From: a virus
DNA: 64,000 nt
Direction: 5' to 3' (one strand)
IMG/VR virus record: IMGVR_UViG_3300045450_000145
Coordinates: 96,001-160,000 of that record
Shown: in pieces, positions 1 to 64,000 of the stretch
Layout: the number at the start of each line of letters is the position of its first letter
Numbering within the stretch: the stretch's first letter is position 1
Position numbers and translations under genes: made by a program
The notes under the pieces: generated by a model
The model's input: the letters and a program-made list of their open reading frames with translations, nothing else
Databases searched by the model: none
What the model was told of the DNA's origin: nothing

Positions 1-2286
1 TTAACAAACTTAGCATTATTAGATCAAAGCTTACAAACTAAATGGGCAGAGTTAATTAAGAAGGACGACAACGTCTTAGTGCCATCTACCGCACCAGTTA
101 ACATGCTCAGAATGGAGCCGAACAGCGGCGACTGGGATAAATTATTAGCCGCTGCAAAGTACGCAGTTAGTAGATTAGAATTACCACAGAACTTCTACAG
201 TAACGTATCTGAATTTCCGTTCGTTTCAGACGGTCGTCAGGTGCCAACTTCTTTAACTAGCTTAAGTGAAAGCGACGTTCGCTTCCCATCTTTAGAAAGA
301 CGTTCTAATAGAAAGATTGGTCTGATTTCCCAATTCAAGCTTTTCACTGAAACTATGAACGTGTTAAATGCTGCAATGCAAAATCAATATTCAATTAAGG
401 GTATTAACGGCGCATCAGGCACCAACATTTCATTCAATGATTATGTAACACAGCGTAAGCATGCGGCGTTCAACGGCACATATTCTAATTCTAAAACGGC
501 AAGCTTAACTTTAGCTTTGACCTTTGCTTCTGCAGAAGCAAAGCGTTCATTCATCAATGCCGGTAATGCAATTCAAGTTAACTTAAACTTCGTGCCAGCA
601 TTATCCAGCGGCGGTACTACAGTTAAGCAATATCAGCAACCGTTATCTGGAACTGGCAGCTTTAGCATTCCAGCTGGCAGCACAAGCGTGAGCTTGGTTG
701 GTAAGGGCGCGGCAGGTAAAAGCTCTTCTGCCGTTAGAACAGTTGACGGTTCTACTTGGTCTAAGAGCACTGTGCCTACTTTCACGAGCGTTGCGTACGG
801 TAATGATAGATTCCTGGCACTAAGTGGACAGGATGTTTATTCTTCAACTGATGCTAAGACTTGGGCAAAAATTTACACTTTTAACCCAAATGCTGCATCT
901 TCAGATTATTTGCAAGCGCGCAAAATTGCATTTAATAACTCTAGATTTATTGTTATTTTAGTTAATATTAGCTCAACTGCTTATTATAATGATTCTGTGA
1001 CTACGAGCATTGATGGTTTATCTTGGACTACGCCTAATAAAGTATTCGGCGGCGCGCGCAGATTACTTACTAATAATAATGGCACTATGATTTTTGGTGA
1101 GCTGCCAAACCATAATGATAATGGGTACGCTGCATCCGCGGTTTATTCTGCGAACAGCGCGTTTTTTGCGTCAGAGACTGACCAAAATAGCTACGATTAT
1201 ACTAATTCTCTTTATAGATTAAATCCACCACTGGGGCCAACAGTAAGTGGAAACGGTAAGGTATTCATGTATTCATATGGGAATCAGCCCTATTTTACAA
1301 GCGACAACAAAAACTGGTCATTTGTTAATAGAATTGACCAAACAATTGGTAGCGTAATATTTGGCAACGGTAAGTTTGTAGCATTAGATACCGATGGTAA
1401 TTCGATAACATCAACGGATGGTTTTGATTACAGCGCTAAGAAGAATGTGGGTGATAATGGCTTAAAGAAAGGCAGCACTTTATTAGGCTATGCAGGTGGT
1501 AAGTATTTTGCATCTTTAGACAATGACATTGCATATTCTAATGATGGATTAAACTGGGTTAGAGCCACTTTACAAGGCAGCTCAGCTGCCCCAAATACAT
1601 TCTCCTATGGGCAAAACAGATTAGTGACAACTTCTGGCGCGAATGGCTTTGTCAGTGAAGACTCATATGCTGCTGGCACTGTAACTCAAGGCGCTAATAC
1701 AACTGCGCGGGCCAATAGCAGCACCTACACCTACAACGGTTCATCTACTACTAACGCGCCGGCGGAAAGAACCGACACTCTAGTTGTGGCAGCAAACTCC
1801 CCAACAGTAGTGGATTACACTGTGCCAGATGGTGGCACCTTGCAAGTCAACTTCAGCACCACCTCGGCTGCGACTGAAAGTTCAACCAGTGTCAAGACCT
1901 TGTTTGATACCAAGGGTGTAATACGCATTACTGCAGATAAAACAAGAGTCTTCGGTAGTTCGCTTCCTCTGACTTTGGCGGTTGCACCAATTGATCGAGG
2001 TGTCAAAAACGTAGGCAGCGAGCCGTCAGTTTTAACATCACAGGCCACTGATAATGTTAACTACTCTATTTTTGCAAGTCAGCCAAGTGCAGGTAATACT
2101 ATTAACTTAGTAATTAACTTGACATCAAACATTGCCTTTAGTGGCAACTTAGCAATTAGGTTTGACGTTATCGTAGATACTACAACCTATAATGCACCAC
2201 TGATCACGCCATTATATGCATCTCCAAATTCATATAACAACGCGGACAAAGTTGCAGGTGATGGCAACCTAAACTACAACCCATAA
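1..2286 (+). CDS. Tail fibre / receptor-binding virion protein with beta-propeller (BNR/WD40-like) repeats; 5'-truncated by window edge
   Basis: Frame is open from base 1 (LTNLALLDQ...). Repeated blades YGNDRFLA, FNNSRFIV, FGNGKFVA, YAGGKYFA, YGQNRLVT and S-x-DG-x-x-W motifs; S/T/G/N-rich. Confidence 0.7.
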   Translation, partial: LTNLALLDQSLQTKWAELIKKDDNVLVPSTAPVNMLRMEPNSGDWDKLLAAAKYAVSRLELPQNFYSNVSEFPFVSDGRQVPTSLTSLSESDVRFPSLERRSNRKIGLISQFKLFTETMNVLNAAMQNQYSIKGINGASGTNISFNDYVTQRKHAAFNGTYSNSKTASLTLALTFASAEAKRSFINAGNAIQVNLNFVPALSSGGTTVKQYQQPLSGTGSFSIPAGSTSVSLVGKGAAGKSSSAVRTVDGSTWSKSTVPTFTSVAYGNDRFLALSGQDVYSSTDAKTWAKIYTFNPNAASSDYLQARKIAFNNSRFIVILVNISSTAYYNDSVTTSIDGLSWTTPNKVFGGARRLLTNNNGTMIFGELPNHNDNGYAASAVYSANSAFFASETDQNSYDYTNSLYRLNPPLGPTVSGNGKVFMYSYGNQPYFTSDNKNWSFVNRIDQTIGSVIFGNGKFVALDTDGNSITSTDGFDYSAKKNVGDNGLKKGSTLLGYAGGKYFASLDNDIAYSNDGLNWVRATLQGSSAAPNTFSYGQNRLVTTSGANGFVSEDSYAAGTVTQGANTTARANSSTYTYNGSSTTNAPAERTDTLVVAANSPTVVDYTVPDGGTLQVNFSTTSAATESSTSVKTLFDTKGVIRITADKTRVFGSSLPLTLAVAPIDRGVKNVGSEPSVLTSQATDNVNYSIFASQPSAGNTINLVINLTSNIAFSGNLAIRFDVIVDTTTYNAPLITPLYASPNSYNNADKVAGDGNLNYNP

Positions 2287-2293
2287 TCTAAAG

Positions 2294-2322
2294 TGTACAT
2301 TTTCATCCTATGGTATTATAAT
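2294..2322 (+). promoter_or_regulatory. Early (host sigma70-type) promoter TGTACA-N17-TATAAT
   Basis: TGTACA at 2294-2299 and TATAAT at 2317-2322, upstream of RBS AAGGA and ATG 2351; the motif recurs in the window. Confidence 0.75.
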
Positions 2323-2350
2323 TTTATTACAATATTTTTATTTACCAAGG

Positions 2351-2623
2351 ATGAAAACCTATATGCTAGCAACCAAGACTCCACTCATTATTGTCGGTCA
2401 ACTGTATCTTCACCCACAGCTAGATGAATACGTCATCGTGACAAACAATAACCGTGGACACATTTCTTATGAGGGCGGAGGGTTTAAGGGTCAGGCCGAA
2501 TCAGAGACGTTCATTGAGCGTTTCGGTCCAGTCGACCCGGCTGATGTAAGCGAAGATGAACTGAAAACTCTTCTCAGTTACTGCCCTACTGGTACCCGCC
2601 CACTAGTAGGATTCATTTCCTAA
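2351..2623 (+). CDS. Hypothetical protein (90 aa)
   Basis: ORF with promoter and AAGGA RBS. Confidence 0.75.
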   Translation: MKTYMLATKTPLIIVGQLYLHPQLDEYVIVTNNNRGHISYEGGGFKGQAESETFIERFGPVDPADVSEDELKTLLSYCPTGTRPLVGFIS

Positions 2624-2627
2624 ATTT

Positions 2628-3071
2628 ATGAAGCATGTATTTGTCACCTTATTTCTTCTTCCTCTTGCTGTTCAGGCAAGCACCTACTCCTTTCTGCCAA
2701 ATCCGATTTTAACTCCAGGTGTCGTTGCATCCACCAATAAAGCCGAGGTATGCGAAAAGTCATACCCGTCCAGGAGTCGTAATGTAACCACATCCACCAA
2801 AAATAAAGTCTACAAGGCATACAATGTAGACAAAGAGCAATGCTCTGGCGGGTGTAAAATCGATCACCTCATTCCCCTCTCTATCGGTGGTGCGAATGAC
2901 CAGCAGAATCTATGGCCACATGAATATGGCGCCGAGCGCAATGTATTTTCCAAAACTAGACTAGAGGTAAGGTTGAGGAAAGAAGTGTGTACAAATGACA
3001 TGCCAATTGAAGAAGCGCAGGAGTGCATCCGCAAGGACTGGACCAAGTGCTTTGATCGATTCTACAAGTGA
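2628..3071 (+). CDS. Signal-peptide-bearing HNH-like nuclease
   Basis: MKHVFVTLFLLPLAVQA signal peptide; DHLIPLSIGGANDQQNLWP beta-beta-alpha motif; four Cys. Confidence 0.7.
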   Translation: MKHVFVTLFLLPLAVQASTYSFLPNPILTPGVVASTNKAEVCEKSYPSRSRNVTTSTKNKVYKAYNVDKEQCSGGCKIDHLIPLSIGGANDQQNLWPHEYGAERNVFSKTRLEVRLRKEVCTNDMPIEEAQECIRKDWTKCFDRFYK

Positions 3072-3080
3072 GATAAAACT

Positions 3081-3536
3081 ATGAAGATCGTCAGCAGAAT
3101 TTCAAACTCGCAGACTGATTTAGAAAATTTAAAGCAGCTCGTTGAGATCATCAGTGCTGACGCCGCGCCGGATACAACTGCAGAGTGTATTACAAAATTG
3201 GAGATTTTATTCACGGCGTTGAGCGATCGAATTGACGTTTTAAGCTCAGACTGTGATAAAATTGCCGCTGACAACCGCAGGTTAAGTTACCAGATGACTG
3301 CATATGAGCAGCAATTTGAGGGGGTCTTAGAAGATCACCATAATGGTGTGGCGGCAGACTTGGCGTTAGATGAAGCCAGTTTAGACTTGATGAACTCTAT
3401 GTCTGACATGGGCGCTGGCTATGTTAATAACAATGGTCAGCTTAATTTCTACAGTGACGTTGTATTTGAAAGTTCAGATTTTAAATGCCCACTGAAGGAA
3501 GCCATTCACACGTGGCTAAAATTAAAACTTAAGTAA
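3081..3536 (+). CDS. Hypothetical coiled-coil protein (151 aa)
   Basis: ORF in operon context. Confidence 0.7.
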   Translation: MKIVSRISNSQTDLENLKQLVEIISADAAPDTTAECITKLEILFTALSDRIDVLSSDCDKIAADNRRLSYQMTAYEQQFEGVLEDHHNGVAADLALDEASLDLMNSMSDMGAGYVNNNGQLNFYSDVVFESSDFKCPLKEAIHTWLKLKLK

Positions 3537-3545
3537 TATACAAAA

Positions 3546-3992
3546 ATGGCACATCAAATTATTCTTGAACGCATCGTAAACTCAGATTTTCCGGCAGTTA
3601 TCCGCATAACTGCAAACAAACTGATTGGAAAAACTTACATCAACCTAGGTGATTTCTTGCAAGAGCTAAATCAAGCCGATTTAAATGATTTGCTGAAGAT
3701 GTGCGACGACATCATTGAACGCAATGATAATTCACCAAAGTCACAACAAAGTATCTTTTTAGTTGCTGAAATGCTTTCACAGGCAACAGGTGTAGCCCTG
3801 GAAGCTGAAAACTCGGCTGAACACTTTGACACACTTATGTATCTACTTTCATTTGAGTCACTCGCGCGGAAGGGAATTATTAAGTTTGACCGAAAGCTTG
3901 CATCTCTAGAAGACATGAATCTAGAAGATGCGGTTGAAATTACTGATAAATTTAAAGACTTGGAAGACCTTGACGGGATAAATGATGAATGA
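3546..3992 (+). CDS. Hypothetical protein (148 aa)
   Basis: ORF in tightly packed operon. Confidence 0.7.
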   Translation: MAHQIILERIVNSDFPAVIRITANKLIGKTYINLGDFLQELNQADLNDLLKMCDDIIERNDNSPKSQQSIFLVAEMLSQATGVALEAENSAEHFDTLMYLLSFESLARKGIIKFDRKLASLEDMNLEDAVEITDKFKDLEDLDGINDE

Positions 3993-4356
3993 CATTCAGC
4001 ATGGCAGCATTGGATATTCATCGACTCGGTGGGTGTGCTTTAATTGCAAAATTTGCATTCACAGGTGGGGAAGCGGATATATTGGCACGTGTGGTAGATG
4101 TAAGTGCAAACTGACGTATGCTGGCGATGCATTTAGGGCACCGCGTAAGCAAGATAAGAAAGAATGGGCAAAATTAGAAATTTTGATTAGGGGTGGTATA
4201 ACTTTCAATCACAGTGGCGGTGGGGGTTGTATCAAGCCGCTCACTAAGAATCAGGCTAAAATTGTAATTAGAAATAAAAAGCATTACGACATGTTACGGC
4301 GTATTTCTTTTGAGCATCGTAAGATGTATAATAGACTTATTATTCTCAAGGATTAA
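3982..4356 (+). CDS. Cys-rich zinc-ribbon protein
   Basis: CFNC...C and CGRC-x-C motifs followed by FRAPRK-x-D-x-x-x-W. Confidence 0.6.
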   Translation: MMNDIQHGSIGYSSTRWVCFNCKICIHRWGSGYIGTCGRCKCKLTYAGDAFRAPRKQDKKEWAKLEILIRGGITFNHSGGGGCIKPLTKNQAKIVIRNKKHYDMLRRISFEHRKMYNRLIILKD

Positions 4357-4365
4357 AAATTAATC

Positions 4366-4770
4366 ATGACTAATGTAGTTCCTGTTGCGCGCAAGCGCTT
4401 CTCGTTCGGTCCTGTGTGGTCCCGTGAAGTCATTCGTGGCACCATCACCGACCATGAAAAGCTAATTGTGCATGCCGTCAACTTGTGCGTCGGCCCTAAA
4501 AGTGAAGTCAAAGAGCTTGAGATGGAGGTGCTTCGACAGAAAGTTGCAACTAAGCTCATTGAAAATGGATGCCCATTTGATGTCAAAGCTAATCATCCAA
4601 TCACAGTTATTAACCCTGTAGAATGGTTTACACCCACCGAAATTGAATTTGATGACAAGTTTGGCGAAGACCCTAAAGGTTGCCGCGTTCGGTGGGATGG
4701 CAGCGCTTGGTTTCGCCTGAGCGATTGCAAAATTCGTATGCATAACAGTGTACAACCTGCTAAATCTTGA
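4366..4770 (+). CDS. Hypothetical protein (134 aa)
   Basis: ORF with phage-like codon usage. Confidence 0.7.
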   Translation: MTNVVPVARKRFSFGPVWSREVIRGTITDHEKLIVHAVNLCVGPKSEVKELEMEVLRQKVATKLIENGCPFDVKANHPITVINPVEWFTPTEIEFDDKFGEDPKGCRVRWDGSAWFRLSDCKIRMHNSVQPAKS

Positions 4771-4776
4771 TATAAT
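4749..4776 (+). promoter_or_regulatory. Early promoter TGTACA-N16-TATAAT
   Basis: TGTACA 4749-4754 and TATAAT 4771-4776; AGGAG RBS before ATG 4808. Confidence 0.7.
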
Positions 4777-4807
4777 TCATCTATCAAATAAAATTTAGGA
4801 GTTTAAC

Positions 4808-5245
4808 ATGGGATTCAAAAAGCAAACCGCAAAGCAAACCTTTGAAATTCTGGCAACTCACAAGAAAAATTATGCGCTGAATCCCACGGAAATTCTCAAG
4901 ATCACGATCGAAAACATGGAGCGGCTTGCTAACCGTCTGATGACGGAAGAAATGCAAGCGAAGGAAAAGAACTTCATCGCCAAGCACGTCGGTTCCGACT
5001 GGTGGGAAATGGCTCAAAAGCTTTACCCCATTGTGCAAAATGCAGAAACCAATATGTACGTGGTTACGTCGGAAGCCAAAGAATGGACCGAAGGTAAAGA
5101 ATGGGAATTCACCTACAAGTACGAAGCTCTGGAAAAGGTCCAGCAGCTGGTATTGTGGAAGCACCTCGATCGTAAGCGGGGTACTGGAAATGTTGAAAAG
5201 GACCTCGAGAAGTTTGCTGCAAAGTTTGCAGTCGAAATGGAATAA
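4808..5245 (+). CDS. Hypothetical protein (145 aa)
   Basis: Strong RBS TTAGGAG; biased codon usage. Confidence 0.8.
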   Translation: MGFKKQTAKQTFEILATHKKNYALNPTEILKITIENMERLANRLMTEEMQAKEKNFIAKHVGSDWWEMAQKLYPIVQNAETNMYVVTSEAKEWTEGKEWEFTYKYEALEKVQQLVLWKHLDRKRGTGNVEKDLEKFAAKFAVEME

Positions 5246-5253
5246 GGAATATT

Positions 5254-5418
5254 ATGACTGACAAAGAATATGAGAAATTCAACGAGATGGCCAGTCGCTT
5301 TAAATTCGAAATCATTGCAAGTTTTCGAATTGAAAAGGAAGCAGTAACCGCGGCAGAACATCGAGCGGCTCTCTTTAACATGCAGCGTGTGATGGGCAAA
5401 ATCATTAGTGAAATGTGA
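5254..5418 (+). CDS. Small hypothetical protein (54 aa; not in ORF track)
   Basis: MTDKEYEKFNEMASRF...KIISEM; AAGGA RBS; fills the gap between genes. Confidence 0.65.
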   Translation: MTDKEYEKFNEMASRFKFEIIASFRIEKEAVTAAEHRAALFNMQRVMGKIISEM

Positions 5419-5447
5419 TGTACACCTGAAATTATTCAGGTTATAAT
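5419..5447 (+). promoter_or_regulatory. Early promoter TGTACA-N17-TATAAT with inverted repeat in the spacer
   Basis: TGTACA 5419-5424, TATAAT 5442-5447; ACCTGAA/TTCAGGT inverted repeat 5424-5441. Confidence 0.75.
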
Positions 5448-5469
5448 TTAATTTTACGGAGATTGTTAG

Positions 5470-5652
5470 ATGAATAATTTCATTGCCATTTTTATCAGCG
5501 TCATGTTCGGTATTGTAGTAGGCCACTTTAGCAACGTAGGTATTGGGGTATGTATGGGAGCGGGTGTCTATGCAAGTATTTTGCTTTTCATCTCTATCGT
5601 TAAAAACCTTTTTGAACTTATTCGTAACGCTGCTAAACATATCAAGGGATAA
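5470..5652 (+). CDS. Small membrane protein (60 aa, two hydrophobic segments)
   Basis: Hydrophobic stretches; GGAG RBS. Confidence 0.7.
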   Translation: MNNFIAIFISVMFGIVVGHFSNVGIGVCMGAGVYASILLFISIVKNLFELIRNAAKHIKG

Positions 5653-5657
5653 TATAC

Positions 5658-6416
5658 ATGCCAGAAGGCCCCGAAGTAAAGCGCAATGGCGAGTCCATGA
5701 AGGACTTTATTAATGCCACGATACAAAGCATTACTACTGTGTCGGGTAGGTATACCCGCAAACTGATTGAAAATACTGACATTCCAGTAGGACAGAAAAT
5801 TGTTGACATCTTTGTCAAAGGCAAGCTGATCGTCATCAAGCTAGATACACATGCAATCTTATCCACCTTAGGCATGAGTGGGCATTGGTATTACGAGGTG
5901 CCAGATAGCAAGAAGAAATTTATCCGCATTAAGATAATTACAAATATAGGCGCCATGTACTTCTGCGACATGAGGAACTTCGGTACATTTAAGGTGGTGA
6001 CTCACGCTGAGATGTATAAAAAGCTAGATAGCTTGGGGGCTGATATCTTGGCCTCACCTGATGCACCTATTCATTTCTTTACTCGAATTGCAAAGCTGGG
6101 CAAGGACAAATATATTAGCGAAGTCCTGATGGACCAGCGCATCTTGTCCGGCGTCGGTAACTACCTACGGGCCGACATCCTATTCGAGCTAGGCATTCAC
6201 CCTAAGAAGCTCACCAGTAGCTTCAATAAGGGGGAACTCATAGACATATGGAAGAAGTGCCATGAGCTCGCCAGTGAGTCCTACAAGGACGGAGGTTACG
6301 GCTATGAATTTCGGGTATATGCTAAATCAATGGTGGATAATCACTGGGTCGAGAGTTACGAAGATAACAATAAGCGGATGGTCTGGTGGAGTCCCCATCA
6401 TCAGCAGCGCATTTAA
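5658..6416 (+). CDS. nei: Nei/Fpg-family DNA glycosylase/AP lyase (zinc-less finger)
   Basis: N-terminal MPEGPEV catalytic Pro-Glu; KGK; LGMSG; H2TH motif LMDQRILSGVGNYLRADILF; no C-terminal Cys. Confidence 0.92.
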   Translation: MPEGPEVKRNGESMKDFINATIQSITTVSGRYTRKLIENTDIPVGQKIVDIFVKGKLIVIKLDTHAILSTLGMSGHWYYEVPDSKKKFIRIKIITNIGAMYFCDMRNFGTFKVVTHAEMYKKLDSLGADILASPDAPIHFFTRIAKLGKDKYISEVLMDQRILSGVGNYLRADILFELGIHPKKLTSSFNKGELIDIWKKCHELASESYKDGGYGYEFRVYAKSMVDNHWVESYEDNNKRMVWWSPHHQQRI

Positions 6417-6437
6417 TAGCATTAGTTAGCAAATAAG
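6412..6437 (+). repeat. 26-nt dispersed intergenic repeat, copy 1
   Basis: TTTAATAGCATTAGTTAGCAAATAAG; 25/26 identical to 23272-23297. Confidence 0.85.
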
Positions 6438-6448
6438 GATTATACATT

Positions 6449-6688
6449 GTGAAGCAGCTCGTACCATACCTCGGCTTCTCTATTGCTGCAAGCTGGCTTA
6501 TTGGCGGCGGAATCTACTTAGCAGGTATTTCTGCCATTGCGTCGGCACTTATCGGCTGCGGAATTCTACTTACATTTATGTTTGTGTATGTAGCTTTAGC
6601 AGATTTTATCCACAATGCCCAGCTAGCATACAATCGCCTCATTCGCGTGGAGGAAATCCTCGAAAAGATTGAGGGGAAAGTGAGATAA
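6449..6688 (+). CDS. Small membrane protein (79 aa)
   Basis: GTG start after AAGGA; two TM-like segments. Confidence 0.7.
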   Translation: MKQLVPYLGFSIAASWLIGGGIYLAGISAIASALIGCGILLTFMFVYVALADFIHNAQLAYNRLIRVEEILEKIEGKVR

Positions 6689-6702
6689 AAAGCTTTTTCC
6701 TA

Positions 6703-6730
6703 TGTACTCTCTGGGCAGATTAGTTATAAT
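6703..6730 (+). promoter_or_regulatory. Early promoter TGTACT-N16-TATAAT
   Basis: TGTACT 6703-6708 and TATAAT 6725-6730; implies the ATPase starts at 6762. Confidence 0.6.
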
Positions 6731-6761
6731 TCACTATCGAAACAAACTGCCTATCTTACAT

Positions 6762-7745
6762 ATGTCCAAAACCGCTCTTCTCGCCTTCAACGACAAGTCT
6801 AGCAAGTGGGAAGCATCCTACAACGGTCAAGTATTTCTGTCGTCGGCTAGCAAGGACTATGTGATTGATAAAATTATCAATCAAATCTCGAATAAAGCTA
6901 AGACCCTTGGTGTTACCCGTTATGAGGAACTCGGCAAGGCGACAGATGTTTTGGCAGCTCACACCAAGTCTGAAATCAACTTCAGCATCAATGAGCGCTT
7001 TGAGTTCTTGGAAGACTTTGTCGAGATGGTCGCTACTCGTGAGATCGCTTCGACGATTATTGTCGGTGAAGGTGGTTTGGGCAAGACCTTCACGGTCATG
7101 AAAACCCTCGAGCGCCTAGGCATGGAGAAGGAAGACCCCACTCTTGCCAACATCGAAGAAGACGAAGACGGCACTCCGATGGTCAAGCCTAAAAATGACA
7201 AGGCATTTGTGGTCGTTAAGGGTTACAGCACCGCCAAGGGTCTGTTCCGCACCCTCTACGAAAACAAGAACCGCATCGTAATTTTTGATGACTGTGATTC
7301 GGTGCTGAAAGATGAAACTGCATGCAACGTGCTGAAGGCCGCACTCGACTCTTATGATGAACGCATCGTTACCTGGAATGCAGAAGCGCCGTTCGGTTCT
7401 GACCTGCCACGCTCATTCGAATTCACCGGTGGTATTATCTTCATCTCGAACCAATCGATGCACAAGATTCCGCAACCCATTCGGTCCCGTGCCATGCCTG
7501 CAGACGTCTCTATGACCCGCTCCGAGATTGTTACCCGCATGCGAGCCATTGTAGATTCAGGCACCTTCCTGCCAGAAATGGACATGGAAATCAAGAACGA
7601 AGCCCTCGACTTTATCGCTGAGAATGCAAACAACCCGGCGGTCAAGTCGCTCAATTTGCGCACTCTGATTGGTGTTTGCAAGGCCCGCAAAGTTAAGATC
7701 GAGAACTGGGAACGTCGCGCGCTGTATGCAATGATCAACACTTAA
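6762..7745 (+). CDS. AAA+-type P-loop ATPase
   Basis: Walker A GEGGLGKT, Walker B IVIFDDCD, sensor IFISN, RSRA. Start reassigned from 6702 to 6762 because the promoter lies within the longer ORF. Confidence 0.8.
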   Translation: MSKTALLAFNDKSSKWEASYNGQVFLSSASKDYVIDKIINQISNKAKTLGVTRYEELGKATDVLAAHTKSEINFSINERFEFLEDFVEMVATREIASTIIVGEGGLGKTFTVMKTLERLGMEKEDPTLANIEEDEDGTPMVKPKNDKAFVVVKGYSTAKGLFRTLYENKNRIVIFDDCDSVLKDETACNVLKAALDSYDERIVTWNAEAPFGSDLPRSFEFTGGIIFISNQSMHKIPQPIRSRAMPADVSMTRSEIVTRMRAIVDSGTFLPEMDMEIKNEALDFIAENANNPAVKSLNLRTLIGVCKARKVKIENWERRALYAMINT

Positions 7746-7754
7746 ATGAAAATA

Positions 7755-7787
7755 AGGGTGTATGATTAGTACACCCTGTTTTATAAT
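7755..7787 (+). terminator. Rho-independent terminator hairpin overlapping an early promoter (TGTATG-N17-TATAAT)
   Basis: AGGGTGTA-tgattag-TACACCCT followed by GTTTT; TATAAT 7782-7787. Confidence 0.7.
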
Positions 7788-7814
7788 AATTTTATCTTTT
7801 CAAGGAGCATATAA

Positions 7815-7988
7815 ATGTCTACTTCTGTTATTGCAGCCTTCATAACTGTCTTGCTTGGTATTATGCTTACTGTCTGGGTGGCATTCTCCTTTGCCTTGGC
7901 TGTAACTACAATCTTTGTGTTCTTCTTTAAGTTTGCAGTTGCAGCAATCTTTGTTTACCTGATGTACTTTATCTTTCTGCGGCCATGA
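7815..7988 (+). CDS. Small, very hydrophobic membrane protein (57 aa; not in ORF track)
   Basis: MSTSVIAAFITVLLGIMLTVWVAFSF...FLRP; AAGGAG RBS; ATGA overlap with the next gene. Confidence 0.75.
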   Translation: MSTSVIAAFITVLLGIMLTVWVAFSFALAVTTIFVFFFKFAVAAIFVYLMYFIFLRP

Positions 7989-8224
7989 AGAAAATTCTCT
8001 TTCTCTGCATGGCGCTTTCTTTGACTGCCTGCACACCCCAAACTCCCGTTGAACGTCAAAGCACTCGCGATAGTCGGGTGCAGTGGATCAGTTATCACAA
8101 AGACGATAGAACTGACATCTGCTTCGCATCGAGTATGTCTAGTAATTATGGCGGTAGCTTTTATGTCTTTGCGCCAGTACCCTGCACGCAAAAGGTTTTA
8201 GATATTATTGAGGACCCAAAATGA
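7985..8224 (+). CDS. Lipoprotein, paralog 1 of 3
   Basis: Lipobox LTAC; YHKDDRTDICF...VPCT. Confidence 0.85.
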   Translation: MKKILFLCMALSLTACTPQTPVERQSTRDSRVQWISYHKDDRTDICFASSMSSNYGGSFYVFAPVPCTQKVLDIIEDPK

Positions 8225-8481
8225 AGAAGTATCTTATTATGATTGCATTTGCAATTGCTGGGTGCAAACCTACTGGAGCAGGTGATTATAATGCTAATCT
8301 AGTATTAAATTCAAAGTATTTTAAGGACCCAAAGACAAACCTTTGTTTTGCTGCTCTTGGTAACTGGGACGATTCTAACACTAAATTGACTTATGTCCCA
8401 TGCACGGCCGAAGTCGAAGCGCAAATTACTGAAGAATATGTTCCTATGAAGAAGAAAAGCAAAGAAATGGAGGTTAGGTAA
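8221..8481 (+). CDS. Lipoprotein, paralog 2 of 3
   Basis: Lipobox IAGC; YFKDPKTNLCF...VPCT. Confidence 0.85.
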   Translation: MKKYLIMIAFAIAGCKPTGAGDYNANLVLNSKYFKDPKTNLCFAALGNWDDSNTKLTYVPCTAEVEAQITEEYVPMKKKSKEMEVR

Positions 8482-8753
8482 TGAAATACATTCTGCTTGT
8501 TATTCCATTCCTGCTTGCAGGCTGTGGTCAAAATCAAGATGACGTTTTTGCAACTAGAGTTGCAGAAGGCCGATACTACAAAGACCCTCGCACAGATTTG
8601 TGTTTCTTTGATTCGCAAAATACAAAGAATGGTGGAGGTGGAGGAACTTGGGCACCAACTCACGTGCCATGCACTGAAAAGGTAGAAAATCTAATCTTGG
8701 GAAAATATATCAAGGAAGGTAAGAAGGATTCTAATTCCTTGGAGATTCGATAA
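8481..8753 (+). CDS. Lipoprotein, paralog 3 of 3
   Basis: Lipobox LAGC; YYKDPRTDLCF...VPCT. Confidence 0.85.
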   Translation: MKYILLVIPFLLAGCGQNQDDVFATRVAEGRYYKDPRTDLCFFDSQNTKNGGGGGTWAPTHVPCTEKVENLILGKYIKEGKKDSNSLEIR

Positions 8754-8814
8754 ATGCGGTAATGGGTTTTCTGCCAGTAAATATTATTTTTAGAAGTCAA
8801 CTATAAGGTGCTTC

Positions 8815-9219
8815 ATGAACAATATTGAACTAAGAGATAACTTGCTATCACAGGCAGAGAGCGCCTTTTTTGAGATGATTAAATTGGGTGATAACTTACT
8901 TGATGCCGCCCAGGTATATTTTGCCCAACATGCCACTATCACGAAATCTGACAAAATAAAGGAAAAGAATCTTGAGATTGCGGCCCGAGATATTGGCTCC
9001 TTACTAAAGCAGCTAGCATCAGAGATAGAGCGATGGAAGCGAAAAGATCGATTGTTGAGTAAAAACGGCGTCGAGCACGAAATCATTAATGAGCTCAGGG
9101 TGACGATGGAGGCAACGTTTATGTTCCTTACAAACAATAATATCAACCTCTCCAGGTTCACCCTCGTAGCTTTGAATAAAGCCCATGCAGACCTTATTAG
9201 GAGCAACAGACTGTTATGA
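8815..9219 (+). CDS. Hypothetical helical protein (134 aa)
   Basis: AAGGTG RBS; ORF in operon direction. Confidence 0.7.
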   Translation: MNNIELRDNLLSQAESAFFEMIKLGDNLLDAAQVYFAQHATITKSDKIKEKNLEIAARDIGSLLKQLASEIERWKRKDRLLSKNGVEHEIINELRVTMEATFMFLTNNNINLSRFTLVALNKAHADLIRSNRLL

Positions 9220-9371
9220 AATTATTCTTCTTAAAAAGCCTTATCTTTGTGGCTTTCTTCCCGGTCGCCCTTGTTCACGCAGCTCTAAACTTCGTTATTG
9301 GTGGTGCATTAGCCGCGTGGCTTGCCATCACCCTTGAGTATAATACACTAAAAGAAGTGTTGAAGTATTAA
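9216..9371 (+). CDS. Small membrane protein (51 aa; not in ORF track)
   Basis: MKLFFLKSLIFVAFFPVALVHAALNFVIGGALAAWLAITL...; ATGA overlap; AGGAG upstream. Confidence 0.65.
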   Translation: MKLFFLKSLIFVAFFPVALVHAALNFVIGGALAAWLAITLEYNTLKEVLKY

Positions 9372-9670
9372 GTGCTGCGCAGTAATGCGTAGTCGTCTCT
9401 ATCGTATTGGCGACCTGCTGATCTAGTTGCCAAGTTTGCTTTAGCCTTTGCCCACTCCTCTTCCTTCTTCTTTTTGCGGGCCTTTTCGGCCTCTTTCTTT
9501 TTCTCTTCCTCTTTTTCCTTCTTCTGCTGAAGAAGAGATTTTACCTGCTCGCCAGCTTTATCTTGATTAGGGGATTTGCCAAAAAACTTACCGAAGATTT
9601 CATTAATTTGATCTTCGTCTTTGCCGTTACATTCTTCAACGAAGGCATTAAAGGTCTTGAAGGTAATCAT
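9368..9670 (-). CDS. Late-expressed, probably head-internal charged protein (100 aa)
   Basis: MITFKTFNAFVEE N-terminus typical of T4-like internal proteins; K/E-rich; TAAATA at 9697-9702 on the minus strand. Confidence 0.6.
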   Translation of the reverse strand: MITFKTFNAFVEECNGKDEDQINEIFGKFFGKSPNQDKAGEQVKSLLQQKKEKEEEKKKEAEKARKKKKEEEWAKAKANLATRSAGRQYDRDDYALLRST

Positions 9671-9765
9671 AATACATCACACAAGTTATAAAGAATTATT
9701 TATCCTTAAAATTGATAACTTATACAAGTCTCTTAAGTTACAATTGTAAAAACAAAGGGGATTAA

Positions 9766-10377
9766 ATGGCTAAAGTTATCGGTTTATCTGGCCCTCAAGG
9801 TGGTGGCAAATCAACGCTTCTAAATGGGCTGCAGCTATATGGCATTAAGGTTGACGATTTTAAAGTTTCTAGATCAGTGCAAAAGCAACTTGGCTGGGAA
9901 TCTCTAGATAGAGCGACCAAAAATATTGACGATATGCTGGAGTTCCAAAACGAAATTAAAAGGCAGAAGTTTATTCACGACGGTGCGCTCGCAGCAGACG
10001 ACAGCGTGAAGGTCATTTTAGTCGAACGTACGTTCGCAGATATTGACGCATATTTTCAACTGTGGCTGAATAAGTTTTTATATAGAGGTGATATTGAAGA
10101 AGCTGAGCACAAGATGCTATCTAAGGATTTTGGGGCAAGCTGCAAATATGGGCAGCAAATTTATTATGCAAATATGATTCTGCCATATTCTAATACTGTT
10201 AAATGGGAGAATGATCCAAGTCGCGCTAAGCAAGAAGATTTAGATGCATTTGCGCAGCTATTAGATTACTTCTTTCTTGCTAAGAATCCAAAGCATGTAT
10301 TAGAATTTACCATCAACCAAATAACAATCGATGGTCGTATAAAAGAGGTATATGATTGGCTAAAGGGAATTAAATGA
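9766..10377 (+). CDS. P-loop kinase (nucleotide/polynucleotide kinase-like)
   Basis: N-terminal IGLSGPQGGGKST; LVERTFAD motif; lid D-x-x-R. Confidence 0.75.
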   Translation: MAKVIGLSGPQGGGKSTLLNGLQLYGIKVDDFKVSRSVQKQLGWESLDRATKNIDDMLEFQNEIKRQKFIHDGALAADDSVKVILVERTFADIDAYFQLWLNKFLYRGDIEEAEHKMLSKDFGASCKYGQQIYYANMILPYSNTVKWENDPSRAKQEDLDAFAQLLDYFFLAKNPKHVLEFTINQITIDGRIKEVYDWLKGIK

Positions 10378-10649
10378 CTGATGAAAATGTAGTTCGTTCT
10401 GCAATTGTAGATATTAAGCTCCAAATTGAGATGAATCTAGAGGAGCTCCTAACTGAGCTGATTGATTATCAACATAGCTGCATTTTAAAAGACGGAAAAA
10501 TTAATGAGCTGGCAATTTACCTGCGCAATGCAATGGCAGATGTTAGCATTCAACACGCTGAGCCAATTGCAACCCACAAGACAGTAATTGACTTAATTAA
10601 GATGAAGTGCGTTTATATTGTCTTTAGCGACTTTGAAGAAGGAAGGTGA
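10374..10649 (+). CDS. Hypothetical protein (91 aa)
   Basis: ATGA-coupled ORF. Confidence 0.65.
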   Translation: MTDENVVRSAIVDIKLQIEMNLEELLTELIDYQHSCILKDGKINELAIYLRNAMADVSIQHAEPIATHKTVIDLIKMKCVYIVFSDFEEGR

Positions 10650-10653
10650 TAAC

Positions 10654-10734
10654 ATGCTGGTCTTCAAAGTCATCGCAATGATAATCATATTGTTTGCAGT
10701 TTTATATTTTATAGGAATGATGGAAAATGACTAG
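10654..10734 (+). CDS. Tiny single-TM peptide (26 aa; not in ORF track)
   Basis: MLVFKVIAMIIILFAVLYFIGMMEND; GGAAGGTG RBS; overlaps the start of the next gene. Confidence 0.5.
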   Translation: MLVFKVIAMIIILFAVLYFIGMMEND

Positions 10735-11329
10735 GACTTATACTAAAGCACATCCTGGAGCCTATGGGCTGGCAATCGATTGGGAAACCACAGGTTCGAA
10801 CTTCGGTGGAGACAGCACGAAGGATTACCAGGGCATCTCATTTGGCGCAATTATTTTTGATACTGAAACTCTCGAGCCGGTTGAAGACCTGTATTGCCTA
10901 CTTCAATTTGACGATACAAAGTACAAGTGGTCAAATGAAGCCGAACGTATTCACGGTCTCACCAGAGAGCACCTAGCACAGCACGGCATGCCGCGTGATG
11001 AAGCTTTAGCTAATTTGCTTGATTTAATCCTGCGCTACATCGGCTCGGATAGCAAGGTGATGTTTTTGGGTCACAATGTCGCATTTGACGTGGATTTTAC
11101 GCATCAGCTATGTCGCGATTTTGGTATGGAGCTAAAGGTGCATCACGTAATGCTAGAAACTTCAGGCACTGCATTCTTACTAATTGGCAAGTATAAGTCA
11201 GATGACGTCTTTGAGTTCTTTACCGGTAAAACACGTGAAGGTTCTCACAACGCATTAGATGATGCCCACATGGCATTAGAGACCGCTCGTAATATGAAGC
11301 TTATTATGTCTACTGCCCTCGAAGCATGA
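10727..11329 (+). CDS. DEDDh 3'-5' exonuclease (DnaQ/oligoribonuclease-like)
   Basis: IDWETTG (ExoI), GHNVAFD (ExoII), HNALDDA (ExoIII). Confidence 0.9.
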   Translation: MTRTYTKAHPGAYGLAIDWETTGSNFGGDSTKDYQGISFGAIIFDTETLEPVEDLYCLLQFDDTKYKWSNEAERIHGLTREHLAQHGMPRDEALANLLDLILRYIGSDSKVMFLGHNVAFDVDFTHQLCRDFGMELKVHHVMLETSGTAFLLIGKYKSDDVFEFFTGKTREGSHNALDDAHMALETARNMKLIMSTALEA

Positions 11330-11547
11330 AGAGAATGGACCCATTGCTGAGGGTCATTGGCGAGGCCCCAGCAAACCAACTCCACGCTGACATGAGCAAG
11401 AAGGTAAGATGCTTAATTGGTTTGAATGACGATGTTATTATTAAGGAGTTAGGTGATATAATTGACGAGTGCAAGAAGAAAAATTACGGCTCTAAATTTG
11501 CGCTAAAAATTTTAGAGGACACACTAATGGTAGCCAAAAATGAATAA
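11326..11547 (+). CDS. Hypothetical protein (73 aa)
   Basis: Overlapping-stop coupled ORF. Confidence 0.6.
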   Translation: MKRMDPLLRVIGEAPANQLHADMSKKVRCLIGLNDDVIIKELGDIIDECKKKNYGSKFALKILEDTLMVAKNE

Positions 11548-11914
11548 TGTTAAGAGGGATCAAACAGCGGAGGAATATTCAAACTGGGTTGATACTACCT
11601 TCCCAGAATTTTCTAAGTGGAACTCGTCAGAGCCATTCTATCTATATAAAAACTGCAGTGTACGATTCAAAGTTCAATATGAACAGCGGCCGCTTGAAGG
11701 TGTCGGTATTGCAATTGAGAGAGATTTGCAGCTAGCAGATTTAGGTGTAGTCTGTGAAGATCAGGATAATAAGGATTTTTTAGATACATTCATTAGTAAG
11801 TTTGTTAACAGACTAAGTTTACACGACTTAGAGCACCTAATTGCGGGTTTAGAGAAGTGCGCATCTGATTGGCGCACAGAGATTATGATGTCCAAACTAA
11901 AAAGCATAAAATGA
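11540..11914 (+). CDS. Hypothetical protein (124 aa)
   Basis: ORF in operon. Confidence 0.6.
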   Translation: MNNVKRDQTAEEYSNWVDTTFPEFSKWNSSEPFYLYKNCSVRFKVQYEQRPLEGVGIAIERDLQLADLGVVCEDQDNKDFLDTFISKFVNRLSLHDLEHLIAGLEKCASDWRTEIMMSKLKSIK

Positions 11915-12420
11915 AATCACGCCTCGTTACATCTCCTCAAGTAAATTTTCGTGATGACGGCTACACTACTTTATTTCTAGCTGGCACTATTGACAATGGC
12001 ACATCAGTAGATTGGCAGAAGAAGGTAGCTAATGAGCTGCAAAATGAAAAGGTAACAATCTTTAATCCTCGCCGAGAAAGTTGGAATGCTGCCCCGACAC
12101 AAGAAGACCTTGAATTCCAGATTGAATGGGAACTAGAGAGAATCGAAATGTGTGAGTTTGTGCTGATGCACTTGGAAGATGACTCAAAGTCCCCAGTTTC
12201 ACTCCTAGAATTAGGGCTGCTACTTGCAACGCCTGACTTTGAACCGCAGTATGCAGCTAGTCGTAAAAAGCTAATTGTTTCGTGCAGCCCAAAATTCTAC
12301 CGCTATACTAACGTCGCTCGGACGTGTGAGAGATATGATACAATCATTTTCCATTCTCTAGATGACGCAATCGACGTCACGCGCCAGCGCATCAGAAGTG
12401 TGTACACAAATCCTGACTGA
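11911..12420 (+). CDS. Nucleoside 2-deoxyribosyltransferase-like (NDT/Rcl-fold) protein
   Basis: LFLAGTI...WQ...IFNPRR...QIEWE...SPVSLLELG pattern; start set at the ATGA overlap at 11911. Confidence 0.8.
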   Translation: MKSRLVTSPQVNFRDDGYTTLFLAGTIDNGTSVDWQKKVANELQNEKVTIFNPRRESWNAAPTQEDLEFQIEWELERIEMCEFVLMHLEDDSKSPVSLLELGLLLATPDFEPQYAASRKKLIVSCSPKFYRYTNVARTCERYDTIIFHSLDDAIDVTRQRIRSVYTNPD

Positions 12421-12429
12421 TGTTATAAT
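12401..12429 (+). promoter_or_regulatory. Early promoter TGTACA-N17-TATAAT (extended -10)
   Basis: TGTACA 12401-12406; TGtTATAAT 12421-12429; AGGAG RBS. Confidence 0.8.
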
Positions 12430-12452
12430 CCTTTTTTCAGGAGAATTATACT

Positions 12453-12800
12453 ATGTACACTCTATTTTTGGACGATGAGCGCTTCCCTTTTCCAAACACG
12501 GAGTGCGTAGTTATCGCACGCAATTTTGATCAAGCCGTTAAGGTAATTAACGACCTGGGAATTCCCACTAAGATTAGCTTCGACCATGACCTAGGTAATG
12601 ACAGCCAGAGTGGTAAGGAATTTCTAGACTGGCTCATTTACTGGCATCTTGAGTATGCTCACAACCTCGCAACAATTCAAGAAGTAATTGTTCATAGCGC
12701 CAACCCCATCGGCGCTCGCAACATCAAGGGGCTCTGGGATAACTTTGCTGACGTGTATCAGTTTGGTGTTATTGCGGAGCTCCGACCACGACTAACTTAA
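12453..12800 (+). CDS. Stand-alone receiver-fold protein (cyclic-phosphate-processing receiver type)
   Basis: LFLDDER...ISFDHDLG...G...IVHSANPIGARNI signature. Confidence 0.8.
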   Translation: MYTLFLDDERFPFPNTECVVIARNFDQAVKVINDLGIPTKISFDHDLGNDSQSGKEFLDWLIYWHLEYAHNLATIQEVIVHSANPIGARNIKGLWDNFADVYQFGVIAELRPRLT

Positions 12801-12803
12801 TAT

Positions 12804-12992
12804 ATGACCACATACGTGTATGATAATGAAGAGGTGAAACTTACAGGCCGAACAGCCATTCGTGAGTTTCAACAAGTCCCTAATAAACCAAAGGTAAAGC
12901 AAGAGCTAGTTGAAATTACCCCCGCCGACCCAGATAATGGGTCTTGGAAGAAGTGGGTGCAGCGAGGCGTGCTTTTTGAGGTTATAGAATAA
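12804..12992 (+). CDS. Hypothetical protein (62 aa)
   Basis: ORF in operon; conserved-looking EVKLTGRTA...WKKWV. Confidence 0.65.
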   Translation: MTTYVYDNEEVKLTGRTAIREFQQVPNKPKVKQELVEITPADPDNGSWKKWVQRGVLFEVIE

Positions 12993-13003
12993 GGAATAAA
13001 TAA

Positions 13004-13243
13004 ATGACAAGGTTCATGAACATTAGCGGGTGGCACCTTTTCTTTCTTGCCATCGCAATATCAGTAATTAACGTTGCCGCCATTATTGTCTTCTTGACAT
13101 ATAAGGAAATAGAGAAAATGCCAATAGTCCATTTTAATGAACAAGGCAACTGTATTAAGGTGGTTAACATTGAGAATGGGCATGCCTTTAATTGCAACGA
13201 CGTAGATGTCCTACTGAGGCAATATAAAACGCCACTTAAATGA
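13004..13243 (+). CDS. Membrane-anchored small protein (79 aa)
   Basis: N-terminal TM helix; two Cys; AAGGA RBS. Confidence 0.7.
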   Translation: MTRFMNISGWHLFFLAIAISVINVAAIIVFLTYKEIEKMPIVHFNEQGNCIKVVNIENGHAFNCNDVDVLLRQYKTPLK

Positions 13244-14355
13244 AAAAATATTTGCACCTCAAATGTACAAACTGCAAAAGAAGCGTTGATAAGTTAGTCA
13301 ACCTAACTCATTATCAACCTGACAAATGCACCATTACTTTGGGGTGTGAAGGTCGCTTACAACCGTTAGAATATAAATCTGACAGCAGCATCTCGGTCGC
13401 CCAAAAAACAGGGGCGACCGACTGGTATCCGCGCAACACAGAGATTATTAATAATAAGAAGCAGGTCGATATTAAGCTAATTGACTTGCAATCTGGAAGC
13501 TTGAAGCAAATTGTGATTGCGGTGCCACAGGAAGAGCCGCCTGAAGATGCAATTTATACCTTATCACTAAAGATCAAAGCAGATACTCCAAAGGAATATC
13601 GACAATACATCTTTAGAAAGTCTGGCGTCATTACAAGCATTTCTGGAATTGAGAGCGGTCTAGAAAAGAAAGCACTGCGTTTTAATGCATTTGGAGACTC
13701 GCCAGATTTAGTAGAAGTATTTGTGAATGGTGTTAAACGTGATCAAGGAAAAGGCAATTTAGATTACCAAATTTACATCGGTGACTCAGCATCTATCGCA
13801 CCACCTAACACCATTGTTTTCAATACTCCCATTGAACAGCCGGGCATTTCTCAAATTGACATTATTATTTCAAAAGACGCTCCAGCTAAAATTATTAACT
13901 TGCATTTTACTCGTAATCAATATGATGAAAGTCAAGTTAATACAGGTGCATATGAAAATATTAATTACCTTGAGCGCTTTATTAATGGTAAGTGGCAAAA
14001 GTACTATTTGTATACCCTAGATTTAAATGAAGGTATTATTGACTTGAATTCAATCTTATTACCAGTAAGAGAATCAGACGCATTCATCTTATTGGCAAGA
14101 AAGCCATATACTAAGTTAGATCGGTATAATACAATCATTTTTAAGCTTAATAACTTGAATGATAATGATTATCTAAAATACTTCAAAGAAAACAATAATA
14201 CGGTTCTAAAGGCGGCGGATACAAGTTTAGTGTCTGTATTCCCGCCATTGAGGTTCAACAAGTTCACAACTGAGAGTACAATTAAAACTAAATTAGCTGG
14301 CGATAGCGAGCAGTTAGTAATTGATGGATCAGTAATTATAGGACCAGATGCATGA
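13240..14355 (+). CDS. Hypothetical protein with N-terminal C4 zinc site (371 aa)
   Basis: CTNC...C-x5-C; beta-rich body. Confidence 0.7.
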   Translation: MKKYLHLKCTNCKRSVDKLVNLTHYQPDKCTITLGCEGRLQPLEYKSDSSISVAQKTGATDWYPRNTEIINNKKQVDIKLIDLQSGSLKQIVIAVPQEEPPEDAIYTLSLKIKADTPKEYRQYIFRKSGVITSISGIESGLEKKALRFNAFGDSPDLVEVFVNGVKRDQGKGNLDYQIYIGDSASIAPPNTIVFNTPIEQPGISQIDIIISKDAPAKIINLHFTRNQYDESQVNTGAYENINYLERFINGKWQKYYLYTLDLNEGIIDLNSILLPVRESDAFILLARKPYTKLDRYNTIIFKLNNLNDNDYLKYFKENNNTVLKAADTSLVSVFPPLRFNKFTTESTIKTKLAGDSEQLVIDGSVIIGPDA

Positions 14356-14813
14356 TTTCAAATCTTAAAGATTGCTTTTACGTTGTAAGAGCAGAAGGTG
14401 AAGCCGCAACTTGCCTTGCGCCAGTTTTATCAGAATCTATCCTTAGCGACATCAAGGAAGTAATTTTAATTTCGAAAGATTATAATACTGACATTGAAGC
14501 TGAGGTCAAGATGGAACAAGCAGTCAATACGCTTAAATCTAAAATTGAATACAGCCAAGATGGTATAGAACAAGTAGTTCGTAATCCTCTTTATTATCCA
14601 GTTAAGGATGATGCGCTAGATGCAGTATTAGAAGATGGCAGTGAAGACAGCTTGAAGTTTGTCGGCATGGATGGAAGCCCATTCACGATTAAGTCATTTA
14701 ATTTCTCGCTCAATGACAATAATTTAATTCAGGCAAAGGTAAGCTGTAAGCCATTTGACTTGCCAACTTATTCCGATATTGTTAAGTCCAACAAAGAATT
14801 CAAATACAACTAA
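14352..14813 (+). CDS. Hypothetical protein (153 aa)
   Basis: ATGA-coupled ORF. Confidence 0.7.
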   Translation: MISNLKDCFYVVRAEGEAATCLAPVLSESILSDIKEVILISKDYNTDIEAEVKMEQAVNTLKSKIEYSQDGIEQVVRNPLYYPVKDDALDAVLEDGSEDSLKFVGMDGSPFTIKSFNFSLNDNNLIQAKVSCKPFDLPTYSDIVKSNKEFKYN

Positions 14814-15205
14814 TGAATAATACAATATATGTTTATGCGTTAAGCATAAAGCTTGATGGCATCTCGGGCACGAACATCGGTTTAATTTTCGATGGAGTTA
14901 CGGACATTTTAATTAACTCAAATGACTTCACCAATTACACCGACGCGGTGGATAGCGCTAACAAGCTAATGGGCGAAGTTCTAGATGATTTGAATAAGAA
15001 TACGTGCGATCGCTCGTTTGTTTTATTTTCTGAGATTAACCCAATCTACTGTGAAGAACCTGGTCGAGCAGATGACTGGGAAGACTCTGAGATGGCGCGC
15101 ATTTGGATTCTAGACGAGGTAACTAAGGAAGAGAATGTCATGCAGGCAGTCGCTGAACTGAAGATGATCTCACTGGTGAGTGATGAACCACATTACCTCA
15201 ACTAA
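14813..15205 (+). CDS. Hypothetical protein (130 aa)
   Basis: TAATG-coupled ORF. Confidence 0.7.
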   Translation: MNNTIYVYALSIKLDGISGTNIGLIFDGVTDILINSNDFTNYTDAVDSANKLMGEVLDDLNKNTCDRSFVLFSEINPIYCEEPGRADDWEDSEMARIWILDEVTKEENVMQAVAELKMISLVSDEPHYLN

Positions 15206-15269
15206 TTTAGGTCTCATTATTTTACAACTTATTATACAATTATTATCTCTTTACTAACACGAGGAAAAA

Positions 15270-15608
15270 ATGACAAAAGACTTGACAGGCGCAAAGGCAG
15301 CAAAGTTCCGTACCATCCAAGAAATCATGCAGCAGCCAAGCATGAAGGCAAAGCTCTCAAGCTACATTGATGAAGCGGTTCAGTGCAAGAGCAAGATTTC
15401 CTATGAACAAGACAACATCAAGGCGCTGCGAGAGCAGGCACTTGATGAGCTAGGCTTGAAGCCAGCGATGTTCAATCAGTACGTCGCGATGGTGTATTCA
15501 AATGACTACGTTCAACGCAAGGAAAAGCTTGAAGAACTAGTAGATTTAGTCGATTACGTAATGGAAGACCAGAATTTACTTCCAGGCCCACGTGCTGACG
15601 ATGAGTAA
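15270..15608 (+). CDS. T4 DsbA/GapR-like double-stranded DNA-binding protein
   Basis: Helical pattern IDEAVQCKSKISYEQDNIKALREQALDELGLKPAMFNQYV; sits next to the polymerase; GAGG RBS. Confidence 0.6.
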   Translation: MTKDLTGAKAAKFRTIQEIMQQPSMKAKLSSYIDEAVQCKSKISYEQDNIKALREQALDELGLKPAMFNQYVAMVYSNDYVQRKEKLEELVDLVDYVMEDQNLLPGPRADDE

Positions 15609-15673
15609 CATTCGTAATAGTTACGATAAAACCGTGGGTATCGGATTTACCCAACTTATAATTAACGGACCCG

Positions 15674-15703
15674 TCGTCCATAAAACAGACGAAAAAGGAA
15701 ATA
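15674..15703 (+). promoter_or_regulatory. Candidate translational operator hairpin abutting the DNA polymerase RBS
   Basis: TCGTC-cataaaaca-GACGA immediately 5' of AAGGA and ATG 15704. Confidence 0.45.
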
Positions 15704-18376
15704 ATGACAGTAAAAAACTACGTGGGTGCATACCACGATCATAGCACAGATGCGATCATGGTTTGGGAGCGTGATGAAAATGGCCGTACAGTCAAAGCTT
15801 ACCACGCCCCTCGCTATTTCTATGTGCAGGACGAAAATGGACCATACACGTCCATCTATAAAGACAAACTCAAAAAGATCGTCTGTGAAGACAAAGCTGA
15901 GTTTGACAACGAACTAAGAAAGTATTCTAAGAAGTTCGAGAGTGACATCCCACCACTCTTCAAGGTGTTAATGGACGAGTATTATGATCGACCGACACCT
16001 CTTGTCCATTATGCCTTTTTGGATATTGAAGTCGACTACAAATCTAAGCTTGGCTTCTCTTCTCCTGAAAACCCATACGCCCCAATCAATGCAGTAACGA
16101 TTTACCAATCGTGGACTAACAAGTACCTGACGTATGCGGTGCCTCCTCCAGACTGGAATGAAGATGGCTTTGACGATCTAATTGCAAAGCTGTGGAAAGA
16201 GCACGAGCTTGGCTTTGAGCAGAATATTGTCATTTGCAAAAACGAAGTTGAGCTACTGAAACACCTCGTCAATGACATTCAGGATGCAGATGTTATCTCT
16301 GGTTGGAACTCCGAGTTCTTTGACTTGCCATACATTATCAAGCGGCTTGAGCGCGTATCACCAAAGCTCATTGACAAGATGTGCTTCAGAGGTTGTAAGC
16401 CACCAAAAATTGGTGAAGTTGAGCGCTTCGGCGCAAAGCGCATTATCTACTCATTAAATGGACGAACTCACCTCGACTACTTAGATTTATTCAAAAAGTT
16501 TACCTTTGAAGGTCGCACCTCATACTCCCTCGGCAATATTGCCGCCGATGAGCTCGACATCCCGAAGCTAGATTATGAAGGTACTTTAGAGCAGTTATAT
16601 CACCGCGACTTTGCCCACTTCATCGCCTACAACGCCCGAGACGTTGAAGTACTAGTTAAGCTAGATAAGAAGTTCAACTTCATCGCTCTAGTTAATCAGA
16701 TGGCTCATGAAAACACATGCCTATTCCAGAACATGATGGGCACTGTGCGATATGTTGAAACTGGAATTACTAATCGTGCACACTACGTTCACAAACTAAT
16801 CGTTGCAGACAAGAAAATTCTAACTGATGGCGAAAAGGTTGAAGGCGCTTTAGTACTATCACCGCTGGTAGGACTACACGACTGGCTAGGCTCTGTCGAT
16901 ATTAACTCGCTGTATCCATCAGTTATTCGAGCCCTCAATATCTCGCCAGAAAAGTACATCGGCCAGTTTGCTGAAGGTGAAGAGGCATGGGAAGGCGTCA
17001 TGGATAAGAGTGATAAGCTCTTCATCTTGAGAAATGACCAGCGCGAAACCTTTGAAATGTCAGGTAAAGAGTGGCATGAAACTCTACTTGAAAATAAGTG
17101 GGTCATCACTCCTTTTGGAACTATCTTCGATGAAGGCACGGGCCTCGGCATTGTACCAGAAGCTATTCAGTTCTGGTATCAGGAACGTAAGCGTCTACAA
17201 GCCGAGAAGAAGAAATATCAGCAACTTGTAAAAGCAACAAATGATCCAGCCGAAAAGAAGAGACTTGAAGTTCTTGTCGAGCATTACGATCTGCTGCAGC
17301 TTACCAAGAAGATTCAGCTGAATTCAACTTACGGTGCATTGCTTTCACCACACTTCCGTCTTGGTCGTAAGGAGATGGGCGCATCAGTTACTGCATGTGG
17401 TCGTAAAATTACCACGTTCATGATCGAGCAGATTGGGGAGCTTGTGACTGGTAACAAAACCACAGTCACTAAGCATGTCGAGGTCGATAAGGATGGAAGC
17501 GTAAGCAACGTATACACCTCAGACTCACCGGTCATCTTGCTATCAGACACCGACTCATGTTACTTTAAAACTAATGCTACGAACAAGGAAGACGCAATCG
17601 CTATTGCAGACACTGTAGCTGAAGAAGTAAATGCTATGTTCCCGGCATTCATGCGTAAGTCATTCAACTGTCAGCCAGAATATGATGACCTTATTAAAGC
17701 CGGTCGAGAAATTGTAGGTTCACGTGGCATCTTCTTGAATGCAAAGAAGAAGTACACAATCAAAGTGGTTAACTTGGATGGCTTTGATTTAAATCCACCT
17801 AAGCTGAAAACTGTCGGTTCTGAAATGAAGAAGGCTGACACGCCAAAGGTTATTCAGGACTTCCTGAAGGACATGATGGACATGATTTTAGATGGTGGCA
17901 GTTACGAAGACGTCGAATCATTCATTAACAGCCAGCGTGGTGAACTAGTTAGAAAGGTTAAAAATCCTATCTCGCTCGGTGTATCTAAGCAAATTAACAA
18001 CTTGGATGCAAAGTACATTGAATGGGCCAGGGTTGAGCGTGATAGCAAGGGCAAAGTTAACTTACCAGGTCATGTTCGTGCTGGCATCAACTACAACGAG
18101 CTCGTGAGTGAACTAGACGAGGGCGCTACTAAGTTGAAGTCTGGCGACAAGGGCATTATCTTCTACCTGCAACCAAATAACTATGGATTTAAATCTATTG
18201 CTTTCCCTGCAGACACTCCTCGCTTCCCACCATGGTTCAATGAGCACTTTAAAATCGACAAGAAGCTTACTGAGCAGAAGATGATCGACTCTAAACTATC
18301 ACGCGTCTTTGAAGCTTTACAGTGGGAAATCCCAACCCCACAGAAATCCTTTGCTAACAAGCTGCTTGAGTTCTAA
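15704..18376 (+). CDS. gp43: Family B DNA polymerase (T4 gp43-like)
   Basis: Exo motifs LDIEV, GWNSEFFDLPY, YNARDV; Pol motifs DINSLYPS, KIQLNSTYG, SDTDS, KKKY. Confidence 0.97.
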   Translation: MTVKNYVGAYHDHSTDAIMVWERDENGRTVKAYHAPRYFYVQDENGPYTSIYKDKLKKIVCEDKAEFDNELRKYSKKFESDIPPLFKVLMDEYYDRPTPLVHYAFLDIEVDYKSKLGFSSPENPYAPINAVTIYQSWTNKYLTYAVPPPDWNEDGFDDLIAKLWKEHELGFEQNIVICKNEVELLKHLVNDIQDADVISGWNSEFFDLPYIIKRLERVSPKLIDKMCFRGCKPPKIGEVERFGAKRIIYSLNGRTHLDYLDLFKKFTFEGRTSYSLGNIAADELDIPKLDYEGTLEQLYHRDFAHFIAYNARDVEVLVKLDKKFNFIALVNQMAHENTCLFQNMMGTVRYVETGITNRAHYVHKLIVADKKILTDGEKVEGALVLSPLVGLHDWLGSVDINSLYPSVIRALNISPEKYIGQFAEGEEAWEGVMDKSDKLFILRNDQRETFEMSGKEWHETLLENKWVITPFGTIFDEGTGLGIVPEAIQFWYQERKRLQAEKKKYQQLVKATNDPAEKKRLEVLVEHYDLLQLTKKIQLNSTYGALLSPHFRLGRKEMGASVTACGRKITTFMIEQIGELVTGNKTTVTKHVEVDKDGSVSNVYTSDSPVILLSDTDSCYFKTNATNKEDAIAIADTVAEEVNAMFPAFMRKSFNCQPEYDDLIKAGREIVGSRGIFLNAKKKYTIKVVNLDGFDLNPPKLKTVGSEMKKADTPKVIQDFLKDMMDMILDGGSYEDVESFINSQRGELVRKVKNPISLGVSKQINNLDAKYIEWARVERDSKGKVNLPGHVRAGINYNELVSELDEGATKLKSGDKGIIFYLQPNNYGFKSIAFPADTPRFPPWFNEHFKIDKKLTEQKMIDSKLSRVFEALQWEIPTPQKSFANKLLEF

Positions 18377-18423
18377 TCATGGTAGGGACAATTGTCTCTA
18401 CCAACTTTATGTTACAATTATTT

Positions 18424-19143
18424 ATGAAAAACGAAATTACCCAAATTGAACATCTCCGTACCATTCTCGCTGCGTGTAAAGTCGTCGGCGTCGATGGTGT
18501 TGTCCTAAGCGAAGGCATGGCACGTGGTGCAAAGGCTTCAAAAGATGCTGCGATCATCAGTCGTAGCTTAGTCGACATTCCAACTAATGTTAAGCTTGGC
18601 ATCGGTCGAGTTGCAGAACTTGAGAAGCGTCTCTCCATCTTTGGTGATACTGCCACTATCGAGTACAAAACAAACGATAATGACGATATTACAGTGCTAA
18701 ATATCATTTCGGGTAAAACTAAAATGATGTTTAGGTGTACGTCAGCCGGACTTATGAAGTACCCGAAGGCCAACAATGACCCAGCATATGCACAAGTAAA
18801 GCTGAATAGGGCTGAAGCTGCACTTCTCACTAAGTCAATTAAAACTCTATCTGCAGAGTTGGTGGTATTGCACTCCAACAAAAGCGGATTAGTTCGTATC
18901 GAGGGTAAGGATAGCACCAACGACAAGTTCGAAATCGAGCTTGCCTCACAAGCAATTTTTGTCGATGAAGAAGATAGCTTCGTGCAATCTTACCTCGCGC
19001 CTCTCTTCTGCGATGCAATTGACGCCTGCGCACGTGACAACGAAAGTATTGATTTAACTATTGGTGAAAGCGGTTCCATTACCATCAAGGTGAAGGGTCA
19101 TGACATGGTCATCATTCCACAAATTGGCGAAGACGAAGATTAA
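18424..19143 (+). CDS. gp45: Sliding clamp (gp45/PCNA-like)
   Basis: About 240 aa, two-domain beta/alpha pattern, directly after the polymerase; start set after extended -10 TGtTACAAT (18410-18418). Confidence 0.65.
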   Translation: MKNEITQIEHLRTILAACKVVGVDGVVLSEGMARGAKASKDAAIISRSLVDIPTNVKLGIGRVAELEKRLSIFGDTATIEYKTNDNDDITVLNIISGKTKMMFRCTSAGLMKYPKANNDPAYAQVKLNRAEAALLTKSIKTLSAELVVLHSNKSGLVRIEGKDSTNDKFEIELASQAIFVDEEDSFVQSYLAPLFCDAIDACARDNESIDLTIGESGSITIKVKGHDMVIIPQIGEDED

Positions 19144-19153
19144 AGGACACAAA

Positions 19154-19513
19154 ATGGAAGACTATGAAAAGCAACGCGCTGACTATGTCAGCAAATTAGA
19201 AAGAGAAAATGAAGCCCTTCGTGGCCAAGTGAATTACTACAGAAGCGTTGAAAAGTGGGTGCCGGAATTGTCTGCAGTGCAGGACATTAAAACCCAAACC
19301 ATGCGCATCACTCTTGCAGTTGGCGGTAAAAACACAACTGCACAGGTGCCATTAACCACGGTGGTAGAAGCAGATACTACCTCGATTACATCTGCAGTGG
19401 TAGATGCAATGTATAAGAACTCTCTCTTTGACAGCTTCTCTAATTTAATTGAGCCTGAAGTTGCAAAGCTCAAGAAGAACATTCAAGCCACTGCTGGAGC
19501 CGGTAAATGGTAA
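19154..19513 (+). CDS. Hypothetical protein with N-terminal coiled coil
   Basis: AAGGA RBS before ATG 19154. Confidence 0.7.
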   Translation: MEDYEKQRADYVSKLERENEALRGQVNYYRSVEKWVPELSAVQDIKTQTMRITLAVGGKNTTAQVPLTTVVEADTTSITSAVVDAMYKNSLFDSFSNLIEPEVAKLKKNIQATAGAGKW

Positions 19514-19815
19514 AGTGGTTTTCACAGAAGCTCCTTAACTGGAGCAACAAGAACTCGAAGGAGCCATGGGCTTCTTTTGAGGTAAATGGCTTTGAGCCTG
19601 ATGGTAGAATTAAAGTAAACTTTAACTGGAACGATGAATTCATTAAAAAGATTCACGCAATGGGCTTTCAGGCAGAAACTGAAGATGATTCGGTACAGCT
19701 CTTCTTCTATGCATCTTCAATGAGACCGACTGCACTTGACTCGGTGGATATAGATGAAGCTGTCAGCGCAGAGCACCCCAACTTAGCAAGTGACACTAAC
19801 ATTTTAAAGCAATGA
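19507..19815 (+). CDS. Hypothetical protein (102 aa)
   Basis: KEPW...FNWNDEFI...GF pattern; coupled ORF. Confidence 0.7.
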   Translation: MVKWFSQKLLNWSNKNSKEPWASFEVNGFEPDGRIKVNFNWNDEFIKKIHAMGFQAETEDDSVQLFFYASSMRPTALDSVDIDEAVSAEHPNLASDTNILKQ

Positions 19816-20141
19816 AGCATGACAAGGGCGCAGAGCTATGTGTTAATGACTATACTGTCATCTATCGTGAAATCATGAAGATTACTAGAACTCACCCACT
19901 AAATGAAATTTTGTATGGTGATGGCCCTGAAGATGAAGCCATGTTTAATCTTAATAAAAAGTTAAACGAAGTTATTACTCAAGATGTAAATCTACAGGAG
20001 GCTTCTGGCTGGTTAAGATATACTGGCAAGTATGAAGATCGTCTACCGTGCTTCAAGGATAAAGTCAAGCTTATTAAGGAGCGGGTAATTAGTGAGCAGG
20101 GTGAAGATAAAGTTTATGACTATTTGCTAGGATTAATTTGA
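19812..20141 (+). CDS. Unknown helical protein, paralog 1 of 3
   Basis: LN-x-x-L...WLRYTGKYED-x-L-x-CF...GEDKV...LLGLI. Confidence 0.75.
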   Translation: MKHDKGAELCVNDYTVIYREIMKITRTHPLNEILYGDGPEDEAMFNLNKKLNEVITQDVNLQEASGWLRYTGKYEDRLPCFKDKVKLIKERVISEQGEDKVYDYLLGLI

Positions 20142-20455
20142 TGGATCGTGTTGAGCGGTATCATAAAATTCAAGAGATGCATTGCATTATCTGTAATACA
20201 TTAGAAGTAAGGTCCATGATGAATGGCGAGCTAGATCATGTGCAAGCTAAAAACATAGATGAATTAAATTTAGTGTTGCAAAATGCAATTAATAATGACA
20301 GCAACCACATCTTAGATATGATGTGGTTGCGCCTCACTGGCAAATTTAAAGATATTCTTTCATGTTATAATGAGAAGTTAGACTTAGTGTATTGTAAAAT
20401 GGTCTCGCTCGAAGGTGTAGACAAAGCAAAAGCACTATTGATTGGAATGATATGA
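20138..20455 (+). CDS. Unknown helical protein, paralog 2 of 3
   Basis: WLRLTGKFKD-x-L-x-CY...GVDKA...LIGMI. Confidence 0.75.
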   Translation: MMDRVERYHKIQEMHCIICNTLEVRSMMNGELDHVQAKNIDELNLVLQNAINNDSNHILDMMWLRLTGKFKDILSCYNEKLDLVYCKMVSLEGVDKAKALLIGMI

Positions 20456-20772
20456 ATAATACACAAGACAAAATAACTGTTGCAATGGATATTGCAACAG
20501 AAGTTGATAATATTACAGGGTCTGATTTAATTGATTGGGTATTCCATAACACTCCACTATCTCAAGAAGCTGCTTATAATTTAAATGATAAGCTGAAGAA
20601 AGTTATTAATGAATCCTCTGGCAGATTTGAGGATGTTACATGGCTCAGGGCGTGCTTTAGGTACCGTGATGCCATTTCATGTTATAATGACGTAGTACGT
20701 ATTGCTTACGATAAAATTGCAGCTGTAGATGGCGATGATAAGGCGAAGCAGCTATTAAAGGGATTACTATGA
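20452..20772 (+). CDS. Unknown helical protein, paralog 3 of 3
   Basis: WLRACFRYRD-x-I-x-CY...GDDKA...LKGLL. Confidence 0.75.
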   Translation: MNNTQDKITVAMDIATEVDNITGSDLIDWVFHNTPLSQEAAYNLNDKLKKVINESSGRFEDVTWLRACFRYRDAISCYNDVVRIAYDKIAAVDGDDKAKQLLKGLL

Positions 20773-21797
20773 AGAAACGTCGGATGGTTGTTGACACGGC
20801 AAACTTGCTATTCAGGGTTGCATCAGCTCATGGAAAGTACAACGCTGGTCAAGGCAGTGCAGAAGATCAGGCCGGATTGGCGATGCACATCGCACTCAAC
20901 ACGCTCAAGAGTCATTACAACAAAGTCAAGCCAGACCAAATTGCTTTAACTTTTGAAGGCAGCAAAAATTGGCGGAAAGAATATACTCGATCCGAAGAAT
21001 GCGTATCTAAGCGCATCTACAAAGCAAATCGAGTCAAAGATGACTCTATGATTCCGTTCTTTGAACTCATTAAGGCATTTGAGCAGCTTGCTCGAGAACA
21101 CACTTCACTTGTTTGTTTGGGCAATCCTATCTGCGAAGGCGACGATCTGTTCGGCGCGTACATTGAAAAGTACTGTGGTGAAGGCGACGACGTGCTAGGC
21201 TTGTCTGGTGACAAGGACTTTGTGCAGTTCGTAAAGCGCTTCCCCAACTTCACTCTCCTAAATCCTGATAAGGCAGGTGCGTCACGACACCTTGACAAGA
21301 AGGGCAATGAGATTGATGGCGAGTACTTCATGTTTGAGAAGGCATTTAGGGGAGACGTCGGGGACAACGTCATGCCTGCATATCCACGTGTTCGATCTAC
21401 TCGCCTAGCTAAAGCGTATAATGACCCATACGAACTCACCAATATCATGAACGAAACCTGGACCTTTGATGAGCCAGAAACTGGCAATGAACGCGTATTC
21501 CGGGTTGGTGACCTGTTTGAAGAGAACATGCTCTTGATGAGTCTGATGCACCAGCCAGAACATGTACGTCAAGAGATGTTCAGAACCCTTGATCATGAGG
21601 TGCAGAATCACGGCCAATTTAATTTTTTCGCATTTATGAAATTTTGTGGTAAGTACAAGCTGAATAAGATCGCTGAAGATGCAACATCGTTCGTTGAGAT
21701 GTTTAGCTGTACTGGGCAAAATACTGAATTTAAGGAAGAAGTAAAGGCAAATATTGCAGAGAAGAAGGCAAAGAAGGCATCATCTCTGGTGTTCTAA
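20769..21797 (+). CDS. rnh: T4-like RNase H / 5'-3' flap exonuclease
   Basis: VVDTANL, YKANR, EGDD, SGDKDF, GDVGDNV motifs. Confidence 0.92.
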   Translation: MKKRRMVVDTANLLFRVASAHGKYNAGQGSAEDQAGLAMHIALNTLKSHYNKVKPDQIALTFEGSKNWRKEYTRSEECVSKRIYKANRVKDDSMIPFFELIKAFEQLAREHTSLVCLGNPICEGDDLFGAYIEKYCGEGDDVLGLSGDKDFVQFVKRFPNFTLLNPDKAGASRHLDKKGNEIDGEYFMFEKAFRGDVGDNVMPAYPRVRSTRLAKAYNDPYELTNIMNETWTFDEPETGNERVFRVGDLFEENMLLMSLMHQPEHVRQEMFRTLDHEVQNHGQFNFFAFMKFCGKYKLNKIAEDATSFVEMFSCTGQNTEFKEEVKANIAEKKAKKASSLVF

Positions 21798-21821
21798 GAT
21801 AGAAAATATGTTATAATGAAT

Positions 21822-21935
21822 CTTAACTTATGAAAAGCACTGCTTTCTGGAATTGCCAAAGTGACTTCGGTAGTTGTTTGTTGATATCGTTGAACGACAT
21901 CCAGAAAGTTAGGCAACTAAACTATGTAAGTTAAG
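21822..21935 (+). ncRNA. Candidate structured non-coding RNA / structured leader
   Basis: Starts just after TGtTATAAT (21809-21817); perfect 9-bp helices 21822-21830/21927-21935 and 21843-21851/21900-21908; extra TTGCC/GGCAA pairing. Confidence 0.5.
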
Positions 21936-22026
21936 TTGTATTACCGGTTCCTATATTGGGGTGCGTTTAAAGTTGCTATCGCGCAATTGTAATAATTACC
22001 GGTTTTACTCATAATATGAGGTGCAA

Positions 22027-22200
22027 ATGCTGTCATTGTTTTTCACAATCATTTACTTCTTCGCATACGGCGTATTAGCATTTGTTATCCATTGCAAAAT
22101 CATGGATACACTGGATAATGGGCAATTTGCCGAACCAGTTGTATTGAGTTGGCTCTATATTCTAGTGCTATGCATTTTGGCTATGCCTATTATTAGATAA
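22027..22200 (+). CDS. Small two-TM membrane protein (57 aa; not in ORF track)
   Basis: MLSLFFTIIYFFAYGVLAFVIHC...LCILAMPIIR; GAGGTG RBS. Confidence 0.7.
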   Translation: MLSLFFTIIYFFAYGVLAFVIHCKIMDTLDNGQFAEPVVLSWLYILVLCILAMPIIR

Positions 22201-22234
22201 AATAATAAGGTTGAAATAAAGCCTGTTTTTCTCC

Positions 22235-22242
22235 TATAAATA
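22235..22242 (+). promoter_or_regulatory. T4-type late promoter TATAAATA
   Basis: Exact T4 late consensus upstream of a structured leader and ATG 22331. Confidence 0.75.
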
Positions 22243-22330
22243 ATTGTGATTGAGAATCTTACTCACCACAACGGGTTGCATGATTTTGCATAAAACGTTT
22301 ACGTTTTCCCAGCCACTTAGGAGATAAACA

Positions 22331-22786
22331 ATGGCAACAGCAGCTCTACCAGGCCCAAAGGGGCAATTCGCTAAGATTGAAAAGCAAGAAACAAATCTAA
22401 ATCACGTTTTCCTAATTGATTGGAAAGACGACGGCATGCTCCGCGAAATCGCGGTTGTCTTAGAGGCACCAGACGGTACCATTTATGGCATTCAAGTTGA
22501 TCGCCTTCACCCAATTGACAAGCAGCGCCTCAAGAAGTTTATTACTTCTGTTCACGCTGACAAGTACCCACTATGGGAACTACTCTCACAGGGCAAGCTA
22601 AACAACGGCGTCAACCCACTTGACTTCTTCCACATGAACTACGTTGAGAAGAAGGCTCCACGTGGTGCTGTGCTTGGGGGAGGTTTAGCTGATGTCGCCG
22701 TATATCAAGATAACGGCGTTCAGATCGGTTCTGAGTTCTCAGACCCTCGCGGCGCTCAAATCGCACAAGAAAAGCCGCCAATCTAA
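22331..22786 (+). CDS. Late hypothetical protein (151 aa)
   Basis: Strong RBS TTAGGAG; biased codon usage; late promoter. Confidence 0.85.
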   Translation: MATAALPGPKGQFAKIEKQETNLNHVFLIDWKDDGMLREIAVVLEAPDGTIYGIQVDRLHPIDKQRLKKFITSVHADKYPLWELLSQGKLNNGVNPLDFFHMNYVEKKAPRGAVLGGGLADVAVYQDNGVQIGSEFSDPRGAQIAQEKPPI

Positions 22787-22810
22787 ATTAGCTTTTTAAG
22801 TTAATGTGTT

Positions 22811-22842
22811 ATAATGGGCTCTCTATGGGCCCATTATTTTTT
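22811..22842 (+). terminator. Rho-independent terminator overlapping an extended -10 box
   Basis: ATAATGGGC-tctctatgg-GCCCATTAT-TTTTT; TGtTATAAT at 22807-22815. Confidence 0.75.
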
Positions 22843-22856
22843 CCCGAGGCAAATAA

Positions 22857-23276
22857 ATGACAAGTAACATTCATCACCCAAACGTACAATTTGCAAACAG
22901 CGGAGTCGTTATTGACTCTAGGTTGGAGCATGGAGATGATGAGCTCAAGATTTGGATTTTGGCTCGGAAAGACTTAAATCTATCCACCGGCAAGTGGATG
23001 GCTCAAGCCGCTCATGCTGCTGGTTTACTTATGAATCAAGCCGGGGATATTAATGAATACATTGTCCATGGTCAAGCCAAAATTGTTGTCGGCGTGAATA
23101 ATAAAGCCCAGCTGGATGACATTATAGATGAGGTATTTAAGATGGGAATCAATGCGTGTCTTGTAAAGGATTCAGCTCGAACTGAGCTAGATATTTCAAC
23201 ATACACTTGTGGTGCAATTGGGCCATGTAGAAAGAGCCAACTACCTAAGTCAGTCACCACACTGCGCTTATTTTAA
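22857..23276 (+). CDS. pth2: Peptidyl-tRNA hydrolase, Pth2 (archaeal/eukaryotic type)
   Basis: RKDLNLSTGKWMAQAAHA, QAKIVVGV, VKDSARTE, TCGAIGP. Confidence 0.92.
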   Translation: MTSNIHHPNVQFANSGVVIDSRLEHGDDELKIWILARKDLNLSTGKWMAQAAHAAGLLMNQAGDINEYIVHGQAKIVVGVNNKAQLDDIIDEVFKMGINACLVKDSARTELDISTYTCGAIGPCRKSQLPKSVTTLRLF

Positions 23277-23297
23277 TAGCATTAGATAGCAAATAAG
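23272..23297 (+). repeat. 26-nt dispersed intergenic repeat, copy 2
   Basis: TTTAATAGCATTAGATAGCAAATAAG; one mismatch to 6412-6437. Confidence 0.85.
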
Positions 23298-23319
23298 AAA
23301 TATTCATAACCATATTTTG

Positions 23320-23348
23320 TTTACAAAAGGTTCGAATGTGTTTATAAT
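23320..23348 (+). promoter_or_regulatory. Early promoter TTTACA-N17-TATAAT
   Basis: T4 early-like GTTTACA -35 and TATAAT 23343-23348. Confidence 0.75.
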
Positions 23349-23372
23349 TTAAAATTAAGAAGGATTAATACA

Positions 23373-24014
23373 ATGAAAAGAGTAGTAATCGCCATATCGG
23401 CTATTGCAGCCGGTGTAGCTTACGGCGCACACGAAGTTCTTGACGGTGTGCCAGAACCAATCCCTACTGCTGTCATTTCGGAAAAACCAGAAAAGTCAGT
23501 CGGTGGACAGGCAGCTATTTTGCTTCCTCGGGACCTCAATTCAAAGCAAGCATACTTACTAAATACTGCATATAAAATCGCGAAAGATGAAGGGTTTAAA
23601 AATCCTGAAGTTATGCAGGCCATCTTGCTGCAAGAAACCGAAGCTGGCGCCATGAAGTCCTATAAGGTCGCAAATCCTGGTAAGGATGCATACTTTGGCC
23701 CAATGCAAATTAAGCTTGGTGCAGCGAAAGATGTTTTACTCCGTCACCCAACTCTGTATAAGAAATATGATTTCCATACGCAAACGGATGACGAAGTAAA
23801 AGCGAATCTAATTTTAAATGAGAAGTTTAACATCGAGGTTGCTACTAAGTATGTTAAGCTCCTGCAGACAACATATGGCTTAGCAGGCAGGGCACTAGTG
23901 AACGCCTATAATAGGGGACCTGGTGGAGTCAAGAACGTCGACGATTCATTTTATTATGCCATCGAAGGCGAGAAGAAATTAGCCAACTATAAAAGAACTG
24001 TAAAATACAAATGA
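23373..24014 (+). CDS. Lytic transglycosylase (SLT/lysozyme-like) with N-terminal signal/anchor
   Basis: ILLQETEAG catalytic Glu, GPMQIK, AYNRGPG; hydrophobic N-terminus. Confidence 0.85.
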   Translation: MKRVVIAISAIAAGVAYGAHEVLDGVPEPIPTAVISEKPEKSVGGQAAILLPRDLNSKQAYLLNTAYKIAKDEGFKNPEVMQAILLQETEAGAMKSYKVANPGKDAYFGPMQIKLGAAKDVLLRHPTLYKKYDFHTQTDDEVKANLILNEKFNIEVATKYVKLLQTTYGLAGRALVNAYNRGPGGVKNVDDSFYYAIEGEKKLANYKRTVKYK

Positions 24015-24071
24015 AAGTATATTCATACAAAGAAAAGCAAACTCGACATTGTTACTTCACAGGAGAAACAT

Positions 24072-24338
24072 ATGTCGAGAACAGTTCGCAGAAACAAAAA
24101 CCGTAAAGTTCGCCTTAATATCTTCAGGCAATATCATGATTATGACGCACCTGCCTGGAGATATTATACAGATAATGGTATTGTAGACTTTGGGTATGAA
24201 GATAATTACGCTTACCCAATCCCTAATACTGAGGGCGAGATGCGTGCAGAATATAAACAGCACATGTACAAAGTAAAGTATAATCTTGAGCACTATGTGC
24301 CGTATTATAAGAAGACTGGCGCATGGGAATATTACTGA
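24072..24338 (+). CDS. Hypothetical protein (88 aa)
   Basis: AGGAG RBS; basic MSRTVRR N-terminus. Confidence 0.75.
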   Translation: MSRTVRRNKNRKVRLNIFRQYHDYDAPAWRYYTDNGIVDFGYEDNYAYPIPNTEGEMRAEYKQHMYKVKYNLEHYVPYYKKTGAWEYY

Positions 24339-24351
24339 TAAAGGAGACAAG

Positions 24352-25110
24352 ATGAAAGTAGATAGTAAAGAAATAGAAAATTATAAATCATATGTTAGAT
24401 ATCAAGTGCATTTAGTGTTTGATTTTTTAGTTGCAACTCAAATTTTGAGAAAACTTAAAAACCTTAATTTTAGCCTATTAACAAAATACGATGGGTCCGT
24501 GACATTGCATACTCTTCAATGTACCGATGATAATGTGCAACGTGGAATGCAGCTCATTAAAAGAATGTGCGAAAATTTCTCTGCAGTGACAGCGCATGAA
24601 TTGTGGTCAGTAAATCCAAATCAGAGAAAAAATAGTGAAAGCTTCTTAGATTTTCACACTAATAAAATAAGAAGTATTGATAGCATTACAATATCTAAAG
24701 ACGACATTTATCAAAAATTGCAGGAAGTAGATGCTATAAGAAATAGTTATGACAGTAATCACTGGCTAAAGACTTACAAATTAAGGCAATCCTTCGCTCA
24801 TAAATTTCCTATATCGTCAAATGGTAGAAAATCTCAAGACGATATCTTTGAAAAAGATGGATCAATCAATCTTGATATTGAAATGACTAATCTGGCAACA
24901 AAGACATTTGAGGCCCTAATGCTAATTGAGCAAAATATACAAGGGCTTGAAATGTTTCAAACGTCATTAGTGGAGGTAGAAAATGAAGCTGAAGGGTACA
25001 TTAAATTGTATAGAGAAAGTACTATTAACACTCTAGAAGCCGAAAAAGAAAAAATAGAAAAATTTAAATCTTTTGAAGATACCAGCCTATGGATAGATTA
25101 CGTTCCTTAG
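24352..25110 (+). CDS. AT-rich hypothetical helical protein, possible HEPN-like RNase
   Basis: AAGGAG RBS before 24352; R-x4-H motif (LRQSFAH) in a helical protein; composition differs from neighbours. Confidence 0.45.
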   Translation: MKVDSKEIENYKSYVRYQVHLVFDFLVATQILRKLKNLNFSLLTKYDGSVTLHTLQCTDDNVQRGMQLIKRMCENFSAVTAHELWSVNPNQRKNSESFLDFHTNKIRSIDSITISKDDIYQKLQEVDAIRNSYDSNHWLKTYKLRQSFAHKFPISSNGRKSQDDIFEKDGSINLDIEMTNLATKTFEALMLIEQNIQGLEMFQTSLVEVENEAEGYIKLYRESTINTLEAEKEKIEKFKSFEDTSLWIDYVP

Positions 25111-25858
25111 AAGTATCAAATCTAGTTCTTTTCATAGAAGGAACGACTTGATTTAATTTGGCGTAAAAAGCCAATGTTGGTCTGTGTAAATTATGTAAAG
25201 CACAAAAGTCTTTGAGGACATCAAACTCAAAGACTTCTTGCATCGGGGATATTGCTTTCCATCTTTTTGGCTTATCTTCTCTCGGTAAGTATTTCCTAGC
25301 AACTCCATTTTTAGATGCCCACTTATCACGCATTTTTTGCTTAGTCTCTTCGGAATGCTTCGGGCGATTTAGGGCGGCAATTCTTCTTCGTTCGCTAGTT
25401 AATGGATTTTGATTCGCTTTTAGGGCTGCAATACGTTTCTTTTCAGAATAGCCAGGGTCTAATTTCATTCTATCGGCAGTTGCTTTTTGCCCTGCCCGAT
25501 ATTCTGGATCCTGCCATAATCTAATCATTCTTTCTCTTTGCTGCTCAGACATTAACTGCTTAATCATGGCAAATATTTTACTGCTAGGAATATATCTTTC
25601 CTGCCCTTTAGATGCACGTCTCATTTGTCTAATTGCAGATATTGCCTTACTTCTATTTTCACCGTCAGTCATCTTGATTAATAATAGGTGCGCAATGAAA
25701 TGCTGCCTTGCAGATAATCTAACTAGGTTTTCTTTATCATCACTGCCTCCCATCCCAGCCGGAATAATGTGATGAAGCTCCGTATAAGTGGCAGTAATAT
25801 CCGGATTGTTTATAATATTAAAATACCACTTTGTATATTTGTTTTGCTTAAATTGCAT
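25064..25858 (-). mobile_element. Free-standing HNH homing endonuclease with NUMOD3-like DNA-binding repeats
   Basis: ELHHIIPAGMGGSDDKENLVRLSARQHFIAHLLL; KHSEETKQKM; antisense to flanking genes, next to the primase. Confidence 0.9.
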
Positions 25859-26867
25859 GCTACCTCAAAAAAGTTTAATTGATGTGATTCGCGAAAAGGT
25901 CTGGTTACCAAATCCAGACCATAAAGGGTGGGCGAATACCAAGTGCATGGCGTGCAATGATCATTCCCCGCGCGGCGGATTCTATCACGATGGTATTTAT
26001 ACTTCGTATAGCTGCTTTAATTGTGGTGTCAAGTTCAAATATGAGGAAGGCTCAGGCAAGCTTTCACGTAATGCCAAGGACATCTTAGCTGACTTTGGCA
26101 TTACGCGAGAGGACCTACGCGAACTCACCTCCAGCATCTTCCTAGCACAAAAAGAAGAAAAGAACATCACGCTTGAGAGCTTAACTAAGGTTAGCTTGTT
26201 TACTCGTGAGGTTGCTTTTCCTGACCGCACAAAGCCATTACTATCCGAGGGTAATGAGCTATTGCAGGAACCTATTCTAGAATATCTAATTAGTAGGAAA
26301 ATTGACCCGCTTGAGCATCAACTCTATTATAGTTTAGATAGCAAGATGTTAAGAAGAGTCATTATCCCATTCTGGCGAGATAATAAACTAATTTATTGGC
26401 AGGCTCGAAGCATCGATAAAGATGTCAAGCCTAGATACTTAAATTGTGTCGTCACTAAGGAAGCTGTCATGTTTAACTATGATCAGCTTTATTCATACGA
26501 TGATGCTCCTCTGTTTATTACCGAAGGTGTCTTCGATGCATTGGCGGTTAATGGCATGGCAATTATGGGCGCGGGCCTGAATGAAGCTAAGATTGAAGTA
26601 TTAAAAAGATCAAAGAGGCGAAAGATATTTGTCGTTGATCGGGATGAGCCAGGTGAGAAGCTCGCTAAAAGCGCACTCGATAACGGATGGGAGATTACCT
26701 TTGTTGATGTTCGAGCAAATGACATCAATGACAGCATCATTAAGTTCGGTCGGCCATTCACTGCATATAGCCTGTTAAAGAACGCCACGAGCAAGCATAA
26801 TAAGTTACAATCATATACTAACATGTCAATGGGCTTTTTGGAAGCTCGTCTACGGAGAAGATATTGA
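25857..26867 (+). CDS. gp61: DNA primase (T4 gp61-like)
   Basis: Zinc-binding CMAC...CFNC; TOPRIM FITEGVFD and VVDRDEPG, D-x-ND. Start 25857 preferred over 25788. Confidence 0.93.
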   Translation: MLPQKSLIDVIREKVWLPNPDHKGWANTKCMACNDHSPRGGFYHDGIYTSYSCFNCGVKFKYEEGSGKLSRNAKDILADFGITREDLRELTSSIFLAQKEEKNITLESLTKVSLFTREVAFPDRTKPLLSEGNELLQEPILEYLISRKIDPLEHQLYYSLDSKMLRRVIIPFWRDNKLIYWQARSIDKDVKPRYLNCVVTKEAVMFNYDQLYSYDDAPLFITEGVFDALAVNGMAIMGAGLNEAKIEVLKRSKRRKIFVVDRDEPGEKLAKSALDNGWEITFVDVRANDINDSIIKFGRPFTAYSLLKNATSKHNKLQSYTNMSMGFLEARLRRRY

Positions 26868-28240
26868 ACAACAACGTGCCACTAATGGATGACGATGCTC
26901 AAAAATTATATTTGAACTCAATGATTTCAAATCCAGAGCTTTTTGCTAGAGTCAACAATCTGTTGTCACCTACCTATTTTGACCCTCAGTTTGCAAAGGG
27001 CGTTAAGTTCTTACAGGAATATTTCCAAGAAAATCGCGCCGTCCCTGCACCAAGCATCTTCACTGCCGCTACTAAGTTGTTGACAGAGAAGGTAGAATTA
27101 CAGCGTCAAGACGTGCAGTATGTCGCTGAACAAATCGCCGAGTTCTGCAAATTCCAAGCGTGTATTGAAGTTATTCGTAAAGCAACGGGCAAAGATGGGT
27201 ACTTTGAAACTGGCGACTTAGGTAAAATGGTCGCGCAGATGAAGGAAGCAACGCAAATTGGATTACAAACCGATTTTGGTATTGACTACTTTGATAATCC
27301 ACTTGAACGTTTAGAAAGAGCAGAAACCGAAGACGCGGTTATTTCTACTGGGTGGAAAGATGTAGACGCCGTTATTGGCGGTGGTATTGGCCGACAGGAA
27401 CTGATCATGTTCCTAGCACCTTCTGGCGGTGGTAAGTCAGTGGCGATGCTGAACTTGTCACTTAACTTATTGGCGCAGGGTTTAAAGGGCGTTTACATCT
27501 CTCTTGAAATGCGAGACAAGAAGGTCGCTTTACGTACGGACCAGATGATTGCGAAGATCGCCGCGGGCAACATTGCTGATTCTATGACTCAAGTTGCACA
27601 TGAGATTGAGAAGTTCGCAGCAGAAACAAATGCAAAGTTCTTCATTAAAAGAATGCGGGAAGGCTCAAATGCAAATGACATCATCGCATATCTACGACAA
27701 CTCGAGGCACATAGCGGCTTCAAGCCCGACTTCATCGTAGTCGACTACCTTGACATTATGACTTCAGTCCAGAAGGGCATTGGCGACAGCATGTTCTTAA
27801 AGGATAAGTACGTGTCTGAAGAAGTTCGAGCAATTGGATTTGATTACGACTGCATCATGATCTCTGCATCTCAGCTTGAGAAAGGTGCAACTGAAAAGAT
27901 CAACAATGGCGATAAGATGCACCAAGGTAACGTCCAAGGCGGCTCATCTAAAACAAACACTGCTGACTTGATGATCGCAACCGTTAAGACAGATCAGATG
28001 CATGAGGCTGGAGAATATCGATTTGAGTTCCCTAAGTCACGTAACTCCGATGCCAACACTAAGCAAGTCATGATGGGATGGGATAAGACTTCTCTTCGCA
28101 TCTTCGATCCAGGATCACAGCTAACTTTGAATAAAAAGAAGCGACCAGGTTTAGAGCTGACCTCAAATAAGCCAGGTGCAAAGAAGAATACTCTTGAAGA
28201 TATGCTTTCTAAGTTTGAACCTGAAAAGCACAACGCATAA
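26864..28240 (+). CDS. gp41: Replicative DnaB-like helicase (T4 gp41-like)
   Basis: Walker A APSGGGKS, ISLEM, IVVDYLD, SASQ, KSR; follows the primase. Confidence 0.95.
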   Translation: MNNNVPLMDDDAQKLYLNSMISNPELFARVNNLLSPTYFDPQFAKGVKFLQEYFQENRAVPAPSIFTAATKLLTEKVELQRQDVQYVAEQIAEFCKFQACIEVIRKATGKDGYFETGDLGKMVAQMKEATQIGLQTDFGIDYFDNPLERLERAETEDAVISTGWKDVDAVIGGGIGRQELIMFLAPSGGGKSVAMLNLSLNLLAQGLKGVYISLEMRDKKVALRTDQMIAKIAAGNIADSMTQVAHEIEKFAAETNAKFFIKRMREGSNANDIIAYLRQLEAHSGFKPDFIVVDYLDIMTSVQKGIGDSMFLKDKYVSEEVRAIGFDYDCIMISASQLEKGATEKINNGDKMHQGNVQGGSSKTNTADLMIATVKTDQMHEAGEYRFEFPKSRNSDANTKQVMMGWDKTSLRIFDPGSQLTLNKKKRPGLELTSNKPGAKKNTLEDMLSKFEPEKHNA

Positions 28241-28246
28241 TTAAAC

Positions 28247-28252
28247 TAAATA
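28247..28252 (+). promoter_or_regulatory. Late promoter core TAAATA
   Basis: About 29 nt upstream of ATG 28281; same spacing as the other late genes. Confidence 0.6.
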
Positions 28253-28280
28253 ATTGAACTTACACTAGAGGAGAAATAAC

Positions 28281-28508
28281 ATGTCCCACATTACCGTAGA
28301 CGGCACCCAACACGCCATTGAATCACTTTCACCAGCTGTTCAGCAGGCAGCTGCTATTTACCAACGTTTCCAAGGTGAGCTACAAGAAGCGCAACTTGAA
28401 GTTGTAAAGCTAAATGCGGCAATCCAACAAATTGGTAATCAGATTGCTCAAGCTATTAAGCAGGAAACTTCGCAGGAAGATAAAGCTGAAGAATATCCGG
28501 CTGAGTAA
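28281..28508 (+). CDS. Small late coiled-coil protein (75 aa)
   Basis: GAGGAG RBS; ITVDG...SLS...coiled coil. Confidence 0.8.
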   Translation: MSHITVDGTQHAIESLSPAVQQAAAIYQRFQGELQEAQLEVVKLNAAIQQIGNQIAQAIKQETSQEDKAEEYPAE

Positions 28509-28544
28509 TATACACCCTCAACTAGCATTAGATGCTAAATAAGG

Positions 28545-28577
28545 AATGGGCATAGAATTAATTCTATGCCCATTTTT
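28545..28577. terminator. Perfect 30-bp palindrome / terminator
   Basis: AATGGGCATAGAATT|AATTCTATGCCCATT (28545-28574) plus TTT; flanked by TAAATA at 28536 and 28580. Confidence 0.7.
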
Positions 28578-28610
28578 GATAAATAGAAGTCAAAATAAAT
28601 GGAATAACAC

Positions 28611-30887
28611 GTGGCAATTTCACACCTTGAAGACCTACCACTAGCTGAGTTTATTAAAGCTGTCGAAAACATTGGCTTAATGAAGGCGTCTGAAAAGCTG
28701 GACGGGGCGAATCTTTGGATGGGTTTAGATGATGACGGTAAGCTCTTTACTAACCGTTCTGGCAAGCGCAAGGGCTCCAAGAATTTCTACAGCGCTGACG
28801 AATATCCCCACTTCTCTGCATATAATGGTTTCAGAGGCGCACATGCGGCCCTCATGGAGAAGCTACCTGACATTAAGCGTATCATGCAGAACGGTCAAAT
28901 TGTAGAGTTAGAAATCCTATACGGCCGGCAGCCCAATGCGATCACTTATGGCGCTGGTGATAAATCATACATCGCCTTCTTACGAGGTGTTGAGGGCACT
29001 CCTGATGTCATTGCGGATCAGCTCTCGATGAGCTTAGGCGGTCAAACAGTTAGTGTTAGCGTTGACATTGTCGATACGTCTGATGGTGAAAACCTATCAT
29101 TAGATAAAGGCAGCATCTCCTTCCAATTTACCGGTGCACAAAATATTCCAGCTGAAAAGCTAAAGGATGTCAATCTATCAAAGCACTTAAATGAATTAAA
29201 GAAATACTTAGAGATGCCGGCGGGAGTAGATGGCGTTGAGGCGACAAACTACGACATCCTAACTAAAAACTTGACTTCATTTACAGTTGATGTTAGACCA
29301 CAAGTTAAAGCGGCGCGCTCAATAATTTTGGCCTCGGTCATGAAGGATTTTAAATTACCTATCAAGCGCGAGTTGCTTGATAATTACGTCAACAAAATTA
29401 AGCCTGCACTGGGCGCAGATAACGTTGATAAGGATGAAGACCTTGGCATTGAGGGGGTAGTTTTACGTGACCCTACTACAGGCAACATGATTAAGTTAGT
29501 TGATAAGGACACCTTTACCACCATCAACCAATTTAACCACTCTATTCGTAATCAAATTTCTGGTGTTGTCAAGAGCTTAGATCAAGATGCACCACTTGAA
29601 GCACGAGGTGGTATCTTGGGAAATATGAAGATTCAAATTGCAGATTTGTTAGGTAATAGAGAACTATCAAGAGGTGCAACTGCTAAAAAGGCATTCTTAG
29701 CAGTTAGAGGTGCTGACGCGGTAGAGACTGCTAAGAATTTCGCCGCTAACCTAGATATTCAAGACTTCCTTGGCACAAAGAGAAAAATTCTAGCATTAAT
29801 CGGGGCTGCAAATAAGCAGATGAAAGATTTACTGGCTGACTTTAAATCTAACAAAGATGAGTATCAACTTAAGCTGAAAAATGGCAAAATAATTGGCATT
29901 AGCAAGGAGATTGAAAAACGAACCCTGTTGGCATTTGCTGAATCTCTTCGCAACGTCAATGAGCTCTTTGAGAAGGTCAAAAAGTCTAAATCAATTACGC
30001 AAGTAGTTGCAATCCTATATGGGCACCTAATCAAGGATGCGCAAAATAGCGAAAAGCTAGACGAATCCCTATTATTAGAAAAGCGGTACGACACGGATAA
30101 GGCACGATATAGTGGCAAGGATGGTTGGACCTTATTAAACATTTACTTCGCCACCGTGTTCATGTCAGTCATTATGTTCCAAGCAGATGATGAACGTGGC
30201 ATCAAGTTGCTAAGGGATAAGGCTCATTATAGAATGTCTGGCTGGAGTAAGGAGATGTCTCCTCTTAATTTCTGGGGATATCCAATCTGGAAGTCATCGA
30301 CTCCTGCCGTAAAGAAGCTTATTGGTCCTAAAGCTACTGGCCAACTATTTAAAATCACACGTCGAGTGCCACCAAATCAATCACGCTTCTTACACATGGA
30401 CTTAAGCTTTGGTAAGGACGTACCTATGAATTGGGGCGATCACTACAAAACATTGAGGGTCCTGCAGCAATTTGATGGCATGAATACTGACCGTATAAAT
30501 ACCCTTATGAAGAGCGTCTTCACCTTTGAAACTCAAGACCATGATGGTCAAGTTAAGACAATTTCAAAGCTATTTTATTACGCTCAACAATTTATTCCAA
30601 CCTCACCTCTGTTTTCACGTATTAAGATAATTCAACAGAATTTACTAATTAACGCGAATGGAGAAAACGAGCATCTAGAAGAAATGAAACTATTAACTAG
30701 CGTTAATTCTCTAATTGAGAACGAAGAAGCTCAAGCAACAAAACAAGTTGACACTGCAGTAAAGGCTGCAGATGTAAATCCTGCGCCTGGTATTTCAGCG
30801 GAAAAGAAGGTGGAGAAGAGAAAACGAAACCCGAACATTGTTAAAAACAAGTTCCCACGCCCAAAGAATGCAGAGGATCAAAAATGA
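28611..30887 (+). CDS. Late protein with N-terminal ligase-superfamily nucleotidyltransferase domain
   Basis: Motif I SEKLDGAN, motif IV IEGVVLR, motif V-like IKLVDK; TAAATA at 28580; internal L-x-E sites. Confidence 0.65.
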   Translation: MAISHLEDLPLAEFIKAVENIGLMKASEKLDGANLWMGLDDDGKLFTNRSGKRKGSKNFYSADEYPHFSAYNGFRGAHAALMEKLPDIKRIMQNGQIVELEILYGRQPNAITYGAGDKSYIAFLRGVEGTPDVIADQLSMSLGGQTVSVSVDIVDTSDGENLSLDKGSISFQFTGAQNIPAEKLKDVNLSKHLNELKKYLEMPAGVDGVEATNYDILTKNLTSFTVDVRPQVKAARSIILASVMKDFKLPIKRELLDNYVNKIKPALGADNVDKDEDLGIEGVVLRDPTTGNMIKLVDKDTFTTINQFNHSIRNQISGVVKSLDQDAPLEARGGILGNMKIQIADLLGNRELSRGATAKKAFLAVRGADAVETAKNFAANLDIQDFLGTKRKILALIGAANKQMKDLLADFKSNKDEYQLKLKNGKIIGISKEIEKRTLLAFAESLRNVNELFEKVKKSKSITQVVAILYGHLIKDAQNSEKLDESLLLEKRYDTDKARYSGKDGWTLLNIYFATVFMSVIMFQADDERGIKLLRDKAHYRMSGWSKEMSPLNFWGYPIWKSSTPAVKKLIGPKATGQLFKITRRVPPNQSRFLHMDLSFGKDVPMNWGDHYKTLRVLQQFDGMNTDRINTLMKSVFTFETQDHDGQVKTISKLFYYAQQFIPTSPLFSRIKIIQQNLLINANGENEHLEEMKLLTSVNSLIENEEAQATKQVDTAVKAADVNPAPGISAEKKVEKRKRNPNIVKNKFPRPKNAEDQK

Positions 30888-32548
30888 AAACTAGTTTGCT
30901 GAAAGAGCTTTCTAATATTCCAGTCAACATACCAGTTAATTCACCAACTGACTTGAAAAACAGCGACAGCACTGATGCTGGTAAAAATGACGTACTGAAT
31001 AAAGTCAATGCAAAAGATGTTGGCTTCTCACTTATGAGAAACACCATCAACTCAGATGGCGAAGTTACTGGCAGCGACGTTGCAAATTATATTGAACGTG
31101 CTGAAGAACTTAATGACGAAGTCGATACCATTCCATTCGGTTTAGAAACTGACGATGGCCAAATTGTTAAGGTGTATGTAAATGCAGCAGAGGCAGATCG
31201 CTTTGAAGAAGCGATGAAGGGCATGCTTGGTATTGAAGACGACATTGAAGAAGCAATTAACAGACTAGCATCTGATTTTGACATCGTGGACGTTGTATGG
31301 CCTCGTGATCCTAATGCAGCTCCTGCAGATGGTGAAGCACCAAATCCAGATGATGATTTAAATATCGACGACTTATCTGACTTATTAGGCAACGATTTTG
31401 ATACAGAAGATGATGAAGATTTTGCAGATGATCAGTATGATGTAATTGCAGCGCAAGCTGCTCAAGAAAAGGATGATGCCGACGTTGGAGCAGATACTGA
31501 TAATGACGAACCTTCAGATGACGAAGATGATCCAGACGCTGAGCCAAAAGAAGATGATGAATCTGACGGCGATGATGAAGATAATGAAGATGAATCCGAC
31601 GAAGAGTCTGATGATGAATCTGAGGACGACGTTGAGTCTGAAGATAAGCCAAAGAAGAAAAAGAAAGCTAAGTCTGAAGACGACGAAGTAAAAGAATCAA
31701 TTAAAACACAGGAGCACTCAATGTCAATCGGTAAGAAGTTCTTAGAAAGAATGAATGAAGCGGCGGAAGATACAGACGGCATCAATGACGGCTTTAACAT
31801 TCCTCTTGATAGCCAGGCTAGAGCGTTATCCAGTAAGCTAAAGTTCCCATTAGCAAAGCGCCTAGTTGCTTTCTTCGTCATGAGTGGTATTCCTGGCCGT
31901 TATCTTAATAGCGAAGAAGCAGAAAGTGGCATTGCTGGCGCCGCAGATATGCTAAGAAAGCGCGTTGCAGTAAGACGCGCTTTTGTTGAATTATATGAAG
32001 GTCTAGCTAATGCAAAGGGATTTAACATTCCTGCGGAAACTGCAAATGAAAGTATTAAATCTAAAAAGATAAATGAAGCCGCAAAGCGCGGGTCATTTAT
32101 CCAGAAGCTGCTAGAATCAGTCTTAATTGAATTAGGCTTACCAGGTAGCTTAGTTTCTACATCTGGCCCATCCGCTGTCGGTACTGCAGTTTATGTTACT
32201 GCTGAAACTATTGAGCAGGATTCTACTTTAGAACGTTTACTAAGAGTATTAGCTTCACGTCTAGGCATCTCAGCATCTGAAGCCAATTCACAAATTGGTG
32301 AAGCTATTGACGTTGGTAATGACGACTTCTCAACAGCGATTGTAGAACTAATTTCTGCTTTAGGCATTGACGATGACGTGCTGCAACGCCGCAGGCCACA
32401 AGTCATTCAGCAGTTGCGCGCTAAGAAGGGCACTCTGCGTAATCGCGCGCAGATTATTACTCTTGCAAACCGCCTAAAGGACCTAGTTGGTAGAAATACC
32501 ATCCCTTCTGGCTCACAAGCTGACAATGCGAACGATACTGAGCAATAA
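30884..32548 (+). CDS. Acidic low-complexity, probably prohead core/internal protein (554 aa)
   Basis: MKTSLLKEL N-terminus; long D/E tract; repeated MNEA/INEA/VKES/LLES sites. Confidence 0.65.
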   Translation: MKTSLLKELSNIPVNIPVNSPTDLKNSDSTDAGKNDVLNKVNAKDVGFSLMRNTINSDGEVTGSDVANYIERAEELNDEVDTIPFGLETDDGQIVKVYVNAAEADRFEEAMKGMLGIEDDIEEAINRLASDFDIVDVVWPRDPNAAPADGEAPNPDDDLNIDDLSDLLGNDFDTEDDEDFADDQYDVIAAQAAQEKDDADVGADTDNDEPSDDEDDPDAEPKEDDESDGDDEDNEDESDEESDDESEDDVESEDKPKKKKKAKSEDDEVKESIKTQEHSMSIGKKFLERMNEAAEDTDGINDGFNIPLDSQARALSSKLKFPLAKRLVAFFVMSGIPGRYLNSEEAESGIAGAADMLRKRVAVRRAFVELYEGLANAKGFNIPAETANESIKSKKINEAAKRGSFIQKLLESVLIELGLPGSLVSTSGPSAVGTAVYVTAETIEQDSTLERLLRVLASRLGISASEANSQIGEAIDVGNDDFSTAIVELISALGIDDDVLQRRRPQVIQQLRAKKGTLRNRAQIITLANRLKDLVGRNTIPSGSQADNANDTEQ

Positions 32549-33216
32549 TGAGCTTACTAAAAGAAATTGCTTTACAAGATCAAGAGATGGAGGTCGAGGG
32601 ACCTTCTAGCCCTGGTAAGTGGAGCGTCGGCCACATGGCAAATCATGGCATTATTTTATCCTGTGATGGCTTTGTCTTAAAGTTAGATTTGCAAGAATTA
32701 AATAAGTTTTTGGATATTGCCGAAGATGGTGAAAGCGGTGAGATTAAAGACCATAACGGCAAGCTAATTTTAGTTGAGCCAACTGATGACAGCATTGTGC
32801 TAACTCGTAATGGAGATGAAACATACCCATCTGGGGTAGTTTTAGATTTAGAGACTCTTGAAGACCTTGGCATATACAAGGAAGAAGAGGAAGAAAATTT
32901 AGAAGAACCTGATAACGAAGTTAATCCTGAAAATGAAGATGATAAAATCGAAGGTGTTGATGAAGCGGTGAAGGCTGCATTTAGACGTTCAGGTAATAAG
33001 ATTAAAAAAGGTTTCAGGGTAACTAGCGGTATTAGAAAAGGCCGAGTTGTCGCAAATATCAAAACTGCTTATAAGCCACGAGCAAAAGCTTCAACTAGAA
33101 TGAAGCTTAAGATTGCAGCGCGCAAAAAGAAAGTTATAAGAGTTTTAAAGTCAAAACGTACTCGTAAGAAATCTATCAGTAAGCGGCTTGTCCGCATGAA
33201 CCAACGAAGGAAGTAA
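32548..33216 (+). CDS. Prohead core-like protein, acidic N-half and K/R-rich C-terminus
   Basis: MSLLKEIA; VDEAVKAAFRRSGNKIKKGFRVTSGIRKGRVV...; resembles the basic tail of T4-like core proteins. Confidence 0.6.
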   Translation: MSLLKEIALQDQEMEVEGPSSPGKWSVGHMANHGIILSCDGFVLKLDLQELNKFLDIAEDGESGEIKDHNGKLILVEPTDDSIVLTRNGDETYPSGVVLDLETLEDLGIYKEEEEENLEEPDNEVNPENEDDKIEGVDEAVKAAFRRSGNKIKKGFRVTSGIRKGRVVANIKTAYKPRAKASTRMKLKIAARKKKVIRVLKSKRTRKKSISKRLVRMNQRRK

Positions 33217-33217
33217 A

Positions 33218-33520
33218 ATGCAGCTAATTAAGGAACTCTTAAACTTAGATAAAGCTAAGGATGCACAGGTAACAGAAGCTAAGGCCAATAAAGAACCTGT
33301 ACAGAAAATGTTCAAAATGGAAAATGGAAAAGGCGAAGATGATAATGTTCAGTTTAGCATGAGAAGCCGAGACGCATCAGCTGAAACTAAAAAGTTGCTT
33401 AAGGCATTAAACGTAGAAGTCTGGAACGAAGACGGTCAAACTTTCGTCAATGGCGCAAAGGGCGATGTTGCTAAAATTAAGAAAATCCTAAAGGGCGCTG
33501 GCTTTATTGCCACAAAATAA
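33218..33520 (+). CDS. Probable head-internal protein (100 aa)
   Basis: MQLIKELL N-terminus; VTEA site. Confidence 0.6.
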   Translation: MQLIKELLNLDKAKDAQVTEAKANKEPVQKMFKMENGKGEDDNVQFSMRSRDASAETKKLLKALNVEVWNEDGQTFVNGAKGDVAKIKKILKGAGFIATK

Positions 33521-34191
33521 TGTATACATACAAAGACCTAGAGACAGAAACTAAGTTTTCAAAAAGGTACTACATCACCCCGCGTGGGTCGTACCCGTCT
33601 ATTACCACCATTTTAGGCACTACACACCCGCCAGAAAAGGTGAAGGCACTTGAGGGCTGGAGAAATTCTCTAGGTCATGCCAAGGCAGACGCAGTCAGCA
33701 AGAAGGCAACTGATCATGGCACCAATGTACACTTATTAATTGAGAGGCACTTAAAAGGAGAACAGGTGGATGCACCTATTAATGGTGAGCCTGTTCCCTA
33801 TAATGACTTTAAAGCCTACAGCGCCTTGAAGCTAAAATTAAAAAACATTACAGAAGTTTGGGGCCAAGAAGTTCCACTATATTCTGACTCTATTGAGGTC
33901 GCTGGCAGATGCGACTTTGTCGGCAAGTACAAAGATACACCCGTCATTATCGACTTTAAGACTTCATCTAAAGTAAAGAGCGACAAGGACATCTTTGATT
34001 ATAAACTGCAGCTTTCATTTTACGCAATTGCTCATAATGAAATGTTTAATACTAACATCGAGCACGGCGTTATTTTAATGGTTGCAGAAACTGGATTTCC
34101 ACTCGAGTTCCATATTAAACTATCTGATTATTATGAGGACCTTGGAAAGCGAATAGAAAAGTTCAGGGAAACCTTAATAAATAAACAATGA
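33520..34191 (+). CDS. PD-(D/E)XK exonuclease (Cas4/RecB/lambda-exo-like)
   Basis: YPSITTIL, GTNVH, E-x-P-L, GRCD, IIDFKTS, QL-x-x-YA. Confidence 0.9.
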   Translation: MYTYKDLETETKFSKRYYITPRGSYPSITTILGTTHPPEKVKALEGWRNSLGHAKADAVSKKATDHGTNVHLLIERHLKGEQVDAPINGEPVPYNDFKAYSALKLKLKNITEVWGQEVPLYSDSIEVAGRCDFVGKYKDTPVIIDFKTSSKVKSDKDIFDYKLQLSFYAIAHNEMFNTNIEHGVILMVAETGFPLEFHIKLSDYYEDLGKRIEKFRETLINKQ

Positions 34192-34209
34192 TTAAACATA
34201 GGAATTATT

Positions 34210-34782
34210 ATGGCTAAAATTGTTATTATTGCCCCAAGCGGCGCCGAAGATATTGATGACGCAGTAAAACTTTTACGCTCCGCAGGGCATGATGTAGAAA
34301 TTGAAGAACCCACTGCTAAAACTCTATTGCATATCGTATTAGGTTTAATGGGCCCAAGTGCATATGGCTTCGGCGCTGGTTATGCATACAAGCCCGGCAC
34401 CAAGGCTGAAGATGCAGATAAGGATGATGAAGACGAGGACGAAAACAAGGGTGACGCAGATACTGAAGAAGATACAGATGGTGACGCCGGTGGCGATAGC
34501 GACTTTAACTTTGAGGGTGTCATGGTCGACGGTGTGCCAGTTAAAGCCATCAAGACTGATAATGAACACACTGTCTTTGAAGTAAAAGATTTAATCAAAA
34601 CTAATGGCAAAGTCGTCTATACGGTCAATGAAAGCGTATTTACATTCTATCCATCAGAAGAAAACACGCTGCGCGTCTTAATTGAACAGAATCAATTCGG
34701 TTCTACTAAGTTAGTCCAAATTAAGAAGGGCAATGAGACCGTTCTTAAGATTGGCAAGGATCTTATTCAATCCTTTAAGTAA
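34210..34782 (+). CDS. Late hypothetical protein with acidic linker (190 aa)
   Basis: TAAATA 34178-34183; AGGA RBS. Confidence 0.75.
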   Translation: MAKIVIIAPSGAEDIDDAVKLLRSAGHDVEIEEPTAKTLLHIVLGLMGPSAYGFGAGYAYKPGTKAEDADKDDEDEDENKGDADTEEDTDGDAGGDSDFNFEGVMVDGVPVKAIKTDNEHTVFEVKDLIKTNGKVVYTVNESVFTFYPSEENTLRVLIEQNQFGSTKLVQIKKGNETVLKIGKDLIQSFK

Positions 34783-34804
34783 TTAAAATTAGTCATAAAA
34801 TATA

Positions 34805-35443
34805 ATGCAAAATACACATAGCCCGTTTGAGGTGATTGAAGATTTTATTTCGCCCGCAAAGTGTGATAAGATTATTGAGGAATTTGGCTTATCAGCGCCA
34901 ACAGTCGACGAGAAGGGTAAAGCCGATAAGAACGTTCGATTCATTTCTCAAGTTGATGCATTTACTGCAATTAAAGCTGCTTTAGCTGACAATGCTCCAG
35001 CTATTGAAGCCCGTTATAATTGCGTTATTCAATCATTTGAAACACCTGCATTTATGCAGTACTTTGAAAATCCACAGGCGCCATGTGAGCCGCATGGTTG
35101 TGAAAATTCAAAGTTTGTAAGACGAAAGTGGGTAAAGAACAAAGACGTCGATCTAGTTGGGTATTTGTGGCTGAAGGACTATAATAATGGGGTGCCACTA
35201 GACCCACGATTTGAAGTATATGGTGGTAAGCTAGAATTTCCATCTTATGATTTTAGCTTATTGCCACAAAAGGGAACCTTAGTTCTATTCCCGGCTGGAC
35301 CACACTTTATCACTGCAATTTCACCAGTATTAGTTGGGTCTCTAGAGCTAGTAAAGATCAGCATTAAAATTAGAACTAGAGATGATCAACTTTGGTTATA
35401 TCAGCCATCTAATTTTGCAGGTACGTATCAGGACTGGTTTTAA
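34805..35443 (+). CDS. 2OG-Fe(II) oxygenase-fold protein with atypical active site
   Basis: IEDFISPAKC, GGKLEFP, PQKGTLVLFP, ISPV-x-x-G; canonical HxD...H...R not clear. Confidence 0.65.
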   Translation: MQNTHSPFEVIEDFISPAKCDKIIEEFGLSAPTVDEKGKADKNVRFISQVDAFTAIKAALADNAPAIEARYNCVIQSFETPAFMQYFENPQAPCEPHGCENSKFVRRKWVKNKDVDLVGYLWLKDYNNGVPLDPRFEVYGGKLEFPSYDFSLLPQKGTLVLFPAGPHFITAISPVLVGSLELVKISIKIRTRDDQLWLYQPSNFAGTYQDWF

Positions 35444-35474
35444 TTAAAAAGGGAGCATAATGCTCCCTTTTTAA
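35444..35474. terminator. Bidirectional terminator at the strand-switch point
   Basis: TTAAAAAGGGAGCA-taa-TGCTCCCTTTTTAA between convergent operons. Confidence 0.92.
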
Positions 35475-36430
35475 TATTGCTTCCAATATCCAGCATTACT
35501 AGTATCCCCAGCCCACTCATAGATTTTATTCACATTGCCCATCATACCATTGTATTGCTCACCATAATTGATGTGGATGATGGATCGAATTGGGCCAGTG
35601 CTTTCTCCGACGGGTGTAGGTGGCAAGCCATCACCGTTCTCCAAATAGGTATCTGAGAAAATGGATAGGAAGTCATCATCAACTTCATCATCCTGTTCGT
35701 CAAATTTAGGATTAGGAGCTTGAGGAGGTGGTTGCCCTTCAACTGCCTTAGGAATACCTGATCTCGGCATCATTTCGATCCATGGATCACTGTCATTAAT
35801 TTGTTTACGTAAATCTTCAATTGACCAACCTTCAGTTGTAATTGTCGTACTCCCACCTTCACCACCATCTCCAGTAGTAGTGGTTTTACTTTCTCTTTTT
35901 AAGTCATATACTCTAACTCTAGGCTTAATAACGATGATGCTATTTGAAGTAACTTCTTCATTCTTTAATTTAAGCTTACATGCCAATTTATTCTTAACAT
36001 AAAATAGCTTATTGAAAGTATACTCGCCTAGCTCTTCCTCTAGTGCCATCCCCACCGCTATTTTTAAACTAATACTGTATCTGCGCGCGATTGGCTTCGT
36101 CGTTAGGTTCTCAATAGTGTAGCGCTCATTCCAATTTAATTCCTGGTCTAATAACTCTATTTCTGCCGGTCCGTTCACATTTTCTGCATATAATGTGTTG
36201 TGATTTGTAACAATAAGCTTGCCTTTTAATTCCCCCTCTTCCCCCGGAATAGTTGAAGTAAACTCTTCCATTCTAATTGAAATCTTATTGCCTTCACCAC
36301 CAGGGTCTCTAGCCCTAAAATAGGTGCCGCCAATAAACAACCGTGCTCGTCTAGTTGAACGCGTTTTAATAAATGGTTCGTCTGTTTTATTTGCCCTATA
36401 TGCATAGGTTGGCATACTTCCACTTGGCAT
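35471..36430 (-). CDS. Hypothetical virion-module protein (319 aa)
   Basis: Last gene of the PAAR operon. Confidence 0.75.
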   Translation of the reverse strand: MPSGSMPTYAYRANKTDEPFIKTRSTRRARLFIGGTYFRARDPGGEGNKISIRMEEFTSTIPGEEGELKGKLIVTNHNTLYAENVNGPAEIELLDQELNWNERYTIENLTTKPIARRYSISLKIAVGMALEEELGEYTFNKLFYVKNKLACKLKLKNEEVTSNSIIVIKPRVRVYDLKRESKTTTTGDGGEGGSTTITTEGWSIEDLRKQINDSDPWIEMMPRSGIPKAVEGQPPPQAPNPKFDEQDDEVDDDFLSIFSDTYLENGDGLPPTPVGESTGPIRSIIHINYGEQYNGMMGNVNKIYEWAGDTSNAGYWKQY

Positions 36431-36433
36431 AAT

Positions 36434-36730
36434 TTATTCCTCAATTGAAACTGAGTCTGCTCCAGTCACTACTACTCCATCATGGATATTCTTACCACAT
36501 CGATGTGGTGCAATTTTAGTTTTACCCATAATTGCAATTGGATTGTTATTTGCAAAGACTGTTGTTGACCATGAACCAATTAGCACTGTAGGTGGAAAGC
36601 AGCCATGACCCGTAGTTTTATTCTTATTTGTAGTTGCAACAGGCATGCCACCCATAAAGACGTTGCTTGAACCTTGTGCAACGTGATCTCCACAACTGAT
36701 ACTATCCCCAATGCGCACAGCGTTCCCCAT
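36434..36730 (-). CDS. PAAR-type spike-tip protein (T4 gp5.4-like)
   Basis: AVRIGD-x-x-x-CG, GSSNVF, GHGCFPP, H-x-C...H; start at ATG 36730. Confidence 0.88.
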   Translation of the reverse strand: MGNAVRIGDSISCGDHVAQGSSNVFMGGMPVATTNKNKTTGHGCFPPTVLIGSWSTTVFANNNPIAIMGKTKIAPHRCGKNIHDGVVVTGADSVSIEE

Positions 36731-36734
36731 GATT

Positions 36735-37340
36735 TTATCCTGCGTCAGCGTTGATAATAAAGCTTGGCCTAATGCCCTTAGCAATCAAAATATTTCTTAG
36801 CCTCCCCGGACTTACCACAGTAGTTTCAAATTCCATACCACCATGTTGCCAACTTTTAGCTGCCATCTCACTGCATACTTGTTTGTCTGTTTCTTTCTTT
36901 TGCACACCAAAGAATTCATTTAAGCCTATAACAATCAAGTTCCAGAATCCATATTGCTCGAAACCTATATTAGTTAGTAAGTAGTCCTCCACCTTTTCAG
37001 CATTAACATAATCTGGCCGGTGATGAACTTCCATTTTATGGTCCTTAAAGTGACTTAGCTCTACAATTCTACGGTTAGTGCCAACAGATTCAACTAGCAT
37101 TAATCTCCTAATGCCTGTTTCACTTGTCATCCACAGCGCGACCCCAGTATGATAGATTTTTGAACCTGTAAAGAACATCGTTGTATATGTGGTTATGCGA
37201 TGTAGGGTGGAATCTTCGTGAGACATGAAGAAGCTAATAATGTCACCATTCTTAATTTGATCTCGTGCTTCATCATAAGTCAGCTTTATATCTGGCGGTG
37301 ACGTATCAATTGACATTAGTTTTTCATATTGACTTAGCAT
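36735..37340 (-). CDS. Permuted papain-like NlpC/P60 (YiiX/YaeF, C92) enzyme
   Basis: GDIISF, HTGVA (His before Cys), VCSEMA, SPG-x-L. Confidence 0.85.
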   Translation of the reverse strand: MLSQYEKLMSIDTSPPDIKLTYDEARDQIKNGDIISFFMSHEDSTLHRITTYTTMFFTGSKIYHTGVALWMTSETGIRRLMLVESVGTNRRIVELSHFKDHKMEVHHRPDYVNAEKVEDYLLTNIGFEQYGFWNLIVIGLNEFFGVQKKETDKQVCSEMAAKSWQHGGMEFETTVVSPGRLRNILIAKGIRPSFIINADAG

Positions 37341-38964
37341 AAGCTAGAAGCTCCCTTGATCTTTTTAACCAGCCGTTGATGTATTTCTGACGCTGTGGAT
37401 TTTCTAAAACAATATTCTGCATGAATGCCTGTTGGGCTTGCTGTAATGCTTCACACGCCTTTAAATCGGGTAAGTTATCAAAATCTACATTACGCTTGAT
37501 AATATTTGCATTACCCACTCCGTGCAGATAGTTCATGTCAAACAACATAATTGCGCACCTAGGCCGTAATTTAGATAGCTGTTCAGGTCCTCTTTTCCAA
37601 TAGTTATTCAAACCAGTCTTCTTGGCACTAGCATAATTCATGCTATTAACTTTTATACTTGGGTTTGGTCCTTGCGCAATTCCAAATTTGGTCTCTCCGC
37701 CGGGATAGCCCGGCGTATTTACATATCCGGTCTTTTTACGTTGTGGTGGGGTTTCAATTAAGCCCTGCGATACTTCCGGATCATTGGGTGAGCTTAGACT
37801 CCAGTGGGGCCCAACTTCATGCTGCATCGTAAAGAACCATGCTCGTTCAAATGGATCTTCAATGTTATTTGGCGGCACATCTTCGTTTGTTTCGTTTGGG
37901 TCTTTTGGATATTCTGGCCCAAATGCTTCACAGCCATTTTCACGTGCATCTACATTGTCCTTTGTTAAAACCGCCTGTGAATTAGTTTGCGTAATAATTG
38001 TGCCAGCTTTTGCCGTATTGTCTGGATTAGTTTCTTGAGCTACATCCAGAGACCCCCGGATGTATGGCACTGGATCAACTTTAGTACCTGATGGTAAGCG
38101 GCATTCGAAGTGCAGGTGAGCCCCTGTGCCTACACCGGTATTGCCCTCTAAGCCGATTTTCTGACCAGCCGAAACTTTTTGCCCGACGCTAACGTAAATT
38201 TTATTCAAGTGCATATAGACTGTAGTGCACAAATGTTTACCTGCACCATTAAGGTGCTTTACTTTAATGTAATTGCCGGCACCGCCATTTTGAAACCCTG
38301 TAAATTCTACTTCACCATCAGCAGCCGCTAAAATATCTCCGATCTTACCGCCAGGTAAAGCAAAGTCTGCGCCACCATGCTGGCTTGAGGCGCCAGTAGT
38401 TGGCGGTCTTCTAGGACCAAACTTTGAAGTCACGATAGAACCAGGCAGCGGGTGAATGAATTTAATTTCATTAGAACCGGTGGCTAGTGCAGGAGAAAAT
38501 GTAAAGGCGCGAGTGTCAATTTCTTCACCCTTACTATCTTTAGCGGTAATTTTGATCTTAATGCTCTTGCCAAAATACTCTTTTGCAAATTGACCTTTTA
38601 GCAAGCCACTGCTGGTAAAAGTGACTGTGGTGCCAATATTCGTAATAATATTGTCAGCATCATCTTTCATTTCCCAACGAGATGCCTGCTTGTATTCTGG
38701 ATTATTACCATTATGCGTCATCTCAAACTGAACGCCATTGCCATTAATGCCAACTTTGGCACCTCCAGTTAATGGAATGTCAGTATTGCGAATTTTATTT
38801 GGGATTTCTTCGGTTTTGTCATCCATTCGGCCAGTGGTATTACCTGACCTTTTCATATAGCAATCTACTGATTCGCCTTTGCGAATGTCAGTGTCTTGAG
38901 CTGGAACATCGGTGTCACCACTTGTTCCAACACTCACCTTAGTTGGAGCTGGGCAGCAACTCAT
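37324..38964 (-). CDS. Multidomain peptidoglycan hydrolase: Ig-like + M23 peptidase + GH108 lysozyme/PG-binding
   Basis: M23: HGGADF, YMHL, TGAHLHFE; GH108: GYVN...PGGETKFGI, FD-x-x-Y-x-x-G, NGWLKR. Confidence 0.9.
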   Translation of the reverse strand: MSCCPAPTKVSVGTSGDTDVPAQDTDIRKGESVDCYMKRSGNTTGRMDDKTEEIPNKIRNTDIPLTGGAKVGINGNGVQFEMTHNGNNPEYKQASRWEMKDDADNIITNIGTTVTFTSSGLLKGQFAKEYFGKSIKIKITAKDSKGEEIDTRAFTFSPALATGSNEIKFIHPLPGSIVTSKFGPRRPPTTGASSQHGGADFALPGGKIGDILAAADGEVEFTGFQNGGAGNYIKVKHLNGAGKHLCTTVYMHLNKIYVSVGQKVSAGQKIGLEGNTGVGTGAHLHFECRLPSGTKVDPVPYIRGSLDVAQETNPDNTAKAGTIITQTNSQAVLTKDNVDARENGCEAFGPEYPKDPNETNEDVPPNNIEDPFERAWFFTMQHEVGPHWSLSSPNDPEVSQGLIETPPQRKKTGYVNTPGYPGGETKFGIAQGPNPSIKVNSMNYASAKKTGLNNYWKRGPEQLSKLRPRCAIMLFDMNYLHGVGNANIIKRNVDFDNLPDLKACEALQQAQQAFMQNIVLENPQRQKYINGWLKRSRELLAYAKSI

Positions 38965-38967
38965 TTA

Positions 38968-39402
38968 TTATCTTCCTCGAATTCTAGAGATGAAGTTAGA
39001 CACTGCTCCACCTGTATTTCTGGTTGATGTTGCGCCTTGACTAGTTGTTTGTGGTTGAATTACTCTAGCTGAGTTTGGAGTGGCCGTTGCGCGTGGGGTT
39101 ACAGTTGCCATATCACCAGCTTCAGCTGCACTTACTGGGCTTTCATAGAAATTAACTAAGGTCTGGATCATACCTTCCAAGTTAGCAACATATTCTTCGG
39201 TATTATTAATCCAAGTTGCAACTTGGTTGTTTGTAGGATTAGTTGTGTTGATGGTCGGTGGTAAAGGCGGTAAGGTCTTTAAAGCATCCGGTGCCGTTCT
39301 AATTACATACTGTGACCTTACTACAATTTGTGGGTTATTAAAATCACCCCGCGCGGCGCACCCGGTCATGAGTAAAGCTAAGCTTAGAAGTATAAATTTC
39401 AT
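38968..39402 (-). CDS. Outer-membrane spanin (Rz1-like lipoprotein)
   Basis: Lipobox LMTGC; Pro-rich LPPLPP; follows the i-spanin. Confidence 0.8.
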   Translation of the reverse strand: MKFILLSLALLMTGCAARGDFNNPQIVVRSQYVIRTAPDALKTLPPLPPTINTTNPTNNQVATWINNTEEYVANLEGMIQTLVNFYESPVSAAEAGDMATVTPRATATPNSARVIQPQTTSQGATSTRNTGGAVSNFISRIRGR

Positions 39403-39405
39403 ATA

Positions 39406-39828
39406 TTATCTCTCTGCTGATCTGCGTCTAACTCTATCCTCTTGAATACTCCCAATCAAAGGCCCAAATACTGGGGCAGCTGCACCTGCATTAACCGAAT
39501 TAGATGCTTGATTTTGAATAATTACCTCACGAGTAACAGTATTTTGTCTATTAGTCGCTCGATTATCATTGATTGTATTTAATGCTTTATTTGCGAGGTC
39601 CCGTTCATACTGAAGAGATTCAATCGTTCTTTGGCTTTCGGCATTGGCAGTTACTGCCTTATCTCTTTCAACTGCCACTGCATCACGTTGTGAGATGGCT
39701 GTGTCGCGCTGTAAAGTCAAATTCTTAACATCGGAGTTTTTCTTAAATGCCCACACACCAAGGGTAGCCACTAAAACAATAATAGCAATACCCTTAATAC
39801 CGCCTAATAATGTAAAAATGGCGCCCAT
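39406..39828 (-). CDS. Inner-membrane spanin (Rz-like)
   Basis: N-terminal TM helix followed by a long coiled coil. Confidence 0.8.
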   Translation of the reverse strand: MGAIFTLLGGIKGIAIIVLVATLGVWAFKKNSDVKNLTLQRDTAISQRDAVAVERDKAVTANAESQRTIESLQYERDLANKALNTINDNRATNRQNTVTREVIIQNQASNSVNAGAAAPVFGPLIGSIQEDRVRRRSAER

Positions 39829-39839
39829 CTGTATTTACC

Positions 39840-40046
39840 TTAAACCAATACCGCAGTACCTGACTGCGGTAATGAGAAGACCACCGTCATTCTATTAATA
39901 GAATCATGCACAATATCACGTGGCAAGATTTTAGTTCTTTGCCCGTTAAAATCGATAATGACGTCAATGTTGGGTGTGTGACCTAAGTTGTGATCAATTA
40001 CCCAAGAAATGCTTGGGCTTGTTTGCTTATGTGTAAATGTCTTCAT
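39840..40046 (-). CDS. Single 'HNL' beta-module virion protein (68 aa)
   Basis: W-x-I-x-HNLG...P...I-x-H...V-x-F...G-x-A-x-L. Confidence 0.8.
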   Translation of the reverse strand: MKTFTHKQTSPSISWVIDHNLGHTPNIDVIIDFNGQRTKILPRDIVHDSINRMTVVFSLPQSGTAVLV

Positions 40047-40267
40047 TATGAAACCCTTGCGAAACCGCTTCTTGGTTCAGTAAAAGTTACAGCGCAATTG
40101 AGTTCATCAATATACTCGATGCTTTTAGGCATGACCCGTCTAATCTCACCATTATATAAAATGAACACATCAATAATTGGATATGTGTTCAAGTTGTGAT
40201 TGACGTTCCAAACCATTGCAGCATCTTCCTGTAAATGTTGGTAGGATGTAGATACTTGCGGTGTCAT
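40046..40267 (-). CDS. Single 'HNL' beta-module virion protein (73 aa)
   Basis: WNVNHNLNTYP...MP-x-x-I...V-x-F...G-x-A. Confidence 0.8.
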   Translation of the reverse strand: MTPQVSTSYQHLQEDAAMVWNVNHNLNTYPIIDVFILYNGEIRRVMPKSIEYIDELNCAVTFTEPRSGFARVS

Positions 40268-40270
40268 GAT

Positions 40271-40876
40271 TTAGATTAACTTTACAATGCCAGTGAAAGC
40301 CTCAGAGAATCTCACTGTAAGTTGATTTAAAGAGTTATGAACGATAGCCAGTGGCTGAACTTCCTGGTTACCAACAAACACTCTAACGATCGGCTCTCTA
40401 CCTAAACCATGGTTAATAACCCAGTCGGTAGCGGCTTCTGTTTGATAGTGAATAAATGAGTAAGTTGGCTTGACATTTCCATCATTGTGCCCAGTTAAAA
40501 CAATTGCACGACCACTTAATGGTGCGTGAGTATCAACTGTTACTGTGTTAGCATCAACGATAGTAATTTCGTCAGGAATAATTACTCTATTTGAAGTATC
40601 AAACACCTGAACTTGAACACTAGTTGTATTCAAGTTATGTTTGATTGTCCACATGCTTTGCGCTGTATTTTGTGAGTGCGTGTAAAGAGTTAGCTCTCTA
40701 GTTAACGGCACCCAAACAGGCAAGTTACCATTGGTCAAATCAACGCAGATGTAAAGAATCTTGTTTACAAACGCAAGCTGCCCAACTTTAGGAGTGGACG
40801 GGAATCTCTCTTCTATAGGTATAACTGAATTTTGCAGTTCATTCTGTTGCAGGTTTGCGTGACCGTAGAACTTCAT
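40271..40876 (-). CDS. Virion protein with two 'HNL' modules (201 aa)
   Basis: WTIKHNLN... and WVINHGLG...; TAAATA at 40907-40912 on the minus strand; AAGGAG RBS. Confidence 0.8.
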   Translation of the reverse strand: MKFYGHANLQQNELQNSVIPIEERFPSTPKVGQLAFVNKILYICVDLTNGNLPVWVPLTRELTLYTHSQNTAQSMWTIKHNLNTTSVQVQVFDTSNRVIIPDEITIVDANTVTVDTHAPLSGRAIVLTGHNDGNVKPTYSFIHYQTEAATDWVINHGLGREPIVRVFVGNQEVQPLAIVHNSLNQLTVRFSEAFTGIVKLI

Positions 40877-40924
40877 TTGGTTTTCTCCTTGTTAGCGCTT
40901 TGACTTTATTTATGGGCAAGCAAT

Positions 40925-40955
40925 AAAAAAGGACTGGCAAGAATATTACCAGTCC
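40925..40955 (-). terminator. Rho-independent terminator
   Basis: Minus strand GGACTGGTAA-tattc-TTGCCAGTCC-TTTTTT. Confidence 0.85.
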
Positions 40956-40979
40956 TCTAATACTAACCAGTTTAGTTTA

Positions 40980-42911
40980 TTAAACTGCTGCGAAACCCAT
41001 TACAACAACGCGGCAAGCGATTGCAGAGTTGAAGGTAACGGTTAGGTTGTTGTTATCACCGAAGATAATAGCCTGTGGGATAACGACGTTGTCTGTAGAG
41101 TCGACAACTGTAACGTTACAGTACTTAACACCTAGGTTGTGGGCAACTGCGTGAGATGCGGCAGCTGTGGAACCATCGTATAGGAAGTATAGTTTACCTA
41201 GACGTGAGTTGACACCATCAACGCGACCACCAAGTGCAGTTTCTGCTGCGGTAGCACGAGTGACTTCGTCTGCTAGATCACCTTCTACTTCAGTGATTGC
41301 AGCTTCACGAGCAGCAGCTTCTGCATCAACGCGTCCGCCAAGTGCAGTTTCAGCAGCTAGAGCACGATCACGTTCGGTTGTGACAGCTTGAGTTGCTGCA
41401 GCGTCGCCAGCTTCACGAGCGGTAACTTCTTCATCAACACGAGCACCTAGAGCAGCTTCAGCAGCCTTTGCACGGTCTGCTTCTACCTTGATAGCCGCAT
41501 CACGGGCAGTAACTTCACCGGCGATAGCATCAATGCGAGCTTGAACTTCGTCGTCGATACGGTCGTCTAGACCAGCTTCTGCGGTTGTAGCGCGATCTTC
41601 TTCAGCTGCAATAGCTGCGGCGTTGTCGGTGATTTCCTTACGAACTGCAGCTGAAACAGCGATGTTATCAGCAGTAACGGTAATAGAACCATCGGTGTTG
41701 CCTACGTTAACTGTGTTACCAGATAGTGATAGACCGGCACCAGCGACGAAGGAAGAAGCACCAGAGAATGGAACAACTTCGGTGCCGTTGAAGGTGTAAC
41801 CGACGTCATTTGTGCGGTTGAAGAATGCGGCACCGTCAACTAGAGCTTCACCGGCATCTAGTGCGCCGTCTCTAACGGTAAAGATTCTGTTTAGGGTGGT
41901 ATCGACAATACGGTAACCATCTGGCTTACCTGCGACGTTAGCTGCAGCGTCAGTAGCAATTAAGTCGACCGGGTATTCCCATGATAGACCAACTAGAGCA
42001 GAAGCTAGTTCACCACGGATTGCAGCTTCAGCAGCAGTTGCGCGGGTAACTTCATTGCCTAGAGCAGTTTCAACTGCAGTCACTGCAGTTGTACGGTCTG
42101 AGATTTCAGTTGCTAGGTTTTGCGCAACAGTGTTAACTGCAGCTGTGCGGTCAGAGACTTCAGTAGTAATACGGCCATCTAGCGCTTGTTCAGCAGCAGT
42201 AGCACGTGCTTCTTCGTCGTCGATACGATCGCCTAGAGCTTCGTCACCAGTAATGCGAGCTTCACGTTCGGTAACAACTGCCGCGGCGTTAGCAGCTTCA
42301 GCAGCCTTTGCGCGAGTTTCTTCTGCATCAACACGTCCACCAAGTGCGGTATCAGCAGCTTCACGAGCAGCAGCTTCTGCATCAACGCGTCCGCCGAGTG
42401 CAGTTTCAGCAGCAGTAGCACGAGTTTCTTCTGCATCAACTAAACCTTCGATGCGTGTTTCTTCGCCGGTTGCGCGAGTAACTTCTGCAGTAACTAAACC
42501 TTCAATACGGGTTTCTTCACCAGTAGCGCGAGTAGTTTCAGCAGAAATAGCAGTTGCATTAGCTGCAGCTAGAGCTTGAAGCTTTTCAAATAGGTTTGTG
42601 ATGCTGGTTGAATCAGCTAGAGTGCCAGTTAGAGCAGCTGCGTTGAATGAACCATCGGCATTAACTAGGCCACCTAGGGAAGCTTCGATGCGATTGATTT
42701 CTTCAAGGATGCTATCAGCATTACCGCCGGTAGCTAGTGAGATCCAAGATGTTGCGCCACCGAGCCACATTACCTGTGTGCCAGTGACGTAAACTAAACG
42801 ACCAACGTCGGAAGAACCGAAGGTTGGAAGTGATGATAGCTTTTCTACGCGCAGGTTTTCAATTTGTGATAAGCCTGAGTCGTCAAAGCGTAAACTACCG
42901 TTAATTTTCAT
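40980..42911 (-). CDS. Long coiled-coil fibre protein with 18-residue repeats and C-terminal 'HNL' module
   Basis: RATGEETRIEGLVTAEVT-type 18-aa repeats; strongly biased codon usage suggesting high copy number. Confidence 0.8.
   Translation of the reverse strand: MKINGSLRFDDSGLSQIENLRVEKLSSLPTFGSSDVGRLVYVTGTQVMWLGGATSWISLATGGNADSILEEINRIEASLGGLVNADGSFNAAALTGTLADSTSITNLFEKLQALAAANATAISAETTRATGEETRIEGLVTAEVTRATGEETRIEGLVDAEETRATAAETALGGRVDAEAAAREAADTALGGRVDAEETRAKAAEAANAAAVVTEREARITGDEALGDRIDDEEARATAAEQALDGRITTEVSDRTAAVNTVAQNLATEISDRTTAVTAVETALGNEVTRATAAEAAIRGELASALVGLSWEYPVDLIATDAAANVAGKPDGYRIVDTTLNRIFTVRDGALDAGEALVDGAAFFNRTNDVGYTFNGTEVVPFSGASSFVAGAGLSLSGNTVNVGNTDGSITVTADNIAVSAAVRKEITDNAAAIAAEEDRATTAEAGLDDRIDDEVQARIDAIAGEVTARDAAIKVEADRAKAAEAALGARVDEEVTAREAGDAAATQAVTTERDRALAAETALGGRVDAEAAAREAAITEVEGDLADEVTRATAAETALGGRVDGVNSRLGKLYFLYDGSTAAASHAVAHNLGVKYCNVTVVDSTDNVVIPQAIIFGDNNNLTVTFNSAIACRVVVMGFAAV
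41299..42413. repeat. 59-bp near-perfect direct repeat pair (41299-41357 and 42355-42413)
   Basis: 58/59 identical; encodes AAETALGGRVDAEAAAREAA. Confidence 0.85.
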
Positions 42912-42925
42912 TATAACCCCTAGAA

Positions 42926-43153
42926 TTAAAAGATGCGTCTGGCTGCCGTAGTGAGAGCCTTAATCGCGTTGTTGAAAGAAATCGGTTCTACCGAGCTTTT
43001 ACCAAGATCAAACTCATTCAGCATTGATTCGTCAACATCAGCAAAGCAGAAGATTCCTCTGTTGCCTTGCTTTTCAATCTTGTCCAGCTTGTAGCCCTTA
43101 ACCTTTAGCAATGCCGCCAGAAGGATGTCACTGGTTTCAATGTGTTTTTTCAT
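42926..43153 (-). CDS. Small DUF5659-like protein (75 aa)
   Basis: TSDILLAALL...G...F-x-F pattern; TAAATA 43190-43195 on the minus strand. Confidence 0.65.
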   Translation of the reverse strand: MKKHIETSDILLAALLKVKGYKLDKIEKQGNRGIFCFADVDESMLNEFDLGKSSVEPISFNNAIKALTTAARRIF

Positions 43154-43225
43154 ATCTGTTCTTTCTCAATGATTTGAGATTCATGCAGGTATTTATCAAA
43201 ATTAAAGAAAAAACAGGATAAAACA

Positions 43226-44050
43226 TTATGCTAAGTTATTGACGTGGATCATTAAGATGACGCGACCCTTGATAGGTGTGTTAAACTTGACAATGACTGT
43301 GTTCTCATCGAAGATAAAAACTGAATCGCTAAAGAGCATTTCGTTACCTTCATCCCATACAGTTACTTGAACTCTATCTGACTTTTTGTTGTGAAAGATA
43401 GTCCATACATCCTGGCTTGTATCTTGAACGTGCTCATAGCTAATAACATTTTCTAGAACTGTTACTTTTCCAAGTTGGCTGGCAATACTCTCAAATGCCT
43501 CTTGAACATTACTACCGACAATTGGGCTAGTTTTAGAATCATCTACCGAAATTTGACCGGCATGGTGCTTAATTTCATTTGATGTTAAGTCTTCATGATC
43601 ACTAACCGTTTGTTTTAGATCATTAAGCTCGACTTCTAATTCTTGTACGTCAACGCCATTAATGGTGCCGCTGAGAGTTACGTCACCATCTTTAACTTGG
43701 AATTGATCTGCTTTACCTACAATTAAGCTTGATACTTCAGTAATGCCAGTATCTGCATGGAAAGTCAGCTTTGAGCCATTTACCCCATTAAGGATAAAAT
43801 TCTTGCCTGCAGTTAAGTTAATAATTCCATTTGAATTATTATAAATGTCCTGCAATGTGGCGTTAGTTGGTTCTGGGGTATCTGTATCACCAGATGACGA
43901 GCCGTCTGCAAATCTAATAGCCTTGCCATTAATGGTGAAGTTTGGACTAACTATACCACCAATGCTGATTATCCCGCCATCTGGGATTCTCGCATATTCA
44001 CCTAGCGTTTCAACTAGGTAAATTGGTTTAAAGATAGTATCACTCATCAT
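43226..44050 (-). CDS. Virion fibre/decoration protein with C-terminal 'HNL'-type module
   Basis: LQ-x-x-Y, HHAGQI, NVQEAF motifs; WTIFHNKK...VKFNTPIKG. Confidence 0.75.
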   Translation of the reverse strand: MMSDTIFKPIYLVETLGEYARIPDGGIISIGGIVSPNFTINGKAIRFADGSSSGDTDTPEPTNATLQDIYNNSNGIINLTAGKNFILNGVNGSKLTFHADTGITEVSSLIVGKADQFQVKDGDVTLSGTINGVDVQELEVELNDLKQTVSDHEDLTSNEIKHHAGQISVDDSKTSPIVGSNVQEAFESIASQLGKVTVLENVISYEHVQDTSQDVWTIFHNKKSDRVQVTVWDEGNEMLFSDSVFIFDENTVIVKFNTPIKGRVILMIHVNNLA

Positions 44051-45693
44051 TTCACCTTAACTATTTGTTCAGCAGTATTATTTCCGAGTGAACTGTCAAT
44101 ATCTGGGCTAATTACGCCCGCCTTGATAGTAGTAGACCCGGATACGGTTGACTTCAATTTAAAGTTAACCACTTGAGTTTCTCCCTTTGCTAATGTTGAT
44201 AGTATAGGAAGAGAAATAAAAGTGGATCTACCAATTCTGACTGTCTTGCTTCCTACAGGAAGACCATCTATTTCTACTGCAATGTTGTTAATATCGCTTA
44301 TTGAAATGGTTCTAGTAATATTGGATGCATCTTTATTTCCACTATTAGTGACAGTGACAGAGATTGGAAACTGCTGCTTAATATTAACCTGCTCAACATT
44401 TGAAATATTGATGCCTAAGTTGGTTTTAGCATTGGCATTCACCGGGTCTGAAACGGTAATTATATTTTTCTTTAAAATTTCATTTTGCCCATAACCATTT
44501 TTAGAGACTAATCTAACGTTATATGTGCCAGCTTTACTATATGTAAAGGTAGCGTCGCGAGTAGTCGCATCGATAGTGCCATCATTATTGAAATCCCATT
44601 CAAAATTAGTTGGTGAATGCAATGACGTGTTCTTGAAATTAACAACCAATGGTACAATACCATTGGTAACCGAGGTAGTAAAGTCAGCAACCGGTGGTAA
44701 GTTGATTGGCCCAACAGGCTGAGATGCGCTGGTTGGGAATTCACTTAAAATAGTCGGGTTCTTAATGTCGACGTAAATGCTGTCGGCATCATAAACATAA
44801 CCTGCTACCTGATTCACGCCTACTGAAGGTGGGGATAATGTGACTTCACCAGTAACGCCGCAGAAGACTGGTCGACCTACAGATTCTGGCTTCCAATCCC
44901 ACTGCTCATTTCTGATTAATCCACTGGTGGTAATAATGCCAACTTCACTATTATAGAGGTCCTCCTCGACGATTCCAATAATGCGGCTCTTCCAGTCATC
45001 GCTGCGGGCTAGTACGATTCTCTTATGCGGCCTTGCCTGCACAAAGCTATATTTTGGGATATATTCTGCGGCCATACCTGAAACAATCTCGGCTTCAAAC
45101 TTAACTTTTTTAGTTGCTGCGTTAATGATAGAAAGTTCGGTTGAAGACGTTACAAAGGACCCATCTGACTGACGAAGAGGCTTATTAAATGAATCTAAAA
45201 CTAAATTGCCAGTGTTAAAAGCACCGCGCTCCCCAGCTTGAGTGCCTAGGGGAAATGGTTGAATGATTGCTGACGAGGAATATGTGGCAGCAAATACTCT
45301 TAGCTTGTCAATCCACTTACTGCCATTCCAAACTTTCATCTGGCTTAAATTGGTATCAAACCAGTGTTGGTCTATAGCGGGATTTATGGGCGTGTTACCA
45401 GAGACAATTTGGGGTAACTCTGTGAAACTTCTTGTTAACGATGCATCTAATAAATTAAGGTCCCAATATAGATATTTTGTAGTTCCTCTAGTAAAAGGAC
45501 CCCATGCATTGAAGACAGTTTTAGATTCTTCTACTTCATATGTGGATTTACGGTGTGCAAATATAATTATGGTAGGATCAGGAGACACAATCAAGTCTAC
45601 GTACTCCCCGTTTTTGCTTTTTTGCAAAAAAGTTGGAGTCGCATAGATGTCTGTCTGATACCTAGATATGCCTTGTCTAAATGTTAGTTGCAT
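44047..45693 (-). CDS. Virion protein with PKD and DUF11-like Ig domains
   Basis: PVADF...VNFKNTS...WDFNNDG...YSKAGTYNVRL; C-terminal VTVTNSG...D...NN; TAAATA 45719-45724 on the minus strand. Confidence 0.85.
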   Translation of the reverse strand: MQLTFRQGISRYQTDIYATPTFLQKSKNGEYVDLIVSPDPTIIIFAHRKSTYEVEESKTVFNAWGPFTRGTTKYLYWDLNLLDASLTRSFTELPQIVSGNTPINPAIDQHWFDTNLSQMKVWNGSKWIDKLRVFAATYSSSAIIQPFPLGTQAGERGAFNTGNLVLDSFNKPLRQSDGSFVTSSTELSIINAATKKVKFEAEIVSGMAAEYIPKYSFVQARPHKRIVLARSDDWKSRIIGIVEEDLYNSEVGIITTSGLIRNEQWDWKPESVGRPVFCGVTGEVTLSPPSVGVNQVAGYVYDADSIYVDIKNPTILSEFPTSASQPVGPINLPPVADFTTSVTNGIVPLVVNFKNTSLHSPTNFEWDFNNDGTIDATTRDATFTYSKAGTYNVRLVSKNGYGQNEILKKNIITVSDPVNANAKTNLGINISNVEQVNIKQQFPISVTVTNSGNKDASNITRTISISDINNIAVEIDGLPVGSKTVRIGRSTFISLPILSTLAKGETQVVNFKLKSTVSGSTTIKAGVISPDIDSSLGNNTAEQIVKVK

Positions 45694-45779
45694 GTTGGCC
45701 CCTTTGTAATTCCCATGATATTTAGGCAGGTCAAAGGTAAAACACGCGACTCTCCCCTAATCATCTAAGACCTAATTGT

Positions 45780-46415
45780 TTAGCTAACAGTAATTGTGAG
45801 GGAATACACGATAGTTAATTCTCTTGAGCCGGTGTGCTCAATTGGAGAGAATACAAGGTGTGATAGCATCAGCTCACCGGCACCATCTAGCATTGCTTGG
45901 CCTTCATTTTCCTTTGTGAATAGCCCTAATTCATCAAAAAAGAATTCGCTCTCTGGGTCTAGAGTTGCGTCAGTGTCCGCATCTGGTGTTGGAGTCGCTG
46001 ATGATGCTTCATCTGATGATCTGTTTACGGCTTCATTTGCAGAAATAACAGCAGTGATAATAACTCTAGTGCTAGTGGTACCAGGGACGGAAGAGAAGGT
46101 AACTGAATTACCGGCGCCGACGGATTGCTGTGAATCATCAACAACTTCAACGTAAGTTGGATTGTACAAATCAGCATTATCACCAGTCACATTTGGTGGC
46201 CTGAATACAATCTGTTGGGTGCTATCAATGTATGTGCCTTGGTTGCCTAACTTAAGCTTATAAATCTGATAGTTAGTGGTATTGGAAAGCCCCCGGGCGA
46301 TTGCGATTGCCATATTCTTATTATGGATCGCGTTGTGCTTATCAATTAAAACCTTGCCAGTGCTGTCTGTAATCTTAACGTGACCGTTAATGTGGGTCTT
46401 TAACGCTTCTTGCAT
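45780..46415 (-). CDS. Baseplate/tail-fibre attachment-type structural protein
   Basis: HNAIH, FDELGLF, LSHLVFSPIEH, ELTIVYSLTI; start set at ATG 46415 (AAGGA RBS, TAAATA 46442-46447). Confidence 0.65.
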   Translation of the reverse strand: MQEALKTHINGHVKITDSTGKVLIDKHNAIHNKNMAIAIARGLSNTTNYQIYKLKLGNQGTYIDSTQQIVFRPPNVTGDNADLYNPTYVEVVDDSQQSVGAGNSVTFSSVPGTTSTRVIITAVISANEAVNRSSDEASSATPTPDADTDATLDPESEFFFDELGLFTKENEGQAMLDGAGELMLSHLVFSPIEHTGSRELTIVYSLTITVS

Positions 46416-46456
46416 TTCTAATTCCTTAAGATGTGATGTGTTATTTATTAACCTAG

Positions 46457-49400
46457 TCAACCCACGATAATCTTAGCAAGGGAGACTTTAGGCACACTGA
46501 ATCTAAATCTATTTTTACCCAGCTTGTCAAATACTGACACGAACTGAGGCGCATCTTCTGTAGGCAGCCACACGTAAAACTTTGGATTTAGCTCATCGCT
46601 GCTGTTGAAGTAAATTTCAAATACTCTTGCAGGTAAGGCAGTTTCAAGAGGTGTTTGAAACTCGTCATATGTTTCCCCATTGAACTCATATGTTGGAATT
46701 GGTGGAAGTGAGCCAGTGTAAAAGATAGCGGTCTTCTCATCTTCTAAATCCAGCTTACCAAAGTCATATGGATTTACATCATGCTTATTACCCGCTTCAT
46801 TTAGAGACATGTTCACCGCCTCTTGAATGGATGCCTTTGCTGGTGTTGGGTCTAAGTTTGTGTCAACAATGTCAATACCTAAACCTAAATTAGGGAATCC
46901 AAAATCGTCAGTTTGAATATCTGAGTTAGGGTCTTGCAATATTGCCTGACGAACTAATTCAAAATCTTCTTTTGTGACTGGCAGTTTACCTTCAAAGTAA
47001 TGATTCCACTGGGATATAACATCATTCTGTTCCTGCACAGTCAAATTGGCTTTACTTAATAATGAGAACCAATCACGAGGATAGCCCGCGTCATATCCGT
47101 CTTCATCATATGGTCTATTACCAAAGCCGGCTAGGAATCCATCAAATGGACCGTCTTTTAATTCAGCATTAAATTGATCAAAGTTATTCTGCTTGACTTT
47201 GATTTCATTAAATGGGACAATCTTGACATTTATGGCGTCCTTAAATAGAAAGTCTTCAAGTAAGGCACCACCGTCAATTAAGAACTTAACGCTCTCGAAG
47301 ATTTGAACATTTACCTTTTCATCCCAACTATCGCTGTTAATTACTAAATTGGCTTGAGTGTTGAGAGGTAGATATTTTTCAAAGAAGTCTTTTTCCCATT
47401 CAAAGACAATAGGCTCGTTAAGATTATTTTCTTGCTGGCGCAATGTGCCTATTAGTTCGTTAGTACCAATTGCATTGAACGTATGCTTAACTGAAACATC
47501 AGAGAACTCAGCTTTAGAAATTCTACTATCAAAGTGGGTTGCCTTGAATGGAATCCAGCCTTGCAAAATAGCAGTTTCAGGGCTGGTGTTAGAAAGCGGA
47601 ATGTCCTGATTTGTTTCTAAATCAATAAAGCGACGGTCGATGGTGATAGGGTAAAGCTTAGAAATATCAGAGTTACCAGGAGTAATATTGATATTAATGC
47701 TGCCTGATTCTGTCTTCTCGACTAAAATTAAATCACCATTTTTAGGGGATTGTGATTCAACTTGAGTTTTAATATGGACAGTATTGACGGCGTTCCAAAA
47801 AGCAAAGTCAGCCGCGTTAATGTCAATTTTGACTTCATCTGCTTCTAAGTATCTAATATTAATTTTTACATTATCATCTTCAAAGAAGTTGTTATTGAAA
47901 GTGCCAATGTAGCCCTTGTCAGTTCTCCAAACGATATAATTATTATTGGCTTTGTTTAGAATATAGGTGACAGACGGGCAGTTAGGCGTCATGGCTAAGT
48001 CAATAGTGCCTTGGTCAATTCGCCATGAGTTTGTATTAACTTGTCTAATTGCTAAGTCATTTTTATATGCAACCGCAGTTGGGGAATTAATTTTAAAACC
48101 AATCTTCCCATTCCAATAATACTTGTCGTAAGATGCAAAGCCGCTAAATCCACTGACTGAACCATAAACTAAGAATGACGGCTTGTCTTTGAATGTTTTA
48201 AATTCAAAGACATCGTCCTTAGCCAAACCTAAGCCTGTGATAATATTGAAGTGAATGCTATTTTGCTTAAAGCTGTTACCTTCTAATAATCCCACGCCTG
48301 CAGTTTTCAAACTGGCTAAAATGGGATAACCACTAACTAACTTATTATCTTGATAGGCTTCAACTTGATAGTCAGAATCAGATAAGAACTTTACTTTCCA
48401 GTCAGCTTCAATGCAATTATAGAAGCTGGCGCTGTGCATATCCAAACGTGGGATACGTGAAGCCACCAAACTAACTGGCAAGTTAGTCAAATAGGGGTTA
48501 TCATTTTTAACGTTAAAGCTAATTATATCGCCGCCAGTATATCCGCTATCCGTAGATACTGCGATAAATGGCTTTGTGCCGGCTGCCAATGTAAATGAAA
48601 TGTCTTCTAAATCTGACTTGAATTTCTCACCAACATTTACAATGCCAAGAGAAACAGAAGTCAGGAAATTATCATCTGAATATGAAACTTGAAACTGCTT
48701 CGCGTAAAATAGTCTGATGTCGATGCTGGGATCGTCATCATTCGCCATCGAATACAGTGGTGCGGCATCTGACTTTGGATCAGGTAAAATACCTGATGTT
48801 GCTTCTTGTAAGTCAACCGCATTAGTTGGCCCGGACTTATCTTTCTTCAGGGTGACAATTGGCTCATCACTTGGAATTGCGGATATTCTCCACTGTCTCC
48901 CGTCCTGAGCACCTTCACCAATTTTAATTTTAAGGTCATTGAGGTTAAAATCGATAAATCGGCCATCATATCCAAAGTTAATCTTTTTAAGATAATTTTG
49001 GGCAGCTTGATTGATGTTTTCATAGACGCTAACATCGTCATCGTACGGGTCTAAATCATAACCAAAACCTAAATCGATATTCTCTGCTCTAGCTGGCGGA
49101 TTGATAATTGACGCGTAGAACTTATCACCTGCATTAAACTTGTTCTTTTTGCCGGAAACAATCCTGAGCCCAATTTTCCCATCGTTAAATGGGGCATCAA
49201 CGATGACTGTACCTTTGTAAGTTGAATCTGCACTGTGATAGAAATCAAAACTTTTACTATCTCTTGCAATAAAGATTAAATCACCAGATAGCATGTCCGT
49301 ATCAACAAGTCTAATGGCGTTTCGAACACCTGTATCACTTTCAATGTAGCCGTAATTTTCTGATATTAAGACAGGCCGAGAGTGTGCCAGCGGGTTGGTC

Positions 49401-50542
49401 TTAATAATATTCCACGCCTCTAAAGGTGCAGTCTCATGAATTGAAATCTTATTGCGTGGGGTAATTAGTAAGGTTTCACCAGGGTTTGCGTCGGTAATAT
49501 AAGTCGTGTTAAACTTAATTCGGCTGACGTCAAATGTTTCGCCAGCGTTAAAATACCCTACTAAGCCAGATGTGCTACCAACAACCCTGTATTTTGTATC
49601 GCCTTCGGCGATAATTGACCACTCTTCATAATCGGCTTCAAAGTTAGGAGTGATATTTCTAACTCTTAAGCTTCTAGAAGAAACGTTATCGTATGCTAGT
49701 TTTCCAGATTCTCTAGATCCCATGTCAGTGTAGGTTCTAAAGAACAATGGAGATGATAGCTTACGAAGTCTATTATAGAAGTCGTCGTAATCAATTTCTA
49801 AAATTTGATTAGCCTTGATTGCAGCGAATAGTTCCTCATATGTTTGGGGTAAGTTTGGCTCATCTAGAATTTGATAAATTAAATTGAGCTGCTTTTCTAC
49901 TTCCTTATCTTTAACTAACAGGGAATCATTCTCAGCACGAATCTGATCAATGATGTTTCTGATTTGGTTGACATTACTTGCAGAATTATCTAAGTCAAGC
50001 GCATTCTTTCTGGTGATTGCAGTTGATTCCCTAATTAAACCCTCGTCAATGCCGTTCTTCCACAGGGGAGTAAACTCACCACGGGCATCCATCGTCTGCT
50101 TAATATGGAATTCAAATGAGCCGTGATTTTCAAAATAATCAACAGATTGAGTTAAGGGCTCAACAATATTATTAGCACGTTTAATGGAAACCTTATTAAT
50201 TCCTGCGCCATCAAGCGCCTTCTTATCATAAACATAAGGCACATTTGCCATGTCTACATTTTCGCTTGCTCCAACCCTGAAGCTTTTCTGCTTAAATGAC
50301 GGCTCAACTAACCTCTTTGCAGGCATAGTGCGATATAAAGAGTTGCCACTCGAGTAGAAATTATAAAGCCAAGTCGGGCTGATTTTTGCCTTAATGAAAA
50401 GGCGTTCGTCAAACTTGACGTTGACGTCATCGAAGAACTGGTATTCTTCGATGGTTTCAGTTAGCTTGCTGTGGTATGGCTTTGTGTCGAGAATGAATGA
50501 AACTAAACTCTCGATGTAAAGCGAATTTTTGTTAAATGCCAT
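46457..50542 (-). CDS. Large virion structural protein (baseplate-associated, 1361 aa)
   Basis: KPYHSKL N-terminal motif; G-F/Y-D-x-x-P-Y-D repeats; located in the baseplate operon. Confidence 0.75.
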   Translation of the reverse strand: MAFNKNSLYIESLVSFILDTKPYHSKLTETIEEYQFFDDVNVKFDERLFIKAKISPTWLYNFYSSGNSLYRTMPAKRLVEPSFKQKSFRVGASENVDMANVPYVYDKKALDGAGINKVSIKRANNIVEPLTQSVDYFENHGSFEFHIKQTMDARGEFTPLWKNGIDEGLIRESTAITRKNALDLDNSASNVNQIRNIIDQIRAENDSLLVKDKEVEKQLNLIYQILDEPNLPQTYEELFAAIKANQILEIDYDDFYNRLRKLSSPLFFRTYTDMGSRESGKLAYDNVSSRSLRVRNITPNFEADYEEWSIIAEGDTKYRVVGSTSGLVGYFNAGETFDVSRIKFNTTYITDANPGETLLITPRNKISIHETAPLEAWNIIKTNPLAHSRPVLISENYGYIESDTGVRNAIRLVDTDMLSGDLIFIARDSKSFDFYHSADSTYKGTVIVDAPFNDGKIGLRIVSGKKNKFNAGDKFYASIINPPARAENIDLGFGYDLDPYDDDVSVYENINQAAQNYLKKINFGYDGRFIDFNLNDLKIKIGEGAQDGRQWRISAIPSDEPIVTLKKDKSGPTNAVDLQEATSGILPDPKSDAAPLYSMANDDDPSIDIRLFYAKQFQVSYSDDNFLTSVSLGIVNVGEKFKSDLEDISFTLAAGTKPFIAVSTDSGYTGGDIISFNVKNDNPYLTNLPVSLVASRIPRLDMHSASFYNCIEADWKVKFLSDSDYQVEAYQDNKLVSGYPILASLKTAGVGLLEGNSFKQNSIHFNIITGLGLAKDDVFEFKTFKDKPSFLVYGSVSGFSGFASYDKYYWNGKIGFKINSPTAVAYKNDLAIRQVNTNSWRIDQGTIDLAMTPNCPSVTYILNKANNNYIVWRTDKGYIGTFNNNFFEDDNVKINIRYLEADEVKIDINAADFAFWNAVNTVHIKTQVESQSPKNGDLILVEKTESGSININITPGNSDISKLYPITIDRRFIDLETNQDIPLSNTSPETAILQGWIPFKATHFDSRISKAEFSDVSVKHTFNAIGTNELIGTLRQQENNLNEPIVFEWEKDFFEKYLPLNTQANLVINSDSWDEKVNVQIFESVKFLIDGGALLEDFLFKDAINVKIVPFNEIKVKQNNFDQFNAELKDGPFDGFLAGFGNRPYDEDGYDAGYPRDWFSLLSKANLTVQEQNDVISQWNHYFEGKLPVTKEDFELVRQAILQDPNSDIQTDDFGFPNLGLGIDIVDTNLDPTPAKASIQEAVNMSLNEAGNKHDVNPYDFGKLDLEDEKTAIFYTGSLPPIPTYEFNGETYDEFQTPLETALPARVFEIYFNSSDELNPKFYVWLPTEDAPQFVSVFDKLGKNRFRFSVPKVSLAKIIVG

Positions 50543-50566
50543 TTATGCTTTTCCATGTAAAGACCC

Positions 50567-53500
50567 TCACTCGAAGGTCTGTGCAATTGGTGATGTTGGA
50601 ACAACCTTAATGGAATACGCGCTTAACCGTGAGGTCTTGAAGATGTCAATGAGCTCGTAGTTATTCGCAAGGATGTCATTTAACGCTGCAAAGAAAATTT
50701 CGTTAATCTGCGCAACATTAGCTTGGTTCCAAATATCAGTCATAGTTTTACGAGCATTTGCAGGTGAATTAAACCACTCATCGCTTGCGCTTAAATCTAA
50801 GAACGAGATGTAATCTGGAACTGGCACCCTACCGGTTGTGTTCATCAAGGATGTATTTACAATGGTATAGGTAATTGAAGACCTGAGCAATTCTGCAGGT
50901 GCCAAGGTTTGTTCATTATTAAAACCGAATCTAGTGCGTGTGTTATTGCGCTCGTCATATAACACCCGTCGAATTGCAGGGATGTCATTACCCGCGCTGT
51001 CAACACCAGCGACCGAATCTGTAAGTTTCAGCCAGAGACTTTCAGAGATTCTAGTTCTTTGACCAGGTCTCATGAGACGCCACTCTGTGTGGGTGTTCTT
51101 TAAATTCAAATCTTCAGGATCAACCCGTAAGGTGAAGTTGCGTGTAAATCTCAACTTGAAGGTATCATCCTTAGTCACAATATAATTTAAACCGGAAATC
51201 GTAATTGCGTCGTAACGCAGAGGAGACGCAGCATTATTATCTCCAATCATATGTTGGAAAGTCAGGAAGTTAGTTGGACCTTCAATCAGCTCTTGCTGAA
51301 TAGACTTAGTAGACATTTTCTTACCAGTCGCAGCAGTTGGCTTATCTCTCACCCAGAAATAGTATAAGTTGCTAGATAAGGCGCCGTCTCTATCTCTTAC
51401 TGGGAATGTGACATATTCATAGTCTTGCTTGTAATGCTGCTGATATGAGAGGTCATCATTACTTGTAGGATTAAAGTTAAACTCGATGGAGGTAGGCTCA
51501 TACTTTCTAATAATGGCTGTAACTTCACTTCCTTGAGATAACTTCTTCAGGGTTAAAGTTTGTCCATTTACAGTATATGCCGCCTTGAGCTGTGAGATGC
51601 CATTAACATAAACGGATAATCTATCTTGGTCAATGTTATTAATATTGACTAGGGAGAACTCTCCATCATTCAAGGCAGTACCACTCATGATGGTATTTTC
51701 AAGCAACTTCCATTCACTCCACTCGCTCTTGTATTTTCTAACCTCAACGTTATTATTCAAAGTTAGTGGATTTTTATTTTCATTAATGGCGTCTTGCACC
51801 ACAATTAAATTAGCGTTTGTTCCTTGAGATACAAAATCACCAATATATGGCTTCCAGCTACTAACCGGCTGACGAGAGTCATTAGTTAGTTGTGCTTGCG
51901 TTGGAATGTTCCACGCCACCCAGCCAACACCATTGTACTCGTTGCTTTCCTTGTCATTTATGAATCTTCCTTGGGAAGCAATGCTTGGGTCAACTACGAC
52001 CTCACTGAGTTCAACCGAGGCATAGGCAATTAGGCTATCATTAAGCGCCTCAACGATAGCCTCCTGCGCGTACCCTGCATCTACCAGAGCAGTTGTTTTT
52101 GGAGTGATGCGGATGTTGAACCCGATCCTGGACATGTCAACTACAATGCTGCTATTCTGAATAACACCAACTGTAGCGTTTCTGCCGTTAAATGGTGGGT
52201 TAGATTTAGCACCGTCTTCGCCTAGCGCAGAGTTAATGAGGAATGTTTCAGCATCACCTGAACCAACTTCAGTTACCTTAATGAAGAACGAGTAGTTGTA
52301 ATCCCCGGTGGATAATCCATTTTCATCCAACACTGGTACACGCTCAGTGATAGGAGTGAATAATAGCTGGCCTGTAAATTTGACATTGCTATTTGTGGAA
52401 GTAACCTCAACAATGCCGTCAAATGTCTGCCACAGTGGATTTGTTAAACCAACATTTTCAACGTCAGACATTGTATTATCAAAGTGCAGGCCAAAATTGC
52501 CCAGAACAATATACTCAGATAATGGCTTTGGATCAACATCATCATGTTTCCACGCGCCTATTCTCATACCAGCAACAACACCATACTGGTCGAAGGTGCC
52601 TACATCTAGCCACGCCTTACCCTTGCTAATTAGATTTAGATTGCCACTAAAGCTAGAATTAAATGACTCGTGTTTAAATTCGACTGGTATCGGTGAATAA
52701 GACCATGCAATTGGCCTAATATACCAATTTCTTTCTCTGACATAATTTTGCTTGTCAGCCACCTTACCTGCGGCCTTTTGATCGTCAGCTAGGTCCGCAT
52801 TACCAGCTTGAGATTCTGCTAAAGCATCATACTCAGATGGAGGCACAGTAGAACGAACCCATTCATATACGTCTACAGTAGAGTAATCGGCTAATGTGCC
52901 CCATCTGCTAAGTCTTTCATCTCTATTTTTAAAGATGATGTCATCATAGTATGGGATGTATGAGAGATTGCGTGTGTCAAACCACACACGTCCAACTTCT
53001 TTTTCGCCCCAAACTCTTAGTGGGTCATATGAGTTGTTATTAATAACTAGAGTTGAGTAGTTATATTTCGCTGGGTTTTGATCAGAGATAATGTTGATAC
53101 TTTCTAACGCCGCAGGTGTATGGATGTTCGCCGCTGGGTGCCACACGGGAATTTCAGCAACTAGCTCATTTTCAACGTAATTGAATAACTTGACTGGATT
53201 AAAACGCGGCTTGGCAGGACCATATCCTATGATAGAAATAGGCCCGCCAGTTGCCAAGATTTTCGTGCTGTTGATTTGAGTGTAATTTCCGCTGTTAGAA
53301 ATTAACTTATCAGCAACAAATGGCAGTTCATATAACTGCCCAATTTGAGGTGCTTGTAAATTAAATGAACCGACTGGCTCAGCAATATAGTAAGCGTCCT
53401 GATCCATGTCATCGATGGTAAACCACCTAGACTCGTCAAAACGATTAATTTCGCTATATGCTGATAGCTTTTCAATTGGGTCAAATTGAAGCTGTGTAAA

Positions 53501-56500
53501 TTGAGTTAGCGCGTCAGAGATGGAAAGCTTAAGTTCAGGGAATGTCTTCTGACGGGCATCACCATATTCGGCCGCTTTATATGCCCAGTACTCATCGACT
53601 TTAGCATCTTCAAATCTGTTATTATTCAGGTATGCTTCGATAGATAGGTTAGTGCCTTTTGACTGGATTAGACCACGCCAGAAGTTAAATTGGGTCTTAT
53701 TAGAAATATCTAGGTCATTGAAATATTGCTTCTCATTGAAACCTAATAATGCCATTGCGTGCTTGGTTGTAGTTTCGTTCTCAAATGCCTTGTTTGCATT
53801 GTAGAAGTCCGCAATATTATCGGCAGATGCCTGAATATTTTGGTGAACTGTGTTACCCTTTAAGAAGTGGCCGCCGAACTCTGGTCGCATGTTATCGGTT
53901 GATTGCTTGCGACCGTTAAAACGGTAAGTTACAACGCGTGATGCAGAAAATGGATCGTATAAGATGCCCTTCTTAATGGATGGCTGCGCGTAATTATTGA
54001 AAATAAAGACATGCTCAAATTCATCTAGCTGTACGTGTGCTGAGAACATAGGAGCTTCTGCCACAACAGATGACTTACCGTTGGTTCTCAAAATATTTAA
54101 ATCTGCCTTCTTAAATTTAGAGCCAAAAACGTCAAAAATACCCGCATGCCCAGTAATATCAAAGAGAGAAGTGTCTGTGAACTCAGAGAGTAAACCCTTC
54201 TTCTGAATAAATTGTAATCCATCTAAGAATGGGTTAATGACATGGCCTTGCTCTAATTTAATGCCGGCGTAGCAGCGATCAATTAGTTTTTCAACTTCAA
54301 GCTGGAAGGTGCGCGCACGGCCAGTTTCAGCATCTATTTTGCTGCTGTCGCTACTAAAGTCCCAACCACGTTCTTCTAGATACAAGGAATAACCAAATAG
54401 GAAATTCACTACGTTTTGTAAGCCAGTAATTACCAACGGTAAGTTTGTTTTCTTAAGTTGCTTTTTTATAGTTGGCTGATGCCATTCTCTAGAGGTGTGC
54501 TCTTTACCTAACGCATTAAATGTTAACACGCTCTTGTTTGGCTCCATCTCATAATATGTCAATTCTAGGTAGCGTGGATTATATCCTTCAATTCTAAAAA
54601 CCCAATCCTCGCCACCTTCCTTTGGAATATACCCAGTTTCTGGCGCGTCTGTGTGCTCACCAAGTTGCAAAACAGTAATACGTAACGCTTGAATCCATTC
54701 ATCGCGCGCAATTTGATTCTTCTTGAAAACTAGAGAATAGCCAGTATCAGAAAGATTGTCATTGTCAGTGAAAACATTTAAATCGTCAGTATTAACCAGG
54801 CCACCTGCGCGGTAGCCCATGTTAATATCCCATTCACGGTAGGCGCTGACTGCATATGATGATGAAGTATCGATTGAAGTTTCACGAAGAGCGTGTGTGA
54901 ATACCTGGCCAAATCCCAAGAACTTATGAGATAAGACCGGGATAAACGTTGCCCCAGTTGGAGTGATTTCAAATCTATCACCTATTCTAAATGGCTTACC
55001 TTCATCTTCAATTGTAAATGAATAACCAGCAACAGAAGTCAATGAGCCTTCTTGAATATAACCCAAAACTAAATTGTTTTGCATTACAGTGAAATTTTGC
55101 TTCCTGTCAGAATCGTACGCGTCGTAGGTAATTACCAAGTTAGTATTACCAACTTGGTTTAACTCTAATTGGCTGCGTTCAATAATATTAAGCGTGTCAC
55201 CGTGTAGCTTAAAGCGCTTGTGTCCAGGCATGTTCACATCCATGCCATCATATAAGATGTTATCTACTTCGACCCAATTATAACCCCAGCAGAATCCTAA
55301 GAATGCAAGTGGGTCAAACCTAAACAAGGCACGGGCCTTTGCATATCCATACTCAAGAGATTCTTTCCACACAGCTTCAACTGGTGAATCAGAATTATAT
55401 TCATAGCTAAGTGATGGTCCTGGTGGCAGAGCAGTGGTTAGCGCATTAACCGCGTGTGGAAGTGATTTACTGACATACGGTGGTAGCAGTTCGTCAGTGT
55501 ATTCGTTTACACTTAATTTTAAAGTTGGATGTAATAACTTAATATCTGCCCACATTTGAGTGGACCACATTCTAGCTTGCCCAACTTGATCATTTAGAAT
55601 GACCCAAGTAGTATTTTTGTACTTCTCACCGCTGGTAATTGTAATTACATTTCCTGGTGATACTTGGGTTTTAGTCCACGCGCCCATTCCAACGGTCCAA
55701 ATGGTGTTGTTTGGATGGAAGTCCTCACTAGTTAGTAAAACCTTATCACCGGTAATAAGTTGAATGCCGTCAATTAAAGGCAAACCATTTAAGTCGGTAT
55801 TTTTTGAACCGACATTAACTACCTTAACGCTGCCAATATGAGTGAAATTGCTATTGATATTAGCAGGCTGAATCGCAGCAGTGTATGCTACTTTTTTCTC
55901 AGCAGTTAAACTATTCCACCACGCTGTAGCGTCAGTGAAATTAAATAGCTTCCATGGCTCTAGATTTGGACGCTCAGTTGGAATAACTCCGCTCACAGTT
56001 CTTTGGTGAGATAGTAATACATTAAACCAACGAGCTGGTACTTTATCATCAGATAAAGCTGGGAAGTTGCCCTTATCAGCTTTGGAATAATTCCAGGTAA
56101 AGGCATCGCTTGCAATATAATCGGAACCTAGTGGATCATACGCGTTAGTTGACGCAAATAAGAAGAGCTCTTTCTTTAACTGATCATGGAATTCAATGTC
56201 GCTTTCTAATGCAGAAAAGTCGTACTTTCTGGCATTTGGGTTAATGCCATAGTAAAGCTTATTTTCAATGTATAAAGTTAGAGAGTTTAAGGTTGAAGCT
56301 AAATCAATTGGCTTCCACAACTTATTCTTATCTTCCTTTACCCATCCATCTTGCCACACGAATAATGTGTCTTCGGCGCGGTGATACCACGTAGTGCCAT
56401 TGATCGGATTGGAGGGTGCCAAGTTATCAGAGTCAACATCAAAGATGTGCAGGGGGTTGCCTGGAGGTGCCCAAATTTCTCCCTTATATGGCTTGTTAAC

Positions 56501-59125
56501 TGGAGTAGAAGTAAATGAGCCAATGGCCAGGGTGTAAGAATTGTCAGACCGCTTGATTTGCAAAGCGACAAAATTGCCTAATACATTTTGTCTGAAGTCA
56601 AAGTCATCTTCAATTAGCGGCGACTTGTGGCCGTCGTGGTGTGTCAACAAAACCTTACCGAGTTTATTATCAAATTTAATTTGCGGCTTAACTAGATTAG
56701 AAATGCCAAGCTGTGGTAAGGTAATTGGGAACCCTAAAACTGGCGAAGTAGAATCAAATAAGACGGTCTTGACATCATTCTCAGACTTACGAATATTCTG
56801 AATATATTCAAATAATAATTCTAGTTTTTCTAAGGTACTGACATTCCCATTATCTGCTAGATATTGGATAATATTTTGCTGATAAATGTCTTTTACTGTG
56901 TTTAACGCATTTTCATATTGACGCTGTGCTAAATCAATAATTGAGATAGGTGTCATGTCTCTCTGCATTAGCAGAGAAGCCAATAATGTTTGTTGTTCGC
57001 TCCACAGCTTGATGCTTCCACCAAATGAATAATTTACATTGTCATCAATTTGATTAGTCAGGATGCCGCGGAAGTGCGAATATAAGGCACCTTCGCTAAC
57101 TTCTGATCTTGATTCGTTGTATGGGTTATTATAGAAGGTTCTTGGAATTTGATAAGCTCCTTCACCTAATACGTCCACTAAGTTATGGGAGGCGTCACGC
57201 TTAACATAACGTGGTGTTTCTAAATTACCGACTCTTACCAAGAAGGTATCACCCGGCTCAAAGTCAATATTTCCACGAGAGATAAATGCGTTGAATTCAC
57301 CATTAGAATATGGTTCTCCGACGCTAATTACATTATATGGAGATGGCAAGCTTGCCATCTTTGAGCCGGTAATCTCAAATGTATTATTAGTTAAAGCAGT
57401 TAAGGTCCACACCTGCTGTTGTGTAAACCCAAGCGGTTCAAACTTACTAAGTTTGCCATTACCTGCACCACCATATTGCACATCAACTAAAGTTGGCTCA
57501 CTATAACCTGGTTCCCAAATAGTTTTTAATTTGCCATTGCGCTTAATAAAGAGCAAGTTATTATTTTCATCCATCAGGCCATGGTTAAAAACAAAGTCAG
57601 CTGAGTCATTATTCGACTTATCAACGCGCCGCTGTAAACTTACATCCAATCTGCCAGTTAGGTCTTCATCATAGTAAAATACAGAGGATACTAAGTTAGA
57701 ATGGGTGCCATCATAACGATACAAATCAAATAAAGGCAGCTGGTTAAATTCAGTCTTAATTTGCTTGTAAAAATCTCCACTATCAGCCGGTAAACCATTC
57801 TTAACATATGAGTTAAGTTGAATGTCAGCTGAGTATTCAATAATTGGCCTTACAGCCTGGATTGCTTCTGATCTGCCAATATTAAGACGATTTAGCTCAT
57901 CGCCACTTACCCAATAATTTCCTTCTTGCCAGTTGTTAGTATTACTTTCACTAACATTTGGTAAAACTTTCCACCCATAGCCTGGACCCGTTTCGTTTGA
58001 GAAAGACTCAAACATTTTTTGGCCGTTTGCATTACCGCCAGCAACAAAAACCTGCGCTTGTGGGGCAGAAGTTTGGGCGTTAAAGTCGGGCGCGCGTTCC
58101 CACTCACCAGGTCTTACGATGTAAATGCCGTCATCAACAGCTGAGTTGTTCTTAATTAGGACTCTATCGCCATTTCGTAATAAGACATTGTCGATAGTTT
58201 GATAAACGTTAAGTGGCTTTACTTTATTGACTTTGCCCTTAATGCCACTTTTCCCCTTAAAAGATGTGGTGTAGTTTCTAGATAGTAAGGTTGGAGTAAT
58301 AGTAATTACATCTCCCGCTTCAAAGCTGCTTAGGCCGATGCTTTCACCAAATTGATCATATATGAATTCGCGTGTAATGTTAAATTCGATTAGTTTGATT
58401 CGATCGCTACCATTATTGACATAAATGTCAAAGTGCTCGTCTTGATTGGTTAGAGCAAAATCTACTTGCTCTAACTTGTATCCATTTAAAATACCATTTA
58501 CAGCTAAAGTAAATGAGGTTGGAGAAGTAAAAGTAAGAGTAAAGACGATGTTGTTGAAGCCAGTACCAGTCAAAATTACTCTCTTTGTAGAGGCAGCACT
58601 AACGTTCTTCTTATTCTTATTACTTGGAGATGGGTTAGCAATAGTGTAGTATTCTGGTGATAGCTCTGGATTCCATGGCATATCAGGGGCATTATCAACC
58701 GACCTTGCAATCCAATAGTAATTGAAGAAGTTTGTAAACTTATCCAAGTTAATTGGCGGCACAAAGTTATTGCCTTGTGAATACAGCCAATCTAGATTAT
58801 CGGTTTGAATGCCAAGTGCAGCTGCCTTCTTAATTAGGTCCTGCACCGTAAAGGTATTAAGGTCATTGCCAACTTTAAATGATAAAACTGGAATGATTGC
58901 ATTGATGTCGCGTTCCGCATTAACTTCTGGGATGCGCTGAGTTCTATCATCTGTGCTAGATGGCTTTCTACCGACGTAGCCATATAATGGCACGCTTTCA
59001 TCGTGCGTGAGAAAACGATTAAACAGGTTATCCACTAAGGCAGAAATCTGTGGATTTCTGAGCTTATGCGGAATGTAGTTCTTTAAGTCGTTGAAGTCTC
59101 TATTGAAGTCAGGATTTTGTGCCAT
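50567..59125 (-). CDS. Giant virion structural protein (baseplate wedge-like, 2852 aa)
   Basis: 8.6-kb ORF; INLDKFTNFFNYYW; VYEWVRS; two fibre-like RVL-x-K...NG-x-Y...G-x-W motifs; TAAATA 59153-59158 on the minus strand. Confidence 0.75.
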   Translation of the reverse strand: MAQNPDFNRDFNDLKNYIPHKLRNPQISALVDNLFNRFLTHDESVPLYGYVGRKPSSTDDRTQRIPEVNAERDINAIIPVLSFKVGNDLNTFTVQDLIKKAAALGIQTDNLDWLYSQGNNFVPPINLDKFTNFFNYYWIARSVDNAPDMPWNPELSPEYYTIANPSPSNKNKKNVSAASTKRVILTGTGFNNIVFTLTFTSPTSFTLAVNGILNGYKLEQVDFALTNQDEHFDIYVNNGSDRIKLIEFNITREFIYDQFGESIGLSSFEAGDVITITPTLLSRNYTTSFKGKSGIKGKVNKVKPLNVYQTIDNVLLRNGDRVLIKNNSAVDDGIYIVRPGEWERAPDFNAQTSAPQAQVFVAGGNANGQKMFESFSNETGPGYGWKVLPNVSESNTNNWQEGNYWVSGDELNRLNIGRSEAIQAVRPIIEYSADIQLNSYVKNGLPADSGDFYKQIKTEFNQLPLFDLYRYDGTHSNLVSSVFYYDEDLTGRLDVSLQRRVDKSNNDSADFVFNHGLMDENNNLLFIKRNGKLKTIWEPGYSEPTLVDVQYGGAGNGKLSKFEPLGFTQQQVWTLTALTNNTFEITGSKMASLPSPYNVISVGEPYSNGEFNAFISRGNIDFEPGDTFLVRVGNLETPRYVKRDASHNLVDVLGEGAYQIPRTFYNNPYNESRSEVSEGALYSHFRGILTNQIDDNVNYSFGGSIKLWSEQQTLLASLLMQRDMTPISIIDLAQRQYENALNTVKDIYQQNIIQYLADNGNVSTLEKLELLFEYIQNIRKSENDVKTVLFDSTSPVLGFPITLPQLGISNLVKPQIKFDNKLGKVLLTHHDGHKSPLIEDDFDFRQNVLGNFVALQIKRSDNSYTLAIGSFTSTPVNKPYKGEIWAPPGNPLHIFDVDSDNLAPSNPINGTTWYHRAEDTLFVWQDGWVKEDKNKLWKPIDLASTLNSLTLYIENKLYYGINPNARKYDFSALESDIEFHDQLKKELFLFASTNAYDPLGSDYIASDAFTWNYSKADKGNFPALSDDKVPARWFNVLLSHQRTVSGVIPTERPNLEPWKLFNFTDATAWWNSLTAEKKVAYTAAIQPANINSNFTHIGSVKVVNVGSKNTDLNGLPLIDGIQLITGDKVLLTSEDFHPNNTIWTVGMGAWTKTQVSPGNVITITSGEKYKNTTWVILNDQVGQARMWSTQMWADIKLLHPTLKLSVNEYTDELLPPYVSKSLPHAVNALTTALPPGPSLSYEYNSDSPVEAVWKESLEYGYAKARALFRFDPLAFLGFCWGYNWVEVDNILYDGMDVNMPGHKRFKLHGDTLNIIERSQLELNQVGNTNLVITYDAYDSDRKQNFTVMQNNLVLGYIQEGSLTSVAGYSFTIEDEGKPFRIGDRFEITPTGATFIPVLSHKFLGFGQVFTHALRETSIDTSSSYAVSAYREWDINMGYRAGGLVNTDDLNVFTDNDNLSDTGYSLVFKKNQIARDEWIQALRITVLQLGEHTDAPETGYIPKEGGEDWVFRIEGYNPRYLELTYYEMEPNKSVLTFNALGKEHTSREWHQPTIKKQLKKTNLPLVITGLQNVVNFLFGYSLYLEERGWDFSSDSSKIDAETGRARTFQLEVEKLIDRCYAGIKLEQGHVINPFLDGLQFIQKKGLLSEFTDTSLFDITGHAGIFDVFGSKFKKADLNILRTNGKSSVVAEAPMFSAHVQLDEFEHVFIFNNYAQPSIKKGILYDPFSASRVVTYRFNGRKQSTDNMRPEFGGHFLKGNTVHQNIQASADNIADFYNANKAFENETTTKHAMALLGFNEKQYFNDLDISNKTQFNFWRGLIQSKGTNLSIEAYLNNNRFEDAKVDEYWAYKAAEYGDARQKTFPELKLSISDALTQFTQLQFDPIEKLSAYSEINRFDESRWFTIDDMDQDAYYIAEPVGSFNLQAPQIGQLYELPFVADKLISNSGNYTQINSTKILATGGPISIIGYGPAKPRFNPVKLFNYVENELVAEIPVWHPAANIHTPAALESINIISDQNPAKYNYSTLVINNNSYDPLRVWGEKEVGRVWFDTRNLSYIPYYDDIIFKNRDERLSRWGTLADYSTVDVYEWVRSTVPPSEYDALAESQAGNADLADDQKAAGKVADKQNYVRERNWYIRPIAWSYSPIPVEFKHESFNSSFSGNLNLISKGKAWLDVGTFDQYGVVAGMRIGAWKHDDVDPKPLSEYIVLGNFGLHFDNTMSDVENVGLTNPLWQTFDGIVEVTSTNSNVKFTGQLLFTPITERVPVLDENGLSTGDYNYSFFIKVTEVGSGDAETFLINSALGEDGAKSNPPFNGRNATVGVIQNSSIVVDMSRIGFNIRITPKTTALVDAGYAQEAIVEALNDSLIAYASVELSEVVVDPSIASQGRFINDKESNEYNGVGWVAWNIPTQAQLTNDSRQPVSSWKPYIGDFVSQGTNANLIVVQDAINENKNPLTLNNNVEVRKYKSEWSEWKLLENTIMSGTALNDGEFSLVNINNIDQDRLSVYVNGISQLKAAYTVNGQTLTLKKLSQGSEVTAIIRKYEPTSIEFNFNPTSNDDLSYQQHYKQDYEYVTFPVRDRDGALSSNLYYFWVRDKPTAATGKKMSTKSIQQELIEGPTNFLTFQHMIGDNNAASPLRYDAITISGLNYIVTKDDTFKLRFTRNFTLRVDPEDLNLKNTHTEWRLMRPGQRTRISESLWLKLTDSVAGVDSAGNDIPAIRRVLYDERNNTRTRFGFNNEQTLAPAELLRSSITYTIVNTSLMNTTGRVPVPDYISFLDLSASDEWFNSPANARKTMTDIWNQANVAQINEIFFAALNDILANNYELIDIFKTSRLSAYSIKVVPTSPIAQTFE

Positions 59126-59198
59126 TACTCATATAATCTTTTGCGGATGGATTATTTATGAGAAATGGACTTTGCTCGCGGGGCGTCTAATCAGATAG

Positions 59199-59903
59199 TT
59201 AGAGCATATTGTATAATTTTTGCGCTGTTAACCTGCTAATATCTAATATGTAGTACTTATTACATGAGAACATAATTTCATTTGACTGATTTGATACGTC
59301 ACCTATATTCTTATCAAACTGATACAAGTCCGCACTTTTTAATGCGCCCATTAAAATCTCAAGTCTAATATCTCCATCTGTGAATCTAGGTGTTTTTAAA
59401 TCTACTATGGATGGATCAATTTTATTATTTTCAATATAAGTAAGTGCGGCTCTTCTTAATTGCATTGGCCAGTTATCTATTGGTTCTGTTTCAATTTCAC
59501 CCCAGGCATCATCAATATACTCTGAAAATGTGTAGTGATAATTTCCAATAGGGAAGAATAAATGAGGAACCCCATATCCTCTAGCAGTAGAAATATTGAA
59601 TGTAGTAAAAATGCCTTGACTACGATATGGTATTCCAGTTTTGGAGACGAAATATTCATCCATTAATTTTGAAAAGTGCTTTGACGCCGATAGGGGTTGT
59701 CTATCTTGTCTAGATGTTCCAAGCACTAACACATCTGATATTTTGGCTCTGTATTCACTAGGTCTGCTTTTTACGCCGCGCCATAATGGTGTGTCATTTT
59801 CTGCCAGAAATTTACTACAATTAGTCTTAATTAATTCTATTGCATTTTGGTATTCTTCAGAATCTAACGAGTCATATTCTTCAAATAAGTCAATTAGTTT
59901 CAT
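59199..59903 (-). CDS. ADP-ribosyltransferase-fold protein, paralog C
   Basis: PLWRG, IFTTF...A-x-GYG, SNEIM; MKLIDLFEE N-terminus. Confidence 0.6.
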   Translation of the reverse strand: MKLIDLFEEYDSLDSEEYQNAIELIKTNCSKFLAENDTPLWRGVKSRPSEYRAKISDVLVLGTSRQDRQPLSASKHFSKLMDEYFVSKTGIPYRSQGIFTTFNISTARGYGVPHLFFPIGNYHYTFSEYIDDAWGEIETEPIDNWPMQLRRAALTYIENNKIDPSIVDLKTPRFTDGDIRLEILMGALKSADLYQFDKNIGDVSNQSNEIMFSCNKYYILDISRLTAQKLYNML

Positions 59904-59904
59904 T

Positions 59905-60594
59905 TTAAGATACGCCTTTAGTTAACATATCCATAAATTTTTGAGGATGCACTTCAGGCAAGACGGCATAATAATTATCACAGTGGATCATAATTTCAGA
60001 ATTTGTCTTAGCAGCGCTCCTTAGCCCTTCATCGTAATAATACAAAGTATCCATGTCCCTAATTACATCTGCAAATATTGTTGCCTTTAATTCAATATCC
60101 TTTTCTAAATCGTCTTCAGTAATTTCTTCAGCTTCCATTTTAGCAAGAGCTAGCGTGTTTAGTGGCCTAGGCCAGTAAGCTGCTGGCTCTAGTTCAATAT
60201 TTCCATAAGGGTCTTTTAAAATATCAGACCAAGCATAATTAAAATTGCCAACTGGAAATATCATGAGCGCCCTATTACCATAGGAAGCGGCAACACCTTG
60301 ACTAAAAGTGGTGAATAGGCTTTGTGATCTGTAATCAATTCCGCTTTGCTTTTTTAAAAAGTCATTTATGACTTTTGAAAAGTGCGCATCAGAATCTTTT
60401 GCTCGCCGGTCTTTTCTAACTTTGCCATACAAGACATTATCAGAAAGGCGCTTTACGCTTGGGCTGTCGAGGTCTAAACCCCTCCACAATGGTGCATCGG
60501 ATTGAGATAAAAACGGCCTACACTCATTTCTAATTTTATCAATGAGCTCTTGTGGGATGTCATCATTGTTGTTTGCAATCTCAAATAACTTCAT
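59905..60594 (-). CDS. ADP-ribosyltransferase-fold protein, paralog B
   Basis: PLWRG, LFTTF...A-x-SYG, NSEIM; MKLFEIA N-terminus. Confidence 0.6.
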   Translation of the reverse strand: MKLFEIANNNDDIPQELIDKIRNECRPFLSQSDAPLWRGLDLDSPSVKRLSDNVLYGKVRKDRRAKDSDAHFSKVINDFLKKQSGIDYRSQSLFTTFSQGVAASYGNRALMIFPVGNFNYAWSDILKDPYGNIELEPAAYWPRPLNTLALAKMEAEEITEDDLEKDIELKATIFADVIRDMDTLYYYDEGLRSAAKTNSEIMIHCDNYYAVLPEVHPQKFMDMLTKGVS

Positions 60595-61280
60595 TTCTTT
60601 GCCTCGTCAAAAATGTAAAATGGCCTTACTCTATAATCACTCATTAGAGATGTGTCTACGGCATAATATGAATTGCAATGCAGCATAATTTCATTATCTT
60701 TGCCTATGGCTTGATTAATATTTTTATTAATATTAAAAAGCTGATCACCAAACTTGCCTAATACCTTTTTAAAGACAGGTAGCGACTCATTTCCAGCAGC
60801 ATCAATCTTCATATCTTTAGCAACTCGTTGCGCATATTCATATGGCTTGTCAGGTAGGTTCCAATGCTCAATGTAGCTATTGTAAATTTCATCATATGGG
60901 TCTTCAAAGATAGGCGACCATGCATAGCTAAAATCGCCAATCGGGAATATTAAAAACGCATCGCCATATCCACCAGTAACTGATCTTTTAAAAGAGCAAA
61001 ATAGGGAGTTGGATCTAAATTTGATGCCAGACTTTTCTTCAAAATACTGATCTAGTAAATTATGAAATTCAAGAGATGAATCTTTTGGCTTGCGGTCTTT
61101 ACGGACATCACCTTTATAAAAGCCATCTTCAATTTTAGTTAATGATTTACTTTTATTAGTTAAAATTCCCCTGAAGAGAGGCTTATCTAGAGCCTGCAAA
61201 TATGGCTGGCAGTCGCGCCTCACAATATCAATAATGCTAGAGAGCTTTTGCTCTTCTTCAAATAAGTGAATTAACTTCAT
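60591..61280 (-). CDS. ADP-ribosyltransferase-fold protein, paralog A
   Basis: PLFRG, LFCSF...GYG, DNEIM; MKLIHLFEEE N-terminus; ATGA-coupled to the baseplate gene. Confidence 0.6.
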   Translation of the reverse strand: MKLIHLFEEEQKLSSIIDIVRRDCQPYLQALDKPLFRGILTNKSKSLTKIEDGFYKGDVRKDRKPKDSSLEFHNLLDQYFEEKSGIKFRSNSLFCSFKRSVTGGYGDAFLIFPIGDFSYAWSPIFEDPYDEIYNSYIEHWNLPDKPYEYAQRVAKDMKIDAAGNESLPVFKKVLGKFGDQLFNINKNINQAIGKDNEIMLHCNSYYAVDTSLMSDYRVRPFYIFDEAKK

Positions 61281-64000
61281 ACGGACTGTCTAATTGTGGT
61301 AGGAGTAAGTGCCTCGACGATTTCAATATCAGATAGCTCTGCCGCTGACTGTAAGATTTCATCAAACCCTGGTTCTACCGTAAAGAGAGAACCAAATGAG
61401 TTAGTTGAATAAACAGGCACTAACACGACAGATGCAATGTCAGCCGGCAATCTCTGGTGAATGAGAGTAATGAGCTTAGTTAGGTAGAAGGAATCTCCAA
61501 AGTCCCAATCGTCAATTTGGAAGAAAGTATTTATCACGTTAATAATCTCTTCCTTGATTCTTTCATTGGTTAGAGTTCCAGTCTGTGATCTTACAACCTT
61601 GAATTTAGCGCGGAGCTGTGGTTCAGCGAGGGACCCAAACAACAATCTGATTTTACCAGAATGTAAAACGACGGTGTCAGATAGCATCTTATTCTTTAGT
61701 AAGTAACCATATGAGTTTCTCAACTCAAGAGGTGTCGGTGCAGTCGGTGCGCTTTCACTGATTCCTCTAACGTAAGAAATAACGCTATCATAATAGCCGC
61801 GAGTTAATACAAACATGTCATGAATGTTGGTCGCAGATGGATCTATAATATTTGTATATGGTGAGAAGTGCTGCCACATGAAGTCCAAACCATCATCACC
61901 TGAATTCAAAGCCGGCATGCGTTGACGTCGGCCGTAAATCTGATTATTATCAACAAATGCGCCCGCCGCCCACGTAGATGATGCAGCCTTTGCAATTTCT
62001 TCTCTGTCAGTCGCCAGTAATGGATTAAAGGTATAAGATGCATTTGCTAAGTTAAAATACTCAAATGAGTTATTAGCAAAAGTTTCGAACTGGAGTAGAC
62101 GATCTGGGATTAAATCACCACTTTCGTCCTCCTTTAGCAAGTCAGATGGGATAATCTCCAAGCTATTAAAGTCAATAATTCCATTATCATCCTTGACCGC
62201 ACCAACGACGTCATAAATTTGACTTTTCTTAATTATATTGCCAGCAGAATCAAAGTTGCTCTTTAAGATTCTAATGCGATCATAGACAACGTCTTTAGTT
62301 TCATTATCTAAAATTTGATCCGCTGAGTTATACCAGAACTTTGTAGTTGGAGACTTAATAGTCAATTTTAATTCACGGTTGTGAATTTCATAACCGATGA
62401 TATTATTAGTTGGCTGCTGTCTAATTTTCTTAATAAAGATAACCCAACTATGTTGCTTAATGTCAGCATTAATGTCTGACGTAGTAAACTTCAAGTCATG
62501 CCGGCGGCTCTCTAAGATACCGCTTTCATAATCGCGTAGCTGAGTGAAGCCCATGATTTCCCACCAGCCATTCAAGTTGATGACTTGCTTTGAATCAAAA
62601 TTGCGAATATTAAACTTTTTAGTGTTAGAATTATAATCTAAAACAAATGCATCGCCTGGCTCAAACTTAATATCACCTTGTGTTACCGTAAAGAAGTCAG
62701 TAATAATTTGCGATGATACAGGCCTAATTTGATATTTTGAATTAACAGTCCCAGATGGGAAAGAACCTCTCAAGTTGCTTCTAACATCCAAAGTCAAACC
62801 ATCAGCCTGCACTTCAATCGTGAATACCTCGCCATCTTCAGTTAAATCAGGCGTGTTGTGAATATTGATAAACCCATTACCAATACCTGAGAGGTATGGG
62901 TTATAGCGTAAAGCGAAGTAATCCTGCTCAGCGATTGGCTGTAAGCCAGATCCAATATCTCCTGGTGGAAACTTATTAACTCCGTCAATTGTTCTTGGTG
63001 TGTTAGCTGAGTAAATCTTAGAGTCGTCTTTTGGATATTCGTCAGGGTCCAAGATTTTAGCCATGATAGAGCCAGTGACAGGGTCTTGCACATACTCAAG
63101 CGGCTCACCATACCAATGTCTATCAATTAAACCTTGAATTGCAGTTTTTTCCTTGAGTGAGCCATCACTATTACCAAGAACTGCCGCGGGATTGCCACTC
63201 TTATCGAAGTATAAATTGCCTCTATTGTCCTCAATGAACTTACGACGGGGAGAACTAACAACGCCCCTCAATGCAGGGTCAGTTGCAGTAATATGCAAGA
63301 GAGTATTGATGACACCGCTGGTATTCAATAAAGGTTCAATGACATTGTCAATTAGGGCTTGACCAGAGACAGATGTGGTTTGAGTATTGATTCCCATCTG
63401 ATAACGCATTGTGGCATCATCACCAAATAACTTGATGTTTTCATAACTACCAGATGCGTCATTCCAATCCAGGTATTTTGGCTGCCCGGCAAAGGTTCTA
63501 TTGATGCCCTTCAGACGTAAGATTGACGGGTCTTTTAATGGGTAGGTGTTGTAATCCTGGCCATTAACCATTCTATTTTGAGAATAGTAAGTCGAAGGCG
63601 CGGCGCGGCGGATGTGCTCAATACTTTCTGTTCCAGACCCGTTCTGCAGAGTCGTAGTCAGGCTGAATGTTAACGCACAAGTTTCACTATTACCCAAACT
63701 AGATGCATAACTGAAGTTCATACTTTCATTAGCAACTCTATTTTTTTGAATAACAATGCTTCTATTTGCAGACTGACGCATCCAAAAACGGAATGTTCCA
63801 ACTGGAGCGTCGCTGAAGTCGCCATCACCAAACACTACCGCAATTTGATCGTTTTCACGAGTATCAATTTCAAACTTACGTCGACTGCTGCGGTCGTTAT
63901 TAAAAACTAAATTCTGTTCATTGATAGTATCGACCTGATTCCACCTTTCAACCACATTGTCATTCTCAACACGCTGCACCCAAACGTCAGTGTGATTAAT
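61277..64000 (-). CDS. gp6: Baseplate wedge subunit (T4 gp6-like); 5'-truncated by window edge
   Basis: VVFGDG-x-F...P-x-G, ESIEHIR-x-x-AP-x-x-Y-x-x-QNRMV-x-x-x-DY; frame is open to base 64000. Confidence 0.9.
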   Translation of the reverse strand: MNHTDVWVQRVENDNVVERWNQVDTINEQNLVFNNDRSSRRKFEIDTRENDQIAVVFGDGDFSDAPVGTFRFWMRQSANRSIVIQKNRVANESMNFSYASSLGNSETCALTFSLTTTLQNGSGTESIEHIRRAAPSTYYSQNRMVNGQDYNTYPLKDPSILRLKGINRTFAGQPKYLDWNDASGSYENIKLFGDDATMRYQMGINTQTTSVSGQALIDNVIEPLLNTSGVINTLLHITATDPALRGVVSSPRRKFIEDNRGNLYFDKSGNPAAVLGNSDGSLKEKTAIQGLIDRHWYGEPLEYVQDPVTGSIMAKILDPDEYPKDDSKIYSANTPRTIDGVNKFPPGDIGSGLQPIAEQDYFALRYNPYLSGIGNGFINIHNTPDLTEDGEVFTIEVQADGLTLDVRSNLRGSFPSGTVNSKYQIRPVSSQIITDFFTVTQGDIKFEPGDAFVLDYNSNTKKFNIRNFDSKQVINLNGWWEIMGFTQLRDYESGILESRRHDLKFTTSDINADIKQHSWVIFIKKIRQQPTNNIIGYEIHNRELKLTIKSPTTKFWYNSADQILDNETKDVVYDRIRILKSNFDSAGNIIKKSQIYDVVGAVKDDNGIIDFNSLEIIPSDLLKEDESGDLIPDRLLQFETFANNSFEYFNLANASYTFNPLLATDREEIAKAASSTWAAGAFVDNNQIYGRRQRMPALNSGDDGLDFMWQHFSPYTNIIDPSATNIHDMFVLTRGYYDSVISYVRGISESAPTAPTPLELRNSYGYLLKNKMLSDTVVLHSGKIRLLFGSLAEPQLRAKFKVVRSQTGTLTNERIKEEIINVINTFFQIDDWDFGDSFYLTKLITLIHQRLPADIASVVLVPVYSTNSFGSLFTVEPGFDEILQSAAELSDIEIVEALTPTTIRQSV

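Follow-up and report, generated by a model that had tools for sequence, protein, structure and literature searches.

A possible lineage-specific accessory cassette with an early promoter and a structured leader behind the rnh gene of an uncultured giant phage

Stem-loops in the 5' untranslated region, of the type found in the Escherichia coli ompA leader, stabilise mRNA against 5'-end-dependent decay. In type I toxin-antitoxin systems such as hok/sok, a small hydrophobic protein is encoded behind a long structured leader with a short upstream ORF, and the RNase III processing sites of phage T7 are intergenic, each an interrupted long hairpin between genes of one transcript. Transcription of regions that hold no ORF has been described for the jumbo phage PA5oct, in which four such regions (ncRNA001-004, 236-619 nt) were defined by RNA-seq, without known promoters; the two highly transcribed ones have no sequence relatives (PMC7318152). 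The locus described here can be set beside each of these systems, and beside a moron-type cassette found at the same position in relatives of the phage itself.

The locus lies in a window of 64,000 nucleotides, bases 96001-160000 of a 183.5-kb IMG/VR virus record with an estimated completeness of ~51%; all positions below are window positions unless stated otherwise. In this uncultured giant phage, the 229 bases at 21798-22026 form a non-coding spacer between rnh and a 57-aa ORF. The genome is tightly packed, and within its 183 kb the spacer is one of only five ORF-free gaps of at least 150 nt outside the tRNA region. That region, a cluster of 19 tRNA genes at G000:C1:7530-18645, is near the start of the record and outside the window, in which ARAGORN found no tRNA or tmRNA. 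The features of the spacer and of the slot to which it belongs are as follows:

20769-21797, plus strand: rnh / flap endonuclease gene, 342 aa (PF02739, E 4.7e-12); left border of the slot
21809-21817, plus strand: predicted promoter of the extended -10 type, TGtTATAAT, lacking a good -35; it places +1 near 21824-21826
21822-21935, plus strand: outer helix (21822-30 / 21927-35), 9-10 bp, a perfect inverted repeat, context dependent
21830-21934, plus strand: ORF34, 34 codons, no RBS, starting 12 nt after the -10
21840-21911, plus strand: SL1, Y-shaped, a 10-bp closing stem and two hairpins (MFE -22.7 kcal/mol)
21913-21939, plus strand: SL2, a hairpin competing with the outer helix (mean probability 0.9-0.96 for RNA starting at 21824 or extending to 22080)
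21943-22003, plus strand: SL3, an ACCGGU/ACCGGU closing stem around an inner hairpin, then UUUU (probability 0.9-0.99)
22008-22020, plus strand: weak 5-bp hairpin overlapping the Shine-Dalgarno sequence GAGGTG (22018-22023)
22027-22200, plus strand: presumed cargo, an ORF for a small membrane protein of 57 aa that has two hydrophobic segments; ATG at 22027
22235-22330, plus strand: putative T4-type late promoter TATAAATA (22235-22242) and conserved structured leader; right border of the slot
22331-22786, plus strand: conserved core gene, 151 aa, function unassigned, with 44-75% identity in relatives

The product of rnh carries a 5'-3' exonuclease/FEN domain (PF02739), and tblastn matched the gene to RNase H-annotated genes of RsoM2USA, XacN1, RaK2 and 121Q-type jumbo phages at 29-45% identity. 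Homologs are plentiful, the closest (P0002-P0011) being 72-77% identical; a search of genome contigs with rnh returned no relative. About 40 relative loci were drawn from IMG/VR and JGI metagenomes, with rnh identities of 41-75%. In about 25 relatives rnh and the 151-aa gene are syntenic, with the 151-aa gene always the next core gene, and what lies between them differs. L020 (75% identity), L011 and L043 have a PQ-loop membrane protein (PF04193) abutting rnh; L008 (73%) has an ADP-ribosylglycohydrolase (PF03747) in the slot; L001, L002, L006 and L009 carry other ORFs; and the slot of L004 is empty. In L021 and L046 (70-73%) the slot holds a cassette with a promoter (TGTACT-N14-TGgTATAAT, 27 nt past the rnh stop), a Shine-Dalgarno sequence, a 121-aa acidic ORF, and a strong terminator. 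All of these variants then continue into TATAAATA, the late promoter, and into the leader that precedes the 151-aa gene, a gene for which Pfam and PHROG searches gave no family. The junction between rnh and the 151-aa gene is a hypervariable accessory slot. Its GC content in our phage is 0.35, as compared to 0.46-0.50 in the flanking core genes.

As in morons, what occupies the slot is a lineage-specific insertion between syntenic core genes. The likeness is closest to the cassette of L021 and L046 in several respects: both lie right after rnh, both have an extended -10 promoter, lineage-specific cargo and low GC, and in both the next core gene follows with its conserved late promoter. The two differ in that the leader here is structured and ~200 nt long, as compared to ~20 nt in L021, and that the cargo here is an ORFan with no clear terminator behind it. 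The cargo proteins of the relatives have no match in this slot. A decayed PQ-loop gene was considered and rejected (hhalign probability 6.5%, HMM 2.8 bits), the similarity being confined to hydrophobic segments. On either side of the slot, two further observations concern gene content. Upstream, at 19812-20772, are three tandem paralogous genes of ~105-109 aa, with function unassigned and low GC (0.33). Downstream, the PTH2 gene (22857-23276) is missing in the relatives between the 151-aa and 213-aa genes; just before it, at 22807-22847, a promoter and a terminator share sequence, in that a TGTTATAAT box overlaps with a strong terminator-like hairpin and T-run (22811-22837) in the hairpin's 5' arm.

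The best-supported part of the finding is the promoter. In the whole record TGnTATAAT is found 18 times on the plus strand and twice on the minus strand; 12 of the 18 plus-strand sites are intergenic, and 11 of those 12 lie 6-41 nt before a plus-strand start codon. Given this strand bias and proximity to genes, the promoter of the original prediction, TGtTATAAT at 21809-21817, is plausible, and on such motif evidence we regard it as credible. It is also atypical, being 210 nt from the next convincing gene. The apparent consensus of the early promoters in the record (G000) is (G)TGTACA - ~14-17 nt - TGnTATAAT(T), and promoters of this type can be seen, for example, at 2287-2350, 4730-4776, 5419-5469, 12395-12429, and 23320-23348. 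Several TGnTATAAT sites have a GTGTACA -35-like box ~14 nt upstream; the 21809 site has no such box. Two long ORFs of 125 and 392 aa (G000:C1 ~29708 and ~53720; window coordinates -66292 and -42280) lack a Shine-Dalgarno sequence and have their ATG exactly 6 nt after TGnTATAAT, which makes them candidates for leaderless mRNAs. Two of the three tandem paralogs upstream of rnh carry TGTTATAATGA as C-Y-N-E/D codons, a 12-nt identity to the spacer promoter that is probably a coincidence.

A standard terminator scan found no intrinsic terminator on the plus strand between 21798 and 22330, and downstream of the cargo there is a weak hairpin with a U-run (22179-22231, z -0.14). The 57-aa membrane ORF has its Shine-Dalgarno sequence 3 nt before the start codon, and apart from the weak hairpin that overlaps this sequence its initiation region is unstructured (z +1.36). 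No homolog of the ORF was found in 5.8 billion proteins, IMG/VR, GenBank phages, Pfam or PHROGs; another hydrophobic 57-aa ORF in the window, at 7815-7988, was rejected as a paralog, the two sequences looking unrelated by inspection.

All of the sequence features named in the original prediction (promoter box, helix arms, short repeats, and ORF34) were found at the positions it gave. The perfect 9-bp arms are at 21822-30/21927-35 (outer) and 21843-51/21900-08 (inner); TTGCC/GGCAA, CACT/AGTG, and TATTAC/GTAATA are present where they had been placed; and ATTACCGGTT occurs twice as a direct repeat, at 21940-49 and 21995-22004. Of the two nested helices that these arms were proposed to form, the inner is robust whereas the outer is lost in realistic transcript contexts. 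The probability of the outer helix is 0.98 in the isolated 114-mer (21822-21935) and ~0.6 if the RNA ends at 21945-60, and falls to <=0.01 in the whole spacer or with a 5' end at 21824 and a 3' extension, because 21913-21939 folds as a hairpin of its own (SL2). With the outer helix lost, the extreme 5' end is predicted to be single-stranded. SL1 is the only robust domain, with a pairing probability of ~0.97-1.0 in every context folded (partition function); as a 72-mer it has z -3.59 and an MFE frequency in the ensemble of 0.30. A conformational switch had also been suggested, and a near-isoenergetic alternative does exist; it sets the outer helix against the hairpin at 21913-21939 rather than using the pairings that had been named. 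The competing CACT/AGTG fold has a pairing probability of ~0, and so has the TATTAC/GTAATA helix that was to define a second domain. That domain (21936-22026) has z -0.62, no better than shuffles; its ACCGGU cores pair mutually, as SL3, which includes both ATTACCGGTT repeats.

Two longer-range pairings were also noted. Pairing of 21831-39 with 22037-45, joining the 5' end to the start of the membrane ORF, was set aside; its probability ranges from 0.93 to 0.0 by transcript length. A perfect 12-bp inverted repeat, TGCAAAATCATG / CATGATTTTGCA, has one arm in the coding sequence of the 57-aa ORF (22093-22104) and the other in the 151-aa gene's leader (22279-22290). Several weaker inverted repeats connect these two regions as well; the repeats are not colinear and thus probably due to chance.

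The reading that we prefer, with a probability of about 40%, is that the region from 21798 to ~22230 is a lineage-specific accessory cassette in which an early promoter and ~200 nt of structured leader precede a small membrane-protein gene. A host-sigma70-type extended -10 promoter at 21809-17 would start a transcript near 21824, which would pass through the leader, meeting no terminator, into the two-segment membrane ORFan at 22027-22200. The leader would be a chain of local stem-loops (SL1, SL2, SL3, and the weak hairpin touching the Shine-Dalgarno sequence) rather than one closed 114-nt domain. If active at all, its structure would work in cis, in protection from 5'-end-dependent decay, in translation, or in both; start site, co-transcription with the membrane ORF, and cis function are all predicted from the DNA, and the last of these is pure inference. 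Support for this reading comes from the promoter motif, which is strand-biased, intergenic and gene-proximal across the record; from the slot, which differs in content among the relatives and here is low in GC; from L021 and L046, where a promoter at the same position is followed by another gene, a strong terminator and the same late promoter; and from SL1, which is stable in all contexts. It comes also from the plus strand between 21798 and 22330, where no terminator-like site was seen, and from a membrane ORF with a Shine-Dalgarno sequence and an open initiation region. Against the reading stand the leader's length of 210 nt, atypical for a phage whose promoters are usually 6-41 nt from a start codon; the absence at this promoter of the GTGTACA box that several others have; and a structure signal that ranks no higher than the top ~3% for this genome and is equal on both strands. 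In addition, the 57-aa ORFan could be spurious in AT-rich DNA.

Comparison with the described leaders and processing sites gives partial likenesses. As in ompA-type leaders, a stable stem-loop lies near the predicted 5' end of the mRNA; here, however, SL1 starts ~16 nt from the implied +1. As in hok/sok, a small hydrophobic protein is encoded behind a long structured leader that holds a short ORF, but no antisense promoter was found (there is no promoter-like site on the minus strand in 21798-22200), ORF34 does not overlap the membrane ORF, and for the 57-aa protein, which has two hydrophobic segments, neither Pfam nor PHROGs gave a family match. The interrupted long intergenic hairpin recalls the RNase III sites of T7. 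It differs from them in that a coaxial stack of 20 bp could form only with the outer helix, itself unstable in context, and in that no such family exists in this phage, where a covariance model built from the element retrieved the element alone.

The first alternative to the cassette and its leader, and the next in probability, is that the structure has no function. The spacer would then be AT-rich filler that evolves rapidly, or what is left of a cargo gene since lost from this high-turnover slot, and its inverted repeats would have arisen by chance or by template-switch (quasi-palindrome) mutation. We consider this doubtful, although much of the fold statistics agrees with it. The isolated 114-mer (-31.3 kcal/mol) does fold better than its dinucleotide shuffles (z -3.37), as would be expected of the structured RNA that had been proposed; the minus strand, however, is its equal (z -3.55), and of 422 random 114-nt windows from the record, 2.8% have z <= -3.37 and 4% have z <= -3. 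Since both strands score alike, the fold signal stems from perfect Watson-Crick DNA palindromes and points to no strand. In a sliding scan of GC-regressed MFE on the plus strand, the best overlapping window ranks 33/3363. The nested pair of perfect 9-bp helices, while unique in the window, was found in 9% of Markov-simulated 64-kb windows. The instability of the outer helix in context, a second domain that is not significant, and the absence of any conservation that we could find are likewise what functionless sequence would give. On the other side, long ORF-free gaps are rare in this genome, and the window's sole nested perfect-repeat pair sits exactly in one of them, directly behind a promoter motif, a placement that makes chance less comfortable (perhaps ~1-2%, by a rough post hoc estimate). 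Nor was any trace of a decayed gene seen: neither the cargo proteins of the relatives nor the PQ-loop profile matches the slot.

The absence of conservation rests on several searches. Rfam 15 at gathering thresholds gave no match in the whole 64-kb window, which agrees with the statement of the original prediction that the spacer matches no recognised RNA family; the scope of Rfam takes in 6S, Y RNA/YrlA, tRNA-like RNAs, riboswitches, and self-cleaving ribozymes. A permissive search (E <= 10) of 21600-22400 produced only four chance-level matches of 15-20 bits, against cut-offs of 39-90. The spacer had no blastn match in GenBank phages, and scans of IMG/VR and GTDB genomes with a helix pattern and with 21-mers came back empty. 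BLAST and a single-sequence covariance model found nothing alike in the 30 to ~40 relative loci, or in four related phage records searched in full, among them a complete 358-kb genome. The sole weak BLAST match, in G001, was to GC-rich, coding-like sequence and was rejected as chance. Homologous intergenic regions were sought for an analysis of covariation and none was found, nor was a second copy in the record. A MITE or other mobile element was considered for a terminal inverted repeat of 17 nt (82%), and dropped because the record holds just one copy of the element; none was found in the relatives or in IMG/VR. Among the sequences searched, the spacer thus appears to be unique to this phage.

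These same results bear on a second alternative, an independent trans-acting small RNA of ~115-185 nt that would start near 21824 and acquire its 3' end through processing beyond 21935 or else at the ACCGGU hairpin and UUUU (~22007). The promoter immediately in front, the robustness of SL1 and the short U-run after SL3 suit such an RNA, and PA5oct supplies a precedent with four transcribed regions of 236-619 nt that have neither ORFs nor sequence relatives (PMC7318152). PA5oct is, moreover, a jumbo phage of the clade whose RNase H-like genes match this rnh; it differs in that the present spacer has a promoter motif, is known from sequence alone, and has no blastn similarity in GenBank phages. 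What makes an independent small RNA unlikely is that it needs a 3' end which the sequence does not provide: no terminator passes the standard scan, and SL3 folds no better than shuffles, with its four U's partly within the stem. There is also no Rfam family, no homolog and no second copy, and no target or partner could be named. With no Rfam match, no terminator, strands that fold equally and no homolog anywhere searched, neither the new ncRNA nor the switch of the original prediction found backing. Its more specific form, an orphan promoter-driven RNA of the same size with a three-way junction, bistable between outer helix and SL2 and serving as a decoy or regulator in trans during early infection, we hold to be quite unlikely. 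A 6S-like mimic fares no better: the predicted folds are a Y-shaped 72-nt domain and separate hairpins, not a ~180-nt rod, and there was no Rfam match to 6S.

A third alternative, which we consider improbable, is that ORF34 is a real micro-protein gene with a short leader under the 21809 promoter, its RNA structure being incidental. Its start, 12 nt after the -10, falls within the 6-41 nt seen at 11 of the 12 intergenic TGnTATAAT sites, between the exact 6 nt of the two long ORFs described above and the 14 nt of a 54-aa ORF elsewhere in the record that has no obvious Shine-Dalgarno sequence. ORF34 itself has no RBS, however, and its start is too distant from the -10 for a true leaderless mRNA. 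Searches of 1.84 billion representatives and of GenBank phages gave no homolog for it, and Pfam no family; its stop codon, moreover, comes from the inverted repeat, where a TTA in one arm dictates a TAA in the opposite one. A 40-aa ORF on the minus strand likewise gave an empty homolog search. The leader-peptide explanation that had been offered for ORF34 thus draws support from neither homology nor an RBS, and a leader-peptide attenuator is improbable too: no terminator was found, and the alternatives of outer helix and SL2 involve none.

Least probable of all is an element acting at the level of DNA, with the palindromes and the two ATTACCGGTT sites serving as protein-binding sites, for example as an operator pair. 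In its favour, the two strands have equal fold scores; of only three copies of TTACCGGTT in 183 kb, two stand within 55 bp here; and the second ATTACCGGTT lies inside the spacer of a second, weak promoter-like site (TTGTAA-17-CATAAT, 21987-22015). But that site scores 9/12 and would leave the Shine-Dalgarno sequence no room, no regulator gene is adjacent, nothing is conserved in the relatives, and a repeat of 10 nt in a stretch of 229 nt departs only marginally from expectation.

A more promising candidate for a conserved RNA than the spacer is the leader of the 151-aa gene, which bounds the slot on the right at 22235-22330. Over 109 nt it is 78% identical to its counterpart in L020, while the flanking slots are unrelated, and its motif is common to 16 distinct relatives (the loci include L020:3828-3937, L009:4485-4584, L035:3559-3660, and 12 more). 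In the hairpin after TATAAATA the sequence varies and the pairing is kept, with double changes in six of the seven predicted pairs of a four-sequence alignment. The next element, GGG(G)UU..AAAACGU-N3-4-ACGUUAUCCC at 22273-22310, folds as a hairpin closed by GGG/CCC; in L006 and L047 an A-U pair is swapped for U-A, AACGU/ACGUU becoming AUCGU/ACGAU. Rfam has no match for this leader, which may be a cis-regulatory RNA or a protein-binding motif of the jumbo-phage clade.

As matters stand, the spacer is of small import, one more lineage-specific non-coding stretch in an accessory region of an uncultured jumbo phage. If its RNA were discrete and abundant, it would be a further example of the ORF-less transcripts of jumbo phages, which are poorly understood. 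For the biology of the phage and its clade, the analysis makes the early promoters of this phage recognisable as TGnTATAAT, and it maps the junction between rnh and the next core gene as a hot spot for accessory cargo.
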